A stretch of DNA of 64,000 nt. It comes from Dehalococcoidia bacterium (GTDB lineage: Bacteria > Chloroflexota > Dehalococcoidia > Lucifugimonadales > SHYT01). The DNA is taken from contig SHYA01000006.1 in assembly GCA_009693055.1 (NCBI GenBank), positions 24,272 through 88,271 of the forward strand, given 5' to 3'. The notes below the pieces were generated by a model. The model was given only the letters and a program-made list of their open reading frames with translations. It was not told the DNA's origin and did no database searches. Shown here in pieces: positions 1-64,000 of this stretch (positions are counted from its first letter, which is position 1; each line of letters starts with the position of its first letter). A program made the position numbers and the translations under genes.

Positions 1-75
1 GCGCTGCAAACGGTGAGACAGCGGGTGAAGGCTGAGCGAAAGGGGCCGACGGGACGCCTGGCGGGACTGTCCTAA
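1..75 (+). CDS. 3' end of an ORF entering from the left edge (ends ...GRLAGLS*); product unknown
   Basis: Frame 1 is open from the window edge to TAA at 73-75. It is too short to assign a family. Confidence 0.2.
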   Translation, partial: ALQTVRQRVKAERKGPTGRLAGLS

Positions 76-85
76 GGTCCCACGT

Positions 86-159
86 TGGCCGGTGGTGCAG
101 TGGTAGCACAGGGGACTTTGGATCCCCTAACCCTGGTTCGAATCCAGGCCGGCCAGCCA
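86..159 (+). tRNA. tRNA-Gln (anticodon TTG)
   Basis: Cloverleaf read by eye. Acceptor TGGCCGG/CCGGCCA; D stem GTGC/GCAC; anticodon stem GGGGA/TCCCC with loop CTTTGGA; T arm CCTGG-TTCGAAT-CCAGG; discriminator G; encoded CCA. Total 74 nt. Confidence 0.9.
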
Positions 160-214
160 ATCCCTTGACCAGAAGGGGTGGCCACGTTTCAAGGTCCGTA
201 TTGCCATCGTGAAT

Positions 215-856
215 CTATTCAAAGAAGCGGACTCGTCCGCCACTTAGAAGGTGAGAATACTTGCTGCGAAAATTCTCTTGATCTAATGGCAGTAGCCCAG
301 CCGCCGCTCGGACTTCATTGAAGACTTGTCGGTTTATTTCCATCCAGCCATCATGTGTCAGGCCAACTTTTTTGATCAGGTCATTAAGGCTCTGTGCCGC
401 TCGGCTGATTGCCACACGCTCAGGTCCGTCAAGGCGCGTTGTGTCCACGGCCAAGGCTGGGTTCTGTACCCACGAAGTAAACCCCTCGTATTGCAAATCC
501 GCCCTCTGTAGTATCAGATGGATCAGGGACGCGACCTCGTCGTAGGGTTGCCTAATGTTTTCAGTTGCTAGTTGGCTCACCTGTCCATGCTGCTCTTTCA
601 TCGAACGAATTATTCCGATTTTTCTTTCCAGGGCGGGAATCACGTACTGAGAGACGAGAGCGGGACTGAAGAGGGTCGCCTGCGGCCGCCCGAATGCCTC
701 ACCCGAGGGCGGCAAGGCACCCGATGCCAAGGCAAAGGCGTCGTTGTAGAATTCCATGGGAAGCTGCTGGTAGGCAAGCATCTTCTGGGGGTGCCGGATA
801 AGCAGTATTGCAGCGTCTTTTTCGGCTGTCCGTAGCGACTTAGAGAACCATGGCAT
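215..856 (-). CDS. hypothetical protein (orphan, predicted mostly helical)
   Basis: The ORF track gives 215..874 from a TTG. The ATG at 856 is preceded by GGAGGG 6 nt upstream. No family recognised. The region looks lower in G+C than its surroundings and abuts tRNA-Gln. Confidence 0.55.
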   Translation of the reverse strand: MPWFSKSLRTAEKDAAILLIRHPQKMLAYQQLPMEFYNDAFALASGALPPSGEAFGRPQATLFSPALVSQYVIPALERKIGIIRSMKEQHGQVSQLATENIRQPYDEVASLIHLILQRADLQYEGFTSWVQNPALAVDTTRLDGPERVAISRAAQSLNDLIKKVGLTHDGWMEINRQVFNEVRAAAGLLPLDQENFRSKYSHLLSGGRVRFFE

Positions 857-1064
857 CGAGAACCCTCCGGGCAACGAATGTGAGATTGCTCAGTCTTTCC
901 CCCCAGGCTCCTCAGCCGAACGGCCACAGCGGAAAGATATCTGTAGACGAAGGCCCAAGTCAAGCGTGGCCAGGCTCTACTACTACGCGAAGGCTCAGTT
1001 CAAAAGTTCTTGATTCTATACAGGCCAGCCAGACACTCCCACCAGCACCCAGGGGCGCTGCGGT

Positions 1065-1436
1065 TCAGAATTGAGTGAGCGAGAGCGTGTTCCCGTCCGG
1101 GTCCTTGAACCAGGCGACCTTCGCGCCGCCCGGCGCCGTCCATACCCCCTCCCGGTCTTGGGGCAGGGACTCGTACCGCTGAAACGTGATCCCGCGTTGA
1201 TTCAGTGCTCTCATCGTTTCACGGATGTCGGTCACTGCCCAGCACAGGACCGTGTGCTGCGCTGGCGATAGCTCTTGAACCTTTTGGAGGCGAAGCGTTA
1301 CCCCGTTGGCGTCGAACACCACGGCAAAAGGCTCGTCGGCGACTAATCGGAGCCCGAGGGCCTGTTCATAAAACGCCTTCGCGCGGTCCGAGTCGCGGGT
1401 AGCCGCGAAGGCGATGAGCTTACTCGACCTCAGCAT
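1065..1436 (-). CDS. VOC / glyoxalase-bleomycin resistance family protein
   Basis: Sequence typical of a single VOC domain (LIAFAATRDSDRAKAFYEQALGL...AWFKDPDGNTLSL). Internal ATG at 1436 with a GGAGGGG SD; the longer track ORF reaches 1499. Confidence 0.75.
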   Translation of the reverse strand: MLRSSKLIAFAATRDSDRAKAFYEQALGLRLVADEPFAVVFDANGVTLRLQKVQELSPAQHTVLCWAVTDIRETMRALNQRGITFQRYESLPQDREGVWTAPGGAKVAWFKDPDGNTLSLTQF

Positions 1437-1531
1437 CACCCCTCCCATACAGGAACATTCGTCTGGACGGCGCTGCTTTCGCTTGGAGCTTGCGGCCACT
1501 ATACTAGCTTCACTAGCTTCGGAGGTGGCGC

Positions 1532-1861
1532 GTGCTCTACTTCCTCATGGGACACCTGAGCAACGAAGGGCGGCAACGGCTGCTCGCGAACCCGGACATG
1601 TTCCTCGAGGTGTGCCGAGAGGTGAAGGTCGCTGGGACGCAGCTCCTAGCGCGGTACGCGGTCATAGGGCGGTACGACTTTATCGTGATGGCGGAGGCCA
1701 CAACTCCGGAGGCGGTTGCGCGCCTCTCGCTTGAGCTGGGGGCGAGGGCCAAGGTGCACATTGAGACGCTGCTGGCGATCTCGGTGGGCATCCTGGGCGA
1801 GCCGTCGGAGCGGGTCATCCCGGAGTTCTTGGCGGCGGCAGAGGCACCGGAAGAGCGCTAA
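1532..1861 (+). CDS. GYD domain protein
   Basis: GRYDFIVMAEA motif and ~100 aa size are typical of the GYD family. GTG start. Confidence 0.7.
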   Translation: MLYFLMGHLSNEGRQRLLANPDMFLEVCREVKVAGTQLLARYAVIGRYDFIVMAEATTPEAVARLSLELGARAKVHIETLLAISVGILGEPSERVIPEFLAAAEAPEER

Positions 1862-1872
1862 CGAGACGATCG

Positions 1873-3072
1873 TTACGGCCTTCTTCTGAAGATGGCGAAC
1901 GAGCTGGTGTACCCGTGCAGGTAGGTGGTGCCGGCAACCTGGCCAAACTCGCCGCTGCAGAAGAAGCCGCCCAGCGGGACGGAGCCCACCACGTTCCTGA
2001 ACGTATCGGAGTCGTGGTTTGGCCGGCCGTACAGGTGCATGCCGCGTCCGTTGCACTGGAACAGAAGGGCGCCCGCCGCAGTCTGGTGCGTCCCCTTGTC
2101 CGTGTAGGACAGGAGCTGGCGGTGAAGGTCCTCGGCGGAGCTGAGGGCGTCTCGAACGTGGAACTGGACGACCTGGCCCTCGCGCAGGTGCTCGCCAACC
2201 GCGATGGTGTCCTGCTCCATGTCGGCGCCCAGCAGGTTCCGGATGAGGAAGCTCCCGGCGTCGAGCTTGTCTTGTGACACCAGCGGGTCCATGGCGATGC
2301 CCAGGAAGAGGTTTGTCGCCACGAGCCCCTGGTCACGCGCGGGCAGGCCCGCGTACACCTCGCGCAGGTAGGTGAGGGGAGGCTTTCCTTCCAGCGCAAG
2401 GAGGAGGTTATCCTGGCATGCCGTGATCCGCTTTGGCTCGCCGATGGGACGGCAGCCCTGGGCTACCACGGTGTCCATGGCGATGTCCCCGGTGAGGCTC
2501 AGCCCAATGGCGCCGTCCTGGTAGCTCTGGTTTCCCAGGAAGAGGTGGTGAGCGCCCGGCCTGCGCCCTCCGCTGGCGAGGCCACCCGCCTTCGGAGCGG
2601 CAGGGAACGCGAAGTCCAGGCCGGCCGGGAACTGCTCGCCGGGCGGTGAGAAGGGGTCCATGAGGATGAGGAAGCCGGGGCGCATCTCCGGCGTCACGCC
2701 GACAAGGCGCGCCCAGGCGTCCGGCGGATCGTCGGGGGTGGGGCTGGTCTTTGCGGTGACGCGGAACGGCGTGATGCCCACGTCGGGCAGATGGGCCACG
2801 GTCAGGGCGACGGCGGGCTGACCTTCCACCTCCTGTCCGGCGCCGATGAGGCCGCCTGCCGAACAGCCGAAGACCAGCGACCTGCGGAAGCGGGTCGCCA
2901 GCGCCCCCGGTACTTGGCCGGCCGACGGCCCGTAGGCGGTGGAGACGAATACGACGACGAGGTTTGGCGGCGTATCGTTTTCCAAGCCTTGGAGGACGCG
3001 GTCGGCGCACAGGTCAAGCGCTGTAAACAGGTCCAGCCCCTCGGCGACGGCTGAGGCCCATTTCATAACCAT
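1873..3072 (-). CDS. FIST N/C domain signal-transduction protein
   Basis: 399 aa. The C-terminal GGFFCSGEFG...LHGYTSSFAIF is characteristic of FIST_C, and the N-terminal part resembles FIST_N. Confidence 0.7.
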   Translation of the reverse strand: MVMKWASAVAEGLDLFTALDLCADRVLQGLENDTPPNLVVVFVSTAYGPSAGQVPGALATRFRRSLVFGCSAGGLIGAGQEVEGQPAVALTVAHLPDVGITPFRVTAKTSPTPDDPPDAWARLVGVTPEMRPGFLILMDPFSPPGEQFPAGLDFAFPAAPKAGGLASGGRRPGAHHLFLGNQSYQDGAIGLSLTGDIAMDTVVAQGCRPIGEPKRITACQDNLLLALEGKPPLTYLREVYAGLPARDQGLVATNLFLGIAMDPLVSQDKLDAGSFLIRNLLGADMEQDTIAVGEHLREGQVVQFHVRDALSSAEDLHRQLLSYTDKGTHQTAAGALLFQCNGRGMHLYGRPNHDSDTFRNVVGSVPLGGFFCSGEFGQVAGTTYLHGYTSSFAIFRRRP

Positions 3073-3165
3073 TTTGACCTTTCTACGGGTTTCTCCTCGC
3101 GTGCCAGCGGCTAGAGAGCGGGTGCTTTTCCTCTCTCGCTAGTGTAGCGTGCCTGTAAAGGCCGG

Positions 3166-3618
3166 CTAAGAGGCGGCTCGCTTGGGGCGCCGCGCAACGG
3201 TGGAGCAGGCGGCACATGTGCCGGTGACCGTAAAGTGGTCCAGGTTGGGGGTGAAGTCAAAGGTCTGCCGCAGCCTGGTGCGGAACTCCTCCAGGTACTC
3301 AGGGCTCAGGTCAAACGTCCCGCCGCACTGCTCGCAGACCATGTGGTGGTGATGCGCACCCGCGGGGGCCATCTCGTAATGAAGCCGGTCGCCAAGGCCC
3401 ACCTCGGTAACGACGTTGAGGCGCTTGAAGAGCTGGAGCGTCCGGTACACCGTGGCGATGTCCAGGTACGGGTACGCGCGCTTGGCCTTCTGGTAAAGTG
3501 CCTCGACGCTGACATGCCCTGGAGAATCGGCGATGGTCTGGAGGACGAGCAGGCGCTGTGGCGTGAGGCGGACACCTGCCGTTCTCAGATCGTCCAGGAT
3601 GTGCTCGTGGTGCGCCAT
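3166..3618 (-). CDS. zur: Fur-family metalloregulator (probable Zur)
   Basis: Winged-helix N-terminus (LTPQRLLVLQ), an HHHHMVCEQCG motif and a C-terminal CAAC (two CxxC pairs). Last gene of the metal ABC operon. Confidence 0.75.
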   Translation of the reverse strand: MAHHEHILDDLRTAGVRLTPQRLLVLQTIADSPGHVSVEALYQKAKRAYPYLDIATVYRTLQLFKRLNVVTEVGLGDRLHYEMAPAGAHHHHMVCEQCGGTFDLSPEYLEEFRTRLRQTFDFTPNLDHFTVTGTCAACSTVARRPKRAAS

Positions 3619-3669
3619 CGTTCACCTCGGAGGTGCCCCGTTCCATGGTGCAGGGAACGGCGCGCTGCG

Positions 3670-4536
3670 TCAACCGGTGTCCGAACGAGGTGCTTGGGGC
3701 GCGGTGGGTGTGGCAGCACTCTTGCCGCGCAGCGTACGTGCGGCGACCCGGAAGGCCACCGCCGCAATGAGCAGCGCGACCGCGGACAGCACAATGACTC
3801 CGCCCGGCGAAACGTCCTGGTAGAACGAGATGGTCAGGCCGATGAAGACGCTGGCCAGGCCCACGAGGGCCGAGCCGAGGAGCGTAGTGCGGAACCCCGT
3901 CCGCATCTGCAGCGCCGCGATGGTCGGAAAGACGACGAGCGCGCCGACGAGTAAAGCCCCTGTGGCCCGCATGGCAAGCGTAACGGTAACGCCCGTGAGC
4001 ACCGCCAGCACGATGTTGACCCGCCCGACGGGAACACCACTGACCCGCGCGAGGACCGGGTCAAACGTGGACTGGACGAGCTCGGTGTAGAGGAAGCTCA
4101 CGAGCAGCATCACGCCGATTCCGAGGCTGCCGATCGTCCAGACGTCGGCTGTGCTGATGGTCGCGATGCTGCCGAACAGGTAGCCGAAGAGGTCAATGTT
4201 GAGGCCGTCGCCAAGGCTGATGAGCACGATGGCGACCGCCAGCGCGGTGTAGAGCACCAGGGCCAGCGCGCTGTCGTCCGCGAGGAGGCGTGTGGCGCGC
4301 AGCCGCTCCAGGACGAGCGCGGCGACGGCGGAGACCATGACGGCGACACCGAGCGGCGCCCAGTTCAGCAGGAGGCCGATGGCCGCGCCCATGAGCGCCA
4401 CGTGGGCCAGCGTGTCCGCGATGAGCGAAAGCCGCCGCAGCACCAGAAACGCGCCAAGAAACGGGCAGACCAGGCCAACGATGCCCCCCGCGATGAACGC
4501 GCGCACCATGAAGCTGTACTGAAAGATCTCTGGCAT
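3670..4536 (-). CDS. znuB: metal (Zn/Mn-type) ABC transporter permease, ABC-3 family
   Basis: Polytopic membrane protein resembling the ZnuB/MntB/TroCD family. ATG at 4536; the alternative TTG at 4560 is the ORF-track start. Confidence 0.75.
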   Translation of the reverse strand: MPEIFQYSFMVRAFIAGGIVGLVCPFLGAFLVLRRLSLIADTLAHVALMGAAIGLLLNWAPLGVAVMVSAVAALVLERLRATRLLADDSALALVLYTALAVAIVLISLGDGLNIDLFGYLFGSIATISTADVWTIGSLGIGVMLLVSFLYTELVQSTFDPVLARVSGVPVGRVNIVLAVLTGVTVTLAMRATGALLVGALVVFPTIAALQMRTGFRTTLLGSALVGLASVFIGLTISFYQDVSPGGVIVLSAVALLIAAVAFRVAARTLRGKSAATPTAPQAPRSDTG

Positions 4537-4540
4537 TCCT

Positions 4541-5305
4541 CTACTCGTGGCGGTGGACAACCATGTCCACGTGCGTGCCGTACAGCGCCGTAAGGGCGCC
4601 CTCGGTCAGTTCGTGCGTGGGGGCGTAGGAGTGGAGCCGCACGTTGAGGCAGGCGACCTTGGTCGCCTCGTGCAGAACCACACCCAGGTCGTGCGAGACG
4701 AGGAGCACCGTAACGCCGCGCTCCTCGCGCAGCCGGCGGATGTGGGCGTAGAACTGCTCCTGGCCGGCCTGGTCCAGTCCCGAGGTCGGCTCGTCAAGGA
4801 CGAGGAGGTCCGGGCGGCTGACCAGCGCTCGGGCCAGGAGCACGCGCTGTTGCTGACCGCCGGACAGCTCGCTCACCAGACGGTCGCGGAGGTCCCAGAT
4901 GCCGGCCTCGCGCAGCGCCTCGTCCAAGGTGCCTGACGACAGCCTCCGGAAGAAGCCGAGGGGGTCAAGCCCACGGTAGCGGCCGTGCGAGACCACCTCG
5001 CGCACCGTGATAGGGAAGCGCACCGCGAACCCGCTCACGAACTGCGGCACGTACCCGATACGGCTCCACGCGGTGAAGTGGCGCACATCCTGGCTGAACA
5101 GCGCGACGTGGCCGCGCTGGGGGCGCTCCAGGCCTAGGGCAAGCCTGACCAGTGTTGTCTTGCCGCTGCCGTTGGGGCCGATGAGCGCCACGTAATCGCC
5201 CTGGCCGATGGTGAACGTGACGCGCTCTACCGTGGGTGCCGGACCATAGGCGAAGCTTACGTCTTCAAACGCGAGGACGGGCGTTTTGGCCTGACCTAAA
5301 GACAT
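4541..5305 (-). CDS. znuC: metal ABC transporter ATP-binding protein
   Basis: Walker A GPNGSGKTT, signature LSGGQQQR, Walker B LLVLDEPTSGLD. Its start overlaps the stop of the upstream binding-protein gene. Confidence 0.85.
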   Translation of the reverse strand: MSLGQAKTPVLAFEDVSFAYGPAPTVERVTFTIGQGDYVALIGPNGSGKTTLVRLALGLERPQRGHVALFSQDVRHFTAWSRIGYVPQFVSGFAVRFPITVREVVSHGRYRGLDPLGFFRRLSSGTLDEALREAGIWDLRDRLVSELSGGQQQRVLLARALVSRPDLLVLDEPTSGLDQAGQEQFYAHIRRLREERGVTVLLVSHDLGVVLHEATKVACLNVRLHSYAPTHELTEGALTALYGTHVDMVVHRHE

Positions 5306-6312
5306 TCCAGCCCCTCCCGCAAGCGGTTGACGTTCTTGCGCATCACGCTGAAATAGTCATTACCTGCGGATATCTCCTGCTCGGTCAAGCCCTCCAAAGG
5401 ACTCAGCACCGCCACCGTGAGTCCTGCCTCCTTCGCGATGGTTGTTGCCGAATTGGCCAGGACAAACGGTTCACCGAAAACGTGGGTAGCGCCGGTCTGT
5501 TGCACCTCCTTGATCAGGGAGCGCAGCCGGTACGGACTCGTCTCTGCCTCCGGAGAGAGGCCGGAAATGGCGAGCTGTTCCAGCCCGAAGCGGCTGGCGA
5601 AATAGCTGAACGAGGCGTGGGATACGACCACGGTGCGCCGCTTGCAAGAGGCGAGGCCCAGCTCTATCTCGCGCGTCAGGGTCGCCAGGTCCGCCTGGAG
5701 GGGGGCCAGGTTGGCGCGATACGCCTCCGCGCCCGCGGGGTCGGCACGGATGAGGCCTTCGGCGACATGCTCTGCCTGCTGACCGTACAGGACGGGGTCC
5801 AGCCAAACGTGAGGGTCTAGCCCGCGCTCGCCCGCTCCAGCGCCGCCTCCGTCTCCCTCGGCTTCCCCCTCCACTAGGGCAAGTCCCGCGGAGGCATTGA
5901 TGACGAGCGGGCCGTTCGGCGGCAATCCAGAGAGGATGCGGTTAGCCCACGGCTCAAAGCCCGCGCCGTTATACAGAAAAAGGGCGGCGTTGAGGACGGC
6001 AGCGATGTCCTCGAAAGAGGGCTCCCAGTCGTGGGGCTCCGCGCCCGGGGGCACCAAGGTGATGGCCTGGACGCGGTCCGCGCCGATGCGCTTTGCGAGG
6101 TACTCCAGCGGATAGATGGTCGCGACGACGCTCAGTGCTTCTGAGCCGGCGTTGCGCTGGGGGGCTTCCTGGGCCTGCTCTCTGACAGGCCCGCCACCGC
6201 AGGCGACCGACAGCGCGGCCAGGACCCCGAGCAGGGGTGCGAGGGTGAGACGCTGTTTTCCAGACCCCTTGATGATACTCAGTCTCACTGTTGAGTCTCC
6301 TTGGTGAGGCAT
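5296..6312 (-). CDS. znuA: metal-binding lipoprotein, ZnuA/TroA (cluster A-I) family
   Basis: Lipobox LSVACGG, an acidic/Gly-rich loop (EGEAEGDGGGAGAGERG) followed by LDPHVWLDP, which is typical of ZnuA/MntC-type SBPs. ATG at 6312 chosen over the track start at 6408. The metal specificity cannot be decided from sequence. Confidence 0.75.
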   Translation of the reverse strand: MPHQGDSTVRLSIIKGSGKQRLTLAPLLGVLAALSVACGGGPVREQAQEAPQRNAGSEALSVVATIYPLEYLAKRIGADRVQAITLVPPGAEPHDWEPSFEDIAAVLNAALFLYNGAGFEPWANRILSGLPPNGPLVINASAGLALVEGEAEGDGGGAGAGERGLDPHVWLDPVLYGQQAEHVAEGLIRADPAGAEAYRANLAPLQADLATLTREIELGLASCKRRTVVVSHASFSYFASRFGLEQLAISGLSPEAETSPYRLRSLIKEVQQTGATHVFGEPFVLANSATTIAKEAGLTVAVLSPLEGLTEQEISAGNDYFSVMRKNVNRLREGLECL

Positions 6313-6326
6313 CAGGTGCTCAGGCC

Positions 6327-6833
6327 TTATGCCGGCTGTGCCCGCCGAGCGGCGCCGGCGGTGGGCGCGGGGCGCGTCCCGCGCTGGCCCACCGTGCTTG
6401 CGCGGCACGCGGCGCAGACCACGTACACCTCCAGCCGGTGGCCCAGCAGGTCGCTCTGCGCGGCGGCTGCCAGCTTGCGGACCAGCTTGTCCAGGTCGCA
6501 GCCGCGGAAGTCCTCAATGGTGCCGCAGCGCACGCAGACGGCGTGGTGGTGGTGCCCCGGGCGGGACAAGGCGTAGCGGGGCGTCGCGTCGCCCATGGCG
6601 AGCTTGCACACCAGCCCTTCGCGCAGCAACAGCCGCACGGTGCGGTACACGGTGGCGCGTCCGACGGGGCGCACGTCCCGGCACAGCTCCTCAATGGTGA
6701 ATCCGCCAGAGCGTGAGGCGAGGGAGCGCAGGACGGCGCCACGCGCCCGTGTAGCGCGGGCGCCTGCGTCCGACAGCCGCTGGAGGAGCTGGTCTCCCAG
6801 CTTGGCGTTCAGTCTTATGAGACTTTGTCTCAT
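6327..6833 (-). CDS. second Fur-family transcriptional regulator
   Basis: Contains RATVYRTVRLL, HHHHAVCVRCG and VVCAAC motifs. First gene of the metal ABC operon. Confidence 0.7.
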   Translation of the reverse strand: MRQSLIRLNAKLGDQLLQRLSDAGARATRARGAVLRSLASRSGGFTIEELCRDVRPVGRATVYRTVRLLLREGLVCKLAMGDATPRYALSRPGHHHHAVCVRCGTIEDFRGCDLDKLVRKLAAAAQSDLLGHRLEVYVVCAACRASTVGQRGTRPAPTAGAARRAQPA

Positions 6834-6944
6834 TTAAGTCCTTCAAGAAAAAGGCCACTTGGCCTCTCTGCCACGAACCGTATCATGCGATGCGAAGGGG
6901 TGTCAACTGAAGGGAGGTAGGGTACAATCAAGTGGTTCCCGCGT

Positions 6945-7021
6945 GGCGCATTCGTCTAGTGGCCAAGGACGCGTCCCTCTCAAGGACGAGATCAGGGGTT
7001 CGAATCCCCTATGCGCCACCA
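6945..7021 (+). tRNA. tRNA-Glu (anticodon CTC)
   Basis: Acceptor GGCGCAT/ATGCGCC; anticodon stem CGTCC/GGACG with loop CTCTCAA; T arm AGGGG-TTCGAAT-CCCCT; discriminator A; encoded CCA. Total 77 nt. Confidence 0.9.
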
Positions 7022-7203
7022 TTATGCACAAAAGATAAAACGTTTTCGGCCACGTTCGCCCTCGTCTATTGACCTCTGAGCACGGGTTGGCCTCTGCGGA
7101 GAGTTCGAACTTTCTTCGGCTGGCCAGTCTGGTTAGCAGTCGGCTCCGACGCCAACCGGCGAACAAACACCAATGCGGCCTATCCCCAATGATAGGTAGG
7201 AAG

Positions 7204-7617
7204 ATGAAGAGCCAACCAAAGGCAGCAGGCAAGGCGGCCTCCAAACTAATCAGCGGAAGGATTGCCGAGTTGGGTGACTGGAGAGGCGATACACTAACAA
7301 GGATGCGCGCCCTCATCAGGGAGGCCGACCCTGATGTTGTGGAAGAGTGGAAGTGGATGGGGACCCCGATATGGTCCCATGACGGGGAAATCTGCACGGG
7401 AGAGTCGTACAAGTCGATAGCGAAGCTGACCTTCTTTAAGGGCGCTTCCTTGAAAGGTACTGCTAAGCTTTTCAACTCGAGCCTTGACGGGAACGCAAGG
7501 CACGCCATCGACATTCACGAGGGTGAGGAGATTGACGCGAATGCGTTCAAGGCACTCATCCGCGCGGCCGTCGCCCTCAATACTTCTGGCGGAAAGAAGT
7601 CCACGAAACGCAAGTGA
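7204..7617 (+). CDS. DUF1801 (YdhG-like) domain protein
   Basis: The sequence (LRALIREADPDVVEEWKWMGTPIWSHDGEI...KLTFFKGASL) matches my recollection of the DUF1801 family. ATG at 7204 with an AGGTAGGA SD. The segment looks lower in G+C. Confidence 0.65.
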   Translation: MKSQPKAAGKAASKLISGRIAELGDWRGDTLTRMRALIREADPDVVEEWKWMGTPIWSHDGEICTGESYKSIAKLTFFKGASLKGTAKLFNSSLDGNARHAIDIHEGEEIDANAFKALIRAAVALNTSGGKKSTKRK

Positions 7618-7753
7618 GCATTCTAGGGAATCCCACCCCTGAACATGTCCGACATCGGGGCCGCAGAAGTGTCGTTCCTGCCCGGGGTTCCAAGGCTGAA
7701 GATCGCCGCTCGGTTAGGCTACGTCTGCACCCAGCTTTACGTGCTCCACGCAG

Positions 7754-8665
7754 CTAGGACGGCTGCAACCGCATCGCTGCTGCGCGGGCGGCCGCGAGAA
7801 TCCGGGCGACGTAGCCAGGCCGGCGCCGCACCGTCGGCCGCTCACCAAGCGGAGAGCGCAGCCACAAGAGCGCGACCTCGTGGTCGGACAGGCCGGCGTC
7901 CATGAACTTGTTCACCGCGAACCAGTCCGCCTCCGTGCGGGAGGTGAACCCCTGGGACGTGGGGTCGCCGAGCACAGCCTGGAGGCGCATGAACTGGTTG
8001 GAGTGGAGCACTTGCAACGCCTTCTGCAAGGCGGCCTCCTCAAGCTCCGCCGTGTCCCCGTTCGGCGGCAGCGCTGGGAAAGCTGCGGACGAGCGGAACG
8101 GCTCAATCGGCACGCCAAACCGCTCAAGGAGGCCCGTCAGCCACGCCTGGAGGTCGTCAACCGGAAGAGGGGGCTTGCTGTTCAACGCCTGGTACGGCCG
8201 TCCCGCCAGTGTGGACCCCGGCGCTACCACGTAGCCCCCAAGCCCGTGCAGAGAGCCGATCGCCGCGCCGTTTCGCGTGCTGAGGGTGCAGCCCGGCTCC
8301 GCGCCGTCCTCCTCCTGAACGTAGAGGTGCACGCCGTTGCGTCCAGGTGAGGCGACCATGAAGAGCGTTGTGAGCAGGTGGGCGTCTTTCGCCAGGCGCT
8401 CCGCGAGCTGGGCGTTGTTGATGTTGACCACCGTGACGGGGCCGCAGGCGACCCCCCAGTTGGCGTCCGGCCATTGCGAGCGCCAGGTGTCTAGCTGCCT
8501 TGGGTCGTTGCTGGCGTCCTTAACACCCTGTGCGGAGAGGGGGGCTTTGCCGGCATCGTTTGGCGCGTGCCCACTGCCGCAAGCGCAGCCGCCGCGGGCG
8601 TCCGTCCAGCACAGGGGGAGCGTGCGCCACCCCTGGCCAAGAACCCAGTGTCCTGCACAGGCCAT
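7754..8665 (-). CDS. bifunctional DNA primase/polymerase (PrimPol) N-terminal domain-like protein, probably catalytically inactive
   Basis: Family-like pattern: GW..LPL...C.C......AGKAPL..GVKDASNDP.QL..W....PDANWGVA.G, then GVHLYV. The position where the family has (L/V)(D)(V/I)(D) reads VVNINN. Good SD (GGAGGGG) before the ATG at 8665. Confidence 0.6.
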   Translation of the reverse strand: MACAGHWVLGQGWRTLPLCWTDARGGCACGSGHAPNDAGKAPLSAQGVKDASNDPRQLDTWRSQWPDANWGVACGPVTVVNINNAQLAERLAKDAHLLTTLFMVASPGRNGVHLYVQEEDGAEPGCTLSTRNGAAIGSLHGLGGYVVAPGSTLAGRPYQALNSKPPLPVDDLQAWLTGLLERFGVPIEPFRSSAAFPALPPNGDTAELEEAALQKALQVLHSNQFMRLQAVLGDPTSQGFTSRTEADWFAVNKFMDAGLSDHEVALLWLRSPLGERPTVRRRPGYVARILAAARAAAMRLQPS

Positions 8666-8775
8666 TGCCCCTCCACACCCGCGAAGAAGTTGCTACGAAA
8701 GATGTGTGTGACCGACAGTTCGCCCCCGACAGTTCCCGCTGCCGGGGGCGAACGTGAAGACTGCTGAACAGTAGC

Positions 8776-10038
8776 CTAGACGGCTGCCTTCTGCTGCGCT
8801 TTGTGCTTGGCCCAGACCTCGGGCGCGATCCCCGTCCCGTCGTTGGTCTCGAACGAGCTCTTGAGGTCCAGCTCCTTGGCCATTTCTTTGGCGGCCGGAA
8901 TGATCTCCTCGCCGTAGAGCCTCAAGCTCCGCATCTGGTCCTCGTGGGTCATGGAGCCGTCCCCGTCCCACAGGAAGATGGTGCCAGGCCGCAGGTACTC
9001 CAGCACGTGCTGCACTTTGGGTAGGACCTGCTTGGGAGTCCCTGCGATGATGGCCCAGTTGCGGACCTGCGTGTCGTAGTCAGCGGTCACGATCTGCTGG
9101 CCGGTCTTCTGGTCGTTGAAGAGCCGCGACATCCGCGCCACGGAAGCCCGGGAGGTGTAGCCCGGCGGGAGGAAGAGGTGGGGCGGCACGGTCGCTTCGT
9201 TCCCAGATGCGATGAAGGGGTTAGCGACGCCCTCAATGAACCGGCGTCCAGCCTCCTCCGCCAGCTGCTCGGTTGCGTCCACGTGGACCTTGAACAGGTA
9301 ACCGACGTTTTGCGGGCCGGACTTGTACCCCTGCTCCGCCGCGTGCTGGTGGTACAGGTCAAACATTTCCTTCGTCGGCTCAAGCTGCGTGGCCAGCATC
9401 ACGTAGGGGTAGTGGTGTTCCGCGCACCACTTGACAGTCTCAGGGCTCGAAACTCCCGGAATCCAGATCGGCGGGTGAGGCTTCTGGAGCGGCAGGCACC
9501 ACGGGTTCACGTACCGGAAATGGTGGTGCTTCCCCTCCCACCGGAACGGTCCCGGCGTCGTCCACGTCTTGATAATGAAGTCGTGCGCCTCGTTAAACCG
9601 CTCCCGGTTGTACGTCGTGTTGGCGTTGTGGGAGATGCTTTCCGCACCGCCGCCGCGAACGAAGCCGGAGACGAGCCGCCCGCCGGAGATCATGTCGGTC
9701 ATGGCCAGGCTCTCCGCTAGCCAGAGCGGGTCATCCCAGATGGGCAGCGGGTTCCCGAGCGGGATAAGCTTGACCTTGCTGGTCTGCCGCGCCAGGATGA
9801 ACACCTCCACGTTCGTCACGCCCTGGATGCAATAGGGGGCGCTGTGATGCTCGTTGAACATCAGCGCCTCAACCCCTACCTCCTCGGCGTAAATCTTCTC
9901 GTCAATGTACCGGTTGTAGAGGTCGCGGCCGATCTCAGGGTTGTAGTGCTGGTTGCTGACCAGGAGCTGGTGAAACGACCCGACCAGGCCGGTGCTGGGG
10001 TCTTGCCAGGGTTGCTCGTTGAAGTGACCGATAAGCAT
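8776..10038 (-). CDS. LLM-class (luciferase-like) flavin-dependent oxidoreductase
   Basis: 420 aa with typical LLM segments (EEVGVEALMFNEHH..., MISGGRLVSGFVRGGG). Confidence 0.75.
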   Translation of the reverse strand: MLIGHFNEQPWQDPSTGLVGSFHQLLVSNQHYNPEIGRDLYNRYIDEKIYAEEVGVEALMFNEHHSAPYCIQGVTNVEVFILARQTSKVKLIPLGNPLPIWDDPLWLAESLAMTDMISGGRLVSGFVRGGGAESISHNANTTYNRERFNEAHDFIIKTWTTPGPFRWEGKHHHFRYVNPWCLPLQKPHPPIWIPGVSSPETVKWCAEHHYPYVMLATQLEPTKEMFDLYHQHAAEQGYKSGPQNVGYLFKVHVDATEQLAEEAGRRFIEGVANPFIASGNEATVPPHLFLPPGYTSRASVARMSRLFNDQKTGQQIVTADYDTQVRNWAIIAGTPKQVLPKVQHVLEYLRPGTIFLWDGDGSMTHEDQMRSLRLYGEEIIPAAKEMAKELDLKSSFETNDGTGIAPEVWAKHKAQQKAAV

Positions 10039-10110
10039 GTTTTACCCTCCCTGCCACTACCGTTTGTGCTAGCTGTAGCCTACCTATGCCTCTGACGCGT
10101 GTCAAGAAAG

Positions 10111-11046
10111 CTATTCCGCCGCCTTGGTGACGGCCTCCGCCTCAGCGGGGGTGAGCGGCTTCTCCACGGCGCGCGTGTTCTCCGCGACCTGCTCCGGCTT
10201 GCTCGCCCCGATGATGAGCGAGGTGACCACCGGGTTGGCGAGGCCCCAGCCCAGCAGTAGCTCCGCAGCCGTTCGTTCCGACTGCCTTCCCAGGTCAACG
10301 AGCCGCTGGGACACCGCTGCCACCTTGTCGGTGTGCATCTGCTCCATGTACTGTCCCCAGGCCGCCAGCCGCGAGCCCGGGGGCGCCGGCTGGCCCTTCT
10401 TGTAGCGGCCGGTGAGCAGTCCTCCCATCAGGATCTGGTAGGGAATGACGCCCACCTGCTGGTCGGCGCACGCGGGGAGCAGATCCTTCTCGATCTCGCG
10501 GTTCAGCAGGTTGTAGTGGGGCTGCACCGATTCAAAGCGGACGAAGCCGTTCCGGTCGCTGGCCCAGAGCGACTTTACGAGCTGCCAGCCGGCGAAGTTG
10601 GAGCAGCCGATGTACCGGACCTTGCCCTGGCGCACCAGGTCGTCCAGGGTTCGAAGCGTCTCCTCCACGGGCGTCTCGGGGTCCCAGTAATGGATCTGGT
10701 ACAGGTCAAGGTGGTCGGTCTGGAGACGGCGTAAGCTGGCCTCTACGGCGTCCAGGATGTGCTTGCGGGATGCGCCGCGGTCGTTGGGGCCCTGGCCCAT
10801 GGGCGCGAAGAACTTGGTGGCGATGACCCACTGATGCCGCTTGCCCTTCAGCCCGGCGCCGATGACCGTCTCCGATGCGCCGCTGCCGTACATGTCGGCG
10901 GTGTCAATGAAGTTGATGCCGTGGTCCACGCAGGCGTCCATCACCTTGATGGCGGACGCCTGGTCCACGTACCCTCCGAACATGTTGGTGCCTAAGCACA
11001 GCGTGGAGACTTTAAGACCTGTTTTGCCCAGTCTGCGGTACTGCAC
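10111..11046 (-). CDS. aldo/keto reductase
   Basis: MQYRRLGKTGLKVSTLCLGT, GINFIDTADMYG and IGCSNF motifs are typical of the AKR family. Confidence 0.85.
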   Translation of the reverse strand: MQYRRLGKTGLKVSTLCLGTNMFGGYVDQASAIKVMDACVDHGINFIDTADMYGSGASETVIGAGLKGKRHQWVIATKFFAPMGQGPNDRGASRKHILDAVEASLRRLQTDHLDLYQIHYWDPETPVEETLRTLDDLVRQGKVRYIGCSNFAGWQLVKSLWASDRNGFVRFESVQPHYNLLNREIEKDLLPACADQQVGVIPYQILMGGLLTGRYKKGQPAPPGSRLAAWGQYMEQMHTDKVAAVSQRLVDLGRQSERTAAELLLGWGLANPVVTSLIIGASKPEQVAENTRAVEKPLTPAEAEAVTKAAE

Positions 11047-11143
11047 CGTTTGGGTTTCCCCCTCAAGAAAACATTACGCGGACATACTGCGGAGACCGGA
11101 GAGAAGCAGGCTTCAGGCGCTGTGGCGTGTAGTGAGGCGCTGC

Positions 11144-11560
11144 TCAGGCTGGGACCGCGGTGCGCTCCAGCAGGTCGGCGATGGTGGTGGAGTCGAGGAT
11201 CTTCAGCATCGCCTCCTCAACGATGCGCCACACCTCACGCTGCGAGCAGGAGGGGACCTGGACGCAGACCGCGGGGTCGTCCAGGCAACCGATGACCGTC
11301 TCCATCCCGCCCAGGGTGCGCATCACCATCCCCAAGGTGATCTGAGACGGCGGAGCGGCAAGGACATGGCCACCCTGCGGGCCGGTATGGCTCTTGACCA
11401 GCCCTTCCTTGCTCATGGTGTGGAGCAGGCGGGCCAGGTATGGCTCGGGGATAGACTGGCGGCGGGCGATGTCCGCCGCGTGGATCGGACCGCTACCAGC
11501 GTGCTGCGCCAGGTCTATCAGCGCCCGGACTCCGTAGTCAACCCGAATCGGCACGTGCAT
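11144..11560 (-). CDS. Rrf2-family transcriptional regulator (IscR/SufR-like role plausible)
   Basis: N-terminal VDYGVRALIDLA... wHTH segment and a Cys-containing C-terminal half (CLDDPAVCVQVPSC). ATG at 11560 with a GGAGGTG SD. Last gene of the suf operon. Confidence 0.75.
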   Translation of the reverse strand: MHVPIRVDYGVRALIDLAQHAGSGPIHAADIARRQSIPEPYLARLLHTMSKEGLVKSHTGPQGGHVLAAPPSQITLGMVMRTLGGMETVIGCLDDPAVCVQVPSCSQREVWRIVEEAMLKILDSTTIADLLERTAVPA

Positions 11561-11589
11561 AGACTCACCTCCGCCCCGCGCACGGGGAA

Positions 11590-12042
11590 CTACTCGGTTG
11601 AGACCGACTCCCGTTCTCCCTTGAGCGCGGCCATCATCGTGTGCCAGGCCAACGTGGCGCACTTGACCCGCGTCGGGAACTCCGAGACGCCGGAGAGGAC
11701 TCCCAGGTCGCCGAGCTCCTCGGCGTCAGCCTCGGTCCCTGGCTCGCGGGTCAGCATTTGGTGAAAGGCGTTGAACAGCCCCTTGGCCTCCTCCAGAGTC
11801 TTGCCCTTCATGCTCTCCGTCATCATGGATGCTGAGGAGGTGGAGATGGCGCAGCCGGCCCCCTGGAACCCCACGTCCGTGATGATGCCGCGCTCTATCT
11901 TTAGGTCCAGGATGAAGTTGTCGCCGCAGAAGGGGTTGTAGCCCTTCGCGGTATAGTCCGGCTTCTCCAGCCTGCGGAAGTTGCGCGGCCGGCGGGTGTG
12001 CTCCAGCACAATCTCCTGGTAGAGCTCTTGCAGCTGCGACAC
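11590..12042 (-). CDS. sufU: SUF-system Fe-S scaffold SufU/NifU-like
   Basis: NPFCGD...GAGCAIS...KCATLAW gives the three conserved Cys of SufU. GTG start overlaps the sufS stop. Confidence 0.85.
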   Translation of the reverse strand: MSQLQELYQEIVLEHTRRPRNFRRLEKPDYTAKGYNPFCGDNFILDLKIERGIITDVGFQGAGCAISTSSASMMTESMKGKTLEEAKGLFNAFHQMLTREPGTEADAEELGDLGVLSGVSEFPTRVKCATLAWHTMMAALKGERESVSTE

Positions 12043-13313
12043 TAGCTAAACACCTCAATGGCCTTGTCTATGCCGCGCACCAGGGCGTCAATTTCCTGCT
12101 TGGTATTGTAGAACGCGAACGAGGCCCGTGCGGTGGCGGGGATGCCAAAGCGCTGCATGACCGGCTGCGTGCAGTGGTGGCCGGTGCGGATGGCGATGCC
12201 CTCCGTGTCCAGGACGGTGCCCAGGTCGTGCGCGTGGATGCCCTTGACCACGAAGGAGATGACGCCGCCCTTCTGCCGGGCTGTGCCGATGATGCGCAGG
12301 GATTCGATGGAAGAAACGCGCTGCGTGCCGTAGGCGAGCAGCTCCTGCTCGTACGCGGCGATGCGGTCCATCCCGACGGCGGTCACGTAGTCAATGGCCG
12401 CGCCCAGGCCGATGGCTCCTGCGATGTTCGGGGTGCCCGCCTCAAACTTGTACGGCAGCGTGTTGTACACCGTCTGTTCAAACGTGACGGACTTGATCAT
12501 GTCGCCGCCGCCCTGATATGGGGGCATGGACTCCAGCAGCTCGGCCTTGCCGTAGAGCGCGCCGATGCCGGTTGGCCCGTACAGCTTGTGGCCGGAGAAC
12601 GCAAAGAAGTCACAGCCCATACGCTGCACGTCGACCGGCATGTGCGGCGTGGACTGCGCGCCGTCCACCAGCACAGGAACGCCGCGGCTGTGCGCCATCG
12701 CGATGACCTGTTCAACCGGGTTGATCGTCCCTAGGGAGTTGGAGAGGTGGACGATGGAGACCAGCTTGGTCCTAGGCCCGAGCAGTTTTTCGAATTCGTC
12801 CAGGAGGAGCTCCCCATCGTCGTTGATGGGGATGATGCGCAGGCGGGCGCCGCGCTCCTGGCAGAGCATCTGCCAGGGCACGATGTTGGAGTGGTGCTCC
12901 ATGGCGGAGATGATTACCTCGTCGCCCTCGTGCACGTGTTGGCGGCCGTAGCTGTTGGCCACCAGGTTGATCGCCTCGGTCGCGCCGCGCACAAAGACGA
13001 TCTCGCGGTCGTCAGCAGCGTTCAGAAAGCGGCGCACCTTCGTGCGGGAGGCTTCGTAGTCCACGGTAGCCAGCGCGCTCAGCGTGTGGACGCCGCGGTG
13101 GATGTTGGAATTCTCCGTGGTGTAGTACCGGGTGAGCGTGTCGAGGACAGCCTGAGGCTTCTGGCTGGTGGCCGCGTTGTCCAGGTACACCAACGGCTTG
13201 CCGTGGATGAGCTGCTTGAGGATGGGGAAGTCTTCCCTAAGCCGCAGCGCGTCCGCTTCGGACAGCGAGTCGGCCGTGGCGCTCCGGTTCGCCACGCTCT
13301 TGGCCCGCGTCAT
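12042..13313 (-). CDS. sufS: cysteine desulfurase, SufS subfamily
   Basis: Group II desulfurase features: HRGVH, SGHKLYGPTGIG (PLP Lys) and RTGHHCTQP (active-site Cys loop). Confidence 0.9.
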   Translation of the reverse strand: MTRAKSVANRSATADSLSEADALRLREDFPILKQLIHGKPLVYLDNAATSQKPQAVLDTLTRYYTTENSNIHRGVHTLSALATVDYEASRTKVRRFLNAADDREIVFVRGATEAINLVANSYGRQHVHEGDEVIISAMEHHSNIVPWQMLCQERGARLRIIPINDDGELLLDEFEKLLGPRTKLVSIVHLSNSLGTINPVEQVIAMAHSRGVPVLVDGAQSTPHMPVDVQRMGCDFFAFSGHKLYGPTGIGALYGKAELLESMPPYQGGGDMIKSVTFEQTVYNTLPYKFEAGTPNIAGAIGLGAAIDYVTAVGMDRIAAYEQELLAYGTQRVSSIESLRIIGTARQKGGVISFVVKGIHAHDLGTVLDTEGIAIRTGHHCTQPVMQRFGIPATARASFAFYNTKQEIDALVRGIDKAIEVFS

Positions 13314-14665
13314 GTGCGCCTCTCAAACCGGAACGCCGGCAGGGCCTCCGCCGTCAGGGTGTCCAGGTGCGCCTTGACCGGCTCCAGCGTGATGGTGTTC
13401 AGCACCTCGGCGGCGAAGCCGCGAATGAGCAGAGCGCTGGCGGTCTCCAGGTCAAGCCCGCGGGAGCGCATGTAGAACAGCGCGTCCTCCGCCTCCGCGA
13501 TCTGCCCGGCGGTGGCCCCGTGCGATGCTTTCACGTCGTCACACCAGATCTCCATGTTGGGCTCGGTGTCCACCTCTGCCCGGTCGGACAGGAGCAGGTT
13601 CTTGTCGGCTTGCAGGGCCACGCTCTTGACGGCGCCCTTGTGGATGCGCACGCCGCCGGTGTAAACGGCCCTGGACTCTCCCGCAAGGATGCCTTTGAAG
13701 TACTGCTTGCTGCTCGTATGCGGGGCCAGGTGGTCAATCCCGATGGCGGTGTCAATGTGCTCTTTGCCGGAGGTCATGTGCAGCCCCTTGAGGTCGCACG
13801 AGCTCCCCTCGGAGGCGAGCCGGACGTTCAGGTTGAGCCGCGCCAGGGCCGCGCCTTTGGAGAAGGCGGTGGTGTTAAATGCGGCGTTCCGGCCCAACTG
13901 TACCTGGGCCATGCTGACGTGGAAGGCCGCAGGGCTTTCCGCGAGGAGGCGGTAGTGCTGCACCGTACTGTCGTCGCCAAGAACGACTTCGGTGACCGCG
14001 TTCGTGAACGATGGCGTGGTCCCGATGCCGACGTAGCTCTCCACGACCGTAAGCTTTGCGTGCCTGCCGGTGAGGATGAGGACTCTGGGGTGGCACACAA
14101 CGGGCTGGTTCCCAGGTGCGGCGACGAACAGCAGGTGGAGGGGGGACAAAACAGCATCACCGCCTGTGGCGTGGACAAACGCGCCGTCTTGCAGGAACGC
14201 GGTGTTGAGCGCGGTAAACGCCTCACGCTCCATCGGAGCGTAGCGGGCGAGGTGCTCTTCCAACCCGCCGGCGTTCTCCGCGAGCGCCGTGGCCAGGCTG
14301 ACGGCCGTGAGGCCTCGGTGAGCGTCCGGCGCAGTGGACAGGGAGGGGGCGAACCGTCCGTTGAGAAACACCAGCGTGGCCCAGTCCGCGGCTGAGGGCG
14401 CAAGGCGCCGCAGGTCGCTAGGTGTGACGCCGTTGACGCCTGCCACGGAAGGGGGGGTGAACACGCCCTCCGCGATGCGGGCAACGTTGGTGTACTTCCA
14501 CGCCTCGTTGCCGCGCCGCGCGGTTGGAAAGCCGAGCTGGGTGAACCGCTCCATGGCCCTCTGGCGGATGGGGTGCAGCCAGGAGGGTTGTTTGCCGGAC
14601 AGGCCGCTATCCAGGGCCCGAAAATCAGCCACGTACCGGTCGTGCTTGGTCAGAACCTCAGGCAT
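13310..14665 (-). CDS. sufD: Fe-S cluster assembly protein SufD
   Basis: 451 aa with SufB/SufD beta-helix family similarity. Sits between sufC and sufS; ATGA overlap with sufS. Confidence 0.85.
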   Translation of the reverse strand: MPEVLTKHDRYVADFRALDSGLSGKQPSWLHPIRQRAMERFTQLGFPTARRGNEAWKYTNVARIAEGVFTPPSVAGVNGVTPSDLRRLAPSAADWATLVFLNGRFAPSLSTAPDAHRGLTAVSLATALAENAGGLEEHLARYAPMEREAFTALNTAFLQDGAFVHATGGDAVLSPLHLLFVAAPGNQPVVCHPRVLILTGRHAKLTVVESYVGIGTTPSFTNAVTEVVLGDDSTVQHYRLLAESPAAFHVSMAQVQLGRNAAFNTTAFSKGAALARLNLNVRLASEGSSCDLKGLHMTSGKEHIDTAIGIDHLAPHTSSKQYFKGILAGESRAVYTGGVRIHKGAVKSVALQADKNLLLSDRAEVDTEPNMEIWCDDVKASHGATAGQIAEAEDALFYMRSRGLDLETASALLIRGFAAEVLNTITLEPVKAHLDTLTAEALPAFRFERRT

Positions 14666-14695
14666 GGGGCATCAATTCTCCAAAAAGCGGGCGTC

Positions 14696-15451
14696 CTAGC
14701 CGGAGACGGCGGCCTCCTTGACCCATTCGTAGCCCCTCTTCTCTACCTCAAGGGCGAGCTGCGGGCCGCCGGACTTGACGATGCGCCCGTCCATTAGGAT
14801 GTGCACGTAGTCAGGAACGATGTGGTTGAGCAGGCGCTGGTAGTGTGTGACGACGAGGGTGGCGTTGGAGGGGCTCCGGTGCCGGTTGACCACGTCCGCG
14901 ACGGCCTTGAGCGCGTCAATGTCCAGGCCCGAATCCGTCTCGTCCAGGAGCGCGAGTCTTGGGTCCAAGATGGCGAGCTGGAGCATCTCGCTCCGTTTCT
15001 TCTCGCCGCCGGAGAACCCCTCATTGACCGAGCGCTTCACCAGCTCCGGGTCTATCCCCACCTCGCTGATCTTCTGCTTCCACAGCTTGTCAAAGGCCCG
15101 GTAGTCCAACTCCTTTTCGCCCCGGTGCTCCCGGAGGGAGTCGAGCGCCGTCTTGACGAACTGCCAGTTCGGGACGCCGGGCAGCTCCACCGGGTACTGG
15201 AACGCGAGAAAAATCCCTTCGCGGGCGCGCTGGTCCGGCGTCATCGCCAGCAGGTCTTTGCCGTCTAACCGGGCTTCGCCGGCGGTGACCGTATAGTCCG
15301 GTTTTCCGGCCAGGACGTTCACCATGGTGCTCTTGCCGCTGCCGTTAGGGCCCATGATTGCGTGGACTTCACCGGCGTTGATGGTGAGGTCCAGCCCCTT
15401 CAGAATCTCGGTGGTGCCGACGCTCACGTGCAGATTCCGAACGACGAGCAT
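14696..15451 (-). CDS. sufC: Fe-S cluster assembly ATPase SufC
   Basis: GPNGSGKST, FSGGEKKR and LALLDETDSGLD motifs are the SufC-type ABC ATPase pattern. Confidence 0.9.
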   Translation of the reverse strand: MLVVRNLHVSVGTTEILKGLDLTINAGEVHAIMGPNGSGKSTMVNVLAGKPDYTVTAGEARLDGKDLLAMTPDQRAREGIFLAFQYPVELPGVPNWQFVKTALDSLREHRGEKELDYRAFDKLWKQKISEVGIDPELVKRSVNEGFSGGEKKRSEMLQLAILDPRLALLDETDSGLDIDALKAVADVVNRHRSPSNATLVVTHYQRLLNHIVPDYVHILMDGRIVKSGGPQLALEVEKRGYEWVKEAAVSG

Positions 15452-15481
15452 GTTGCTTGGTCCTCCTTAGAATCGGGCCGC

Positions 15482-16942
15482 TTAGGCTACGGCGCCCTCC
15501 AGGCTCACCTTCAGGAGCTGCGAGGCTTCTACGGCGAATTCAAAGGGCAACTCCTTGAACACCGTCTTGCAGAAGCCCTTGATGATCATGTGGTGCGCGT
15601 CTTCGTTGGAGATGCCGCGCTGCATGACGTAGAAGAGCTGCTCGTCACTGATCTTGGAGGTGGAGGCCTCGTGCTCCATCCGCGCGGTTGGGTTGCGCAC
15701 CTCAATGTACGGCACCGTGTGGGCCGCGCACTGGTCGCCGATGAGCAGGGAGTCGCACTGGGTGAAGTTCTTGGCGTTGGTGGCGTTGGGCAGGATCTTG
15801 ACGAGGCCGCGGTAGGTGCTGACGCCGTGCCCGGCTGAGATGCCCTTGGCGACGATGGTGCTCCGGGTGTTCTTGCCGATGTGGGTCATCTTGGTTCCGG
15901 TGTCCGCCTGCTGGTAGTTGTTGACCAGCGCCACGGAGTAGAACTCGCCCACGGAGTTGTCCCCCTGCAGAATGACGCTCGGGTACTTCCACGTGATGGC
16001 GGAGCCGGTCTCCACCTGCGTCCAGGAGATCTTGGAGTTCTTGCCCTGGGCCTTGGCGCGCTTGGTGACGAAGTTGTACACGCCGCCCTTGCCTTCCTTG
16101 TCGCCCGGATACCAGTTCTGGAGCGTGGAGTACTTGATCTCCGCGTTGTCCAGGGCGATAAGCTCCACGACCGCGGCGTGGAGTTGGTTGCTCTTGCGGA
16201 TGGGCGCGGTGCACCCCTCAAGGTAGCTGACGTAGCTCCCCTCGTCCGCGATGATGAGCGTGCGCTCAAATTGGCCGCTGTCCGCCTGGTTGATGCGGAA
16301 GTAGGTCATTAGCTCCATGGGGCAGCGCACACCCTTGGGAACATAGATGAAAGAGCCGTCGCTGAACACCGCGGAGTTGAGCGTGGCGTAGAAGTTGTCC
16401 GAGTACGGCACGACCGAGCCGAGGTACTTGCGCACGATGTCCGAGTGCTCCTGGACTGCTTCGCTCACGGAGCAGAAGATGATCCCGTACTTCTCCAGGG
16501 TCTTCTTGTACGTGGTGGCGACGGACACGCTGTCAAAGATGGCGTCCACGGCCACACCAGCCAGCGCCTTCTGCTCCTCAAGCGGGACCCCTAGCTTCTT
16601 GAATGCCGCCAGCATCTCCGGGTCCACTTCGTCAAGGCTCTTGGGGCCGCTGGTGGACTTGGGGGCGGCGTAGTAGTGGATATCGTCAAAGTCAATTGGC
16701 GGGTGGTGAATGTTCGCCCACGTGGGCTCTTCCTTGCCAAGCTTCACCCAGTGGCGGTAGGCACGGAGCCGCCACTCCAGCAACCACTCAGGCTCGCGCT
16801 TCTTGGCGGAGATCAGGCGGACGACGTCCTCGTTGAGGCCCTTGGGGGCAACATCCTGCTCAACGTCAGTAGTGAACCCCCACTTGTACTCCTGCTGTGA
16901 GAGGTCGGTGGTGCGCGAGATGACTCTCTTGGTGCTGGTCAT
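15482..16942 (-). CDS. sufB: Fe-S cluster assembly protein SufB
   Basis: Highly conserved SufB sequence (GFTTDVE..., [21 protein letters not shown]...). ATG at 16942 with a GGAGGA SD; the track ORF extends to 17002. Confidence 0.9.
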
Positions 16943-16955
16943 GGTGTCCTCCACA

Positions 16956-17027
16956 GAAACAGGATTGCAGACCATTTCGGTCAACAATCCTGTTTCAAGC
17001 ATAAACGGCGGGTAGTGCGCCTGTCAA
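16956..17027 (-). promoter_or_regulatory. candidate suf promoter (TTGACA - 18 nt - TATGCT) followed by a perfect 12-bp inverted repeat at the start of the 5' UTR
   Basis: Minus strand: TTGACA (17027-17022) and TATGCT (17003-16998). Then GAAACAGGATTG - 17 nt - CAATCCTGTTTC (16996-16956), ending 13 nt before the sufB ATG. Confidence 0.45.
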
Positions 17028-17059
17028 GAAGCTGGGCAGACCGGAGTCCTGTGTTGAGC

Positions 17060-17725
17060 TTAGCTCTTGGAAATGTTGAGCTCAGTGAGCTTGCCGGTGA
17101 CCAGGTAGATGACCCGCTCTCCGATGTTGGTGGCCCGGTCCGCGATGCGTTCCAGGTCGTGGGCCACCCACAGCAGGTAGGTGGCGCGCCGGATGGTCCT
17201 GGGGTCTTCCATCATGAACGTGAGGAGCTCGCGGTACACCTGGTCGTAGAGGGCGTCCACGCGGTCGTCGTCGACGCAGACGGCGGTCGCAGCCACGCTG
17301 TCACGGTTGACCAGGGCGTCCAGGCTGCGCCGGAGCATGTCGGTGGCCATCTCGCCCATGCGGGGGATGTCGATAAGGGGCTTGAGGGGTGGTTCGTCGC
17401 CCATCATCAGGCTGATCTTGGAGATCCCCTCCGCGTAGTCGCCCATGCGCTCCAGCTCTTCCGCGACGAGGAGGATGGAGACAATCGCTCTCAGGTCGCT
17501 GGCGAGGGGTTGCTGCGTGGCGATCAGTTCGATGCACTCCTCCTCAAGGCGGAAGCGACGCTGGTCGATGTAATCGTCCTCGCTGATGACCTGCTGGGAA
17601 GCGTCAAGGTCCCTCCGCTTCAGGCCGTCCAGGGACTTGGCGATGGCCTTTTCCACCATATTGCCGAGGACGAGCAGGTCGCCCTGGAGCCGCCGGAGCT
17701 CGCGATCAAATTCTGCGCGTGGCAT
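17060..17725 (-). CDS. phoU: phosphate signalling complex protein PhoU
   Basis: 221 aa with two PhoU repeats (ERMGDYAEGI / ERIADRATNI). Follows pstB. Confidence 0.9.
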   Translation of the reverse strand: MPRAEFDRELRRLQGDLLVLGNMVEKAIAKSLDGLKRRDLDASQQVISEDDYIDQRRFRLEEECIELIATQQPLASDLRAIVSILLVAEELERMGDYAEGISKISLMMGDEPPLKPLIDIPRMGEMATDMLRRSLDALVNRDSVAATAVCVDDDRVDALYDQVYRELLTFMMEDPRTIRRATYLLWVAHDLERIADRATNIGERVIYLVTGKLTELNISKS

Positions 17726-17739
17726 TGCTGGCCTCCTCC

Positions 17740-18516
17740 CTAGCCGAACCGCCCGGTCACGTACGCTTCTGTCCGCTCGTCCTTCGGGTTGGTGAACATC
17801 TGGCGGGTTAGCCCGTGCTCCACCAGCACCCCAGCCCGGTCAGTATCCACGGTGAGGAAAATCGTCTCATCGGAGACCCTGGCCGCTTGCTGCATGTTGT
17901 GGGTCACGATGACGATAGTATACTGCTGGCTCAGCTCCCGGAGCAGGTCCTCAATCGCGAGCGTGCCGATGGGGTCAATGGCGGCGGTGGGCTCGTCCAT
18001 GAGGATCACCTCGGGGTCAAGCGCAAGCGCGCGGGCGATGCACAGGCGCTGCTGCTGGCCGCCGGAGAGGGTCAGGGCGTTCTGCTTGAGCCGGTCCTTC
18101 ACTTCGTCCCAGAGGGCGGCGCGGTGCAGTGAGCGCTCCACCACCTCGTCCAGGTTGCCGCGAAAGCCGTTGATGCGAAGGCCGAAGGCGACGTTGTCGT
18201 AGATGGACTTGGGGAACGGGTTTGGGCGCTGGAAGACCATGCCAATCCGGTACCGCACTTCGGTGGGGTCCACGTCCGGCGCATACAGTGGCTGGCCGTT
18301 GAACAGCACCTGGCCGTCCATCCGTGTGCTGGGGATCAGGTCGTTCATGCGGTTGAGGCAACGGAGCAGCGTGCTCTTGCCGCAGCCGGAAGGCCCAATG
18401 ATTGCCGTGATGGCCTTCTGCCGGATGTCCAGCGTGATCTCCTTGAGCGCGCGGAAACGCCCGTACCACACGTTGAGGTTTTGAAGCGAGATGATGGGCT
18501 TGGCATCGGTCGTCAT
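17740..18516 (-). CDS. pstB: phosphate ABC transporter ATP-binding protein PstB
   Basis: [33 protein letters not shown] and [12 protein letters not shown] are canonical PstB motifs. Confidence 0.95.
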
Positions 18517-18519
18517 ACG

Positions 18520-19404
18520 TTACTCCCAGGGACGGCTCTGGAACCTGTTGCGGATGTAGATGGCGATGGAGTTCATGAGCACCAGCAGGATAAGGAGCAC
18601 CATGATGCCGGCGGCGGCCAGGCCCCGGAACTCTTCCTGCGGCCGGGAGACCCAGTTGAAGATCTGAATGGGGAGCACGGTGAACCGGTCCAGCGGGTCG
18701 CCCGGAATGAACGTGAGGTAGACGAGCGCGCTGATGGCGATGATGGGGGCGGCCTCGCCGAGGGCGCGGGAGAGGGCGAGGATGACGCCGGTCAGGATGC
18801 CCGGGAGAGAGAGAGGAATGACGATGTCGCGGACCACCAGGCCGCGGGTGGCGCCCAAGGCGTAGGCGGCCTCCCGGTACGTGTTCGGCACGGTGCGGAT
18901 GGCCTCTCGGGACGTGATGATGACCACCGGCAGGACGAGGAGGGTCATCGTGAACGCTCCGGCGAGGACGCTCCGCCCCATCGCCAACCACTGGACAAAG
19001 ACGGCGAGCCCCAGAAGCCCGTACACGATGGAAGGGACCCCGGCCAGGTTGGCGATGTTGAGCTCAATAATACGGGTCAGCCAGTTCTTGGGTGCGTACT
19101 CTTCCAGATAGAGGGCCGCGCCCACGCCGACGGGGATAGTGAACACCGCGGTCATTGCCATGAGCCAGATGCTGCCGGCGAGGGCCGCCTTCAGCCCGGC
19201 CTCCTCAGGGTGGCGGGAGCCGTAGTGGGAGATGAAGCCCCAGTCCAGCCACTGGGCGCCCTCGCTGATGATCGTGGCCAGCAAGGTGAACAGGCTGGCA
19301 AGGGCAAAGGTCAGAGCCAGGATGCAGAAGGCTAAGAAAGCGTAGCCCAGCGCCCGCCTGCGCTTGACCTTGCGGTCTGCTATCACGGTGGTCTTAGCTA
19401 TCAT
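18520..19404 (-). CDS. pstA: phosphate ABC transporter permease PstA
   Basis: Polytopic permease with the [10 protein letters not shown] motif. Position in the pst operon. Confidence 0.9.
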   Translation of the reverse strand: MIAKTTVIADRKVKRRRALGYAFLAFCILALTFALASLFTLLATIISEGAQWLDWGFISHYGSRHPEEAGLKAALAGSIWLMAMTAVFTIPVGVGAALYLEEYAPKNWLTRIIELNIANLAGVPSIVYGLLGLAVFVQWLAMGRSVLAGAFTMTLLVLPVVIITSREAIRTVPNTYREAAYALGATRGLVVRDIVIPLSLPGILTGVILALSRALGEAAPIIAISALVYLTFIPGDPLDRFTVLPIQIFNWVSRPQEEFRGLAAAGIMVLLILLVLMNSIAIYIRNRFQSRPWE

Positions 19405-19410
19405 CCCGCA

Positions 19411-20346
19411 TCACCGCCAGCGCACTGCCCAGCGGTGCACGACCCACTGGGCAACAATGTTCATGAGCAGCGTCAAGATGAACAGGATCAGGCCGACCGC
19501 GAAGATGGTGTAGTACTCCAAGGTACCCTGGGGCGTCTCCCCCAAGCTGACTTGCGCGATGTAGGCGGTCATCGTCTGGACGCTCTGGGTGGGGTCCAGG
19601 GTGAGCCTTGGCGTGGCGCCCGCCGCGATCGCCACCAGCATCGTTTCGCCCACGGCGCGAGAGAATCCGAGGATGAACGAAGTCACGATGCCGGAGAGCG
19701 CCGCGGGAATGACCACGCGGGTAGCGACCTCAAAGCGCGTCGCCCCCAGGGCGTATGCGGCCTCTCTCAGGGAGCGCGGCACGGCGACCATGGCGTCCTC
19801 AGAGAGCGACGCGATGGTGGGGACGACCATGATGCCCATCACCACGCCGGCGCTCAGGGCGTTGAATACCAGCAGGTCCGGCATGACCTTCTGGAGCTGG
19901 GGGGTCACAAACGTAAGGGCGAAGTAGCCGTACACCACCGTGGGGATGCCGGCAAGCAGCTCAAGGAGCGGCTTGATGAGGCGGCGCGCACGCTCCGGCG
20001 CATACTCGCTCAAGAAGCTCGCGCTCACCAGGCCAACCGGCATTGCGACCGCGATGGCGATTGCCGCCACCAGCACTGTCCCGGTGACGAGGGGCCACAC
20101 GCCAAAATGCTGGGGTTCAAAAAGAGGCGTCCATCGTGCGCTCCCCAGGAACTCTCTGAGGGAGACCTCCCGGAAGAAGCCCACGCTTTGGGCCAGCAGC
20201 GTGACGACGATGCCCACCGTGATGCCTATTGAGGCCACCGCGCACAGAAAGAGGAGGGCGTGGACGGTCCGTTCTTCCGCCTGGCGGACCTGCCGCCTGC
20301 GCTGCCGGAACTGGAGAGGCTGAATCGCCGGTAGCTCTTGAGCCAA
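19411..20346 (-). CDS. pstC: phosphate ABC transporter permease PstC
   Basis: Polytopic permease with the [13 protein letters not shown] motif. Position in the pst operon. Confidence 0.9.
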
Positions 20347-20357
20347 CCTACGCCTTC

Positions 20358-21317
20358 CTACTGCAGCTTCGCGAGTTGCTCAGCGTACGCGGAGGGGCTA
20401 AGGGGCACGTAGCCAACCTCCGTCACCAGCTCGTCGGCGTGCTCCAGATAGAACTTGACGAACTCCTTGACCGCGATACGTTGAATGCTCTTCGCGTTGA
20501 CGTAGATAAACAGCGGCCTGGCCAGAGGGTAGGCGCCGCTTTCAATCGTCTCCTTTGAGGGACTGGCACAGCCTGCGCCCCCGTCCACAGCGACGGCTTT
20601 CAGGATCTTGGAGTTCTCCACGTAGTACGCATAGCCAAAGTATCCGAGGCTGTTCCGGTCACCCGCAATCCCGCGGACCAGGACGTTGTCATCCTCGCTG
20701 GCGGTGTAATCGGGACGGCTGGCCTTGGCCTTGCCGTTGATGACCTCCGTGAAATAGTCAAACGTGCCGGAGTCGGTGCCGGGGCCGTAAAGGCGGATGG
20801 GTGTGTCCGGCCAATCGGGGCGGACCTGGTTCCACCGTTCGACCTGGCTGCCGGGCTCCCAGACTCGCTTGAGTTGTTCTATGGTCAGGCAGTCTGCGAA
20901 ACGGTTGACCTGGTTGACTAGGACCGCCAGGCCGTCAATCGCTACGGGCACTTCATGGTACTGGACGCCGTGTTCGCCTGCTGCCTTGGCCTCGGACTCT
21001 GTAATGGGGCGAGAGGCGTCCGCGATATCAACCTCTCCCGTCGTGAACCGCTTGAAGCCCCCGCCGGTGCCAGAGACGCCGACGTTGATCTGCACCCCCG
21101 GATGGAGCTTTTGGAACTCCTCGGCGACAGCTTCAGTAATGGGGAAGACGGTGCTGGAGCCATCCACCTCTATCGTGCCGCTAAGAGCCGACCCGGGCGT
21201 GGTTGGCTCCTCAGAGGAGCCACCGCAGGCAGCAAGGAGCAGAACGAGGAGAGCCGAGCAGGCGGCGATGGCCCTGCGCGACCTTGGAGGACATAGTCTC
21301 GTCGGCACGTCGCTCAT
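20358..21317 (-). CDS. pstS: phosphate-binding lipoprotein PstS
   Basis: Lipobox LLAACGG and PBP-like segments (GSSTVFPI..., GTGGGFK). First gene of the pst operon. Confidence 0.9.
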
Positions 21318-21342
21318 TCCGCTCCCAGTTTAGCGGGAGTGC

Positions 21343-21380
21343 GTTAATGAGCGGTAAAGGGCGCATTAACGGTATGTTAA
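21343..21380 (-). promoter_or_regulatory. candidate Pho box: four TTAAC-like direct repeats phased at exactly 11 bp
   Basis: Plus-strand GTTAA 21343, GTAAA 21354, ATTAA 21365, GTTAA 21376. On the minus strand these read TTAAC/TTAAT/TTTAC/TTAAC, lying 26-63 nt upstream of the pstS ATG. Confidence 0.55.
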
Positions 21381-21433
21381 GTTTGGCCAATCTCGAACCG
21401 TTAGGAGAAGCTTAGCAGGCGAGCGCGGGGTTT

Positions 21434-22810
21434 TCAGGCGGCCTTGGGGATGGTGAAGGTAAAGACGCTGCCCACGCCTTCCTGGCTCTCGGCGTCAACC
21501 GTGCCGCCATGCGTCTGGACGATGTGCTTCACGATGGCGAGGCCCAGGCCTGCCCCGCTGTCCCGGCGTGAGCGGTCGGCCTTGTAGAACCGCTCAAAGA
21601 TGTGCGGAAGGTGCTCGCGGGGGATGCCGCTGCCCGTGTCCTGCACGCTGACCGCGACGGCGCTCCCTCGCTCTTCCGCGTGAACGGTCACCACGCCGTG
21701 CGGGCTGGTGAACTTCAAGGCGTTGTCCAGCAGGTTCACGAGCACCTGGCGGAGCTTCTCCTCCTCCGCCGCTAAGAACGGGAGGCCGTCCGACAAGGCT
21801 ACCACCAGGGTTATCGCCTTGGCGGTGCTGAGCGCTTGGAACTGGGCCACGACGTCTTCCACGAGCGCCCGGAGGTTGACAGGCCGGAGCTGCAACGCCA
21901 CTCTGCCGCTTTCCAGGCGGGAGAGCTCCAGCAGCTCGTTCACCATGAGGCCCATCCTGTCCGCCTCACGCAGGATGCGGTTAATGAAGTCTCGAGCGGT
22001 CTTCTGCTCCTCGAGGGCGCCCGCCTGCAACGTCTCCGCCATGGCCTTGACGGCCGCGATTGGCGTACGGAGCTCGTGGGACACGTTGCTGACGAACTCC
22101 CTTCGGGTCGTCTCCAGCTTGCGGAGCTCGGTGAGGTCGTGGAGGGTGAGGAGGACGCCGGTGCCGACGCGCTCGGGAACGGGCGTCGCCGTGGCGCCAA
22201 GCTCACGGTTCGGGTGCAGAAGCCCGACCTGGCCGCGTTGGGAAAGCCCCGTCTGGCGGCACTGGGAGACCAGCCGCTGGAGGTCGTGGTCGCGGACGCG
22301 CTCGATAAAGTTCGCACCCACGGTATTCTGCGAAGGTAGCCCGAGCAGTAGCTCTGCGGCCGGATTGAAAAGCTCTACCCGGCCTTCGCTGTCCAGAACG
22401 ACCACGCCATCGGCCATCGTTGCCAGGACAGCGGAGAGCTTGTTGCGCTCGCCGGTGAGGGCCTGAATGCTGCCCCTCAGCGTCGCGGCCATCGTGTTGA
22501 AGGCTTGGGCAAGCTCCTGCGTCTCGCTTTCGGAAAGCGCCTCCACGCGGTAATCAAGGTCGCCGGCGGCAAGTCGCTCCACGCCCTGGGTGAGGCTGTG
22601 GAGTGAGCGGGTGGCGCGGCGGCTCACGAAAAGCGTGACGAGGGCGATAGCTACCACAGTCCCGCTCCCGGCTCCCGCCACCGTCCACACGGCCTCATGG
22701 TCCGCCGCTCCCGCGCCGGAGAGGTGGGCTGAAACGACCGTCGTGGCGATGGCCACGATAAGGATGGAGGCCATTGCGATGCGCCAGGGGGACGACCGGA
22801 GCAGCCTCAT
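21434..22810 (-). CDS. sensor histidine kinase, PhoR-like (TM-HAMP-PAS-HisKA-HATPase)
   Basis: H-box FVSNVSHELRTP, N box LVNLLDNALKF, G boxes DTGSGIP / GAGLGLAIV. The ATG at 22810 overlaps the regulator stop (ATGA); the track ORF extends to 22894. Confidence 0.85.
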   Translation of the reverse strand: MRLLRSSPWRIAMASILIVAIATTVVSAHLSGAGAADHEAVWTVAGAGSGTVVAIALVTLFVSRRATRSLHSLTQGVERLAAGDLDYRVEALSESETQELAQAFNTMAATLRGSIQALTGERNKLSAVLATMADGVVVLDSEGRVELFNPAAELLLGLPSQNTVGANFIERVRDHDLQRLVSQCRQTGLSQRGQVGLLHPNRELGATATPVPERVGTGVLLTLHDLTELRKLETTRREFVSNVSHELRTPIAAVKAMAETLQAGALEEQKTARDFINRILREADRMGLMVNELLELSRLESGRVALQLRPVNLRALVEDVVAQFQALSTAKAITLVVALSDGLPFLAAEEEKLRQVLVNLLDNALKFTSPHGVVTVHAEERGSAVAVSVQDTGSGIPREHLPHIFERFYKADRSRRDSGAGLGLAIVKHIVQTHGGTVDAESQEGVGSVFTFTIPKAA

Positions 22811-23508
22811 CCTAGAAACCGGTATCCCACGCCGCGGATGGTGATAATACGCTTGGGGGCGCTCGGCGTGGCCTCGACCTTCTCGCGGAGCCACCTGATG
22901 TGCACGTCCACCGTGCGGGTATCCCCTATGTAGTCGTGTCCCCAGATACGTTCAAGGACGGCGTCTCTGGTCATCGCCCGCCCTTTGTTGGAGACGAGGA
23001 GCGCGAGCAGGTCAAACTCGCGGGGCTTGAGGACGACGGGCGCCCCCCGGAGGTTGACCGTATGGGCGGAGAGGTCTATCTCCAGGTCGCCTGCGCGGAG
23101 CACTTCGTGCGGAGCCTCCGGTGAAGCGCCGGACTTGACCAGGCGGGGGCGCCGGAGGAGGGCGCGTACCCTGGCCAGCAGCTCGCGCATGCTGAACGGC
23201 TTGGTGACGTAGTCGTCGGCGCCCAGCTCCAAGCCCACGACCCGGTCAACCTCTTCGCCTTTTGCGGTGAGCATGAGGATAGGGACGTCGGTTTCACGCC
23301 GGAGGATGCGGCACATATCAAAGCCGTTCAGGCCGGGTAACATAACGTCCAGGATCACGACGTTAGGGGCATTTTCGCGGATAAGCTCGAGCCCCTTGGC
23401 GCCGTCGATCGCGGTGCAGACGCGGTAGCCGTCGCGCTCCAGGTTGTACTGGAGCGCCGCAAGCAGATTTTCCTCGTCCTCCACCACCACGACGGTTTGT
23501 TCTGCCAC
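22807..23508 (-). CDS. OmpR/PhoB-family response regulator (PhoP/PhoB-like)
   Basis: Receiver domain (VVVVEDEENL...ILDVMLPGLNG...LTAKG) plus a winged-helix C-terminus (IRWLREKV...TIRGVGYRF). GTG at 23508 with a GGAG SD; alternative GTG at 23547. Confidence 0.85.
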   Translation of the reverse strand: MAEQTVVVVEDEENLLAALQYNLERDGYRVCTAIDGAKGLELIRENAPNVVILDVMLPGLNGFDMCRILRRETDVPILMLTAKGEEVDRVVGLELGADDYVTKPFSMRELLARVRALLRRPRLVKSGASPEAPHEVLRAGDLEIDLSAHTVNLRGAPVVLKPREFDLLALLVSNKGRAMTRDAVLERIWGHDYIGDTRTVDVHIRWLREKVEATPSAPKRIITIRGVGYRFLG

Positions 23509-23762
23509 GAAGGCTCCTTCTGCCGCTTCACTCGTATTGTAGGCCACGGGGGCGGAAACGTGAAATTGTGTTCACGAAGGGTTAAGACGGGGCAGGGATG
23601 GCCGTTGCTGGGCCTGGCTGCGTAGTGGTCCCAGAGGCAGGAATCGGCTGAGCCGGAAGGGGGCCATTGACAACGGCTTTCGGACGTACCTAGGATGGGG
23701 GTGTCCAAACGCGGCAACTTCAGTGCGGCACATACTTTGGCAACGTAGAGCGGGGCGTTCCA

Positions 23763-24179
23763 ATGCCAGAGCGATACAAGCAAGAAATAGAAGACATCCT
23801 GGCGCAAAACACCAACAAGCCGGACGACGGGCCGAAGGCGGGTGGCCGCCGGAAGGCGCCTTTGCTCGGCCCGAGGGCGCGCAGGGTACGCTCGCCGGGC
23901 AAGGTGCTGGTGGCAAGCCTGGTGCTCTTGCTCGTGGGCTTGTTGGTGCGCGGCATTGCTCCGGGGCCCATGACGGTGCTCTTCTGGATGGGACTGGCGC
24001 TGTTTATCGCCGCGTACGCCATGTTCTTCGTTCGGTGGGGGCGCGGTGGCGAGCAGCAGTACTGGCGTGGTAGCAAGGTGCAAGACGAACACTGGCGTGG
24101 CCGTCGGGTGCAAGACGTCCGAGGCAAAGGTCAAGGCCAAGGGTGGGTTGCCCACCTTCGGCGTCGTTTCCGCCACTAG
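23763..24179 (+). CDS. hypothetical membrane protein (two TM segments, basic repeat-containing tail)
   Basis: ATG ORF preceded by TTGACA - 18 nt - TAGGAT (23685-23714). Two hydrophobic helices. The C-terminus carries a tandem W-R-G-x-x-V-Q-D repeat encoded by a 30-bp duplication. Confidence 0.5.
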   Translation: MPERYKQEIEDILAQNTNKPDDGPKAGGRRKAPLLGPRARRVRSPGKVLVASLVLLLVGLLVRGIAPGPMTVLFWMGLALFIAAYAMFFVRWGRGGEQQYWRGSKVQDEHWRGRRVQDVRGKGQGQGWVAHLRRRFRH

Positions 24180-24308
24180 TCACGCCGCTTCCCCAGCAGC
24201 ATGCGCCCGATCGCGAAAGCGGCCGGGCGTTTTTGTTGGCAGGAGACAAGGAGAGCCTGGTGAGGAGAACGCTCCTCCACCAGGCTCTCAACGGGCGGTG
24301 TGTTGCGG

Positions 24309-25493
24309 CTAGCCGGCGGTATAGGCCTTGCGCAGCACCTCGGCCACCTCGGGGCGGCTCATCTCAGGGGGCAGCTTCTCCCCCTTGCTCAGCAGGTCTC
24401 GAACCTGGGTGCCGCTTAGGGAGAGCCGCTTGCTCGCGTCGTGCGGGCACGTCTTTTCCGTGGCCATGCCGGCGCACGCCGTGCAGTAGAAGGAGTTGTC
24501 GAAGAACAACGGTTGGATGCCCAGCTCCTGCGAGGTGAACTCTTGGAAGATGTGCTGGGCGTCGTAGGTGCCGTAGTAGCGGCCCACGCCGGCGTGGTCC
24601 CGCCCCACGATGAAGTGGGTGCAGCCGTAGTTCTTGCGCGCCATGGCGTGGAACACCGCCTCCCGAGGCCCGGCGTAGCGCATGAAGGCCGGGTAGATGG
24701 CGAGCGTGACCCGGCTGGCGGGGTAATACTTCTCCAGCAGCACCTGGTAGCACTCCATCCGGATGCTGCCGGGGATGTCATCGCCCTTGGTATCGCCAAC
24801 TAGGGGGTGGAGGAGCAGCCCGTCCACGATCTCCATGGCGCACTTCTGGATGTACTCGTGCGCCCGGTGGACGGGGTTGCGCGTCTGGAATCCCACGACG
24901 GTGCGCCACCCCTTCTGCTGGAAGAGTTGGCGGGACTGCGCGGGGGACATGAAGAACGCCTCGTAACCCTGGGGAGGGGCCAGCGGCCCCAGCAGAGAGA
25001 TTTTGCCTCCGAGCAGCAGGTCGCCCTGCGCGTACAGGTTCGCGACGCCCGCGTGCTTCTCCTCCTCGGTGCGATAGACGAGCCGGGCCTCTGCACGTTT
25101 GTCATACTCATAGACCTCTTGAAGGTCCAGAGCGCCCACCAGGGCCCCCTGCGGGTCTTTGAGGGCTACCCGACCGCTGGCCCGGAACGCGCTCCTTTTC
25201 TCCGTGGGGATGGAGAGCGTTACCGGCACCGACCACACGGCGCCCGACGCGAGGCGCATGTCTTTCACGACGGACTTGTAGTCCGCGGAGCCGAGGAAGC
25301 CTTCCAGGGGGCTGAACGCTCCCTGGGCGATGAGCTGCGCATCCGAGAGCTCTCTGGCGCTGAGCGTCAAGGAGGGCAGGCCGGGCGCTTCAGCACGGAG
25401 GGCGGCGGCGGCCTGTCCCTCTAAGAGCCGTTGGACCAGCTTGCCGCCGTGAGGAGCACTGAGGGACGGTGTTGCTGAGGCCTTAACGACCAT
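24309..25493 (-). CDS. sat: sulfate adenylyltransferase (ATP sulfurylase)
   Basis: [11 protein letters not shown] and GRDHAG motifs of homo-oligomeric ATP sulfurylase. Overlaps the cysC stop. Confidence 0.9.
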
Positions 25494-26055
25494 GGCTACC
25501 CGCCGGCACGTGGCTAAGGTAGCCCAGTTCCTTTAGCTTGCTGAGGACCTTGTTGACGCTCTCCTCTACGGTCTCCCGCGAGGAGTCCACGACGACCTCC
25601 GGGTTGTCCGGCGGCTCGTACGGGTCGGAGACGCCGGTGAAGTTCTTGATCTCGCCCGCGATGGCCTTCTTGTAGAGCCCTTTCACATCCCGCTGAATGA
25701 GGACTTCCATCGGCGCTTGGACGTACACTTCCGCGAAGTTGCCGATCTCTTTGCGCACCTCGTTGCGGATCTCTTTGTAGGGCGAGATGGCCGCGGAGAT
25801 GACCATGACGCCGTTGCGGGTCAGGAGCTGGCAGACGAAGCCGATGCGCCGGATGTTGGTGTCCCGGTCCTCCTTGCTAAAGCCCAGGCCCTTGCTCAGG
25901 TTGGTGCGGACCACGTCGCCGTCCAGCACTTCAACCTTGCGGCCCTGGGCGCGGAGGATCTTCTCAAGCTGGTTGGCGATGGTGGACTTGCCGGCCCCAG
26001 ACAGGCCGGTGAACCAGATGGTGACGCCTTGGGATTCCCGTCCGCTTGTGCTCAT
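25483..26055 (-). CDS. cysC: adenylylsulfate (APS) kinase
   Basis: [14 protein letters not shown]-loop, LDGD, and [16 protein letters not shown] are typical of CysC. ATGA overlap with cysH. Confidence 0.9.
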
Positions 26056-26804
26056 CGAGGTGTGTTCTGCTCCTTCTTGGCGCCCGCGGCCTCCACTTTA
26101 GCGTCGGGCACGTGAATACCGCACTCGGTCTTGTTGAAGCCGGTCCACCGGCCGGCGCGTTCGTCCTCGCCCGCCTTGACCGGGCGCGTGCAGTGGGTGC
26201 AGCCGATGCTGGGGTAGCCACGGGCGTGGAGGGCGTTGACGGGCACGTTGTTGGCCGCGATGTACTCCTTGACCTGTTTGCTGGCCCACAGGGCCATGGG
26301 GTTCAGCTTGACCACCTCGTACTTGCTGTCCCACTCCACCAGGGGCGTCGCAGCGCGCGTGGAGCCCTGGTCACGGCGCAGGCCGCTGATCCAGGCGCGG
26401 TTGCCTTCCAGGGCGCGGCCCGTCGGTTCCACCTTGCGCAGCCAGCAGCACCGGTCAGGGTCCTTGGACCAGAGCGCTTCACCAAACTCCTTTGCCTGCT
26501 GCTCCGGCGTCCAGCGCGACTTGTACCCGACGGGGTTGATGCCGTAGCGGTGCTTGACGGTCTCGATAAGCTCGTGCGTTTCCGAGAAGAGGAAGTCGGT
26601 GTCGGTATAGAAGACGCGCACGCCGGGGTTGACCTTCGCCGCCATGTCCAGCATGGCCATCCCGGTGATGCCGCCGAAGCTGCACGCCATGACGACCTTG
26701 TCGCCGAACTCCTGGAAGCCCCAGGCAAGTACCTCCTGGGGGTCTTTGCCCTCCAGTTGGCGCTGCCACTCGGGGACTTGTGTTTCGTCTTGCGCTGTGG
26801 CCAC
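26052..26804 (-). CDS. cysH: (phospho)adenosine phosphosulfate reductase, Fe-S (APS-reductase) type
   Basis: PAPS_reduct fold with the C-terminal ECGIH motif, plus Cys pairs CC (DRCCWLRK) and CxxC (GCTHCT) that mark the 4Fe-4S APS-reductase subgroup. GTG at 26804 with a GGAGG SD; alternative GTG at 26834. Confidence 0.85.
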
Positions 26805-26821
26805 AGGGCCTCCTTGGCGGA

Positions 26822-28624
26822 CTAGATTGCGCACTCGCCCTCACCGCGCTGTACCTTATACAGCACGGAGCGGCCGTAGTCGATGTACAGGTCAATCGTC
26901 TGGCGGTTGATCTTGGGTACGTCCGCGAGAGGCGCGAGGAGCTGGTCCACATGCTCCGCGCCGACGCGGTCAACCCAGTCGTTGAAGGGCTCGTTGTCGC
27001 GACGCTCCTTGACGTAGCGCTCCGTGATGGTGCTGATAGCCTGGGGCACTCGTTTGGACGGTACCCTGGTCTTGAGGCGATAGCCGACGCGGATGGGTGG
27101 GACAAGGCTTCCGGCCACGTACACCTCGTACGCGGGGATCTGGCCGCTTTCGTTGCGCATGGCGGCGCCTTGGAAACCGAGGTTTCCAAGGTGGTGCTGC
27201 CCGCAGCCGTCAGGGCACCCCGAGATGTTGATGCGCATCGCCCTCACCAGCGGGTCCGTGACCTTCAGCCCCTTCACGTAGTCGGTCAGGTAAGCGCCCA
27301 TAAGCGTGGAGGCGGTTATGCCCAGGGAGCAGCTCTCGGTGCCAGGGCAGGAGACCACGTCCACCAGTCCGTTGGCCCCCGACTCCGCAAGGTCTAGGGC
27401 CTTAAGGGCCTGGTAGAGCCCGTACTGGTGCTCGTTGCGCACCCAGCGGACGGCCAGGTTCTGGCGCTGGGTGATGCGCAGCGACGGCCCTTCGCCAACA
27501 AAGTCGCGGGCGATCTTCGCGAGGCCGAAGAACTGGTCCCCCGTCAGGTTGCCCATGCGAATGCGGATGGTTGCCACTCCGTACCCGGGCTGTTTCTGGG
27601 GGACGACGTTCGACTGTTTCCACTCGGTAAAGGCCGCATCGTTGCCGGGGTCCGCCACGGGTGTCCTGACCGGCAGCGCAGCCGGGAAATCCGAAGCCTC
27701 GTCGTCCATGGCGCCCAGGGTGTCAAGGTCAAACGTCTTCTTCGCCCAGTCGCCCTTTAGCTCCTCCTCCACCATCTTCCGGAAGGCGTCCATGCCGATC
27801 CGGTCCACCAGGACCTTGATGCGCGCCTTCATCCGGTTCTTGCGCAGGTCTTCCTGACGGTTGTACACGCGGACCACGGCCTCGGACACGCGGAGGAAGT
27901 CTTCCACGGGGACGAACTCGTAGAGGGTGGGCGCCATGCGGGGCATGATGGAGAGGCCGCCGCCGACGACCATCTTGAACCCCTTCCGGCCGTCCCGGGT
28001 TCGCGCAACGAAGCCGATGTCGTGCATGGGCGTGATGGCGCAGTCCGACTCGCAGCCGGAGAAGGAGGGCTTGAACTTGCGCGGCATGTTCTGGGTGACC
28101 GGATGGCGCACCAGGAACCGCGCAAAGGCCGCTGCGTAGGGTGTCACGTCAAAGGGTTCGCTGGCGCAGACCCCCTGGAGCGGGCAGCCCGTGATGTTGC
28201 GGATCGTGTTGCCGCACGCCTCGCGAGACGTCAGCCCCACCTCGCCGAGGATGCGCATCGCCTCTGCGGAGTCTTCCAGCTTGAGGAAGTGGAGCTGGAC
28301 GTTTTCGCGGGTTGTCAGGTGGCCTCGGCCGGTCTCCGTGAAGTCCTTGGCGAGGCGCCCTATGGCCTCAAGTTGGGCCGGCGTGAGGCGGCCAAACGGG
28401 ATCTTGATGCGGAACATCTGCACGCCCGGCTGACGCTGCCCGTACACGCCCTGCCGCAGCCGGAAGGCGCGGTACTGGGTGGCGTCCGCCCCGTCGCTGA
28501 GGAATTGCCGGGTGCGTTTCTCAAAGTAGTCTATCTCCTCGGGCAGGTACGGGATAACCGGTACGGCCCCTTTATGGCCGTTCGCTTTATGGGCCTGCTG
28601 AGAGGGTGCTTTGGCGGCACTCAT
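26822..28624 (-). CDS. sir: assimilatory sulfite (or nitrite) reductase, ferredoxin-type siroheme/4Fe-4S hemoprotein
   Basis: Two NIR_SIR ferredoxin-like and 4Fe-4S/siroheme domains (TSREACGNTIRNITGCP..., SGCPDGCGQHH). ATG at 28624 with a GGAGG SD. The track ORF start at 28783 would read through a terminator hairpin. Confidence 0.85.
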   Translation of the reverse strand: MSAAKAPSQQAHKANGHKGAVPVIPYLPEEIDYFEKRTRQFLSDGADATQYRAFRLRQGVYGQRQPGVQMFRIKIPFGRLTPAQLEAIGRLAKDFTETGRGHLTTRENVQLHFLKLEDSAEAMRILGEVGLTSREACGNTIRNITGCPLQGVCASEPFDVTPYAAAFARFLVRHPVTQNMPRKFKPSFSGCESDCAITPMHDIGFVARTRDGRKGFKMVVGGGLSIMPRMAPTLYEFVPVEDFLRVSEAVVRVYNRQEDLRKNRMKARIKVLVDRIGMDAFRKMVEEELKGDWAKKTFDLDTLGAMDDEASDFPAALPVRTPVADPGNDAAFTEWKQSNVVPQKQPGYGVATIRIRMGNLTGDQFFGLAKIARDFVGEGPSLRITQRQNLAVRWVRNEHQYGLYQALKALDLAESGANGLVDVVSCPGTESCSLGITASTLMGAYLTDYVKGLKVTDPLVRAMRINISGCPDGCGQHHLGNLGFQGAAMRNESGQIPAYEVYVAGSLVPPIRVGYRLKTRVPSKRVPQAISTITERYVKERRDNEPFNDWVDRVGAEHVDQLLAPLADVPKINRQTIDLYIDYGRSVLYKVQRGEGECAI

Positions 28625-28755
28625 TCTGGCCTCCGGCTTCCCGTCGCAAAGGGCGCTCTCGGCGCGGCATGCGCAGCGCAAGCCCTCACGCCGTTCAGGG
28701 TGAGTGTGCTTACCAGGTGCTGGAAGGACTGCTTCATGAAATCCCCGTCTTGTGC

Positions 28756-28796
28756 AATAAAAAAGCCCCGTTCTGGCTCTCACACAGAACGGGGCC
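28756..28796 (-). terminator. intrinsic terminator inside the sir leader (attenuator candidate)
   Basis: Minus strand: GCCCCGTTCTG - tgtgagagc - CAGAACGGGGC followed by TTTTTT. It lies about 135 nt upstream of the sir ATG and 25 nt downstream of the leader ORF stop. Confidence 0.7.
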
Positions 28797-28820
28797 TAGC
28801 GCTCTCACGAGTGCTTGCCC

Positions 28821-28859
28821 CTACGTGCAGCAGCAGTTAATCCGGTACCCGTCTGACAT
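28821..28859 (-). CDS. candidate leader peptide MSDGYRINCCCT (three consecutive Cys codons)
   Basis: ATG lies 11 nt after the -10 box. 12 codons with TGC TGC TGC at codons 9-11, then a TAG stop. A terminator follows. Confidence 0.5.
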   Translation of the reverse strand: MSDGYRINCCCT

Positions 28860-28870
28860 AAGTAAGGTTT

Positions 28871-28898
28871 ATTATAGATGGCTTGCTCACCGTGTCAA
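28871..28898 (-). promoter_or_regulatory. sigma-70-type promoter of the sulfate-assimilation operon
   Basis: Minus strand: TTGACA (28898-28893), 16-nt spacer, TATAAT (28876-28871). Both hexamers are consensus. Confidence 0.65.
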
Positions 28899-28948
28899 GG
28901 TGCGGCGCAGCCTGCTCTTCCGTCCTGTTCGGCGTTCGCTAGGCTACA

Positions 28949-29677
28949 ATGGCAGCGATGGCGGAGCAGGATTTAGCCGAGCGTCTGGGCGGCCGTGTCG
29001 GTGCGGTCCTGGTGGCCGCAGGCGGGAGCCGCCGCATGGGTGGCGTGGACAAGGTCTTCGCCCCCGTGCTGGGCCAGCCGCTCGTGTCGTGCAGCCTGGA
29101 TGTCCTGGAGGCGTGCCCGATGGTTGACGAGATCGTCCTGGTCTTGAGCACGGACAACCTTGCCCTGGGACGCGAGCTTGTGAAGACGGGTGGTTGGCGC
29201 AAGGTCCGCCAGGTTTGCCAGGGAGGTGAGCGGCGGCGGGACTCAGTGCAGCGTGGCCTGGACGCCCTCGTTGAGGTCAAGTGGGTGGTGGTCCATGACG
29301 CCGCCCGGCCGTGTGTGACCGCGGATATGCTCGTCCGGGGGCTTGAGGCTGCGCTGGAGACCGGGGCGGCCATCGCGGCCGTGCCGGTCGCGGACACCAT
29401 TAAGGTCGTCGGCGCGGACGGGGTTATCACGGCGACGCCGGCCCGCTCAGAGCTGTGGGCGGCGCAGACGCCCCAGGTGTTCTTGCGTGAGCTTCTGGTG
29501 CGCGCTCATCAGGCGGGCGACGCGGATGCCACCGACGACAGCGTGTTGGTGGAGCGGTTGGGCAGTCCGGTCAGGGTTTTTGAGGGCTCCGTTATGAACG
29601 TGAAGGTCACCACGCCAAGCGACCTGCTGGTTGCGGAGGCGTTCCTCCGGGCGCAGCGGGCCACGGGAGGCCGGTAA
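28949..29677 (+). CDS. ispD: 2-C-methyl-D-erythritol 4-phosphate cytidylyltransferase
   Basis: VLVAAGGSRRMG...DKVF and VVHDAARP motifs. An alternative ATG at 28958 sits just after a TACAAT box, so a leaderless start is possible. Confidence 0.85.
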   Translation: MAAMAEQDLAERLGGRVGAVLVAAGGSRRMGGVDKVFAPVLGQPLVSCSLDVLEACPMVDEIVLVLSTDNLALGRELVKTGGWRKVRQVCQGGERRRDSVQRGLDALVEVKWVVVHDAARPCVTADMLVRGLEAALETGAAIAAVPVADTIKVVGADGVITATPARSELWAAQTPQVFLRELLVRAHQAGDADATDDSVLVERLGSPVRVFEGSVMNVKVTTPSDLLVAEAFLRAQRATGGR

Positions 29678-29678
29678 C

Positions 29679-30155
29679 GTGCGCGTCGGCATCGGCTTTG
29701 ACGTTCACCCCCTCGTGACGGGGCGCCCGCTGGTCCTGGGCGGCGTCACCGTTCCGTTCGCCAAGGGCCTGCACGGCCACAGCGATGGCGACGTGCTCGT
29801 GCACGCCATCATTGACGCGCTGCTGGGTGCGGCTTCTCTGGGGGGCATCGGCGACCACTTCCCATCGAGCGACGAGCAGCTCCGAGGGATCAGCAGCCTG
29901 GTGCTGCTGGAGCGCACCAACGACCTCTTGCGACACCGCGGGTGGGTAGTGCACAATACCGACGCGACAATCGTGGCGCAGGCGCCGGTGTTGAAGCCTT
30001 ATCTGGGCCCCATGCAAAAGGCCATCGCGGCGCACCTGGGGGTGCAGCCCGAGCAGGTGAGCATCAAGGCCAAGACAACGGACGGTCTTGGGTTCACCGG
30101 CCGGGGCGAAGGCATCGCCGCCATGGCGGTCGCCACCCTCGACGCCGCGCCATGA
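29679..30155 (+). CDS. ispF: 2-C-methyl-D-erythritol 2,4-cyclodiphosphate synthase
   Basis: VGIGFDVHPL...HSDGDVLVHA...GDHFPS motifs. GTG at 29679 lies 1 nt after the ispD stop; the track ORF starts at 29631. Confidence 0.9.
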   Translation: MRVGIGFDVHPLVTGRPLVLGGVTVPFAKGLHGHSDGDVLVHAIIDALLGAASLGGIGDHFPSSDEQLRGISSLVLLERTNDLLRHRGWVVHNTDATIVAQAPVLKPYLGPMQKAIAAHLGVQPEQVSIKAKTTDGLGFTGRGEGIAAMAVATLDAAP

Positions 30156-30174
30156 GCCTGCGAAGCGAGTAGCG

Positions 30175-31563
<1,389 letters not shown>

Positions 31564-31638
31564 AGAGCGCCTGTCGGTGGTATCCTGGTAACGGGACCCA
31601 TTCTGTTTACGGAAGGGTCACCTTGGCGCAAGGGACTG

Positions 31639-33030
31639 GTGCTACAGGTGAGTAAGGCGCTCGTTGCCACGCTCACATCCCTCCTGGGCGACGGTCGTGT
31701 CTCCGTGGACGAGCGCGACCTGCTCAGCCACATGTTCGACACCTACAGCCGCTCCTTTGCCGTCCCCGCGAGCAAACCGTTGGCTGTGGTCTTTGCGCGC
31801 TCAACGGAAGACGTTCAAAAGACCCTCGCCTTCGCGTCGGACAACGGCATCGGCGTGGTCCCCTACGGTGGAGGCACAGGCGTCACCGGTGGGGCCACCT
31901 CGGTGCGGCCGGGCGTCGTGCTGGACCTTCGAGGCCTTGCGCAACTGCACGAGCTGGACGTCGATGGCCGCCGCGCGCAAGTGGGCGCGGGGATGCTCCT
32001 GGCCGAGCTGTGCTCGAAAGCGGAAGCGCAACGGCTTCTCTTTGCCCACGACCCGTGGAGCCTGTCCATCGCGACGGTGGGCGGTTCCATCGCCGTCAAC
32101 GGCGTCGGCTACCTTGCTGGTCGCTACGGCGCCATGGGGGATCAGGTGCTGGGGCTGGAGGTCGTCCTCCCCAACGGGCGCGTGGTGACCATGAAGGGGC
32201 TGCCGAAAGCAAGCGGGCCGGGGCTGACGCCGCTCTTCATCGGCTCCGAGGGAACGCTCGGGGTCATCACGAAGGCGACGGTCCACCTCTACCCGCAGCC
32301 AGAGCGGCGCGTGCTCCGGGCGTTCAGTTTCAAGAGCTTTGAGCACGGCTTTGGGGCCGCTATGGAGATGTACCGCGTTGGGCTGGCGCCCGCGTTGATG
32401 GACTTTGCCGAGGAGCCGCTGGAAGGCGCCACCGGGACCACGTCTACGCTCTACCTGGGCTTTGAGGGGCTGGCGGAGGAGGTTGCCGCGCAGGTGGAGC
32501 GGGGCCAACGGATTTGCCAGCAAGAGGGCGGGGTCCTCCTGCCGGAGCGCGAGGCCATTGCGTTTTGGGACGCGCGGCATGAGGCGGGCGAGCGGTACCA
32601 GCGGGAGGTGCTCTCCAAGCCGCCTGCTCAGCGGCTACGCCACCCACGGCGAATGGACTACGTGCACGTCGCAATCCCGGCGTCGCGAGTGGTGGAGTAC
32701 CACCGCTGGTGCAGGGCGCTTGTGGGGCAGCGACAGCTTCCGGTCAACGAATGGTCCTTCTGGGGCAGGCCTGAGTTCTTCTCCTTTCTGATCATTGACC
32801 CGTTCACTGGGAAAGAGGAGCAGCTCTCCGAGCTGTTCCGCAACACCGTGGACGAGATGCTGCAGAGGGCTCAGGATATGGGTGGTTCTATGGAGTACTG
32901 CCATGGCGTTGGGCTGAAGCTTGGCGCCGCGATGGAGCGGGAGCTTGGCCCGACGATGGAGCTGCTGCGGGCTGTCAAGCGGACACTGGACCCGGCCGGC
33001 ATCATGAACCCCGGTAAGCTGGGGTTGTAG
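31639..33030 (+). CDS. FAD-linked oxidase (GlcD/PCMH family)
   Basis: FAD_binding_4 N-terminus (VVPYGGGTGVTGGA) and FAD-oxidase C-terminus (DPAGIMNPGK). GTG start. Confidence 0.8.
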   Translation: MLQVSKALVATLTSLLGDGRVSVDERDLLSHMFDTYSRSFAVPASKPLAVVFARSTEDVQKTLAFASDNGIGVVPYGGGTGVTGGATSVRPGVVLDLRGLAQLHELDVDGRRAQVGAGMLLAELCSKAEAQRLLFAHDPWSLSIATVGGSIAVNGVGYLAGRYGAMGDQVLGLEVVLPNGRVVTMKGLPKASGPGLTPLFIGSEGTLGVITKATVHLYPQPERRVLRAFSFKSFEHGFGAAMEMYRVGLAPALMDFAEEPLEGATGTTSTLYLGFEGLAEEVAAQVERGQRICQQEGGVLLPEREAIAFWDARHEAGERYQREVLSKPPAQRLRHPRRMDYVHVAIPASRVVEYHRWCRALVGQRQLPVNEWSFWGRPEFFSFLIIDPFTGKEEQLSELFRNTVDEMLQRAQDMGGSMEYCHGVGLKLGAAMERELGPTMELLRAVKRTLDPAGIMNPGKLGL

Positions 33031-33089
33031 TCCGGCCCTGCGATCCGTGCGTTAGACCAACTCTGCAATAGAGTCGCGCCTACTCATGG

Positions 33090-33198
33090 TCATTCTGAGG
33101 GAGTCCCGACCGCAGTCGGGATGACCGAAGAATCCGCAACCAAACGCCCTCCCACTGCCTTTGTTCGGTTCAGATTCTTCGCTTCGGCTCAGAATGAC
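33090..33198. repeat. composite palindromic intergenic repeat (two inverted copies of GTCATTCTGAG...CGAAGAATC)
   Basis: GTCATTCTGAG-[GAGTCCCGAC cgca GTCGGGAT gac]-CGAAGAATC lies at 33090-33134. An inverted copy, GATTCTTCG cttcgg CTCAGAATGAC, lies at 33174-33198. A third copy is at 41770-41797. Confidence 0.7.
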
Positions 33199-33256
33199 AG
33201 TGCGCGGCGGTCTCTCCACACCAAGACTAATGCGCCACTTTCAAACAGAGTTGGTA

Positions 33257-34099
33257 TTAGGCCTGCCGAACGATAACCGCTGTCCCTACGCATGCCCCGA
33301 GAGCTTTTGCCGCGTTGCCTTGCGGCAGGGCGATCTCCAGGAAGCCGTGGCTGCCCGGCACCACCACAAGTCTCCTGTGGCGTCCGTAAGTGGCGCTTAG
33401 CGTGGCTATCGTGCGTCTCCCTAGAGTTACCGCCACGCTCTTGCCGGCCACCTGTTCCGTGCGAATGTTGGTGACCAGGTTGCCGAAAATGTCCACGTGG
33501 AGCACCGTGCCGGCGAGCGAGGCGCCTTTCCACTCGGCCCTGGGAGCGTACAGGACTGTCACCTCATCGGTCGGCGTGCCGAGGCCCCTTGGTGGGAATC
33601 CTGCCGCCAGGTGCGCGGCCACCGGCCCAAAGACATCGCGGGCGTGGAAGGTTGCGCTGACCGGGTGGCGCCAGTAGTCAGGGCAGTCCAGGACGATGGC
33701 GGTGAAGCTCTGGGGAAGACGGGCGCGGAAGGGAGCGAGGGGTCTCCGATGCTCTCGTGGCAGGAGGTCGGGCCATAGCACATAGGTAAAGAGGCCGTTG
33801 TCCGGCCCGACGAACGCGTGGCCTTTGCCGACGAGGACGAGAGGGCGTCGTTCGGTCCCAACATCAGGGTCCACGACGGCGAGGTGCGCCGTGCCGGGTG
33901 GAAACGCCTGCCATGCGGCGCCCAGGAGAAACGCGCCGGTCGGGACGTTCTGCCGGGGGACCTGATGGGTGAGGTCGACCAGCGTGGCAGATGGGGCTAT
34001 GGACAGGATTGACCCTTTCACGGCGCCGGCGTAGGTGTCCGCGAGGCCGAAGTCGGTGAGGATGGTGACGGTGCCATTGGGGGCGAAGCGGCGGGGCAC
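33257..34099 (-). CDS. SAM hydroxide adenosyltransferase / DUF62 (chlorinase-fluorinase fold) family protein
   Basis: N-terminal TILTDFGLADTYAGAVKG and overall length are typical of DUF62. Confidence 0.75.
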   Translation of the reverse strand: MPRRFAPNGTVTILTDFGLADTYAGAVKGSILSIAPSATLVDLTHQVPRQNVPTGAFLLGAAWQAFPPGTAHLAVVDPDVGTERRPLVLVGKGHAFVGPDNGLFTYVLWPDLLPREHRRPLAPFRARLPQSFTAIVLDCPDYWRHPVSATFHARDVFGPVAAHLAAGFPPRGLGTPTDEVTVLYAPRAEWKGASLAGTVLHVDIFGNLVTNIRTEQVAGKSVAVTLGRRTIATLSATYGRHRRLVVVPGSHGFLEIALPQGNAAKALGACVGTAVIVRQA

Positions 34100-34116
34100 G
34101 GTGCTCTTTGAGAAGC

Positions 34117-34341
34117 CTAGAAGGTGCCGTTCCAGCGGGCGCTGAGAAGGCTGACGAGGAGGAAGAGGGCGACGAGCACGATGGTGAACTGGAAAAGGAG
34201 CTTCTCCACCCCACGCCGAACGCGGCCCGAGGACTCGGCCGTTCCGAAGAAACCGCTCCCTTCACCGTGCACCTGCAGGAGGATGACGCCGATGAGGACG
34301 ATGGCGATCAGGATCTCCGTAATCTGTAACGAGGCGTCCAT
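34117..34341 (-). CDS. secG: preprotein translocase subunit SecG
   Basis: 74 aa with two TM helices separated by a G-rich loop (LLQVHGEGSGFFG). Confidence 0.8.
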   Translation of the reverse strand: MDASLQITEILIAIVLIGVILLQVHGEGSGFFGTAESSGRVRRGVEKLLFQFTIVLVALFLLVSLLSARWNGTF

Positions 34342-34382
34342 TGTGCTCCCTCGCCGGAATGGGTCGTGCGAGTTCTAGGGTA

Positions 34383-35879
34383 TCACGTGCTCTTGAGCGC
34401 CTCAAGTTTTTGCGCGAGCAGCGTATTGACGAGCGCGGGATTTGCCTTGCCTTTGCTCATCTTCATCACCTGCCCTACGAGGAACTTGACGGCGGTCTCC
34501 TTGCCGCTCAAATAGTCAGCGACGGCGGGCTGGTTGGCGGCGATCGCCTGCTCCACGTAGGACATCACCGCGCCGGCCTCGCTCACCTGGGCGAGCCCCT
34601 TCTCCTGGACGATGGCCTTCGGATCCCGCCCGGTGGTGAAGGCCTCCTCGAACACCGCTTTGGCCTGCGTGGAGCTGAGCTTGCCGGCCTCCACCAGGTC
34701 GGCAAGCTGGTTGATTGCAGTGGCCCAGAGCAGGCGCGCAGCCTCCGGGTAGTCGTCCAGGTCTTTCTGCGCGGCGCCGGTGAGGCGCGCAAGCTCGCCA
34801 AGGGTCCAATTGCTCACCGTCTTGGCGCGGGTGCGCAACGCGTCGCCCTTTGCGCCGCTGGCGGCCAAGCAGCGCTCAAAGAGCTGCGCTGTTGTCCGGT
34901 TGGCGGAGAGGAGGCGCGCGTCGTAGTCAGGGAGGCTGTACTGTGCCACGAAGCGGTCCTTGAGCGCTTCCGGCAACTCCGGCAAGCGGGCCTTGATATC
35001 CTCTAGCCACGCGGGGGCGAGCTCCAGCGGTGTAAGGTCGGGCTCCGGAAAATACCGGTAGTCGTGGGCGTGCTCCTTGGAGCGCTGCGAGACGGTAACG
35101 CCTTTGTCGTCCAGCCAGCCGCGGGTCTCCTGCGTAACGCGCCCGCCTTCGTTCAGCAGCCTGGTTTGCCGCTCTATCTCAAACTGAATGGCCCTGGTCA
35201 CGGAGCGGAAGCTGTTCATGTTCTTGACTTCCACCTTGAACGGCGACAGCTGGGTGGCGCCCTTGGGGCGGAGGCTGACGTTGGCGTCGCAGCGGAAGCT
35301 GCCCTTCTCCATGTCCGCCGTGGAGACGCCGAGGGCGCGGAGGATGGCGCGGAGCTTCATCAGGTACAGGCGCGCCGTCTCCGCCGAGCGGAGGTCCGGC
35401 TCGCTCACGACCTCCATGAGCGGCGTGCCCGAACGGTTGACGTCAACCAGGGAAAACGCATCGCCGCCGTCGCGGACGTGCATCATCTTGGCGGTGTCCT
35501 CTTCCAGGTGGACGCGCGTAATGCCCACGCGCGTGGGCCGGCCGTTCGATTCCACGTCCAGCCAGCCCTTGAACGCTATGGGGTCCGGGAACTGAGATAT
35601 CTGGTACCCCTTCATCAGGTCCGGGTAGGGGTAGTTCTTACGGTCAAAGTGGGTCTGGCTGTTGATGGAGCAGTTGAGCGCCATGCCGGTCATGACGGTA
35701 AACTCCACCGCGCGCCGGTTGATGACAGGCAGCGTGCCGGGCATGCCCAGGCAGACGGGGCAGACGCGGGTGTTGGGAGAGGCGGACTGCTGATGGTCCG
35801 TGGGGCAGCTGCAGAACATCTTGGAGCGGGTCAAGAGCTGCGCGTGCACCTCAAGGCCGATGACTGGTTCCCAGTCCAT
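34383..35879 (-). CDS. gatB: Asp-tRNA(Asn)/Glu-tRNA(Gln) amidotransferase subunit B
   Basis: [10 protein letters not shown]...[21 protein letters not shown], and a C-terminal GatB_Yqey domain. ATG at 35879; alternative start at 35894. Confidence 0.9.
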
Positions 35880-36083
35880 GAACGAGACCCCCAATCAGGT
35901 TGGATAATCCTGCGACAACTGTTATGGAGACGTAGGGGCGATTCGGGAATCGCCACTGCTGCACGTTTTGCGAAGCCCCACAGACAGTATAGCTCCAAGT
36001 CGTTTGCTCCCCCTCTCCTTCGCGTTACAATACGATGGCTTTGGAATGAGCCACTGGGCTGTCACGGAAGTAAGGAGCGAAAC

Positions 36084-37505
36084 ATGTCCACCAATAAGCC
36101 CAACACGCGAACAGAGCGCGACTCCATGGGGTCTATGGAGGTGCCGGCGGAGGCGTACTACGGTGCCTCCACGCAGCGCGCGGTGCTCAACTTCCCCATC
36201 AGCAAGGAGCGTTTCCCGAGGCGGTTTATCCGCGCAATGGGGCTCATCAAGCAGGCGGCGGCCCACGTGAACGCGGAGCTTGGGCTGCTGGACAAGCGTA
36301 TCGCCGGAGCCATCGCCAACGCAGCGCAAGAGATCGCGGATGGCCGGTTCGACAAAGAATTCGTGGTGGACATCTACCAGACCGGCTCCGGCACCTCCAC
36401 CAACATGAACGCCAACGAGGTCATCGCGAACCGCGCCACGGAGCTGCTGGGCGGCCAGCGAGGCGCCAAGCTGGCGCACCCCAACGACCACGTGAACCTG
36501 GGCCAGTCCTCCAACGACGTCATCCCGACCGCCATCCACCTCTCCGTAGCGATGGCGATCAAGGAGGACCTGGTGCCGGCTCTCCAGGAGATGGAGAAGG
36601 CACTGCGGGATAAGTCCCAGGAGTTCTGGCCCATCATCAAGACCGGGCGCACGCACCTGCAGGACGCCACGCCGGTGCGCTTGGGGCAGGAGTTCCTGGG
36701 CTACGCGGGGCAGGTGGAGCGGGCACAGCGCCGGCTGCGCCACGCGCTGGATGAGCTTCGGGAGGTTGCGCTTGGTGGCACTGCTGTCGGGACCGGCATC
36801 AACACGCATCCCCAATTTGCGCAGCGGGTGTGTGCGCGGCTCTCAGAGGTGACCGGCCTTAGCGTGGCGGAGACCGAAAACCACTACCAGGCGCAGGCCA
36901 CGCTGGATGCGCTGGTGGAGACGAGCGGGGTGCTGCGCACGGTCTCCATCAGCCTGTATAAGATCGCGAACGACATCCGCTGGATGGGCACCGGGCCTCG
37001 GGCCGGCATCGGAGAGCTGGTGTTGCCGGAGGTGCAGCCAGGTAGCTCCATCATGCCGGGCAAGATCAACCCGGTCATCGCCGAGTCGCTGCTGCAGGCG
37101 GTCGCCCAAGTGCTCGGGAACGACCTGGTGGTGGCGCAGGCGGGACAGAGTGGCGTCTTTGAGCTGAACGTCATGATGCCGGTGGCGGCGCACAACCTGC
37201 TGCAGAGCGTGGGGCTGCTGGCGGCGTCGGCGCGCAACTTCACCCGTCAGTGCGTGGTGGGCCTGAAAGCAACGGAGCGGAGCACGCAGATGGTGGAGCA
37301 GGGCCTGATGCTTGCCACCGCGCTGGCGCCCGTGGTGGGTTACGATGCCGCCGCGGCCATCGCGAAAGAGGCCGCCAAGACCGGCAAGACCATCCGGGCA
37401 GTGGCCCGCGAAAAGACGAGCCTCTCAGAGACGGATCTGGATCAGCTCCTCCGTCCTGAGAAGATGACCGAGCCGGGCCTGGGCGGCGGGCCAACAAGCG
37501 GCTAG
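36084..37505 (+). CDS. fumC: class II fumarate hydratase
   Basis: Close to the FumC pattern: YQTGSGTSTNMNANEV, GQSSNDVIPTA, KTGRTHLQDATP, GSSIMPGKINP, FELNVMMP. ATG at 36084 with an AAGGAG SD. The 813-aa track ORF is an artefactual upstream extension. Confidence 0.85.
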   Translation: MSTNKPNTRTERDSMGSMEVPAEAYYGASTQRAVLNFPISKERFPRRFIRAMGLIKQAAAHVNAELGLLDKRIAGAIANAAQEIADGRFDKEFVVDIYQTGSGTSTNMNANEVIANRATELLGGQRGAKLAHPNDHVNLGQSSNDVIPTAIHLSVAMAIKEDLVPALQEMEKALRDKSQEFWPIIKTGRTHLQDATPVRLGQEFLGYAGQVERAQRRLRHALDELREVALGGTAVGTGINTHPQFAQRVCARLSEVTGLSVAETENHYQAQATLDALVETSGVLRTVSISLYKIANDIRWMGTGPRAGIGELVLPEVQPGSSIMPGKINPVIAESLLQAVAQVLGNDLVVAQAGQSGVFELNVMMPVAAHNLLQSVGLLAASARNFTRQCVVGLKATERSTQMVEQGLMLATALAPVVGYDAAAAIAKEAAKTGKTIRAVAREKTSLSETDLDQLLRPEKMTEPGLGGGPTSG

Positions 37506-37676
37506 CAGCCCACTCAACCGCTGAGTGCCCCGAGCAGGCTGGCTACTTCTTATTGACCGTGCCTTGGCCGCGGCACTCCTTGCACGGCCGCGCGGCCGGT
37601 CGGGGTGGCAGGTCTTACAGGAGTCGCGCTCGCAGTAGCCGGTCCCTGTGCAGTGGTTACAAAGTGAAAGTGGCAC
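37425..37676 (-). CDS. possible small zinc-ribbon protein (CxxC-x10-CxxC, basic tail); very uncertain
   Basis: GTG at 37676 with a GGGGG SD. The N-terminus reads MPLSLCNHCTGTGYCERDSCKTCH. The 3' third overlaps the fumC 3' end antisense, so the true end or its reality is doubtful. Confidence 0.2.
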   Translation of the reverse strand: MPLSLCNHCTGTGYCERDSCKTCHPDRPRGRARSAAAKARSIRSSQPARGTQRLSGLLAACWPAAQARLGHLLRTEELIQIRL

Positions 37677-37776
37677 GGTACACCCCCTCGTTTCCCTACT
37701 TGCGGAGAGCCGCAAACGCGCTCCCCGTCGCGCTGCCACGACTTCATTCGGGTCGGTTTTTCGCCGAGCTTCCAGG

Positions 37777-38034
37777 CTAGTCGTCATTCCCTTCCGACTG
37801 CGCTTCTGCCAGCTCGCTGACCCTGTCAAGGTGCGAGTCCAGGTAGCACTGACCAAAGTGCAGGACTTTGAAACGCTCGCTGCCGATCTGCACCTGAGAG
37901 ACGCGCTTGGGTTCCAGTTTGTTCTGGGACAGGTACTGCTGCACCCGCTCGTCATTTCTATGCGGATAGTCCTCGTTGAAGGAGAGAGACAAACGGGTCA
38001 TCCCAATTCTCGTGTGCTGGCGGCTGATTCGCAT
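37777..38034 (-). CDS. hypothetical small protein (acidic C-terminus)
   Basis: ATG at 38034 with a GGGGAG SD (alternative ATG at 38001). The segment looks lower in G+C. No family recognised. Confidence 0.4.
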   Translation of the reverse strand: MRISRQHTRIGMTRLSLSFNEDYPHRNDERVQQYLSQNKLEPKRVSQVQIGSERFKVLHFGQCYLDSHLDRVSELAEAQSEGNDD

Positions 38035-38188
38035 TGAGCTGCTCCCCCTCTCTGCGAGAGCGAGTTTCGTAGCCGTTGCCCTGTCCACGCAACGCGCTCG
38101 TAGCCCTACACTAGAACGGCGGACGGAAGATGTCGAGGCGGGGTTAGGCGGCGTCGCGGCGGCTGACAGCCGATCGGCAAGTGCTGCT

Positions 38189-38446
38189 CTACTCCCGGAC
38201 GCGCCACCAGCGGCGGGTGGCCGTTTCCGCGTGCCACGCGGCAAACTGCGCGTAGTCGCGGAGGCACATCGGACGCCCAAGGACAGTGCTCTCGTACCAA
38301 CGTTTGCGGCGCACCACGTACCGCGGGCTAGCTCCGCAGGCCAGGAAGAAGCGCAGCGCGCCTACCAGCGTGGCGACCGCCGCCATGAGCACCAGCACGG
38401 CGTCAAGCGCGATGAGGGGCGGCGCGAGCACGAACCGGCGAAGCAT
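38189..38446 (-). CDS. hypothetical small membrane protein
   Basis: ATG at 38446 with a GGGGGTGAG SD. One long hydrophobic segment followed by a basic, Trp-rich tail. Confidence 0.35.
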   Translation of the reverse strand: MLRRFVLAPPLIALDAVLVLMAAVATLVGALRFFLACGASPRYVVRRKRWYESTVLGRPMCLRDYAQFAAWHAETATRRWWRVRE

Positions 38447-38535
38447 CACACTCACCCCCTGCCTTACCCACAAGCTCTGTGCCGATCTGACCTCGTTATC
38501 CTCTGGCTAGAGCCCCGTCGTCAGAAGTCGTTACG

Positions 38536-39654
38536 CTACCGTTTCTTCTTCCCCAAAAACCGCTCTACACCGAACGGTTTTAGAGGCGCAGCCGTACCAC
38601 GCAGCAGGTAAGCAGCCAGCAGCTCTCCGGTCACAGGGGCCAGCAGAACGCCGTTCCGGAAGTGGCCGGTTGCCACCGCCAGCCCGTCGAGTCCGGGGAC
38701 GGGACCGAGAACGGGTTGCTCGTCCGGCGAAGCGGGCCGCAGGCCAGACCAGGTGTCTAGGAACGTGGCGCTGTCCAATGCCGGGAGGAGGCGCTTGGCG
38801 GACTCGAGCAGCATGCGGGTATTGCCTGCGGTGGCGCGGTTCTCAAACCCTGTCCACTCCTGTGTTGCCCCTACGAGCAGGGTGCCGTCGCGGCGTGGCA
38901 CCAGGTAGCCGGGCTGGCCGAACACGACGGTGCGGAGCGGCTGCGGGACGCACCGGAGCGACACCACCTGTCCGCGCACGGGCTGGATGTCCAGCGGGAC
39001 GCCTGCCCAGCGCGACAGCGCACCGCTCCAAGCCCCCGCGGCGAGCACCGTTGCCCCCGCGTGCCACTCGGAAGAGCCTGTCCGGACACCGGCCACGCGC
39101 CCTCCGTGCCGGACCAGGCCGTCAACAGCTACGCCGTAATGGAATGCGGCGCCCATTCTGGCGGCGGCCTGCGTTAAGGCCTCCACGAGCTTGGCGGGGT
39201 TCACCTGGCCCTCGGACGGGTGGAAGAGCGCGCCGAGCAGCGTGGGGTTAAGCAGGGGCTCGCGCTCCAGGGCAACAGCGCGGGGAAGCCATTGGAGTGC
39301 GGGGTTGTCCGGGGAAAGGCGCGTCTTGAGGGCTTGGGCGGCCTGGTCGCCGAAGGCCGGCACAAGGACGCCGCACGCTGAGTACTCGACGTCTACGCCG
39401 GACTCCTCCCGCAGCGTCTCCGCGAGCGTGGGGTAAAGGCGAAGGCTCTGGACTGCGAGATTCAGCATTGGCCCAGCGGGCAGCCCCTCGGCGGTGGGCA
39501 CCAGCATGCCGGCTGAGGCGCGGGAGGTGACGGCGCCGGGGTAGTCTCGCTCCAGCACGGTGACGGCGGCGCCGCGTCGCACGAGCGCGTGGGCGATGCT
39601 GCACCCGATGACTCCGGCGCCCACGATGAGCACGTCCGGGCGTTTTTCCGTCAT
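38536..39654 (-). CDS. thiO: FAD-dependent glycine oxidase (ThiO-like) / D-amino-acid oxidase family
   Basis: N-terminal DVLIVGAGVIGCSIA Rossmann motif, SRASAGMLVPTAEG and GHFRNGVLLAPVTG are typical of ThiO. Not adjacent to a THI element, so the role is an inference. Confidence 0.6.
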   Translation of the reverse strand: MTEKRPDVLIVGAGVIGCSIAHALVRRGAAVTVLERDYPGAVTSRASAGMLVPTAEGLPAGPMLNLAVQSLRLYPTLAETLREESGVDVEYSACGVLVPAFGDQAAQALKTRLSPDNPALQWLPRAVALEREPLLNPTLLGALFHPSEGQVNPAKLVEALTQAAARMGAAFHYGVAVDGLVRHGGRVAGVRTGSSEWHAGATVLAAGAWSGALSRWAGVPLDIQPVRGQVVSLRCVPQPLRTVVFGQPGYLVPRRDGTLLVGATQEWTGFENRATAGNTRMLLESAKRLLPALDSATFLDTWSGLRPASPDEQPVLGPVPGLDGLAVATGHFRNGVLLAPVTGELLAAYLLRGTAAPLKPFGVERFLGKKKR

Positions 39655-39676
39655 CTGCTCCTCTGTGGACCTTAGC

Positions 39677-40027
39677 CTACCGCAACGGGCGCGGCTGGTC
39701 TGAACGTTTGCCGGCGCATTCCGGGCACGGGCACGCCTCGCGAAGGACGTTATACGGGTAGATTCCCGTGGAGTGGAGGTCGCTCCACAGAAACTGGAGT
39801 GCGTAGCTCCCGATAGGCATGGAGTCCAGGGCCTGAACGTCTTCGGGGACGGTGCTCTCGTCCAGCCGCTTCGCGTGCGGCCACTCGCCGACGCAGGTGG
39901 CGCAGGCGCACCGAAGGCGAAGGAAGCGGTGAGGGTAGAGGCTGTGGTGGCCGTCGGGCCACGTGATGGCGATGCCTTCCGGAACGATGCGGACGTTCTT
40001 GGGGACCGGCGTCTGCTGCTGGGTCAT
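39677..40027 (-). CDS. DUF971 domain protein
   Basis: ITWPDGHHSLYPHRFLRLRCACATC... and FLWSD.HSTGIYPY patterns match the DUF971 / gamma-butyrobetaine hydroxylase N-terminal-like domain. Confidence 0.7.
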   Translation of the reverse strand: MTQQQTPVPKNVRIVPEGIAITWPDGHHSLYPHRFLRLRCACATCVGEWPHAKRLDESTVPEDVQALDSMPIGSYALQFLWSDLHSTGIYPYNVLREACPCPECAGKRSDQPRPLR

Positions 40028-40034
40028 GGCGTGG

Positions 40035-40664
40035 TTACTGGAGGACCGCGTTGATGAAGAAGGTCATGCCGCCTGCGGTCATGCTGCCGGTGATGCGCCT
40101 GGCGATGACGCCGTCGGCGTCAATAAACAGCGTGGTGGGCAGCCCGGTGACGGCGTACTCTTTGGCGATCTTGTCGCTCTTGTCCAGGCCAAGGGGGTAG
40201 GCCACGCCCATCTTTTCAGCCAACTTGCGCGCATCGCTCTCGGTGTCCCACAGCGCGACGCCGACGAACGCGACCTTGTCCTTGTGCGTTTGCCACGATT
40301 GCTCCAGGGCGGGCATTTCGGCGCGGCACGGAGCGCACCAGGAGGCCCAGAAGTTGAGGACAACCGGCCTGCCCCGAAGGCTGGCAAGGTCCAGCGTACT
40401 ACCGTCAAGGAGCACGAGTTGGAGTTCGGGAGCGGTTGCCCCACCCCACCGGTCGGCTGTCGCAGGTGTGGCGCTTTCAGGAGAGGAGGGGGGCGCTTCG
40501 ACCACCTCCTCCGGCGGAAGAGCGGTGGCTGAGGGGGCCACAGCCTGCTCAGAGTTCTGATCTGGAAGAGCGGGCATGGCCTGGCTTGCACTCGAGTTGG
40601 CAGAGCACGCCGCCAAGAGGGCGGCAAGGCTGCCTAAGGCCAGGACAAGGACTCTACGCACCAC
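40035..40664 (-). CDS. TlpA/ResA-like thiol:disulfide oxidoreductase lipoprotein
   Basis: Lipobox LLAACS. Thioredoxin fold with VVLNFWASWCAPCRAEMP. Confidence 0.8.
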   Translation of the reverse strand: MVRRVLVLALGSLAALLAACSANSSASQAMPALPDQNSEQAVAPSATALPPEEVVEAPPSSPESATPATADRWGGATAPELQLVLLDGSTLDLASLRGRPVVLNFWASWCAPCRAEMPALEQSWQTHKDKVAFVGVALWDTESDARKLAEKMGVAYPLGLDKSDKIAKEYAVTGLPTTLFIDADGVIARRITGSMTAGGMTFFINAVLQ

Positions 40665-40771
40665 AGTATCCTCCTCTGTCAGTATATCCCATCGGCACGA
40701 GGAGGCGCGTGAGGGACGTCGTGGGGGCCGGAGCCGTGCGGCGCGCCGATGGAATCAGCTAAAATGAGGAC

Positions 40772-41827
40772 ATGACACGGGAAAAGAATGGCGTTGCCCT
40801 GCCCCGCGTGTTTGTCGCCCGACGCATTGCGCCCGAGGCGCTGGCGATGCTGGACAACCAGGCCGAGGTTGAGGTCTGGGAAGGCGAGGCGCAGCCTCCG
40901 CGCGCTCTCCTGCTGAAGCAGGCCGCCTGCGCCGATGGCCTGCTCACCATGCTGACCGACCAGGTGGACACCGAGCTCCTGAGCGGCGCGCCGAGGCTAC
41001 GGGTGGTGAGCAACATGGCGGTGGGCTATGACAACATCCAGGTCTCCGAATGCACGCTCCGTGGTGTGCTGGTGGGGAATACGCCCGGCGTGCTGACCGC
41101 GACCTCAGCGGAGTTCACGTTCGCGCTGCTGATGGCGGCGGCTCGGCGCGTGGTGGAGGCGGACCGCTTTGTGCGCGAGGGGCGCTGGCGGCACTGGCAG
41201 CCGGACCTGCTGCTTGGGCGTGACCTGCACGGCGCCACGCTCGGCGTCGTGGGGCTTGGGGCGATCGGGCGCGAGGTGGCCGTCCGCGCGCGGGCTTTCG
41301 GCATGCGCGTCATCTACTGCTCCGCTCACCGCCATCCGGACGACGAGGCGCGCCACGGTCTGACGTGGGCGCCCGACCTGGGCGCCTTGCTCCGAGAGAG
41401 CGACTTCGTCACGCTCCACGTGCCCCTCAAGCCTGCGACGCACCACATGATTGGGCGGGAGCAGCTCCGGATGATGAGGCGGCACGCCGTCCTGGTGAAC
41501 ACCGCACGCGGGCCGGTGGTTGACCAGCGCGCTCTGTACGAGGCGCTGCGCGACGGCGTCATCGGGGGGGCCGCGCTGGATGTGGCCGAGGTGGAGCCGA
41601 TGCCGCCGGACGAGCCGCTGCTGAGCTTGCCGAACGTGGTGGTAGTGCCGCACATCGCCAGCGCAACCGTGGCGACGCGCACGCGCATGGCGGTCATGGC
41701 CGTCCAGAACCTGCTCGCGGGGCTACGCGGCGAGCCCATGCCGCACTGCGTTAACCCGGAGGCCCATAATGTCATTCTGAGCCTGCAGGCGAAGAATCGG
41801 CGGACCGCGCCGGGTGCCGCGCCATGA
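40772..41827 (+). CDS. D-2-hydroxyacid dehydrogenase (glyoxylate/hydroxypyruvate reductase-like)
   Basis: NAD-binding GVVGLGAIGREVA, the LVNTARG...D and PHIASAT catalytic region. The last ~20 codons are encoded by a repeat element (see findings). Confidence 0.8.
   Translation: MTREKNGVALPRVFVARRIAPEALAMLDNQAEVEVWEGEAQPPRALLLKQAACADGLLTMLTDQVDTELLSGAPRLRVVSNMAVGYDNIQVSECTLRGVLVGNTPGVLTATSAEFTFALLMAAARRVVEADRFVREGRWRHWQPDLLLGRDLHGATLGVVGLGAIGREVAVRARAFGMRVIYCSAHRHPDDEARHGLTWAPDLGALLRESDFVTLHVPLKPATHHMIGREQLRMMRRHAVLVNTARGPVVDQRALYEALRDGVIGGAALDVAEVEPMPPDEPLLSLPNVVVVPHIASATVATRTRMAVMAVQNLLAGLRGEPMPHCVNPEAHNVILSLQAKNRRTAPGAAP
41770..41797 (+). repeat. third copy of the GTCATTCTGAG...CGAAGAATC repeat, inside the 3' end of the dehydrogenase ORF
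   Basis: GTCATTCTGAG cctgcagg CGAAGAATC, translated as VILSLQAKN. Confidence 0.65.
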
Positions 41828-43116
41828 GGATTCTCGCCCTTGACGTCGGCCAGCAGCGCATCGGCACGGCCATCGGCGATACGCGCGGGGGGATCGCCAC
41901 GCCGGGGGATGCTCTCCTCAGGGTCAGCCGTGCCAAGGACGTGCAAGCGATCCTGGAACTGGTGCGCCGAGAGGGCGCCGAGCAGATTGTGGTCGGTGTC
42001 CCGTACCTGGCTGATAGGTCAGTAGGGGTGCGGGGTAGGGCGGTACTCGCCTTTGTTGAGGCGCTGCGCTCAGGCTCAGCTTTGCCGGTTGAGCTGTGGG
42101 ACGAGCGTTTTTCCACGGTGCAGGCGGAGGCGGGTCTGCGGGCGGCCGGCAGGCAGCCGTCCCGCGATCGGGCGCGCCTGGACTCGGCGAGCGCGGCGGT
42201 CGTCCTCCAAGGCTACCTGGACGCGCACCGCACAACCCCAAGCCGGAGCGGGGTGCAACAAGTGCGGCTTGGCATCATTGGCTATCCACTGCGCCACACG
42301 CTCTCGCCGGTGTTCCAGCAGGCGGCACTGGAGGCGTGTGGCATTGAAGGGCGGTACGAGGCGTGGGAAACCCCGCCCCAACACCTCGCGCAGCAGGTGA
42401 GGGAGCTGGCGGAGGCGGGTGTGCTGGGATTCAACGTCACCGTGCCGCACAAGGAGGCGGTCGGTGCGCTTCTGGACGAGCTGACCGGCCGGGCACGAGA
42501 GCTGGGCGCGGTGAATACAGTCGTGAACAGGGGCGGACGTCTCGTGGGCGACAACACGGATGGGGAGGGATTCCTTCGTGCGCTCAAGGACGACGGCGGC
42601 TTTGAGGTCAAGGGCGCGCCCGTCCTCGTCCTTGGGGCTGGGGGTGCTGCCCGCGCGGTGGTGTACTCGCTGGCGAAGGAGGGGGCCGCATTCATCGTCG
42701 TGGCCAACAGGACGGTGGGGCGGGCCGAGGCGCTGGTGGCGGGCCTGAAGGGGCACGTCGCGCGCACGGAGGCGGCGCCGCTCACGGAGACGGCGCTTCG
42801 CAGGGCGTTCAGGGCTGAGCCGCCGCTGCTCATCGTGAACTGCACCCCAATGGGGATGGCCTACGGGCCTGCGCCAGACCAGTCGCCACTGAGCGCCGGC
42901 CTCATCCCTCGAGGGGCGCTGGTGTATGACCTCGTGTACCGCCCCGCGGAGACCAGGTTGCTGCGGGAGGCTCGGCGTGCCGGAGCGCGAACCCTTGGCG
43001 GATTGCCCATGCTCATCTACCAGGGTGCGGCGGCGTTCCGTATTTGGACGGGCCGCGAGCCGCCCGTGGCGGTAATGCTCGCCGCTGCGCGGCAGGCGCT
43101 GGCTATGGAAGGGTGA
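41824..43116 (+). CDS. fusion protein: YqgF/RuvX-like nuclease domain + shikimate dehydrogenase AroE
   Basis: Residues 1-~145 are RuvX-like (MRILALDVGQQRIGTA...DERFST..A). Residues ~147-430 are AroE (GIIGYPLRHTLSP, NVTVPHK, NTDGEGF, GAGGAARA). No stop codon lies between them. ATGA overlap with the upstream gene. Confidence 0.8.
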   Translation: MRILALDVGQQRIGTAIGDTRGGIATPGDALLRVSRAKDVQAILELVRREGAEQIVVGVPYLADRSVGVRGRAVLAFVEALRSGSALPVELWDERFSTVQAEAGLRAAGRQPSRDRARLDSASAAVVLQGYLDAHRTTPSRSGVQQVRLGIIGYPLRHTLSPVFQQAALEACGIEGRYEAWETPPQHLAQQVRELAEAGVLGFNVTVPHKEAVGALLDELTGRARELGAVNTVVNRGGRLVGDNTDGEGFLRALKDDGGFEVKGAPVLVLGAGGAARAVVYSLAKEGAAFIVVANRTVGRAEALVAGLKGHVARTEAAPLTETALRRAFRAEPPLLIVNCTPMGMAYGPAPDQSPLSAGLIPRGALVYDLVYRPAETRLLREARRAGARTLGGLPMLIYQGAAAFRIWTGREPPVAVMLAAARQALAMEG

Positions 43117-43188
43117 AGCCGAGTTAGGGTACACTGGGCGAAACAAGCTGAAGCCGCACCGCTTGATAACGCGGGAAAGGAAACGGGC

Positions 43189-43524
43189 ATGGCGAAGTAC
43201 CTGATTGAGGCCACGTACTCGACCAAGGGCGTCACGGGTCTGCTCCAGGAGGGTGGTAAGGGGCGGCAAGGGGCGGTGGAGCAGGTGCTGAAGGGCTTGG
43301 GAGGAAAGCTGGAAGCCTACTATTTCGCGTTCGGCCCCGCCGACGTGTACAGCATCGTGGACCTGCCGGACAACGTGAGCGCATTGGCGCTCTCCGTGGC
43401 GGTGAACTCCACGGGTGCAGCCCACCTCAAGGTCACCGTCCTCATCACACCTGAGGAGATGGACAAGGCTACCAGGAAAGCGGTGGACTATCGCCCACCG
43501 GAGGGGAGACTTCCGTTCCCATAG
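43189..43524 (+). CDS. GYD domain protein (second copy in the window)
   Basis: MAKYLIEATYS...GPADVYSIVDLPD pattern and ~110 aa size. Confidence 0.7.
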   Translation: MAKYLIEATYSTKGVTGLLQEGGKGRQGAVEQVLKGLGGKLEAYYFAFGPADVYSIVDLPDNVSALALSVAVNSTGAAHLKVTVLITPEEMDKATRKAVDYRPPEGRLPFP

Positions 43525-43546
43525 CCTCGGCTAGGGAAGGAACGCT

Positions 43547-44725
43547 ATGTTACGGTTCTTGACGGCCGGGGAGTCCCACGGCCAAGCCCTGGTTGCGATC
43601 CTTGAGGGAGTCCCCGCCGGCCTCTCCGTTGACGAGGGGTACATCCGCGCCCAGCTCGAGCGGCGGCAGCAGGGCTATGGGCGCGGCGGCCGCATGAAGA
43701 TTGAGACCGACTACGCCCGCATTCTTGGCGGCGTGCGCCATGGGAAAACGCTCGGCTCGCCCATCGCCATGCTCATTGAGAACAAGGACTGGGCCAACTG
43801 GACCAAGCAGATGAGCGTTGTGCCCGTGGACGATCCGGGCGAGGCGGTGACCCGCCTGCGCCCCGGCCACGCAGACCTGGCGGGCGCGATGAAGTACGGC
43901 CAGGACGACGTGCGGAACGTGCTGGAGCGCGCCTCTGCACGGGAGAGCGCGGCCAGAGTGGCGGCGGGCGCCATTGCCCGCCGTTTCCTGGAAGAGATGG
44001 GCATCGCGCTCCACTCCCACGTTCTCGCCATCGGCGGCGTGTGGGCGAAGCCAAAGGAGCCGGTGGACTGGGAGCGCGTGGAGCGTTCGCCGGTCAGGTG
44101 CGCGGACGATGAGGCGGAGCCGCGGATGGTCAAGGCGATAGACGACGCGAAGGAGGCGGGGGACACCGTTGGGGGCGTGGTGGAGGTGGTGGCCGACGGC
44201 GCGCCTATCGGACTCGGTTCGTACATCCAGTGGGACCGCAAAATTGACGCCCGCGTGGCGTACGCCATCATGTCCATGAATGCAGTCAAGGCCGTCTCCA
44301 TCGGCGAGGGATGGGAGAGTGTGAACCTCCGCGGCTCCCAGGTCCACGATGTAATTCAGCCAGTGACCGACCCGCAACGCCCCTGGCAGCGCAGGACGAA
44401 CCGCTCCGGTGGGACGGAAGGCGGGATGACGAACGGGATGCCGCTGGTGGTGCGCTTCGCGGTCAAGCCGATCGCCACGCTGGCAAAGCCGCTCCCCTCC
44501 GTGGACCTTGTCACGGGTGAGGAGGTGCAGGCGCACTACGAGCGCTCCGACGTGTGCCAGGTGCCGCCCGCCGGCGTTATCGGCGAGGCGATGGTGGCGC
44601 TGGTGCTGGCCGAGGCGTTCCTGGAGAAGTTCGGCGGCGACCACCTGGAGGAGACCAGGAGGAACTATCGCGCGTACCTGAAGACCGTTGGCCCCCGCAA
44701 CCGTGCACGGGTGCGTGAGGACTGA
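43547..44725 (+). CDS. aroC: chorismate synthase
   Basis: [18 protein letters not shown] and [12 protein letters not shown] motifs. Confidence 0.9.
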
Positions 44726-44739
44726 GCGCCGGAGGCGCA

Positions 44740-45258
44740 ATGAACAAACACGTGTTCGCAGCGTTATACGAATACGGGGAATGGGCCAACGAGCGCCTGC
44801 TGACACTGGCCTCAAAGCTCACGCCGGAGCAGTTTCGCCGCCAGTACTCCAAGGGGTATCGGCCTATTCACGAAAACCTCGTGCACCTGCTGCAAGTGGA
44901 CTGGGCTTGGTACTTCGACTGGAGGGCCGAGCCGTTTCCCCGGTTTGGAGCGGAGCAACTGCCTTTGGTGGACGCCATCCGGGAAGCGTGGGCGCCGCTG
45001 ATCGCCAAGCGACGGGCGTTTCTCGCAGACCTGGGCGACCGGGAACTGACGCAGGAGATCCCCGGCAGGCGCCCCGGCGATACGTCGTCGCCGCTGCTGC
45101 TTTGGCAGGCGCTGCTCCAATGCGCCAACCATGGCATGCAGCACCGTGCTGAGATCGCCGCAATGCTCACCGATGCCGGCCATTCGCCAGGCGACCTTGA
45201 TTTCGCGTACTTTTGGCAGGAGCGGCAGGCTGCGAAGGGCACTGGCCGTCCGAGGTAA
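44740..45258 (+). CDS. DinB-family (four-helix bundle) protein
   Basis: YGEWANERLL...HLLQVDWAW...NHGMQHRAEI pattern, consistent with the His triad of DinB/YfiT-like proteins. Confidence 0.7.
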   Translation: MNKHVFAALYEYGEWANERLLTLASKLTPEQFRRQYSKGYRPIHENLVHLLQVDWAWYFDWRAEPFPRFGAEQLPLVDAIREAWAPLIAKRRAFLADLGDRELTQEIPGRRPGDTSSPLLLWQALLQCANHGMQHRAEIAAMLTDAGHSPGDLDFAYFWQERQAAKGTGRPR

Positions 45259-45356
45259 CCCGCAGTACTGTTTCCACGACACGCGGCTCGTGCTGGCGTT
45301 CCGTGCTCTATCTGTGGACATAAAACGGCAGACCTGACGAACGAGGAGCTAAGCGG

Positions 45357-47111
45357 ATGACTAGCCCGGCAAAACAGAGGCAGCGGCCCGGTCCGGAGCT
45401 CCTGGAGCTGCGGCGCCGGATGCGCCACTCAGCGTCGCACCTGATGGCGGACGCGGTGCTGGAGATGTTTCCTGAGGCCCACTTCGCCATCGGCCCGCCG
45501 ACGGAGGAGGGGTTCTACTACGACTTTGACGTGCCGCGCCCCTTCACACCGGAGGACCTGCAGCGCGTTGAGGAGACGATGCGCCGGCGCATAGCGGCTG
45601 ACCTGCCGTTTGCACGTGAGGTGTTGAGCCGCCAGGAGGCGCGAGAGCGCTTCGCCCGCCAGCCCTTCAAGCTGGCGATCATTGACGCCATCCCGGAAGG
45701 GGAGCCTCTCTCTGTCTATCGCCACGGAAACTTCGGGGACCTGTGTGAGGGGCCGCACGTGGCCTCAAGCGGCAAGGTGATCGCCTTCAAGCTGCTGAGC
45801 GTGGCCGGCGCCTACTGGCGCGGCGACGAGCGCAACCCCATGCTCCAGCGCATCTACGGCACCGCGTTTGAGTCGCAAGCACTCCTTGACGAGCACCTGA
45901 AGCGGCTGGAGGAGGCGCAGCGGCGCGATCACCGCAAGCTGGGGCAGGAGCTTGGCCTCTTTCTCTTCCACCCCATCGCGCCGGCGAGCCCGTTCTTCTT
46001 GCCCAAGGGCGCGGCCCTCTACAACACGCTGGTGGACTACGTGCGCGGCCTGTACCGCCAGCATGGCTACCAGGAAGTCATCACGCCGCAGATTTTTGAC
46101 ACGGAGCTTTGGAAGCGCTCCGGCCACTATCAGGCGTACTTGGAGAGCATGTACTTCACGCGCGTGGAGGAACGGGAGTTTGGCATAAAGCCCATGAACT
46201 GCCCGGCCCACGCGCTCATTTACGCCGCGCAGCTCCACTCCTACCGCGACCTGCCGGTGCGGCTGGCGGACTTTGGCAGGCTGCATCGGTACGAGCGTTC
46301 CGGTGTCACGCACGGCCTCACCCGGGTCCGCACGTTCTCGCAGGACGATGCCCACATCTTTTGCACGCCGGACCAGGTGGCGAATGAGGTGAAGGCGTTC
46401 GTAGGGTTGGTGCAGGGGACGTACCACCTCTTCCAGATTGACGACATGAGGATTGCGTTCTCGCTGAGGCCGGATAAGCGCGTGGGGACGGAGGAGATGT
46501 GGGACCGTGCCGAGGGCGCGATGCGGGAAGTGCTCAAAGGGCTTGATCTTCCGCACGAGGAGATGCCCGGCGAGGGCGCCTTCTACGGCCCGAAGATCGA
46601 CTTCTTCGTGGCCGATGCTCTGGGACGGGAATGGCAGCTCGGCACCATCCAGTTGGACTACAGCCTGCCGGAGCGGTTTGAGCTTGAGTACACGGCAGCG
46701 GACGGCTCGCGCCAGCGGCCCGTGGTGCTCCACCGCGCCATGTTCGGCAGCATTGAGCGGTTCCTTGGGGTCCTCATTGAGCACTTCGGCGGGGCGTTCC
46801 CGGTCTGGATCGCGCCGGTGCAGGCCGTGGTGGTGCCGATAGCGGAGCGACACGTGGCGTACGCGGAGCAGGTCCGAGCCACCCTGCACGGCGCGGGACT
46901 GCGCGTGGAATTGGACGGACGCAACGAGCGAATGCAGGCCAAGATACGGGACGCGCAGCTCCAGAAGGTGCCCTACATGCTGGTGGTGGGCGACCGGGAG
47001 GCCGCGGCAGGCGCTGTCGCCGTGCGCCTCCGCTCCGGCGAGGATAAGGGCGCTTTGCCCCTTGAGCGGGTCAAGGAGCTCATCCTGGAGGACGTGGCCA
47101 ACGGCCGCTAG
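45357..47111 (+). CDS. thrS: threonine--tRNA ligase (no N-terminal TGS domain)
   Basis: Editing-domain HSASHLMADA, class II motifs (FRDLPVRL-like YRDLPVRLADFG, GAFYGPKIDF) and a C-terminal anticodon-binding domain. 584 aa, starting about 20 aa before the editing domain. Confidence 0.9.
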   Translation: MTSPAKQRQRPGPELLELRRRMRHSASHLMADAVLEMFPEAHFAIGPPTEEGFYYDFDVPRPFTPEDLQRVEETMRRRIAADLPFAREVLSRQEARERFARQPFKLAIIDAIPEGEPLSVYRHGNFGDLCEGPHVASSGKVIAFKLLSVAGAYWRGDERNPMLQRIYGTAFESQALLDEHLKRLEEAQRRDHRKLGQELGLFLFHPIAPASPFFLPKGAALYNTLVDYVRGLYRQHGYQEVITPQIFDTELWKRSGHYQAYLESMYFTRVEEREFGIKPMNCPAHALIYAAQLHSYRDLPVRLADFGRLHRYERSGVTHGLTRVRTFSQDDAHIFCTPDQVANEVKAFVGLVQGTYHLFQIDDMRIAFSLRPDKRVGTEEMWDRAEGAMREVLKGLDLPHEEMPGEGAFYGPKIDFFVADALGREWQLGTIQLDYSLPERFELEYTAADGSRQRPVVLHRAMFGSIERFLGVLIEHFGGAFPVWIAPVQAVVVPIAERHVAYAEQVRATLHGAGLRVELDGRNERMQAKIRDAQLQKVPYMLVVGDREAAAGAVAVRLRSGEDKGALPLERVKELILEDVANGR

Positions 47112-47148
47112 GCCAACGGCCACAGCGTCCTGTGCGGGACGGGAACGC

Positions 47149-47544
47149 TTAGAGGGCCTCTATTGCCGCTTTGGCGATGTCCTCGTCCTGCTGAGCCGTG
47201 GCGCCGCTGACTCCGATGCCGCCGATCCGCTCCCCGTCTTTCATGATAGGCAGTGCCCCCTGGACAAAGAACAGCCGCCCCTGGTTCATCTGGTTCAGGG
47301 TCTGGAATACGGGGGACGCGGCCTGCTCGGTGAAGGCGCTGCTTGGTTGGCCGAACATTGCGGAGACCATGGCTTTGCCCCGGGCGACGTCCGGAGTCAA
47401 GTGCAGCGCCTTGTCCATACGGATCAAGGCTACTATGTCGCCCCTGGTGTCCACGACGCAGACGCTGACGATGACGCTCATGCTCTTCGCTTTGGTCTCG
47501 GCCGCCCGGATGAGCTTCTCTGCCTGGTGCAACGCAATGGTCAT
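47149..47544 (-). CDS. GlcG/HbpS-like (DUF336) heme-binding protein
   Basis: 131 aa with the GGIGVSGA motif and overall DUF336 pattern. Confidence 0.75.
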   Translation of the reverse strand: MTIALHQAEKLIRAAETKAKSMSVIVSVCVVDTRGDIVALIRMDKALHLTPDVARGKAMVSAMFGQPSSAFTEQAASPVFQTLNQMNQGRLFFVQGALPIMKDGERIGGIGVSGATAQQDEDIAKAAIEAL

Positions 47545-47620
47545 CTCCCCCTCCTACGTGCGATTGGCTTGAGTCCGCCCCTAGAGTAGTGGCTTGCTCG
47601 GTATCTGTCCATGAGCTTTG

Positions 47621-47653
47621 CTGAAAAGGAGGGGCGATTCATGAATCGCCCCT
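47621..47653 (-). terminator. intrinsic terminator after lutC (perfect palindrome)
   Basis: GGGGCGATT catg AATCGCCCC at 47631-47652. On the minus strand it is followed by TCCTTTTC. Confidence 0.55.
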
Positions 47654-47664
47654 ACAGCGCCGTA

Positions 47665-48402
47665 TTAGGCGCCAATCAAGACCAGGAACACCTGGCGTGG
47701 GCCGTGGACGCCGACGACGATCGTTTGCTCGATGTCGCCGGTGCGGCTGGGCCCGCTCACCAGGTTCAGATAGTGCGACAGCCAGCCTTCTCTTGCGATG
47801 CGCTCGTGGCACAGCGCCAGCGCGTCGCCCAGGGTTGGCACCACCTGGTCCGCCTCAACCACCGCCACGTGGACGGGCGGAAGCAGCGACGCGACACGAG
47901 GACGCCCCTGCTGCGAGAGGAGGACAGCGGTGGCCGTCTCCGCCACCATCCACTCCACGCCCGTCACGCCCAGGTCGGCGCCGGCGGCAAGGGTCTGGTA
48001 CTCGTTGGCGTCTTGTCGGGAGGCCTCTCCGGCCGGGGCGTATACCGCGACGCCCTGGGCCGCGAGCGCGGTGTCAATGGGGACACGGGTAAGGACGGGG
48101 TCGTTGGAGCGCACGGCCTGCTTGGCGCCGAGACCCGTGGCGATGCGCGCGACGGCTTGCGCCGCCTCCGCGTGCGTCGGCACCCGCACCACCTCCCACG
48201 TCTGAAGCGGCGCTATACGCAGCAGGGTGGCGATCGCCTCCTGCCGCTGGAGAGGGAGCTGAGCGCGCACCCCCTTCGCGTGCTTCTGCACGTCGTCGGG
48301 CCGCGGGCGCTGCGCGGGCCGGGACGGCGTCTCAGCCTCGCGGGGCTGGCCGCGCCGGACCGCCTCACGCACGTTGTGGAGGAACTCTTCTCTGGATGCC
48401 AA
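47665..48402 (-). CDS. lutC: lactate utilization protein C (LUD domain)
   Basis: LUD/YkgG family size and position after lutB. Confidence 0.7.
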   Translation of the reverse strand: MASREEFLHNVREAVRRGQPREAETPSRPAQRPRPDDVQKHAKGVRAQLPLQRQEAIATLLRIAPLQTWEVVRVPTHAEAAQAVARIATGLGAKQAVRSNDPVLTRVPIDTALAAQGVAVYAPAGEASRQDANEYQTLAAGADLGVTGVEWMVAETATAVLLSQQGRPRVASLLPPVHVAVVEADQVVPTLGDALALCHERIAREGWLSHYLNLVSGPSRTGDIEQTIVVGVHGPRQVFLVLIGA

Positions 48403-48431
48403 GCCTCTCCTTTGTTGGGCGCGCCTGCTGC

Positions 48432-49865
48432 TTAGCGAGTCTCCTTCTCAAGCTTCTTCCACCGGGAGCGAAACGGCCGGGAGGCGACGGCGGGGAAGTC
48501 CCGGGCGCGGGTCCAGGCCCCCAGAGGCGGCGGCAGCCAGCGCAGGCGTCCTCGCCGGACGAACGGGCGCTGGAACCACGAAGCCAGCCTGGTAGCTAAC
48601 CGATAGCTCCAAGCGAAGCGCACCGACAGGTACCAGGCCCGGATGAGCAGCCCTTCCGTAAGGGTGTTGGTGCGGTTCTGGACCCGGCCCTGCGTCTGCT
48701 CGCGGCGAAGGGTGAGCAGCATGCGCGGCAGGTCAATCTTGAGCGGGCAGACATCCTTGCACGCGCCGCAGAGCGTGGAGGCGAAGGGCAGGTCTCTCGC
48801 CTTGGGGAGGCCGATCATGACCGGCGTCACCACGGCGCCGATGGGCCCTGAGTATACCCAGCCGTAAGCGTGCCCGCCCACCGTGGTGTACACGGGGCAG
48901 GCGTTGAGGCACGCGCCGCACCGGATGCACAGCAGCGACTCGCGTAGCTCCGGGTCGCCGAGGAGCCGGGAGCGGCCGTTGTCCAGGATGACCAGGTGGA
49001 ACTCCTCTGGGCCGTCTTCCTCGTCCCTCCGGCGCGGCCCGCTGAACAGCGAGACGTAGCTGGTGATGCGCTGGCCGGTGGCGGAACGCGTGAGCAGCTT
49101 GAGGAACACACCCAGGTCGCGGAACGACGGCACCACGCGTTCCATCCCCATCGTGGCGACGTGGATGCGAGGCAGCGTGGAGCACATGCGGCCGTTCCCC
49201 TCGTTGGTGACAATCGCGATGGTGCCGGACTCCGCGACGGCGAAGTTGGCGCCGGTCATCCCCATGTCCGCGCGCAGGAACTCCTGCCGCAGCGTCTGGC
49301 GCGCGATGGCGGTCAGGCCGGGGATGTCCGCAACGCGTGGCACGCCTAATTCCTTGGCGAACAGCTCCGCGACCTGCTCCTTGGACTTGTGCACCGCCGG
49401 CGCGACGATGTGGTACGGCGGCTCGTGGGCAAGCTGCACGATGTACTCGCCCAGGTCGGTCTCCACCCGCCGGATGCCCTGTTTCTCCAGCAGCTCTGCA
49501 ATGCCCATCTCCTCGGACACCATGGACTTGCTCTTGACCACGGTGCGGACGCCCTTGCGCCTGGCGAGGTCCAGCACGTACTCGTTGGCCTCGTGGGCGG
49601 TGCTGGCGAAGAAGACCTTGCCGCCGGCGCGCTCCACGTTGGTGGCGAGCTGGCCCAGGTAGTGGTCCAGATGCTCCAAGGTGTGCCACTTGATGGCGCG
49701 CGCCTCCTTCTGGAGGGCGGCCCACTGCTCCTGTCCAGTCTCCGCGATGGCGGCGGCGCGGGCTGTGCGGAAGTGCTCCAGGCGCGCGTGGGCGGCCTGG
49801 AGCTGCGGGTCACGCAGGGCCCGCTCGGCGGACTGCTTGAACTGGCGGGTTTTTATTTCAGCCAT
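48432..49865 (-). CDS. lutB: lactate utilization protein B (4Fe-4S, LUD domain)
   Basis: CIRCGACLNACPVY and CGACKDVCP ferredoxin motifs plus a LUD domain; YkgF family. Confidence 0.8.
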   Translation of the reverse strand: MAEIKTRQFKQSAERALRDPQLQAAHARLEHFRTARAAAIAETGQEQWAALQKEARAIKWHTLEHLDHYLGQLATNVERAGGKVFFASTAHEANEYVLDLARRKGVRTVVKSKSMVSEEMGIAELLEKQGIRRVETDLGEYIVQLAHEPPYHIVAPAVHKSKEQVAELFAKELGVPRVADIPGLTAIARQTLRQEFLRADMGMTGANFAVAESGTIAIVTNEGNGRMCSTLPRIHVATMGMERVVPSFRDLGVFLKLLTRSATGQRITSYVSLFSGPRRRDEEDGPEEFHLVILDNGRSRLLGDPELRESLLCIRCGACLNACPVYTTVGGHAYGWVYSGPIGAVVTPVMIGLPKARDLPFASTLCGACKDVCPLKIDLPRMLLTLRREQTQGRVQNRTNTLTEGLLIRAWYLSVRFAWSYRLATRLASWFQRPFVRRGRLRWLPPPLGAWTRARDFPAVASRPFRSRWKKLEKETR

Positions 49866-50613
49866 GATCAGCGACCCTATCTGGTAGGCCCATTCCCAAC
49901 ACCTCCGCCAGGTGGAGGGCGCGGATCGGAGAGCCTTGGCGGCTCAGCGCGCCGCCAAGGTGCATCAGGCAGCTCGCGTCCAGGGCGGTGACCACGTCGG
50001 CGCCGCTCTTCTGAATGGAGGCGAGCTTGTCCCGCAGCAGCGCCTCGGAGATGTCGGGGAACTTGACGGCGAACGTGCCGCCAAAGCCGCAGCACCGCTG
50101 CGCGTTCTCCAGCTCCACGAGCTCCAGGCCCTGGAGGTTGCGGAGCAGGGTGCGCGGCTCCTCGCTGAGGCCCAGCTCCCGCAGGGCGTGGCAGGACTCG
50201 TGATACGTGGCCTTCAAGGGCGTGCGGAGGCGCAGGCCCAGGTCGCTTTTGCCAAGCACCTTGACCAGGTACTCAGAGAGCTCATACGTGCGGGCGGCGG
50301 TTTCCGCTGCCTGCGCGCGGACGGCGTCCGGATCAAACTGGAGGAGGTGCCGGTAGAAGACGCGGACCATGGTGGCGCAGGAGCCGGAGGGGGCCACGAT
50401 CGGGCGGCCGTCGGCGAAGAGCCGGAGGAAGCGGCGGGCCAGGCGACGCGCTTCGTTGTGGTAGCCCGCGTTGTACGCGAGCTGGCCGCAGCAGGTCTGG
50501 CCGCTGGGAAAGTCCAGATCAACCCCGGCGCGACGGAGCACTTTGACCGCCGCCTCCCCAACCTGGGGGAACAGCTGGTCCACAACGCACGTGACAAACA
50601 GGTTTGCTTCCAT
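49858..50613 (-). CDS. lutA: lactate utilization protein A ((Fe-S) oxidoreductase with CCG domains)
   Basis: LFVTCVVD...QTCCGQ and CCGFGG CCG-domain motifs. ATG at 50613; the longer track ORF would run over a tRNA gene. Confidence 0.8.
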   Translation of the reverse strand: MEANLFVTCVVDQLFPQVGEAAVKVLRRAGVDLDFPSGQTCCGQLAYNAGYHNEARRLARRFLRLFADGRPIVAPSGSCATMVRVFYRHLLQFDPDAVRAQAAETAARTYELSEYLVKVLGKSDLGLRLRTPLKATYHESCHALRELGLSEEPRTLLRNLQGLELVELENAQRCCGFGGTFAVKFPDISEALLRDKLASIQKSGADVVTALDASCLMHLGGALSRQGSPIRALHLAEVLGMGLPDRVADHG

Positions 50614-50730
50614 GGCACCCACCGCAGAAGAGGTCTGAACGAAGAATACGGTACGGGACAGAGAGGAAGCAAGCGACGTAGAGGACAAAGAGCGTCCCAA
50701 GCAGGCAGGGCTGTCTCGAGGAGCGTGTGT

Positions 50731-50826
50731 TGGCGGGAGCGGGAGGGAGTCGAACCCACCTGTCCCGACACGTCGGGACACGCCGGTTTTGAAGACCGGG
50801 AGAGCCACCGGGCCCCATCCACCCCC
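50731..50826 (-). tRNA. selC: tRNA-Sec (selC), anticodon TCA
   Basis: Minus strand, 96 nt. 8-bp acceptor stem GGGGGTGG/CCGCTCCC (2 G-U pairs). 6-bp D stem GGGGCC/GGCTCT with 4-nt loop CGGT. Anticodon stem CCGGT/ACCGG with loop CTTCAAA. Long variable arm (TGTCCCGA cgtg TCGGGACA). T loop TTCGACT. Discriminator G and CCA. Confidence 0.85.
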
Positions 50827-50939
50827 ATCCGGCGCTAGAGGAATTCGTGAATTCGTGACAGACGCCGACGCGCCTGCGGGCTACGAGCAGCGCGTAGGGG
50901 GCGCGTTACTGGACTTGAGCGGCGTGCTCTCAGAAGGAG

Positions 50940-51275
50940 CTATTTGACGGGGGTTAAGACCGCCTCAATCCGCTTCTTGAGCACGCTCTTGCCGACGGCG
51001 CCCACGACCTGCTCCACCGGCTTGCCGTCCCGGAAGAGGATGAGGGTGGGGATGCCGCGGATGTTGTAGGTGGCCGGCGTGTTGGCGTTGGCGTCCACGT
51101 CCATCTTGGTGAACTTCACCTTGCCGTCGTACTCCTGTGCAAGCTCCTCAACGATGGGAGCAATCATCTTGCACGGGTGGCACCAGTCCGCCCAAAAGTC
51201 AACCAACACGGGCTGCTTTGCTTTCAGCACCTCGGAGTCAAACGTCGCGTCGGATACTTCAATTGGCTTCGCCAC
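50940..51275 (-). CDS. trxA: thioredoxin with atypical WCHPC active site
   Basis: Collinear with classical TrxA ([17 protein letters not shown]...[10 protein letters not shown]). GTG at 51275 lies 4 nt after GGGAGGA; the track ORF extends to 51335. Confidence 0.85.
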
Positions 51276-51421
51276 AGGTTCCTCCCTGCTCCTGACCGCC
51301 AGGCCTGGACTTTCCGTCCTTGCCGCAGTCCGCAACGGCGTGGCTCATTGAGGGCTTGCCATTACTCGGAGCGTGTGCTTCCAGTTTACGGAATGCGTAC
51401 GCGGCCGTCAACCGCCGCGCG

Positions 51422-51450
51422 TTGACGCCCTCAGGCGACGGTGTTAGATT
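51422..51450 (+). promoter_or_regulatory. candidate promoter of the thiG unit (TTGACG - 17 nt - TAGATT)
   Basis: Hexamers at 51422-51427 and 51445-51450, about 20 nt upstream of the TPP aptamer. Confidence 0.5.
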
Positions 51451-51471
51451 GGGACTGACGTCAATCAAGAC

Positions 51472-51606
<135 letters not shown>

Positions 51607-51622
51607 GAAAGGAGGGGAAAAT

Positions 51623-52417
51623 ATGCACGACCCCCTGGTGATTGCCGGCAAGGAGTTCCGTTCCCGCCTCTTCGGCGGCACCGGACGGTTCCGGAACAAC
51701 GCCGAGATGGTGGCGGCGCTGGATGCGTCCGGATGCCAGCTCGTGACGGTCGCCATCCGGCGGCTTGACCTGGACAACCCACACGAGAAGACGGTCCTTG
51801 ACCTCATCGACTGGGAGCGGTACACGGTTCTGCCGAACACGGCGGGCTGCAAGACTGCCGAGGAGGCGGTGTTCACCGCCAAGCTGGGGCGGGAGGTGAC
51901 CGGCTCCAACTGGGTGAAGCTGGAGGTGATTCCAGACCCCAAGTACCTGTTTCCTGACGCGGAGGGCACGCTGCGGGCGGCGGAGAAGCTGGTGAAAGAG
52001 GGCTTTGTGGTGCTGCCGTACATCAACGCCGACCCGGTGCTCGCCACGCGCCTGGAGGAGATTGGCTGCGCCACCGTGATGCCGCTTGGCTCCGCCATTG
52101 GCTCCGGGCAGGGCATCCACACGCGGGACGAGCTGGAGATCATCATCAGCAACGCCAAGGTGCCGGTTGTCGTGGATGCGGGGCTGGGCGTTCCCTCAGA
52201 TGCGAGCCAGGCGATGGAGATGGGCGCCGCGGCGGTGCTGGTCAACACGGCCATCGCGCAGGCCAAGGACCCGGTGCTGATGGCCGAGGCGTTCTGCCTG
52301 GGCGTTGAGGCGGGCCGGAAGGCGTACCTGGCCGGGCGCATCGCGCGCAAGGGCTACGCCCAACCCAGCAGCCCCACGACCGGCATGGTGCAGATGGTGG
52401 GCAAGCGGTCCCGCTAG
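51623..52417 (+). CDS. thiG: thiazole synthase
   Basis: [19 protein letters not shown] and [12 protein letters not shown] motifs. ATG at 51623 with a GGAGGGG SD. Confidence 0.9.
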
Positions 52418-52419
52418 TC

Positions 52420-53076
52420 ATGCAGCGCATCGTGAAGCCGTGCCTTGTCCTGGTCACCGACCGGCGCCTGTGTCCCGACGGCTCGTTCGCTGCCCGCGTG
52501 GAAGCGGCGGTGCAGGGGGGAGTGGACGTGGTGCAGCTCAGGGAGAAGGATCTCCCGGCGGGCGAACTGTACCGGCTGGCCCTGGAGCTGAAGGAGCGGA
52601 TCGGGGGCAGGGCGCTGTTCGTGGTGAACGACCGGGTTGACATCGCCCTTGCCGTCGGAGCGGACGGTGTTCAGCTTGGCGAGGCGGGCCTTCCGGCTGC
52701 CATCGCCCGTGCCTTGCTCCGCTACGGCATGGTCATTGGGCGGTCGGTCCACTCCGCTGAGGGAGCCGCGCAAGCGGAAGCGGAGGGTGCGGACTTCCTG
52801 GTGCTGGGGACGGTGTTTCCGTCGCGCTCGCATCCGGATGAGGCAGCGGCAGGCCTCCGCCTTGTGGAGAAGACGCGGGGCAAGGTCTCCGTGCCGCTCC
52901 TCGCGATCGGCGGCGTGACCGAGCAGAACGCGGCGATGTGCCTGGAGGCGGGCGCGGATGGCGTAGCGGTGGTCTCCGCGATTCTGGCGACGCCTGACTC
53001 CCGCATTGCCGCCCAGCGGCTCAAGCAGGTCCTCCACAAGGCTTGGGGCTCGCAAGCCGCCGCCGCAGCCAAATAG
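52420..53076 (+). CDS. thiE: thiamine-phosphate synthase
   Basis: VQLREKD..., NDRVDIALAVGADGVQLG and AIGG... patterns of ThiE. Confidence 0.85.
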   Translation: MQRIVKPCLVLVTDRRLCPDGSFAARVEAAVQGGVDVVQLREKDLPAGELYRLALELKERIGGRALFVVNDRVDIALAVGADGVQLGEAGLPAAIARALLRYGMVIGRSVHSAEGAAQAEAEGADFLVLGTVFPSRSHPDEAAAGLRLVEKTRGKVSVPLLAIGGVTEQNAAMCLEAGADGVAVVSAILATPDSRIAAQRLKQVLHKAWGSQAAAAAK

Positions 53077-53085
53077 GGCACGAAC

Positions 53086-53289
53086 ATGATCGTCGTCACC
53101 GTCAACGGCAAGAAACGTCAGCTGAACGACCCGACCAGCCTGATGGAGTTCCTCCAGGGGCTCAAGGTGAACTTCAAGTTTCTCGCCGTGGGGTACAACG
53201 GAGAGGTCGTCCCCAAGCGCGACTACGGGGCGGTGGTCTTGCAGGACGGGGACGTGCTTGAGATTGTGAAGCCTATCGGCGGCGGGTAG
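53086..53289 (+). CDS. thiS: sulfur carrier protein ThiS
   Basis: 67 aa, ubiquitin-like, C-terminal GG. Follows thiE. Confidence 0.8.
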   Translation: MIVVTVNGKKRQLNDPTSLMEFLQGLKVNFKFLAVGYNGEVVPKRDYGAVVLQDGDVLEIVKPIGGG

Positions 53290-53518
53290 CGCCATGCCAC
53301 GAGCAGTAAGCAGAAAGCAGGAAGCAGGTACTTCCGGCCTTTCCCTCTTGAAGTGCTTCAGCGGCGGGTCTCTTGCACCGCAAACTCGGACACCATATAG
53401 TCGGATGACCTGATGACTTAGGGCCCCTAGGCGCTGAGAATGTAACGCCTCGGGAGGGGCCGTTGGCGCGCGCGGCTCATCGGAGCAGTGTCTGAGCAGA
53501 CGCGAAGAAGGGGGACGT

Positions 53519-54160
53519 ATGGACTTCTTTGAAGTAGTGCACACGCAGCGGGCGATCCGGAGATTCAAGCCCGACCCGGTGTCGGAGGAGGCGCTCTGGA
53601 CGATGCTGGACGCGGCAATCCGCGCACCCAGCGGCAGCAACTCGCAACCCTGGAGATGGCTAGTCGTCCGCAACAGGGCCAGGCGCGAGGTGATTAGCAA
53701 AGCGGTCCGGGAGCGGTTTGTCACACCCGATTTCCTGGAGCAGATGCGCCAGATGGCCGAGAAGGCAGCGAGCCCCACGGAGCGGCGTATGCTGCTCGGC
53801 GCGGCCGACTTTTTCCGCGACGTGGCCGCGGCGCCCGTCCTTCTCATCCCCTGTCTGTACCAGATCAGCTCGCCCACCGATGACCCACGGGGTCTGTTGG
53901 CCGGCTCGTCCATCTACGGCGCGGTGCAGAACCTGCTGCTGGCGGGACGCGCCCTTGGCATTGGCACGGTGCTCACTACCTTCCACGCCGGCATGGAGGA
54001 CATGCTCCGGAAGGAGTTCCACTTGCCGGAGGACGCTGTTCCCACGTGCGTGGTTGCCGTGGGGTATCCTGACAGCCAGCGCTTTGGGCCTACCACGCGC
54101 AAGCCCGTGGACACCGTGACCTACTGGGACGACTGGGGCGTGGCGCGGAGGCGGGTCTAA
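53519..54160 (+). CDS. nitroreductase family protein
   Basis: FEVVHTQRAIRRFKPDPV...APSGSNSQPWRW is the typical nitroreductase N-terminus. Confidence 0.8.
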   Translation: MDFFEVVHTQRAIRRFKPDPVSEEALWTMLDAAIRAPSGSNSQPWRWLVVRNRARREVISKAVRERFVTPDFLEQMRQMAEKAASPTERRMLLGAADFFRDVAAAPVLLIPCLYQISSPTDDPRGLLAGSSIYGAVQNLLLAGRALGIGTVLTTFHAGMEDMLRKEFHLPEDAVPTCVVAVGYPDSQRFGPTTRKPVDTVTYWDDWGVARRRV

Positions 54161-54226
54161 GCGCGTTCTCCCGACGGCAGAGCTGGGCAGCACTCGTGCC
54201 GTTCTGCGAGGCGAGGGAAGGAAACC

Positions 54227-54742
54227 GTGACGGTCAGAAAAGAACCAAGGCGTCGCCAAGGGCCAAAAACGGGGCGCCCGCGCATGGCCGCGGACTATGG
54301 CGTTGACCCCGCGAGCACCCGGGGGATGCTTCCTTGAAGGTCCGCTCGGAAGGGCTTGAGCAGCTCGCGCAACCACTGGGTGGCAACCACGCGCCCTGAT
54401 GGGAGGCCGCATGTGATGCCGGTCTGAGGCCTGTGGATGGATGGCCGGTTTTATTTTTCAACCGACTCGGCATCGTGCAAGGGCCGCAACCTGGCCGCGA
54501 ACCCCAACGCCGTCATGCACCTTGAGAGCGGGGACGACGTGGCGGTCGTTGAAGGCAGGGCCGAGGAGGTCATGGAGCGTGGCGTCCTCCGGCGTTTCGC
54601 GGCGGCGTACAAGAAGAAGTATGACTTCCTGCCCGACGTCAACAGCGCCTCGTCCAGGGTTTATTGCTTGCGCCCCCAGGCCGTGTTTGCGTGGGAGGAG
54701 AGGGACTTTCCCAGCAGCGCGACGCGCTGGGCGTTCCGCTAG
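54227..54742 (+). pseudogene. pyridoxamine 5'-phosphate oxidase (PPOX, FMN/F420 split-barrel) family gene interrupted by two in-frame TGA codons
   Basis: Reading from GTG 54227 (SD AGGGAAGGA): ...ADYGVDPASTRGMLP-TGA(54335)-RSARKGLSSSRNHWVATTRPDGRPHVMPV-TGA(54425)-GLWMDGRFYFSTDSASCKGRNLAANP... Only the last 101 codons (54437..54742) form an ATG ORF. Confidence 0.65.
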
Positions 54743-54818
54743 GGCAACGTAAGGACCTCACCCCAGGTTGGCGCATCCACGCTGGTGGATACCACGTTCC
54801 CGAGAGGGGGTGCAAACC

Positions 54819-55634
54819 CTATCGCCGCAGCCGCCACATGTGGTTCAAAGGCCCGTGGCCGTGGCCGATCGGGAGGGCCTTCTGCATTGCGTGGGCGACG
54901 TACCGTTTGGCCTTGACGGCGGCCTCCAGTGGACTGTAGCCGAGCGCCAGGTACGCCGCGATAGCGGACGCAAACGTGCAGCCTGTGCCGTGGGTGCTGG
55001 TGGTCTGGACACGCCTCCCGGTGAGTTCGCGGCACGTTGTGCCGTCATAGAAGACGTCTACCGGGGGGCCGGCGAGGTGTCCACCCTTCACGACCACGCT
55101 CTTGGCGCCCATGCGGTGCACAATCTCCTTGGCGGCTTCCCTGGCGTCTGCCAATGTGAGGATCGGCCTGCCCGTAAGCGCCGCCGCCTCGGGCAGGTTA
55201 GGTGTCACCACCGTCGCGAGCGGGATGAGGGCGGTCCGCAGCACATGGAGCGCTTCCTCGCGGAGCAGCCGGTCGCCGCCCTTCGCCACCATCACCGGGT
55301 CCACCACCACGCGGTCAAGCCCGTGCCGGCGCAGCCGTTCCACGACCACCTCAATGATGGGGGCGCTGCAGAGCATGCCGATCTTGACCACGTCTACGCC
55401 GATGTCGCTGACCACGGCGTCAATTTGGGCGGCCACCAGTTGGGGCGGGAGCTCGTGCACCGCGATTACGGCCAGGGTGTTTTGCGCGGTGACCGCGGTG
55501 AGCGCCGACGTGCCGTACACGCCCAGGGCGGCGAACGTCTTGAGGTCGGCCTGGATACCGGCGCCGCCGCCGGAGTCAGACCCCGCGACGGTCAGAACGA
55601 CGCGTGGGCGGGCGGCAGGTCGCGGCCTGGTCAC
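54819..55634 (-). CDS. thiD: hydroxymethylpyrimidine/phosphomethylpyrimidine kinase
   Basis: [21 protein letters not shown] and [12 protein letters not shown] motifs. GTG at 55634 overlaps the stop of the upstream gene (GTGA); the track ORF extends to 55739. Confidence 0.85.
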
Positions 55635-56635
55635 TTTTGCACCAGTTCGGCGATGAAGCCGTTGGTAAACGCTTCCTCGGCCTTCACCGGCTTGGCCAAG
55701 AGCTGCCGGGCGTCCATCCACCGGATGAAGTCCTGCCATTGCTCAGTGGTCTGCCAGCCAAAGCTCGGCACGCCGTCCGTCCACGCGGGCGCGAGAAGGC
55801 GGATTCCACGCTCTTCAAGGGCGCGGTTGCCCTCAATCTCCGGGTTCTGCTTGACCAGCGTGTCCACCGCGTTGTCCAGGTTGGCTGCCGCCTCGTTATA
55901 GCCGCGGAGCATTGCCTGCAGCAGGCGAAACACGATATGGGGCTTCACCTTGAGCATCGTCTCGTTGGTCACGAGCACCAGCTCGTAGAAGTCCGGCACC
56001 CCCCACTCTTCCATCCGGAGGATGGTGACTTGCTCGCCTTGCTGCTCGGCCAAGATGTTCTCGTGAGTCCAGTACGCGCCTACGACGGCGTCCACGCGCT
56101 TGGAGAGCAGGGCGGGGACGAGGTCGAAGCCTATGTTGACGAGCTTGACCGTGCTGAAGTCGCCGCCGTCGTGCTCCACCATGGTCTTGAGCAGCGGTTC
56201 GTCAAGCGGAATGCCGGGGTAGCCGACGGTTTTCCCGCTGAGGTCTCGCGGCCGGGTGATGCCTGACGACGTGAGCGCCATGACGGAGTTGAGAGGGTGT
56301 TGCACCAGCCCGGCGACTGAGACTACGGGAATACCGGCCGCACGCGCCAGGAGCACGTCAGGCTGGTAGCTGATGCCAAAGTCGTCTTTGCCGGCGCCTA
56401 CCGTTTGCAGCACGGTTGACGGGTCGGAGGGCGTGTACATCCGGACGTCCAGGTCCTCCTCCGTGAAGTAGCCGCGCTCCTGTGCGATGAAGAGGCCGGC
56501 GTGGTTGGCGTTCGGGTACCAGTCCAGGGCGAGGCTCACGCTCTCCCGGTCGTCACCGCCACAACCGGCGGCAAACAATAGGAGAGCGATGCCCAGAATG
56601 ACGACCAAAAGCGCGGTTGTGCGGCGCATGCTCAC
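55631..56635 (-). CDS. thiY: NMT1/THI5-like ABC substrate-binding lipoprotein (ThiY-type pyrimidine-precursor binding protein)
   Basis: Lipobox FAAGCGG and [15 protein letters not shown], typical of the NMT1/THI5-like family. Lies in a TPP-riboswitch-controlled operon with thiD. Confidence 0.7.
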
Positions 56636-56636
56636 C

Positions 56637-57506
56637 TCACGGGTTTCTGGTTGTGTCTCTTGCGGCGCGGATAGCGGAGTGCCACGGAATGACGAGGCGC
56701 TCTACCGCCCCGACGAACAGAAAGAGGGCGATTCCCATCGCCGAGAGGATGACAATGGCGGCGAAGACCAGATCGGTCTGAAAGCGTGGAGAGGCCTGGA
56801 CCATCAGGTACCCCAAGCCCGAGCTGGCGCCCACCCACTCGCCGATGACGGCGCCGATAACGCTTACCGCGGCGGCCACCTTCATCCCCGAGAACAGGTA
56901 CGGCAGCGAGCTGGGGATGTGCACTGCTTGGAACGCCTGCCACCGGCCGGCGCCTAAGCTCCGCAGCATGCTGGTCATCTCCGGGTCAACAGCCCTGAGG
57001 CCGTCGACCATGTTGACGACCACCGGGAAGAAGGAGATGAGGGCCACGACGATCATTTTGGGCTGTAGGCCATAGCCGACCCAGACGAGGAGCAGGGGCG
57101 CGATGGCGATGATAGGGACCGTCTGGGACGCAATGACGATGGGGTAGATGGCCCGCGCGACCGTTCGCCAGTACGCGATGGCGAGCGCAAGCCCAACGCC
57201 GACCGCCAGCGCCGCGCCAAGCCCGGCGAGCACCTCTTGGACCGTGATCCAAGTATGTCGCATCAGGAGCTGGCCGCTGTCTCCCAGCTCGGCGGCGATG
57301 GCCGAGGGCGGTGGGAGCAGCCAGCGCTGCACGTCCAGAGCACGCACCAGGAGCTCCCAGAGCCCGATGAGGCCGAGGAGTAAACAGAGGGGCGGCAACC
57401 ACTCTTCCAGGAGAGTCCGCCACCACGCCAGCGGCGGCGGCCGTGGCGCCGCGAGCCTGAAGGGGGTGTGCGGATGCACAACGGGCTTAGCCACGGCCGG
57501 GGCCAT
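56637..57506 (-). CDS. thiX: ABC transporter permease (NitT/TauT family, ThiX-type)
   Basis: Polytopic BPD_transp_1 permease between the ATPase and binding-protein genes. Confidence 0.7.
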   Translation of the reverse strand: MAPAVAKPVVHPHTPFRLAAPRPPPLAWWRTLLEEWLPPLCLLLGLIGLWELLVRALDVQRWLLPPPSAIAAELGDSGQLLMRHTWITVQEVLAGLGAALAVGVGLALAIAYWRTVARAIYPIVIASQTVPIIAIAPLLLVWVGYGLQPKMIVVALISFFPVVVNMVDGLRAVDPEMTSMLRSLGAGRWQAFQAVHIPSSLPYLFSGMKVAAAVSVIGAVIGEWVGASSGLGYLMVQASPRFQTDLVFAAIVILSAMGIALFLFVGAVERLVIPWHSAIRAARDTTRNP

Positions 57507-58332
57507 CTCGGAGAGGTTGTGCAGGTGAAGCCGCGCCGGATTGGCGCAGGAGGTCCAGGACCTGGGCCTTGAGCTTGGTGAACTCTTCGGTGACGGCCAC
57601 CTGGCGGGTGCGCGGCCAGGACAGCGGCACAGGCAAGAGGTGGGTGACCGTCCCTGGGCGCGGGCTCAGCAGATAGACCCTGTGGGAGAGCAGCAATGCT
57701 TCCTCAACGTCATGCGTCACGAGAAGGGCCGTGCGCCCCAGCCCGCTCCACAGTTGCAGCAGCCAGTCTTGCATGTCGGTGCGGGTGAGGGCGTCCAGTG
57801 CGCCGAACGGCTCGTCCAGGAGCACCAGGGGCTTGTCGGCGAGAATGGTGCGCAGGAACGCCACGCGCTGGCGCATGCCGCCGGACAGGTTGTGGGGGTA
57901 CTCGTCGGCAAAGCCAGCCAGCCCAAAGGCGTCCAGCAGCACCAGGGCGCGCCTGCGGGCCTCAGATGCCGGCACGCCTTGGACCTCCAGCCCAAGCACC
58001 GCGTTGCCCAGGGTGGTCCGCCACGGCAGCAGCAGGTCCTTCTGGGGCATGTACGCGATGCGGCCAAGCCGCCCGTCATCATGCGCGCCTTGGCCTTGAG
58101 CGGAGAACTGGACGCTTCCCTGCGTGGCTGCTTCCAGGCCGGCAATAATCCTCAACAGCGTGCTCTTGCCGCAGCCGCTTGGGCCCAGGACGGAGACGAG
58201 CTCTCCCTCCTGGACGGCGAGGTTGACGTCCGCAAGGACGTGCAGCATGCCGCGCGCCGTAGGATAGCTCTTGGAGAGCGCCCTGACTTCAAGGAGAGGC
58301 TTTGTTTGCACGGTGCTCTGAGACGTCTCCAT
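57487..58332 (-). CDS. thiZ: ABC transporter ATP-binding protein (NitT/TauT family, ThiZ-type)
   Basis: [22 protein letters not shown] and LLDEPFGALD motifs. The ATG at 58332 sits immediately after the riboswitch terminator; the track ORF extends to 58578. Confidence 0.75.
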   Translation of the reverse strand: METSQSTVQTKPLLEVRALSKSYPTARGMLHVLADVNLAVQEGELVSVLGPSGCGKSTLLRIIAGLEAATQGSVQFSAQGQGAHDDGRLGRIAYMPQKDLLLPWRTTLGNAVLGLEVQGVPASEARRRALVLLDAFGLAGFADEYPHNLSGGMRQRVAFLRTILADKPLVLLDEPFGALDALTRTDMQDWLLQLWSGLGRTALLVTHDVEEALLLSHRVYLLSPRPGTVTHLLPVPLSWPRTRQVAVTEEFTKLKAQVLDLLRQSGAASPAQPLRDGPGRG

Positions 58333-58334
58333 AC

Positions 58335-58482
58335 AAAACAATGAGCCGCCCGCCAGAGGCGGACGGCTCCAAAAAGAGACTACCAACCGCATCCCTCCGC
58401 TGGCATTACCCAGTTCAGGTTGTTGGGGTCGTCCCGCTCGTTGGGACCTCTCAGTCCGGCTATCCCGGACTCCCCCTCGGCC
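58335..58482 (-). promoter_or_regulatory. second TPP (THI-box) riboswitch with terminator
   Basis: Minus strand: GGACTGAGAGG ... AACCTGAACTGGGTAATGCCAGCGGAGGGA. Then GAGCCGTCCGCC tctg GCGGGCGGCTC plus ATTGTTTTGT. A candidate promoter, TTGACA (58536-58531) - 17 nt - TAAGCT (58513-58508), lies upstream. Confidence 0.85.
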
Positions 58483-58664
58483 TTGCATGGCTTGGTAAGG
58501 TAGTTTCAGCTTATCGCGGCGCTGCGCGCCTGTCAACGAAGCGGGGCAACTCTCTGAAAAGGTGCGGATGGAACACAAGCCGTTCCCCGCGCGGCGACGT
58601 TATAGTAGAGAGGCGTTGTCGTTAGGAAAGCGCGCCGAGAGCGAGACTGTATGAGGCCCATCGT

Positions 58665-60581
58665 GTGCACCGTATAACGTTTGTCGCGCTCTTTTTGCCC
58701 CTGCTGACCGCAGCGGCGTGCGGCTCCGGCCAGCCGCCGCCAGGCACGACGCAGCCGGTGACCATAGAGACGCCCGCGCCAGCCGCGACCCCTTCCGGGG
58801 AGGCTGGTGAGCCCCCTGTCCCCGATGCGTTGGTCCCGTTGCCGGCGCCGCCTGACCTGGACTTGGAACAGTTGGCCAGGACTCTGGGTCGGACGAGAGG
58901 CGATGGCGCCGCGATCAAGCTGGCGCGCCCTGGAGGGGCGCCGCAAGCAGGCCAGTCGGAGCAGTTCTGGCTGGTGGACCTGGACCAGCATATCGTTAGC
59001 CGCATCACCGCCACGCTCAAGCTCGTTTCGCCAAACGCTTACTGGTACGTGGAAAACGGAGCGAGCGTGGGAGCGGGCGATTTGCAGGAGGCTGCGAAGG
59101 CCTTTGAGGAGAGGATTTTGCCGACCGTTGGGCGCTCCTTTGGCCCGCGTGACGGCCGGGGACTTGGGCAGCCACTGACCGTCCTCCACGCGCGGCTCCG
59201 CGGTGCGGCGGGCTACTTCAGCGGCCTGGACGGGTATCCGCAGAGCGTCCATCCGTACAGCAACGAGCGGATGATGGTTTACATGAACACGCGTGGTCTC
59301 CGCGCGGGATCAAAGGCCTATCAAGCGGTGCTGAGCCATGAGCTGCAGCACGCGTTCCACTTTGACGCGGATAGGGATGAGGACACGTGGGTGAATGAAG
59401 GGCTGTCGGAGTTTGCCGCCGAGTCGGCTGGGTTTAGCAACAAGCTTGTTGAGGGGTTTGTTGATCAGCCGGGCACTTCTTTGACGGAGTGGGCGCTGGA
59501 CCCTCAAGACCCGCTACCGAACTACGGCGGCGCGGGCCTGTTCTTTCGGTACCTGTTTGGCCGGTACGGCGGCATGGAGGGCGTCCGGGACTTCATGGAG
59601 GAGCCTTCCGACGGCATAGCGGGGGTAGACGCCTACCTGGCCCAGTTTGGGGCCAGTTACCAGGGCATCTTTGCGGACTGGCTGGTGGCCAACCTCCTCG
59701 GGCAGAAGGGGGAGGGGCGCTTTCAGTATGCCTTCGGCGAGGAGCCTCCGCCCCGCGTGAAGCCGCAGAGGACTCTGAGCGGTTTGGGGCGGCTGGAGGG
59801 TGAGGTGCAGCAGTTCGGGGCTGAATACGTGACGGTCCGCATGGAGGAGGGGAACACCACCCTCAGGTTCCAGGGCGCCGACCAGGCCTCCCTGCTGCCC
59901 ACCGGCCCCCACAGCGGCGACGCCTGCTGGTGGAGCAACCGTGGCGATTCCATCCAGTCCGCGCTTGTTCGCCCGGTGGACTTGCAAGGCCTCAGCGCGG
60001 CGACGCTCCGTTTCTGGGTGTGGTTTGACCTGGAAGCGGAGTGGGACTACGCGTATGTCCAGGTCTCAACGGATGGCGGGGCAAGCTGGAACATCTTGCC
60101 GGGTAAGCACACTACGCCGGCAAACCCCGTAGGGAACAGCTATGGGCCGGGGTTCACTGGAAGCAGCGGGGGCTGGTTGCAGGAAGAGGTGGACCTGACG
60201 CCGTACGCAGGGAGCCAGATGCTTCTGAGGTTCCAGTACGTGACGGACGAGGCGCTGAATAGCCACGGCCTTTTCCTGGACGATTTTTCCATCCCTGAGC
60301 TGGGGTGGGAGGATGATGCGGAATCGGACGGTGGATGGACCGCTAACGGGTTTGTCCGCACGAGCTTACGGATGCCTCAACGGTACAGCGTGCAGCTCGT
60401 GGCGTTCATGGAGGACGGTGGGGTGGGGGTGCGCTCCGTCCCGCTGGACGACCGGAACTCCGGCGCGCTGCGCCTGGAGGGCTTTGGCGCCGGACTGCGG
60501 GAAGTGGTCGTGATTGTTGCGCCCGTCACCGCGCCTACCAGAGTCCCGGCGGGGTTCACCATGGTGCTGGAGGGGTCCTAG
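58665..60581 (+). CDS. secreted/lipoprotein zinc metallopeptidase (gluzincin-like HExxH...NEGxSE) with C-terminal beta-sandwich domain
   Basis: Lipobox LLTAAACGSG and HELQHAFHF...WVNEGLSEFA. The C-terminal part resembles the accessory domains of immune-inhibitor-A-type peptidases. GTG start. Confidence 0.65.
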   Translation: MHRITFVALFLPLLTAAACGSGQPPPGTTQPVTIETPAPAATPSGEAGEPPVPDALVPLPAPPDLDLEQLARTLGRTRGDGAAIKLARPGGAPQAGQSEQFWLVDLDQHIVSRITATLKLVSPNAYWYVENGASVGAGDLQEAAKAFEERILPTVGRSFGPRDGRGLGQPLTVLHARLRGAAGYFSGLDGYPQSVHPYSNERMMVYMNTRGLRAGSKAYQAVLSHELQHAFHFDADRDEDTWVNEGLSEFAAESAGFSNKLVEGFVDQPGTSLTEWALDPQDPLPNYGGAGLFFRYLFGRYGGMEGVRDFMEEPSDGIAGVDAYLAQFGASYQGIFADWLVANLLGQKGEGRFQYAFGEEPPPRVKPQRTLSGLGRLEGEVQQFGAEYVTVRMEEGNTTLRFQGADQASLLPTGPHSGDACWWSNRGDSIQSALVRPVDLQGLSAATLRFWVWFDLEAEWDYAYVQVSTDGGASWNILPGKHTTPANPVGNSYGPGFTGSSGGWLQEEVDLTPYAGSQMLLRFQYVTDEALNSHGLFLDDFSIPELGWEDDAESDGGWTANGFVRTSLRMPQRYSVQLVAFMEDGGVGVRSVPLDDRNSGALRLEGFGAGLREVVVIVAPVTAPTRVPAGFTMVLEGS

Positions 60582-60599
60582 TCCACAAGCGTGGAGGCC

Positions 60600-60634
60600 G
60601 AAAAACCAGCGTCCCGACCAAAGTCGGGACGCTG
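60600..60634 (-). terminator. intrinsic terminator between convergent genes (usable in both directions)
   Basis: 12-bp stem CAGCGTCCCGAC caaa GTCGGGACGCTG at 60607-60634. It is followed by GTTTTTC on the minus strand and preceded by an A-run on the plus strand. Confidence 0.65.
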
Positions 60635-60656
60635 ATGCGCAGCGCTAGCGGTTTCG

Positions 60657-61190
60657 TTAGCGCGACGGCGCCTGCACGGCCGGGACGACCGGCGGCAGGC
60701 GGTGGTACTTGGTCTCGAAGAAGATTAGCGGCATGCCGTCGTTGACTTCAATGTCTTCCACCTGGGCGATGAAGAGGACGTGGTCGCCCTCCGAGTGCGT
60801 CACCACCACCTTGCAGTCAAAATACGCCAGGGCGCCGTCCACCTTGTAGGAGCCGCCCTGCTTGACGAAGCGCGCGGGCTCCGGCGGCACGCGGTCCTGA
60901 GGCTTCTTTGAGTAGTACACGGAGATGTCTTGCTGTTCCTGAGCGAGGAGGCTCATCCCGTATCGGCCGGACTTCTGGAGATACCCCATCGTGAGCGCGT
61001 GGTGTCCCACGGAGAGTAGATTGAGCAGAGGCTCCAGAGATACGGAAAGGACGCCGTTCGCGGTCATTGCGTGGACCTTGCCGTTGTCGTCCTGCGTTGT
61101 GATGATGGCCACGCCTGAGGGGAACTTGCCCCACGCTTTTCGGAAGAGGTCTTTATTCGCAGCCAAAGAAGCCCTCCTGCCCAGATTCAC
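60657..61190 (-). CDS. flavin reductase-like FMN-binding split-barrel protein
   Basis: FPSGVAIITT...HAMTANGVLSVSLEPLL is the typical Flavin_Reduct pattern. Confidence 0.8.
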   Translation of the reverse strand: MNLGRRASLAANKDLFRKAWGKFPSGVAIITTQDDNGKVHAMTANGVLSVSLEPLLNLLSVGHHALTMGYLQKSGRYGMSLLAQEQQDISVYYSKKPQDRVPPEPARFVKQGGSYKVDGALAYFDCKVVVTHSEGDHVLFIAQVEDIEVNDGMPLIFFETKYHRLPPVVPAVQAPSR

Positions 61191-61245
61191 GCCCGGCCCG
61201 ATTATACAAGGTTGCCGTCAGCCTGCAAGGAGTGAGAGGGTAAAA

Positions 61246-62558
61246 TCAGCTTGCCGGCTGAGGGGGGAAACCTTCCAAGAAGCGGCGTGCCAGGCGGAAG
61301 ACCTGGGCAAGGGTTTGGGCGTCCAGCCTGTCTATCGTGTCCTCCGGCGTGTGGATAAAGGTGAACTCCGGCGTGGTGAGGATGACGGCGGGGATATCCG
61401 CCTGCAGAAACGAGAGGTGATCGCTCGGCACGTCCTCAGGCGCCGTGCTCAGGCGAACGCCGTCCGCCAATGCGAGCTCCAGGAAACGCTCTCTGAGGCG
61501 TGCGTCGCCGCTGACGGCGAGCGGGACCCTCGCTCCGACGACATCGAGGTTGAGCACGAATTGAATGCGCGCACGCTCCGCTTCAGGCAGCGACTCTACA
61601 TAAAATCTGCTCCCTTCCAGGCCGATCTCCTCGCCGCCAAAAGCGATGAAACGCACGGTGAACGGGAGCGGCCTTCCTTGGATCTTCTTGGCGAGGGCGA
61701 GAACGACGGCCGTGCCCGAGGCGTTGTCGTTGGCGCCACCCGTCTCCGCGATGGTGTCATAGTGCCCTCCGATGATCACGCCGCCCTCGCCGGCGCCGGG
61801 GAGTTCACGATGATGTTCTGGCTGAGCGTCCTCACCTGGCGGACAGCGACTCTCACCTGCAGCTCACCGCTGGCAAGCCGTTCCTTCAGGGCCAGGCCGT
61901 CAGCACGTCTGATGCCAACGGCTGGGATGCTGCTGTCCAGCAGCGTGCCGAAGAGCGGCCCGCTCGCGTTGTTGAAGATGACCACGGCCGAAGCACCCGC
62001 CCGCGCCGCGTTCCCCACCTTCTCCTGGAAACGGATCTGCCCGCGTTCTATGAGGGCTATCTTGCCCTGGAGCCCACCGGCAGGGAAGTTTTCTGGGTAG
62101 CCAAGCCCCACGAACACCAGAGGCCCCTGGACTGCACCCTCTGCTGATGAGCGCAGCGGTTCCGCGCTGAGCGGACCCGGTTCGTCGCCTAGTACCACGA
62201 GACGGGGGGTGCGGGTCTCGTACATAGTCACGGCGAACTCTTGCCGGATCACTTGCAGGCCCGCATTGCGAAACTCCTCAGCGAGGTGGGACGTGGCGCG
62301 AGACTCGCCTCCGGACTCGGTGTCTCGTGGCCCCAGATCGTTGGCAAAGGAGCGCACGTAGCCCAGAATCCGCTCGCCAAGCTCGTCAGCCGCGGGGCCT
62401 TGCTCGCGGGACGGCGTGGCGGGTAGCGTTGGCGGCGATTCCCCTATAGGGGAGAGGGGTGGTTGAGGCCTCCCACTCTCTCCTGAGGGGTTGCCGCAGG
62501 CGGCCAGCAGGCTGCTCGCCAGCACAGCGAGGAGGCCAACTGCATTCCAGGGGCGCAT
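61246..62558 (-). pseudogene. M28-family aminopeptidase lipoprotein (PA domain + M28 catalytic domain) split by a 1-nt frameshift
   Basis: The N-terminal ORF (lipobox LLAACG, PA domain) ends ...SQNIIVNSPAPARAA*. Shifting frame at about 61806 gives ...NIIV|ELPGAGEGGVIIGGHYDT..GANDNASG..FGGEE, the canonical M28 core that continues in ORF 61246..61779. Confidence 0.7.
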
Positions 62559-62706
62559 GAAGCTCCTCTTACCGCCTTGGCTGCCGGGCCACGGCGAGCC
62601 TGCAATATCCAGTACGGAGAGTCCGTGTGTTTGGCTTGTTGTGTGAAGGGCGTCACCGCGATGGTAGCATTGCATAAGAGCCGTGCCGAGTCAGGGGCGT
62701 CTTGGG

Positions 62707-64000
62707 ATGGAGCATGAGTCGGTGAGCACTCACCCCGTAGTTGCCCTCCGTTCGGTGACCAAGCGCTTCGGCGAGTTGGTCGCGAACGACGGGATTGACC
62801 TGGACCTGTACGCGGGCGAGGTGCACGCGCTCCTGGGTGAGAACGGAGCTGGGAAGACCACCCTCCTGAAGGTCATCTACGGACTCGCTCGGCCGGACGC
62901 CGGCGCCATCACGGTCCAGGGAACGGTGCGGCACATTCGCTCTCCCCGCGACGCGCGCGGCCTTGGCATCGGCATGGCGTTCCAGCACTTCGCCCTCGTC
63001 CCCGCGATGAGTGTGACGGAGAACGTGGCCCTATTTCTTTCAGGCCTGCCAAGCCAAGGGGTCTGGCTAGACCCGCGCGGCCTTGCGGAGCGGATTCGCT
63101 CCATCGGGCAGCGGTACGGACTCCAAGTAAATCCCCAGGCGAAGGTGAAGGCCCTTTCTGTAGGAGAGCGCCAGCAAACGGAGCTTGTGAAACTGGTGCT
63201 GAGCGGCGCGAAGGTGCTGCTGTGTGACGAGCCGACAAGCGCCTTGCCTCCGCATGTGACAGAAGGGCTGCTCCACGCTTTTGCTGCACTGAAGCAAGGC
63301 GGCTACGCGGTGCTTTTTGTGACCCACCGACTCCGGGAGGCCCTCGCGGTTGCGGACCGGGTAACGGTGCTTCGGCACGGGAAAGTGGCGCTGAGCAGGC
63401 CGCGGGCCCAGGTGACGCACGAAGGTCTGCTGGCCCTCATGCAAAGTGCCGCACAGAAGAGCCCGGCTCAGGGTGTTGCGGCCCTGGTGCAACGGGATGG
63501 GGCGCCCGCCCTGGAGCTGGTGGACGTCTGGGCCTCTGAGCGGGAGGGTGGACCAGGCTTGCGAGGCGTCAGCCTGCGCGTATGGCCAGGGGAAGTGCTC
63601 GGCGTTGCGGCGGCGCCGGGTAACGGCCAGGAACTCCTTGGCGACGTGCTGGTGGGCGTTACGGAGCGCAAAGGGACGGTCTTCCTGTCCGGCCGCAGTA
63701 CCGCGGGCTGGCCGCCATCACGCGTGCGTCAAGCAGGGGTCGGTTACGTCCCAGAGGAGCCGCTCAGCGCCGTGGCTCCCCAGATGAGCGTGGCCGAGAA
63801 CCTCGCGTTGGGCTGGGTGGGGCGCTCATGGTGGGCGGGACTTTTGCTGAGCGACCGGCGTGTCCTGAAGGATGCGCGGAGACTGGTAGCAGGTCTCCCC
63901 TTTGAGCTGCCACCCTTGGGCAAGCGCGTGGATGCGCTCTCCGGGGGGAACGTGCAGCGTGTGGTGCTGGCAAGAGAGCTGGCTGGAGCGCCCAGGGTCC
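62707..64000 (+). CDS. ABC transporter ATP-binding protein with duplicated ATPase domains (CUT2 sugar/nucleoside type), 5' partial in window
   Basis: Hand translation from ATG 62707: MEHESVSTHPVVALRSVTKRFGELVANDGIDLDLYAGEVHALLGENGAGKTTLLK...LSVGERQQTEL...LLCDEPTS, then a second domain ...LSGGNVQRVVLAREL. It is open to the window end and is absent from the ORF track because no stop codon is reached. Confidence 0.75.
   Translation, partial: MEHESVSTHPVVALRSVTKRFGELVANDGIDLDLYAGEVHALLGENGAGKTTLLKVIYGLARPDAGAITVQGTVRHIRSPRDARGLGIGMAFQHFALVPAMSVTENVALFLSGLPSQGVWLDPRGLAERIRSIGQRYGLQVNPQAKVKALSVGERQQTELVKLVLSGAKVLLCDEPTSALPPHVTEGLLHAFAALKQGGYAVLFVTHRLREALAVADRVTVLRHGKVALSRPRAQVTHEGLLALMQSAAQKSPAQGVAALVQRDGAPALELVDVWASEREGGPGLRGVSLRVWPGEVLGVAAAPGNGQELLGDVLVGVTERKGTVFLSGRSTAGWPPSRVRQAGVGYVPEEPLSAVAPQMSVAENLALGWVGRSWWAGLLLSDRRVLKDARRLVAGLPFELPPLGKRVDALSGGNVQRVVLARELAGAPRV

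Follow-up and report, generated by a model that had tools for sequence, protein, structure and literature searches.

Leader-peptide attenuation is the textbook mechanism for control of the trp, his, leu, thr, ilv and phe operons. For cysteine, leader peptides upstream of cys and cbs operons have been predicted in Actinobacteria, where no conserved terminator hairpins were found and Rho-dependent termination was suggested (Seliverstov et al. 2005, PMC1262725). Sensing of Cys codons by a leader ORF was demonstrated in 2020 in M. smegmatis, as part of a study of mycobacterial polycysteine leaderless sORFs at Ms5788A and five other loci (Canestrari et al. 2020, bioRxiv 10.1101/834739 / Mol Microbiol 114:93). 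According to that study, no uORF-mediated attenuation for cysteine had been described previously. Attenuation of the Ms5788A type is translational: the poly-Cys tract forms a long, stable duplex with the downstream Shine-Dalgarno sequence (SD), without a terminator taking part (10.1101/834739). A terminator-based Cys attenuator was not found in the literature searched.

Here, we describe a candidate for such an element on the minus strand of a 64-kb stretch of Dehalococcoidia DNA (the window, meaning the whole stretch analysed). A promoter, a 12-codon ORF with a run of Cys codons and a hairpin followed by a T tract lie ahead of sir, cysH, cysC and sat (Table 1), the sulfate-assimilation genes that an initial sequence-only reading had placed there and that Pfam identifies as such. 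Comparative sequence evidence indicates that the regulatory element is real, and we consider it likely that it is a ribosome-mediated, cysteine-keyed transcription attenuator of sir-cysH-cysC-sat. The cysteine-sensing attenuator proposed in the sequence-only reading is supported by conservation, coding-type evolution of the ORF, covariation in the terminator and folding with a masked ribosome, and it is from these that we infer its function.

Table 1. Features of the leader and operon in the window (positions counted from the first letter of the window).
Feature	Position	Strand	Basis or remark
-35 hexamer TTGACA	28893..28898	(-)	Read from sequence and consensus scan
-10 hexamer TATAAT	28871..28876	(-)	16-nt spacer; ends 11 nt before ATG
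Leader ORF MSDGYRINCCCT*, 12 codons + TAG	28821..28859	(-)	ATG at 28859, stop 28823-28821
TGC TGC TGC, codons 9-11, proposed sensing site	28827..28835	(-)	Sequence read
GGGGC, proposed antiterminator 5' strand	28817..28821	(-)	First G is the last base of TAG
P1 hairpin AGC.CTC / GAG.GCT, loop GTGA	28798..28815	(-)	Enclosed by the proposed antiterminator helix; folding
Proposed antiterminator 3' strand GCCCC	28795-28791	(-)	First 5 nt of the terminator
Terminator hairpin GCCCCGTTCTG / CAGAACGGGGC, 11 bp, 9-nt loop	28765..28795	(-)	-24.4 kcal/mol folded alone
Terminator arms GCCCCGTTCTG and CAGAACGGGGC, loop TGTGAGAGC	28795-28785 and 28775-28765	(-)	Sequence read
T6 tract of terminator	28759..28764	(-)	Sequence read
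ORF2, 38 codons, MKQSFQHLVSTLTLNGVRACAAHAAPRAPFATGSRRPE*	28620..28736	(-)	TGA overlaps sir ATG
sir	28624-26822	(-)	Pfam NIR_SIR 1e-56
cysH	26834-26052	(-)	Pfam PAPS_reduct 1e-47
cysC	26055-25483	(-)	Pfam APS_kinase 6e-65
sat	25493-24309	(-)	Pfam ATP-sulfurylase 2e-97
Proposed regulated operon sir-cysH-cysC-sat	24309..28624	(-)	Pfam and ORF coordinates

Read on the minus strand, the promoter is as first claimed, with TTGACA (28898-28893) and TATAAT (28876-28871) separated by a 16-nt spacer. It matches the consensus at 12/12 positions, the sole such match in 8 kb by consensus scan, and is strong and probably constitutive. The corresponding position is occupied by TTGACA in each of the 14 homologous leaders for which upstream sequence exists, and the -10 hexamer of homologues follows the pattern TAnnnT (TAGACT, TATGGT, TATCTT, TATCGT, TAAGAT) after a spacer of 16-18. 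Where upstream sequence is available (14 members), 7-13 nt separate the end of the -10 hexamer from the leader ATG, giving a predicted 5' UTR of ~0-6 nt, and no SD-like motif occurs in between. Initiation had been described as leaderless-type; 'very short SD-less leader' is the better term.

The leader ORF also reads as described, with its ATG 11 nt past TATAAT and 12 codons before the stop (ATG TCA GAC GGG TAC CGG ATT AAC TGC TGC TGC ACG TAG), the three Cys codons occupying 28835-28827. Among ORFs of <=40 codons on either strand of the window, no other has a CCC run, and no other that contains CC stands behind a promoter scoring at least 9/12; no other Cys leader was found in the 64 kb, where a long hairpin alone follows sat. 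Homologous leader ORFs of 11-16 codons occur at 14 other loci. The Cys run is kept in all 15 leaders, at two to five codons (CC to CCCCC), and TGC and TGT interchange at nearly every Cys position in the homologues, which never carry TGA or TGG there. In the homologue alignment, conservation is confined to the ATG, the Cys run and the stop, and the remaining residues drift. Indels in the ORF body are of 3, 6 or 9 nt, and three single-base indels (alignment columns 40 and 45) lie just before the stop and merely change which stop is used. Judged from this alignment, evolution of the ORF is of the coding type; the ORF is presumably translated, and ribosomes would be expected to stall at its Cys codons.

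The closest relatives of Sir are found in Dehalococcoidia MAGs. The host organism is itself known from metagenome-type sequence only. Upstream regions of sir/cysH orthologues had been suggested as a place to look for a conserved short ORF with a Cys run and a terminator. The full module precedes the sulfur operon in 14 further Dehalococcoidia/Chloroflexota loci, with compensatory changes in the terminator and with Sir proteins that are 56-73% identical, so that 15 leaders were compared (the window, L001-L011, L014, L068 and L108, whose leader is incomplete). These share a promoter, an SD-less ATG, a Cys-run ORF, a stop at a GGGG block, a hairpin termed P1 and a covarying terminator. A covariance model of 84 positions recovers exactly these 15 leaders (E <= 1.4e-6), and a search of 93 sources (0.75 Mb) returned no members beyond the training set, the next best match having E = 0.03. 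A metagenome scan added one close relative with a leader, the incomplete L108, as well as several distant lineages. The element is absent from several other Chloroflexota sir loci (L012, L059, L074-76 and L103). When all runs of one residue (XXX) in short ATG ORFs followed by a terminator were counted on both strands of 853 kb of related loci, there were 13 for Cys, nine for Ser and at most two for any other residue, and all 13 Cys matches lay upstream of sir on the sir strand. GC-rich DNA often contains short ORFs and hairpins, and a promoter-like site, an ORF and a hairpin might be juxtaposed by chance; however, the recurrence of the architecture at 15 loci of this divergence, its uniqueness in 64 kb, the strong Cys enrichment and the strand bias leave that explanation practically no probability, and it is refuted by the comparative data.

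A further reading of the same arrangement is that promoter, ORF and terminator form a separate gene, for a Cys-rich micropeptide with a metal or redox role or for an sRNA of ~100 nt, with no cis-regulation of sir. The unit is indeed self-contained as regards transcription, in that a strong promoter opens it and a terminator closes it. There is also precedent for action in trans by terminated attenuator RNAs and leader peptides, such as rnTrpL and peTrpL, and this was counted in favour of the separate gene. On the other hand, the conserved residues of the peptide, which may be anywhere from 11 to 16 aa long, are just Met and the Cys run. In every case, sulfur-assimilation genes in the same orientation directly follow the unit; this holds even in L068, where the first gene is a different one (PF03601, YeiH-like), which indicates that the module tracks the operon head and not sir itself. 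The consensus scan found no second consensus promoter between the leader unit and sir in the window, and the geometry of stop, GGGG and terminator would have no role in a separate gene. This reading is therefore judged improbable, although a function in trans may exist beside cis attenuation.

The hairpin of the leader has the properties first claimed for it: 11 GC-rich base pairs followed by T6, starting 25 nt past the leader stop and 135 nt before the sir ATG. It is missed by an automated terminator scan because its loop is 9 nt and the scan allows a maximum of 8. For the whole leader, a folding energy of -45.6 kcal/mol was obtained (z = -3.15 relative to shuffled sequences). In the alignment of the 15 leaders, 96% of terminator cells are paired, compensatory changes occur in four of the nine pairs, and the covariation score was reached by none of 500 shuffles. 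The U-tract of homologues is T6 or TTTTGTTTT. The CCCC/GGGG part of the stem, which is common to the proposed antiterminator, is invariant, and the upper stem covaries. L002 has both a degenerate GGGG and a degenerate terminator. Hairpin and T6 together are a predicted intrinsic terminator that is conserved and covarying in sequence.

The region between this terminator and sir bears on whether the regulated step might be translational, with the Cys-run ORF sensing Cys-tRNA as in mycobacteria and the hairpin and U-tract not being that step. The only Cys leader ORF characterised experimentally works in the mycobacterial way (10.1101/834739), and in the L003-L014 leaders the sir SD follows the U-tract by only about 10-20 nt. 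In the window, however, the sir SD (GGAGG, ahead of the ATG at 28624) lies ~125-130 nt past the terminator, and the RNA in between is unstructured (z = +0.65 against shuffles), on which ground SD sequestration was rejected; no pairing of the Cys tract with any SD is predicted either. A translational mechanism would also leave unexplained a GC-rich hairpin and U-run with compensatory changes, present in all members but L002, and we regard it as unlikely. The stretch before sir contains ORF2, the 5' half of which aligns with the ORF2 of L001, L108 and L002 that encodes ..GACFCTCRCTCSEQGCCACS..; on sequence grounds, ORF2 of the window is probably a remnant of the Cys-rich ORF of these closest relatives. 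The small ORF2 and ORF3 peptides have no Pfam match.

For transcription attenuation, an alternative partner for the terminator 5' arm is expected, and the sequence-only reading named two: CAGACGGG (codons 2-4) and a GGGGC directly 3' of the stop. The latter is present but shares the G of TAG, and hence spans 28821-28817. The GGGGC at the stop is conserved and would work together with P1, whereas CAGACGGG is not conserved. The two are close in duplex energy with the terminator 5' arm (-10.2 for CAGACGGG vs -10.6 for GGGGC), and CAGACGGG was rejected since its alignment columns are unconserved and it would be hidden under a ribosome that has stalled at codon 9. All but one of the 15 leaders have GGGG, at -4 to +2 nt from the stop, with 14-21 nt between the first Cys codon and GGGG. 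In its spacing of Cys run, stop and GGGG, the leader is practically the same as E. coli trpL. GGGGC:GCCCC is paired in 95.7% of alignment cells with zero covariation, a measure that cannot test the antiterminator because the G and C columns never vary. By conservation, thermodynamics and geometry alone, the antiterminator is likely to be the GGGGC:GCCCC helix that closes P1.

Masked folding, proposed at the outset as a check, reproduced the predicted switch in 12 of the 13 leaders folded in this way. To represent a stalled ribosome, RNA was hidden up to the A site + 11 nt at the first Cys codon, and the terminator 3' arm was taken as not yet made; in the minimum free energy fold of 12 of the 13 leaders, a GGGG(C/U):(G)CCCC helix then closes P1. 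With the ribosome mask at the stop codon, the terminator alone forms. In stepwise folding of the window leader, the antiterminator appears once CCCC is transcribed and lasts until the final GGGGC of the 3' arm. The antiterminator stem-loop of this leader has -18.7 kcal/mol, compared with -24.4 kcal/mol for the terminator; as the antiterminator is only 5 bp long and the terminator is more stable, the decision between them must be kinetic. A conserved trp-like 1:2 pause or anti-antiterminator hairpin was not found in the coding part, the RNAalifold consensus of 13 leaders consisting of the terminator only, and a 5' hairpin in the window fold is not conserved among the leaders.

P1 was scored by per-sequence folds because MAFFT and the covariance model gave no single register across clades. 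These folds place a hairpin at the P1 position in every one of the 15 leaders, and the stems comprise six or more unrelated sequences. P1 is better than shuffles in eight leaders (p <= 0.02); in the L006-L014 clade it is a weak 4-bp helix, no better than shuffles. Conservation of the GGGG and CCCC blocks and of the P1 position at the RNA level could reflect a ligand or protein that binds GGGG-P1 and controls the terminator, as a small riboswitch or through an RNA-binding regulator, with the ORF incidental. Riboswitches or T-boxes do control sulfur genes elsewhere. The absence of a known riboswitch core, as stated in the sequence-only reading, is upheld, however, no Rfam family being found in a permissive scan of the region and a gathering scan of the window. 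The best Rfam 15 scores at 28000-29600 were 13-19 bits against gathering scores of 39-59, none reaching threshold, and no family matches even at E <= 10. Moreover, the stems and loops of P1 are wholly different between clades and span only 4-9 bp, which argues against a conserved pocket, and a bound ligand or protein would not account for the fixed ATG, the open frame, the indels of 3n, the synonymous Cys codons or the placement of the stop. Control of this kind appears very unlikely.

In the proposed cysteine-keyed attenuator, the strong promoter would start an mRNA whose first feature is the SD-less 12-codon ORF, a few nt from the 5' end. When Cys-tRNA(Cys) is plentiful, the ribosome would pass the three Cys codons and reach TAG, covering GGGGC and part of P1. 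GCCCC would then be free to pair with the terminator 3' arm, the 11-bp hairpin and U6 would form, and RNA polymerase would stop 135 nt before sir. When Cys-tRNA(Cys) is scarce, the ribosome would stall with Cys codon 1 or 2 in the A site, at a distance of 14 or 11 nt, respectively, from the downstream GGGG. This would leave GGGGC exposed to pair with GCCCC once the latter is transcribed, closing P1 at a predicted -18.7 kcal/mol; the antiterminator would hold the base of the terminator stem, and polymerase would read through into the operon. Termination is in this way expected to respond to cysteine. A leader RNA that is not translated would default to read-through, unlike trp.

Other Cys-rich ORFs occur in and around this group. 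L001 and L002 carry a second, different Cys-rich ORF with a hairpin after sat and before the next gene; that of L002, to which a weak covariance-model match led, precedes a gene for a sulfate-binding-like protein. In an Anaerolineaceae MAG and a soil-metagenome lineage, sir is preceded by unrelated Cys-rich upstream ORFs, each with a terminator after it, and Cys upstream ORFs precede DUF2292-sir in NC10/Methylomirabilota, although no convincing terminator could be assigned in the NC10 leaders. A 'KCCCIIR' ORF in L003/L004 was discarded as it is antisense to a 230-aa gene. The second Cys ORFs, the sir and YeiH-like operon heads and the Anaerolineaceae, soil and NC10 leaders have led us to the tentative proposal, which we hold at somewhat under even odds, of a 'Cys ribulon' outside Actinobacteria, in which several uncultured lineages would sense cysteine by linking ribosome stalling on 5'-terminal SD-less Cys mini-ORFs to intrinsic termination. 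If true, this would imply repeated independent invention and a mechanistic variant without a 1:2 hairpin, in which read-through is the default when the leader is untranslated.

The idea of Cys-codon sensing is not new; what is new is the coupling of a Cys leader to a canonical intrinsic terminator and its occurrence in Chloroflexota. A conserved Cys leader with a covarying terminator would fill the cysteine gap among leader-peptide attenuators, and would extend ribosome-based cysteine sensing to a phylum in which hardly any gene regulation has been characterised. It also offers a testable handle on the control of sulfate assimilation in abundant uncultured Dehalococcoidia of freshwater and groundwater, and MAGs could be annotated for the element with the 84-position covariance model. 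With its very short SD-less leader, the element would further provide a compact natural test case for the coupling of a 5'-loaded first ribosome to RNA polymerase.

Compared with attenuators of the trp type (E. coli trpL, and his, leu, thr, ilv and phe), the Chloroflexota element has the same tandem codons for the regulating amino acid in a short leader ORF, a stop immediately before the 5' strand of the proposed antiterminator, a predicted intrinsic terminator (GC-rich hairpin and U-tract) ahead of the first structural gene, a proposed antiterminator that would use the terminator 5' arm and is less stable than the terminator, and an apparently constitutive promoter. However, the amino acid is cysteine and the host belongs to the Chloroflexota; the leader ORF lies a few nt from the predicted 5' end without an SD, there is no conserved region-1 or 1:2 hairpin, the proposed antiterminator is a 5-bp helix closing the separate hairpin P1, and in sequence the leader is not homologous to any of the leader families in Rfam.

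With the mycobacterial sORFs it shares a very short ORF, at the predicted 5' extreme of the mRNA, with at least two consecutive Cys codons near its end, a position at the head of a cysteine/sulfur-metabolism operon, sensing proposed to occur via ribosome pausing on Cys codons, and the possibility of several loci per genome (compare the second Cys-rich ORFs of L001 and L002). It differs in having a canonical terminator and no SD pairing in any fold, and the two, from different phyla, have no sequence similarity. The leaders predicted by Seliverstov et al. (PMC1262725) are likewise short ORFs with runs of Cys codons near the stop that precede cysteine operons, whereas the Chloroflexota family has a conserved, covarying intrinsic terminator. 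Finally, the S-box (SAM-I) and Cys T-box leaders of Firmicutes resemble it in the premature leader termination of sulfur or cysteine genes that is relieved when the pool of sulfur amino acids is low. Those systems, however, rely on large structured RNAs that detect SAM or uncharged tRNA directly, whereas the Chloroflexota leader lacks an aptamer and has ~25 nt between ORF and terminator, and its proposed sensor is the translating ribosome.

When the minus strand was read, the promoter, short leader open reading frame (ORF) and intrinsic terminator that the sequence-only reading had placed before the sulfate-assimilation operon were all reproduced at the same coordinates, the operon was confirmed by Pfam as sir-cysH-cysC-sat, and its statement that no known riboswitch core is recognisable agreed with Rfam, in which no family matched the leader even at E <= 10. 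In the 8 kb scanned, only the TTGACA/TATAAT promoter matches the consensus at 12/12 positions, and apart from the leader ORF no ORF of <=40 codons on either strand of the 64-kb window has three Cys codons in a row. The computed folding energy of the leader RNA is -45.6 kcal/mol (z = -3.15), and its hairpin was missed by the terminator scan only because the loop is one base above the limit of the tool. The divergent neighbouring gene is ispD, downstream of which cysS (cysteinyl-tRNA synthetase) lies about 1.2 kb from the Cys leader. Elsewhere the window carries tRNA-Gln, tRNA-Glu and selenocysteine tRNA genes, as well as a pair of TPP riboswitches that exceed the Rfam gathering score with 56.8 and 64.1 bits.

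Coordinates and peptides of the leader, the operon and related features
Feature	Locus	Position	Strand	Peptide or remark
-35 TTGACA	window	28898-28893	minus	read from sequence
-10 TATAAT	window	28876-28871	minus	16-nt spacer from TTGACA; 11 nt before ATG
Leader ORF	window	ATG at 28859, stop 28823-28821	minus	MSDGYRINCCCT*; ATG TCA GAC GGG TAC CGG ATT AAC TGC TGC TGC ACG TAG
GGGGC, proposed antiterminator 5' strand	window	28821-28817	minus	G of TAG + GGGC
GCCCC, proposed antiterminator 3' strand	window	28795-28791	minus	base of terminator 5' arm; complementary to GGGGC
Terminator 5' arm	window	28795-28785	minus	GCCCCGTTCTG; starts 25 nt past leader stop
Terminator 3' arm	window	28775-28765	minus	CAGAACGGGGC; after 9-nt loop
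T6 tract	window	28764-28759	minus	directly after 3' arm
38-codon ORF	window	28736-28620	minus	within 135 nt from terminator to sir; TGA overlaps sir ATG
sir start ATG	window	28624	minus	GGAGG upstream
sir	window	28624-26822	minus	Pfam
cysH	window	26834-26052	minus	Pfam
cysC	window	26055-25483	minus	Pfam
sat	window	25493-24309	minus	Pfam
Hairpin after sat stop	window	24251-24289	minus	GAGAGCCTGGTGGAGGAG / CTCCTCACCAGGCTCTC
ispD	window	28949-29677	plus	
cysS	window	30088-31563	plus	
Selenocysteine tRNA; two TPP riboswitches	window	50731-50826; 51463-51574; 58374-58486	minus; plus; minus	
tRNA-Gln; tRNA-Glu	window	86-159; 6945-7021		
Leader peptide	L001			MVTRRQSDICCCT
Leader peptide	L002			MISRTCVCCGT
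Leader peptide	L003/L004			MLNRH(T/S)AFCCCCCT
Leader peptide	L005			MSINYSFNCCCSL
Leader peptide	L006			MVTVSFNNGCCRPA
Leader peptide	L007			MVTILSNNGCCRPA
Leader peptide	L008			MVNVSVNNGCCRPA
Leader peptide	L009			MVTVLVNNCCCRLHTG
Leader peptide	L010			MMTLHNTVCCCRPTMG
Leader peptide	L011			MVTAPVNNCCRRLHTG
Leader peptide	L014			MLTIPVNICCCRPA
Leader peptide	L068			MLTRHSVNCCCT
ORF2	L001; L002; L108	about 3605-3817; 3621-3821; about 107-300		
About 60-aa ORF	L001; L108; L002	3777-3971; about 278-470; within 3652-3954		
Post-sat Cys-rich ORF	L001	8569-8664		MKATGRSTATTQNNGLCTACRCCCAPPEGCA; hairpin about 8710-8735
Post-sat Cys-rich ORF	L002	8474-8537		MAREACFCCCTTSCLPERCTR; hairpin 8564-8598
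Unrelated Cys-rich upstream ORF, Anaerolineaceae MAG	L034	3395-3475		MCCCCAMCCCMPP...
Unrelated Cys-rich upstream ORF, soil-metagenome lineage	L092; L093; L113; L119; L125	768-848; 404-484; 988-1068; 621-701; 1047-1127		MCCTCIC(S/T)CAHALPASACS...
NC10/Methylomirabilota mini-ORF	L027; L029; L085; L086; L087; L100	3592-3618; 3535-3561; 2035-2061; 979-1008; 2030-2059; 146-172		MTGICC(C)RL or MMSMCCCL

Among 185,579 species genomes, the Sir proteins nearest to that of the window belong to Dehalococcoidia MAGs, led by the related loci L001 and L002 (both deep Lake Baikal; 73% and 70% identity) and followed by about a dozen further Dehalococcoidia/Chloroflexota MAGs at 56-59%, with Solirubrobacterales next at about 45%. 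An uncultured member of the class Dehalococcoidia is accordingly the most likely source of the window. The leader module is also found upstream of sir in L001-L011 and L014, and on the metagenome contig L108, where it runs off the end of the sequence. L068 has it 1.9 kb 5' of sir (L068 2023-2130), before a PF03601 (YeiH-like) membrane-protein gene that is first in the operon with sir second, so the element tracks the start of the transcription unit, not sir. The proposed check for a short ORF with a Cys run plus a terminator near sir in relatives was therefore positive, in 15 leaders including the window. Every member with upstream sequence has TTGACA, a 16-18-nt spacer and TAnnnT ending 7-13 nt before the ATG, with no Shine-Dalgarno (SD)-like motif between TAnnnT and ATG. 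L002 excepted, the members also carry a GC-rich hairpin with T6 or TTTTGTTTT behind it, beginning 49-58 nt past the stop. Because unconstrained intergenic DNA would be randomised at 56-73% Sir identity, the leader module is under strong purifying selection. A covariance model (R1, Cys codons to U-tract) retrieves exactly these 15 leaders (E <= 1.4e-6), and nothing beyond them in the related loci (0.75 Mb) scored better than E = 0.03.

The ORF also evolves as codons. In the alignment of leaders (A1) the ATG, Cys run and stop region are kept and the remaining residues drift, indels in the ORF body are of 3, 6 or 9 nt, and TGC and TGT are swapped at almost every Cys position, with TGA and TGG never seen. 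Single-base indels near the 3' end of the ORF in L009 and L011 (A1 columns 40 and 45) shift the end to the next stop two codons on, and in L010, where another codon stands in place of the TAG, the ORF runs to the next in-frame stop; the position of a GGGG block is unchanged at the RNA level in all three. A specificity scan of 126 related loci (853 kb, both strands) sought ATG ORFs of 6-30 codons with a run of three of one residue and a hairpin plus T-run within 110 nt. Cys, among the rarest residues, came top with 13 runs, followed by Ser with 9 and each other residue with <=2. All the CCC matches lie on the sir strand upstream of sir, as do all 16 matches to CC runs.

In the model-based alignment of the 15 leaders, standard pairs fill 96% of cells of the nine-pair terminator stem, and four of the nine pairs show compensatory double changes, such as G-C to U-A and U-A to C-G. 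In 500 column shuffles neither the covariation score nor the paired fraction came up to the observed value. With the 3' partner moved by one column, pairing fell by half, and the MAFFT alignment gives an agreeing picture. The predicted terminator first proposed from the window covaries across the family.

Two antiterminator partners had been put forward, and they fared differently. The segment CAGACGGG (codons 2-4) has a similar duplex energy, but it falls in unconserved columns, a ribosome stalling on codon 9 would cover it, and it was rejected. GGGGC was retained: 14 of the 15 leaders have a GGGG block, placed -4 to +2 nt relative to the stop codon (GAGG in L002). Thirteen leaders were folded with a masked ribosome. 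With the first Cys codon in the A site, the RNA hidden to 11 nt beyond base 1 of that codon and the 3' arm untranscribed, GGGG(C/U):(G)CCCC is predicted to close P1, a small hairpin between leader stop and terminator, in the minimum-energy structure of 12; with the ribosome at the stop codon the terminator alone forms. This folding check predicts the anticipated switch for 12 of the 13 leaders. The computed energy of the antiterminator element in the window is -18.7 kcal/mol versus -24.4 kcal/mol for the terminator, and in stepwise folding the element appears once CCCC is made and stays optimal until the 3' arm receives its last GGGGC. The GGGG block lies 14-21 nt from the first and 8-17 nt from the last Cys codon, so that a ribosome awaiting the first Cys-tRNA (in the window also the second) would leave it free and a terminating ribosome would bury it. 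The antiterminator helix is 95.7% paired with no two-sided change, and this invariance means that covariation speaks neither for nor against it. Suggestively, the part of the stem common to terminator and antiterminator never varies whereas the upper stem does. P1 itself occurs in 15/15 leaders, its stems being of six or more unrelated sequences. Eight of these hairpins are clearly above shuffles (p <= 0.02); in the L006-L014 clade P1 amounts to no more than a weak helix of 4 bp. It could not be placed in a single alignment register across the leaders. On balance, GGGGC-P1-GCCCC is somewhat favoured as the antiterminator.

In the mechanism proposed, the strong promoter would initiate constitutively and a ribosome would load near the 5' end on the SD-less ORF. 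With ample Cys-tRNA(Cys), the ribosome at the TAG would cover GGGGC, and the terminator would form and stop transcription before sir. When Cys-tRNA(Cys) is scarce, the ribosome would halt on the Cys codons and GGGGC:GCCCC would pair around P1, so that the terminator base could not form beside the U-tract and transcription would read through into sir-cysH-cysC-sat. In ribosome-free leader RNA the antiterminator would be favoured first, and hence the untranslated default may be read-through, unlike trp. The leader is a real, conserved cis-regulatory element whose sequence elements, conservation, coding signature and terminator covariation are direct observations; from these we infer that the ORF is translated, that the ribosome stalls, which segments form the antiterminator and that the leader responds to cysteine. 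Its action as a Cys-tRNA-sensing transcription attenuator is considered likely, and the original reading as a cysteine attenuator is supported, with refinements, by conservation, coding signature and terminator covariation.

Between terminator and sir, the 5' half of the 38-codon ORF aligns with a longer ORF (ORF2) of the three closest relatives (L001, L002, L108), whose Cys-rich product reads ..GACFCTC(R/A)C..GCC(A/I)CS.. (..GACFCTCRCTCSEQGCCACS..). In these loci ORF2 and sir are separated by another conserved ORF, about 60 aa long (MPATTPVIHHESHSHEADL...VPVEL...). None of these small peptides, that of the 38-codon ORF included, had a Pfam match. The window is without the Cys-rich part and the about 60-aa ORF, and its RNA there is unstructured; its 38-codon ORF is probably a remnant, possibly coupled translationally to sir. 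The Cys-rich ORF2 may serve as another Cys-sensing ORF, or its product as a small metal/redox peptide.

Directly after sat, L001 and L002 have a second, different and sequence-unrelated Cys-rich short ORF with a GC hairpin, followed in L002 by a gene for an SBP_bac_11 protein, a family that includes sulfate-binding proteins. This suggests several Cys-leader-controlled units per genome. The window has no counterpart of this ORF; a long near-perfect hairpin without a U-tract directly after its sat stop is probably the 3' end structure of the operon. In an Anaerolineaceae MAG, and likewise in a soil-metagenome lineage, unrelated Cys-rich ORFs followed by a strong terminator hairpin stand before sir, in what looks like convergent architecture. 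In NC10/Methylomirabilota, SD-led mini-ORFs precede a DUF2292 small-protein gene and sir and are followed by a U-rich tract, with no clear terminator hairpin assignable at these loci. Cys-codon sensing leaders may, as this suggests, be more widespread than the literature indicates.

The window leader closely parallels E. coli trpL in its spacing and in having an antiterminator weaker than the terminator. The proposed mode of working is that of trp-type attenuators, but the Dehalococcoidia leaders are without a 1:2 hairpin, no conserved hairpin of this type being found in them. Leader peptides with Cys runs were predicted before cys/cbs operons of Actinobacteria by Seliverstov et al. 2005 (PMC1262725), who found no terminators and suggested Rho-dependent termination. 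In M. smegmatis, polycysteine leaderless sORFs are cysteine-responsive attenuators, and the dissected locus is translational, its poly-Cys tract pairing with a downstream SD (Canestrari et al. 2020, 10.1101/834739); a 2026 paper still terms the mycobacterial sORFs translation attenuation (PMC13236596). Full-text literature searches on terminator-linked Cys leader peptides, or on such peptides of Chloroflexi, gave nothing further, and a survey of premature terminators makes no mention of Cys leader peptides. The Dehalococcoidia leaders would share their sensing with the mycobacterial sORFs but are without the SD duplex. The family would thus combine trp-type action with mycobacterial-type Cys sensing while being sequence-unrelated to both. 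It introduces no new principle, is directly testable with simple constructs, and is apparently the first family of terminator-based cysteine attenuators, in a phylum that has been little studied.
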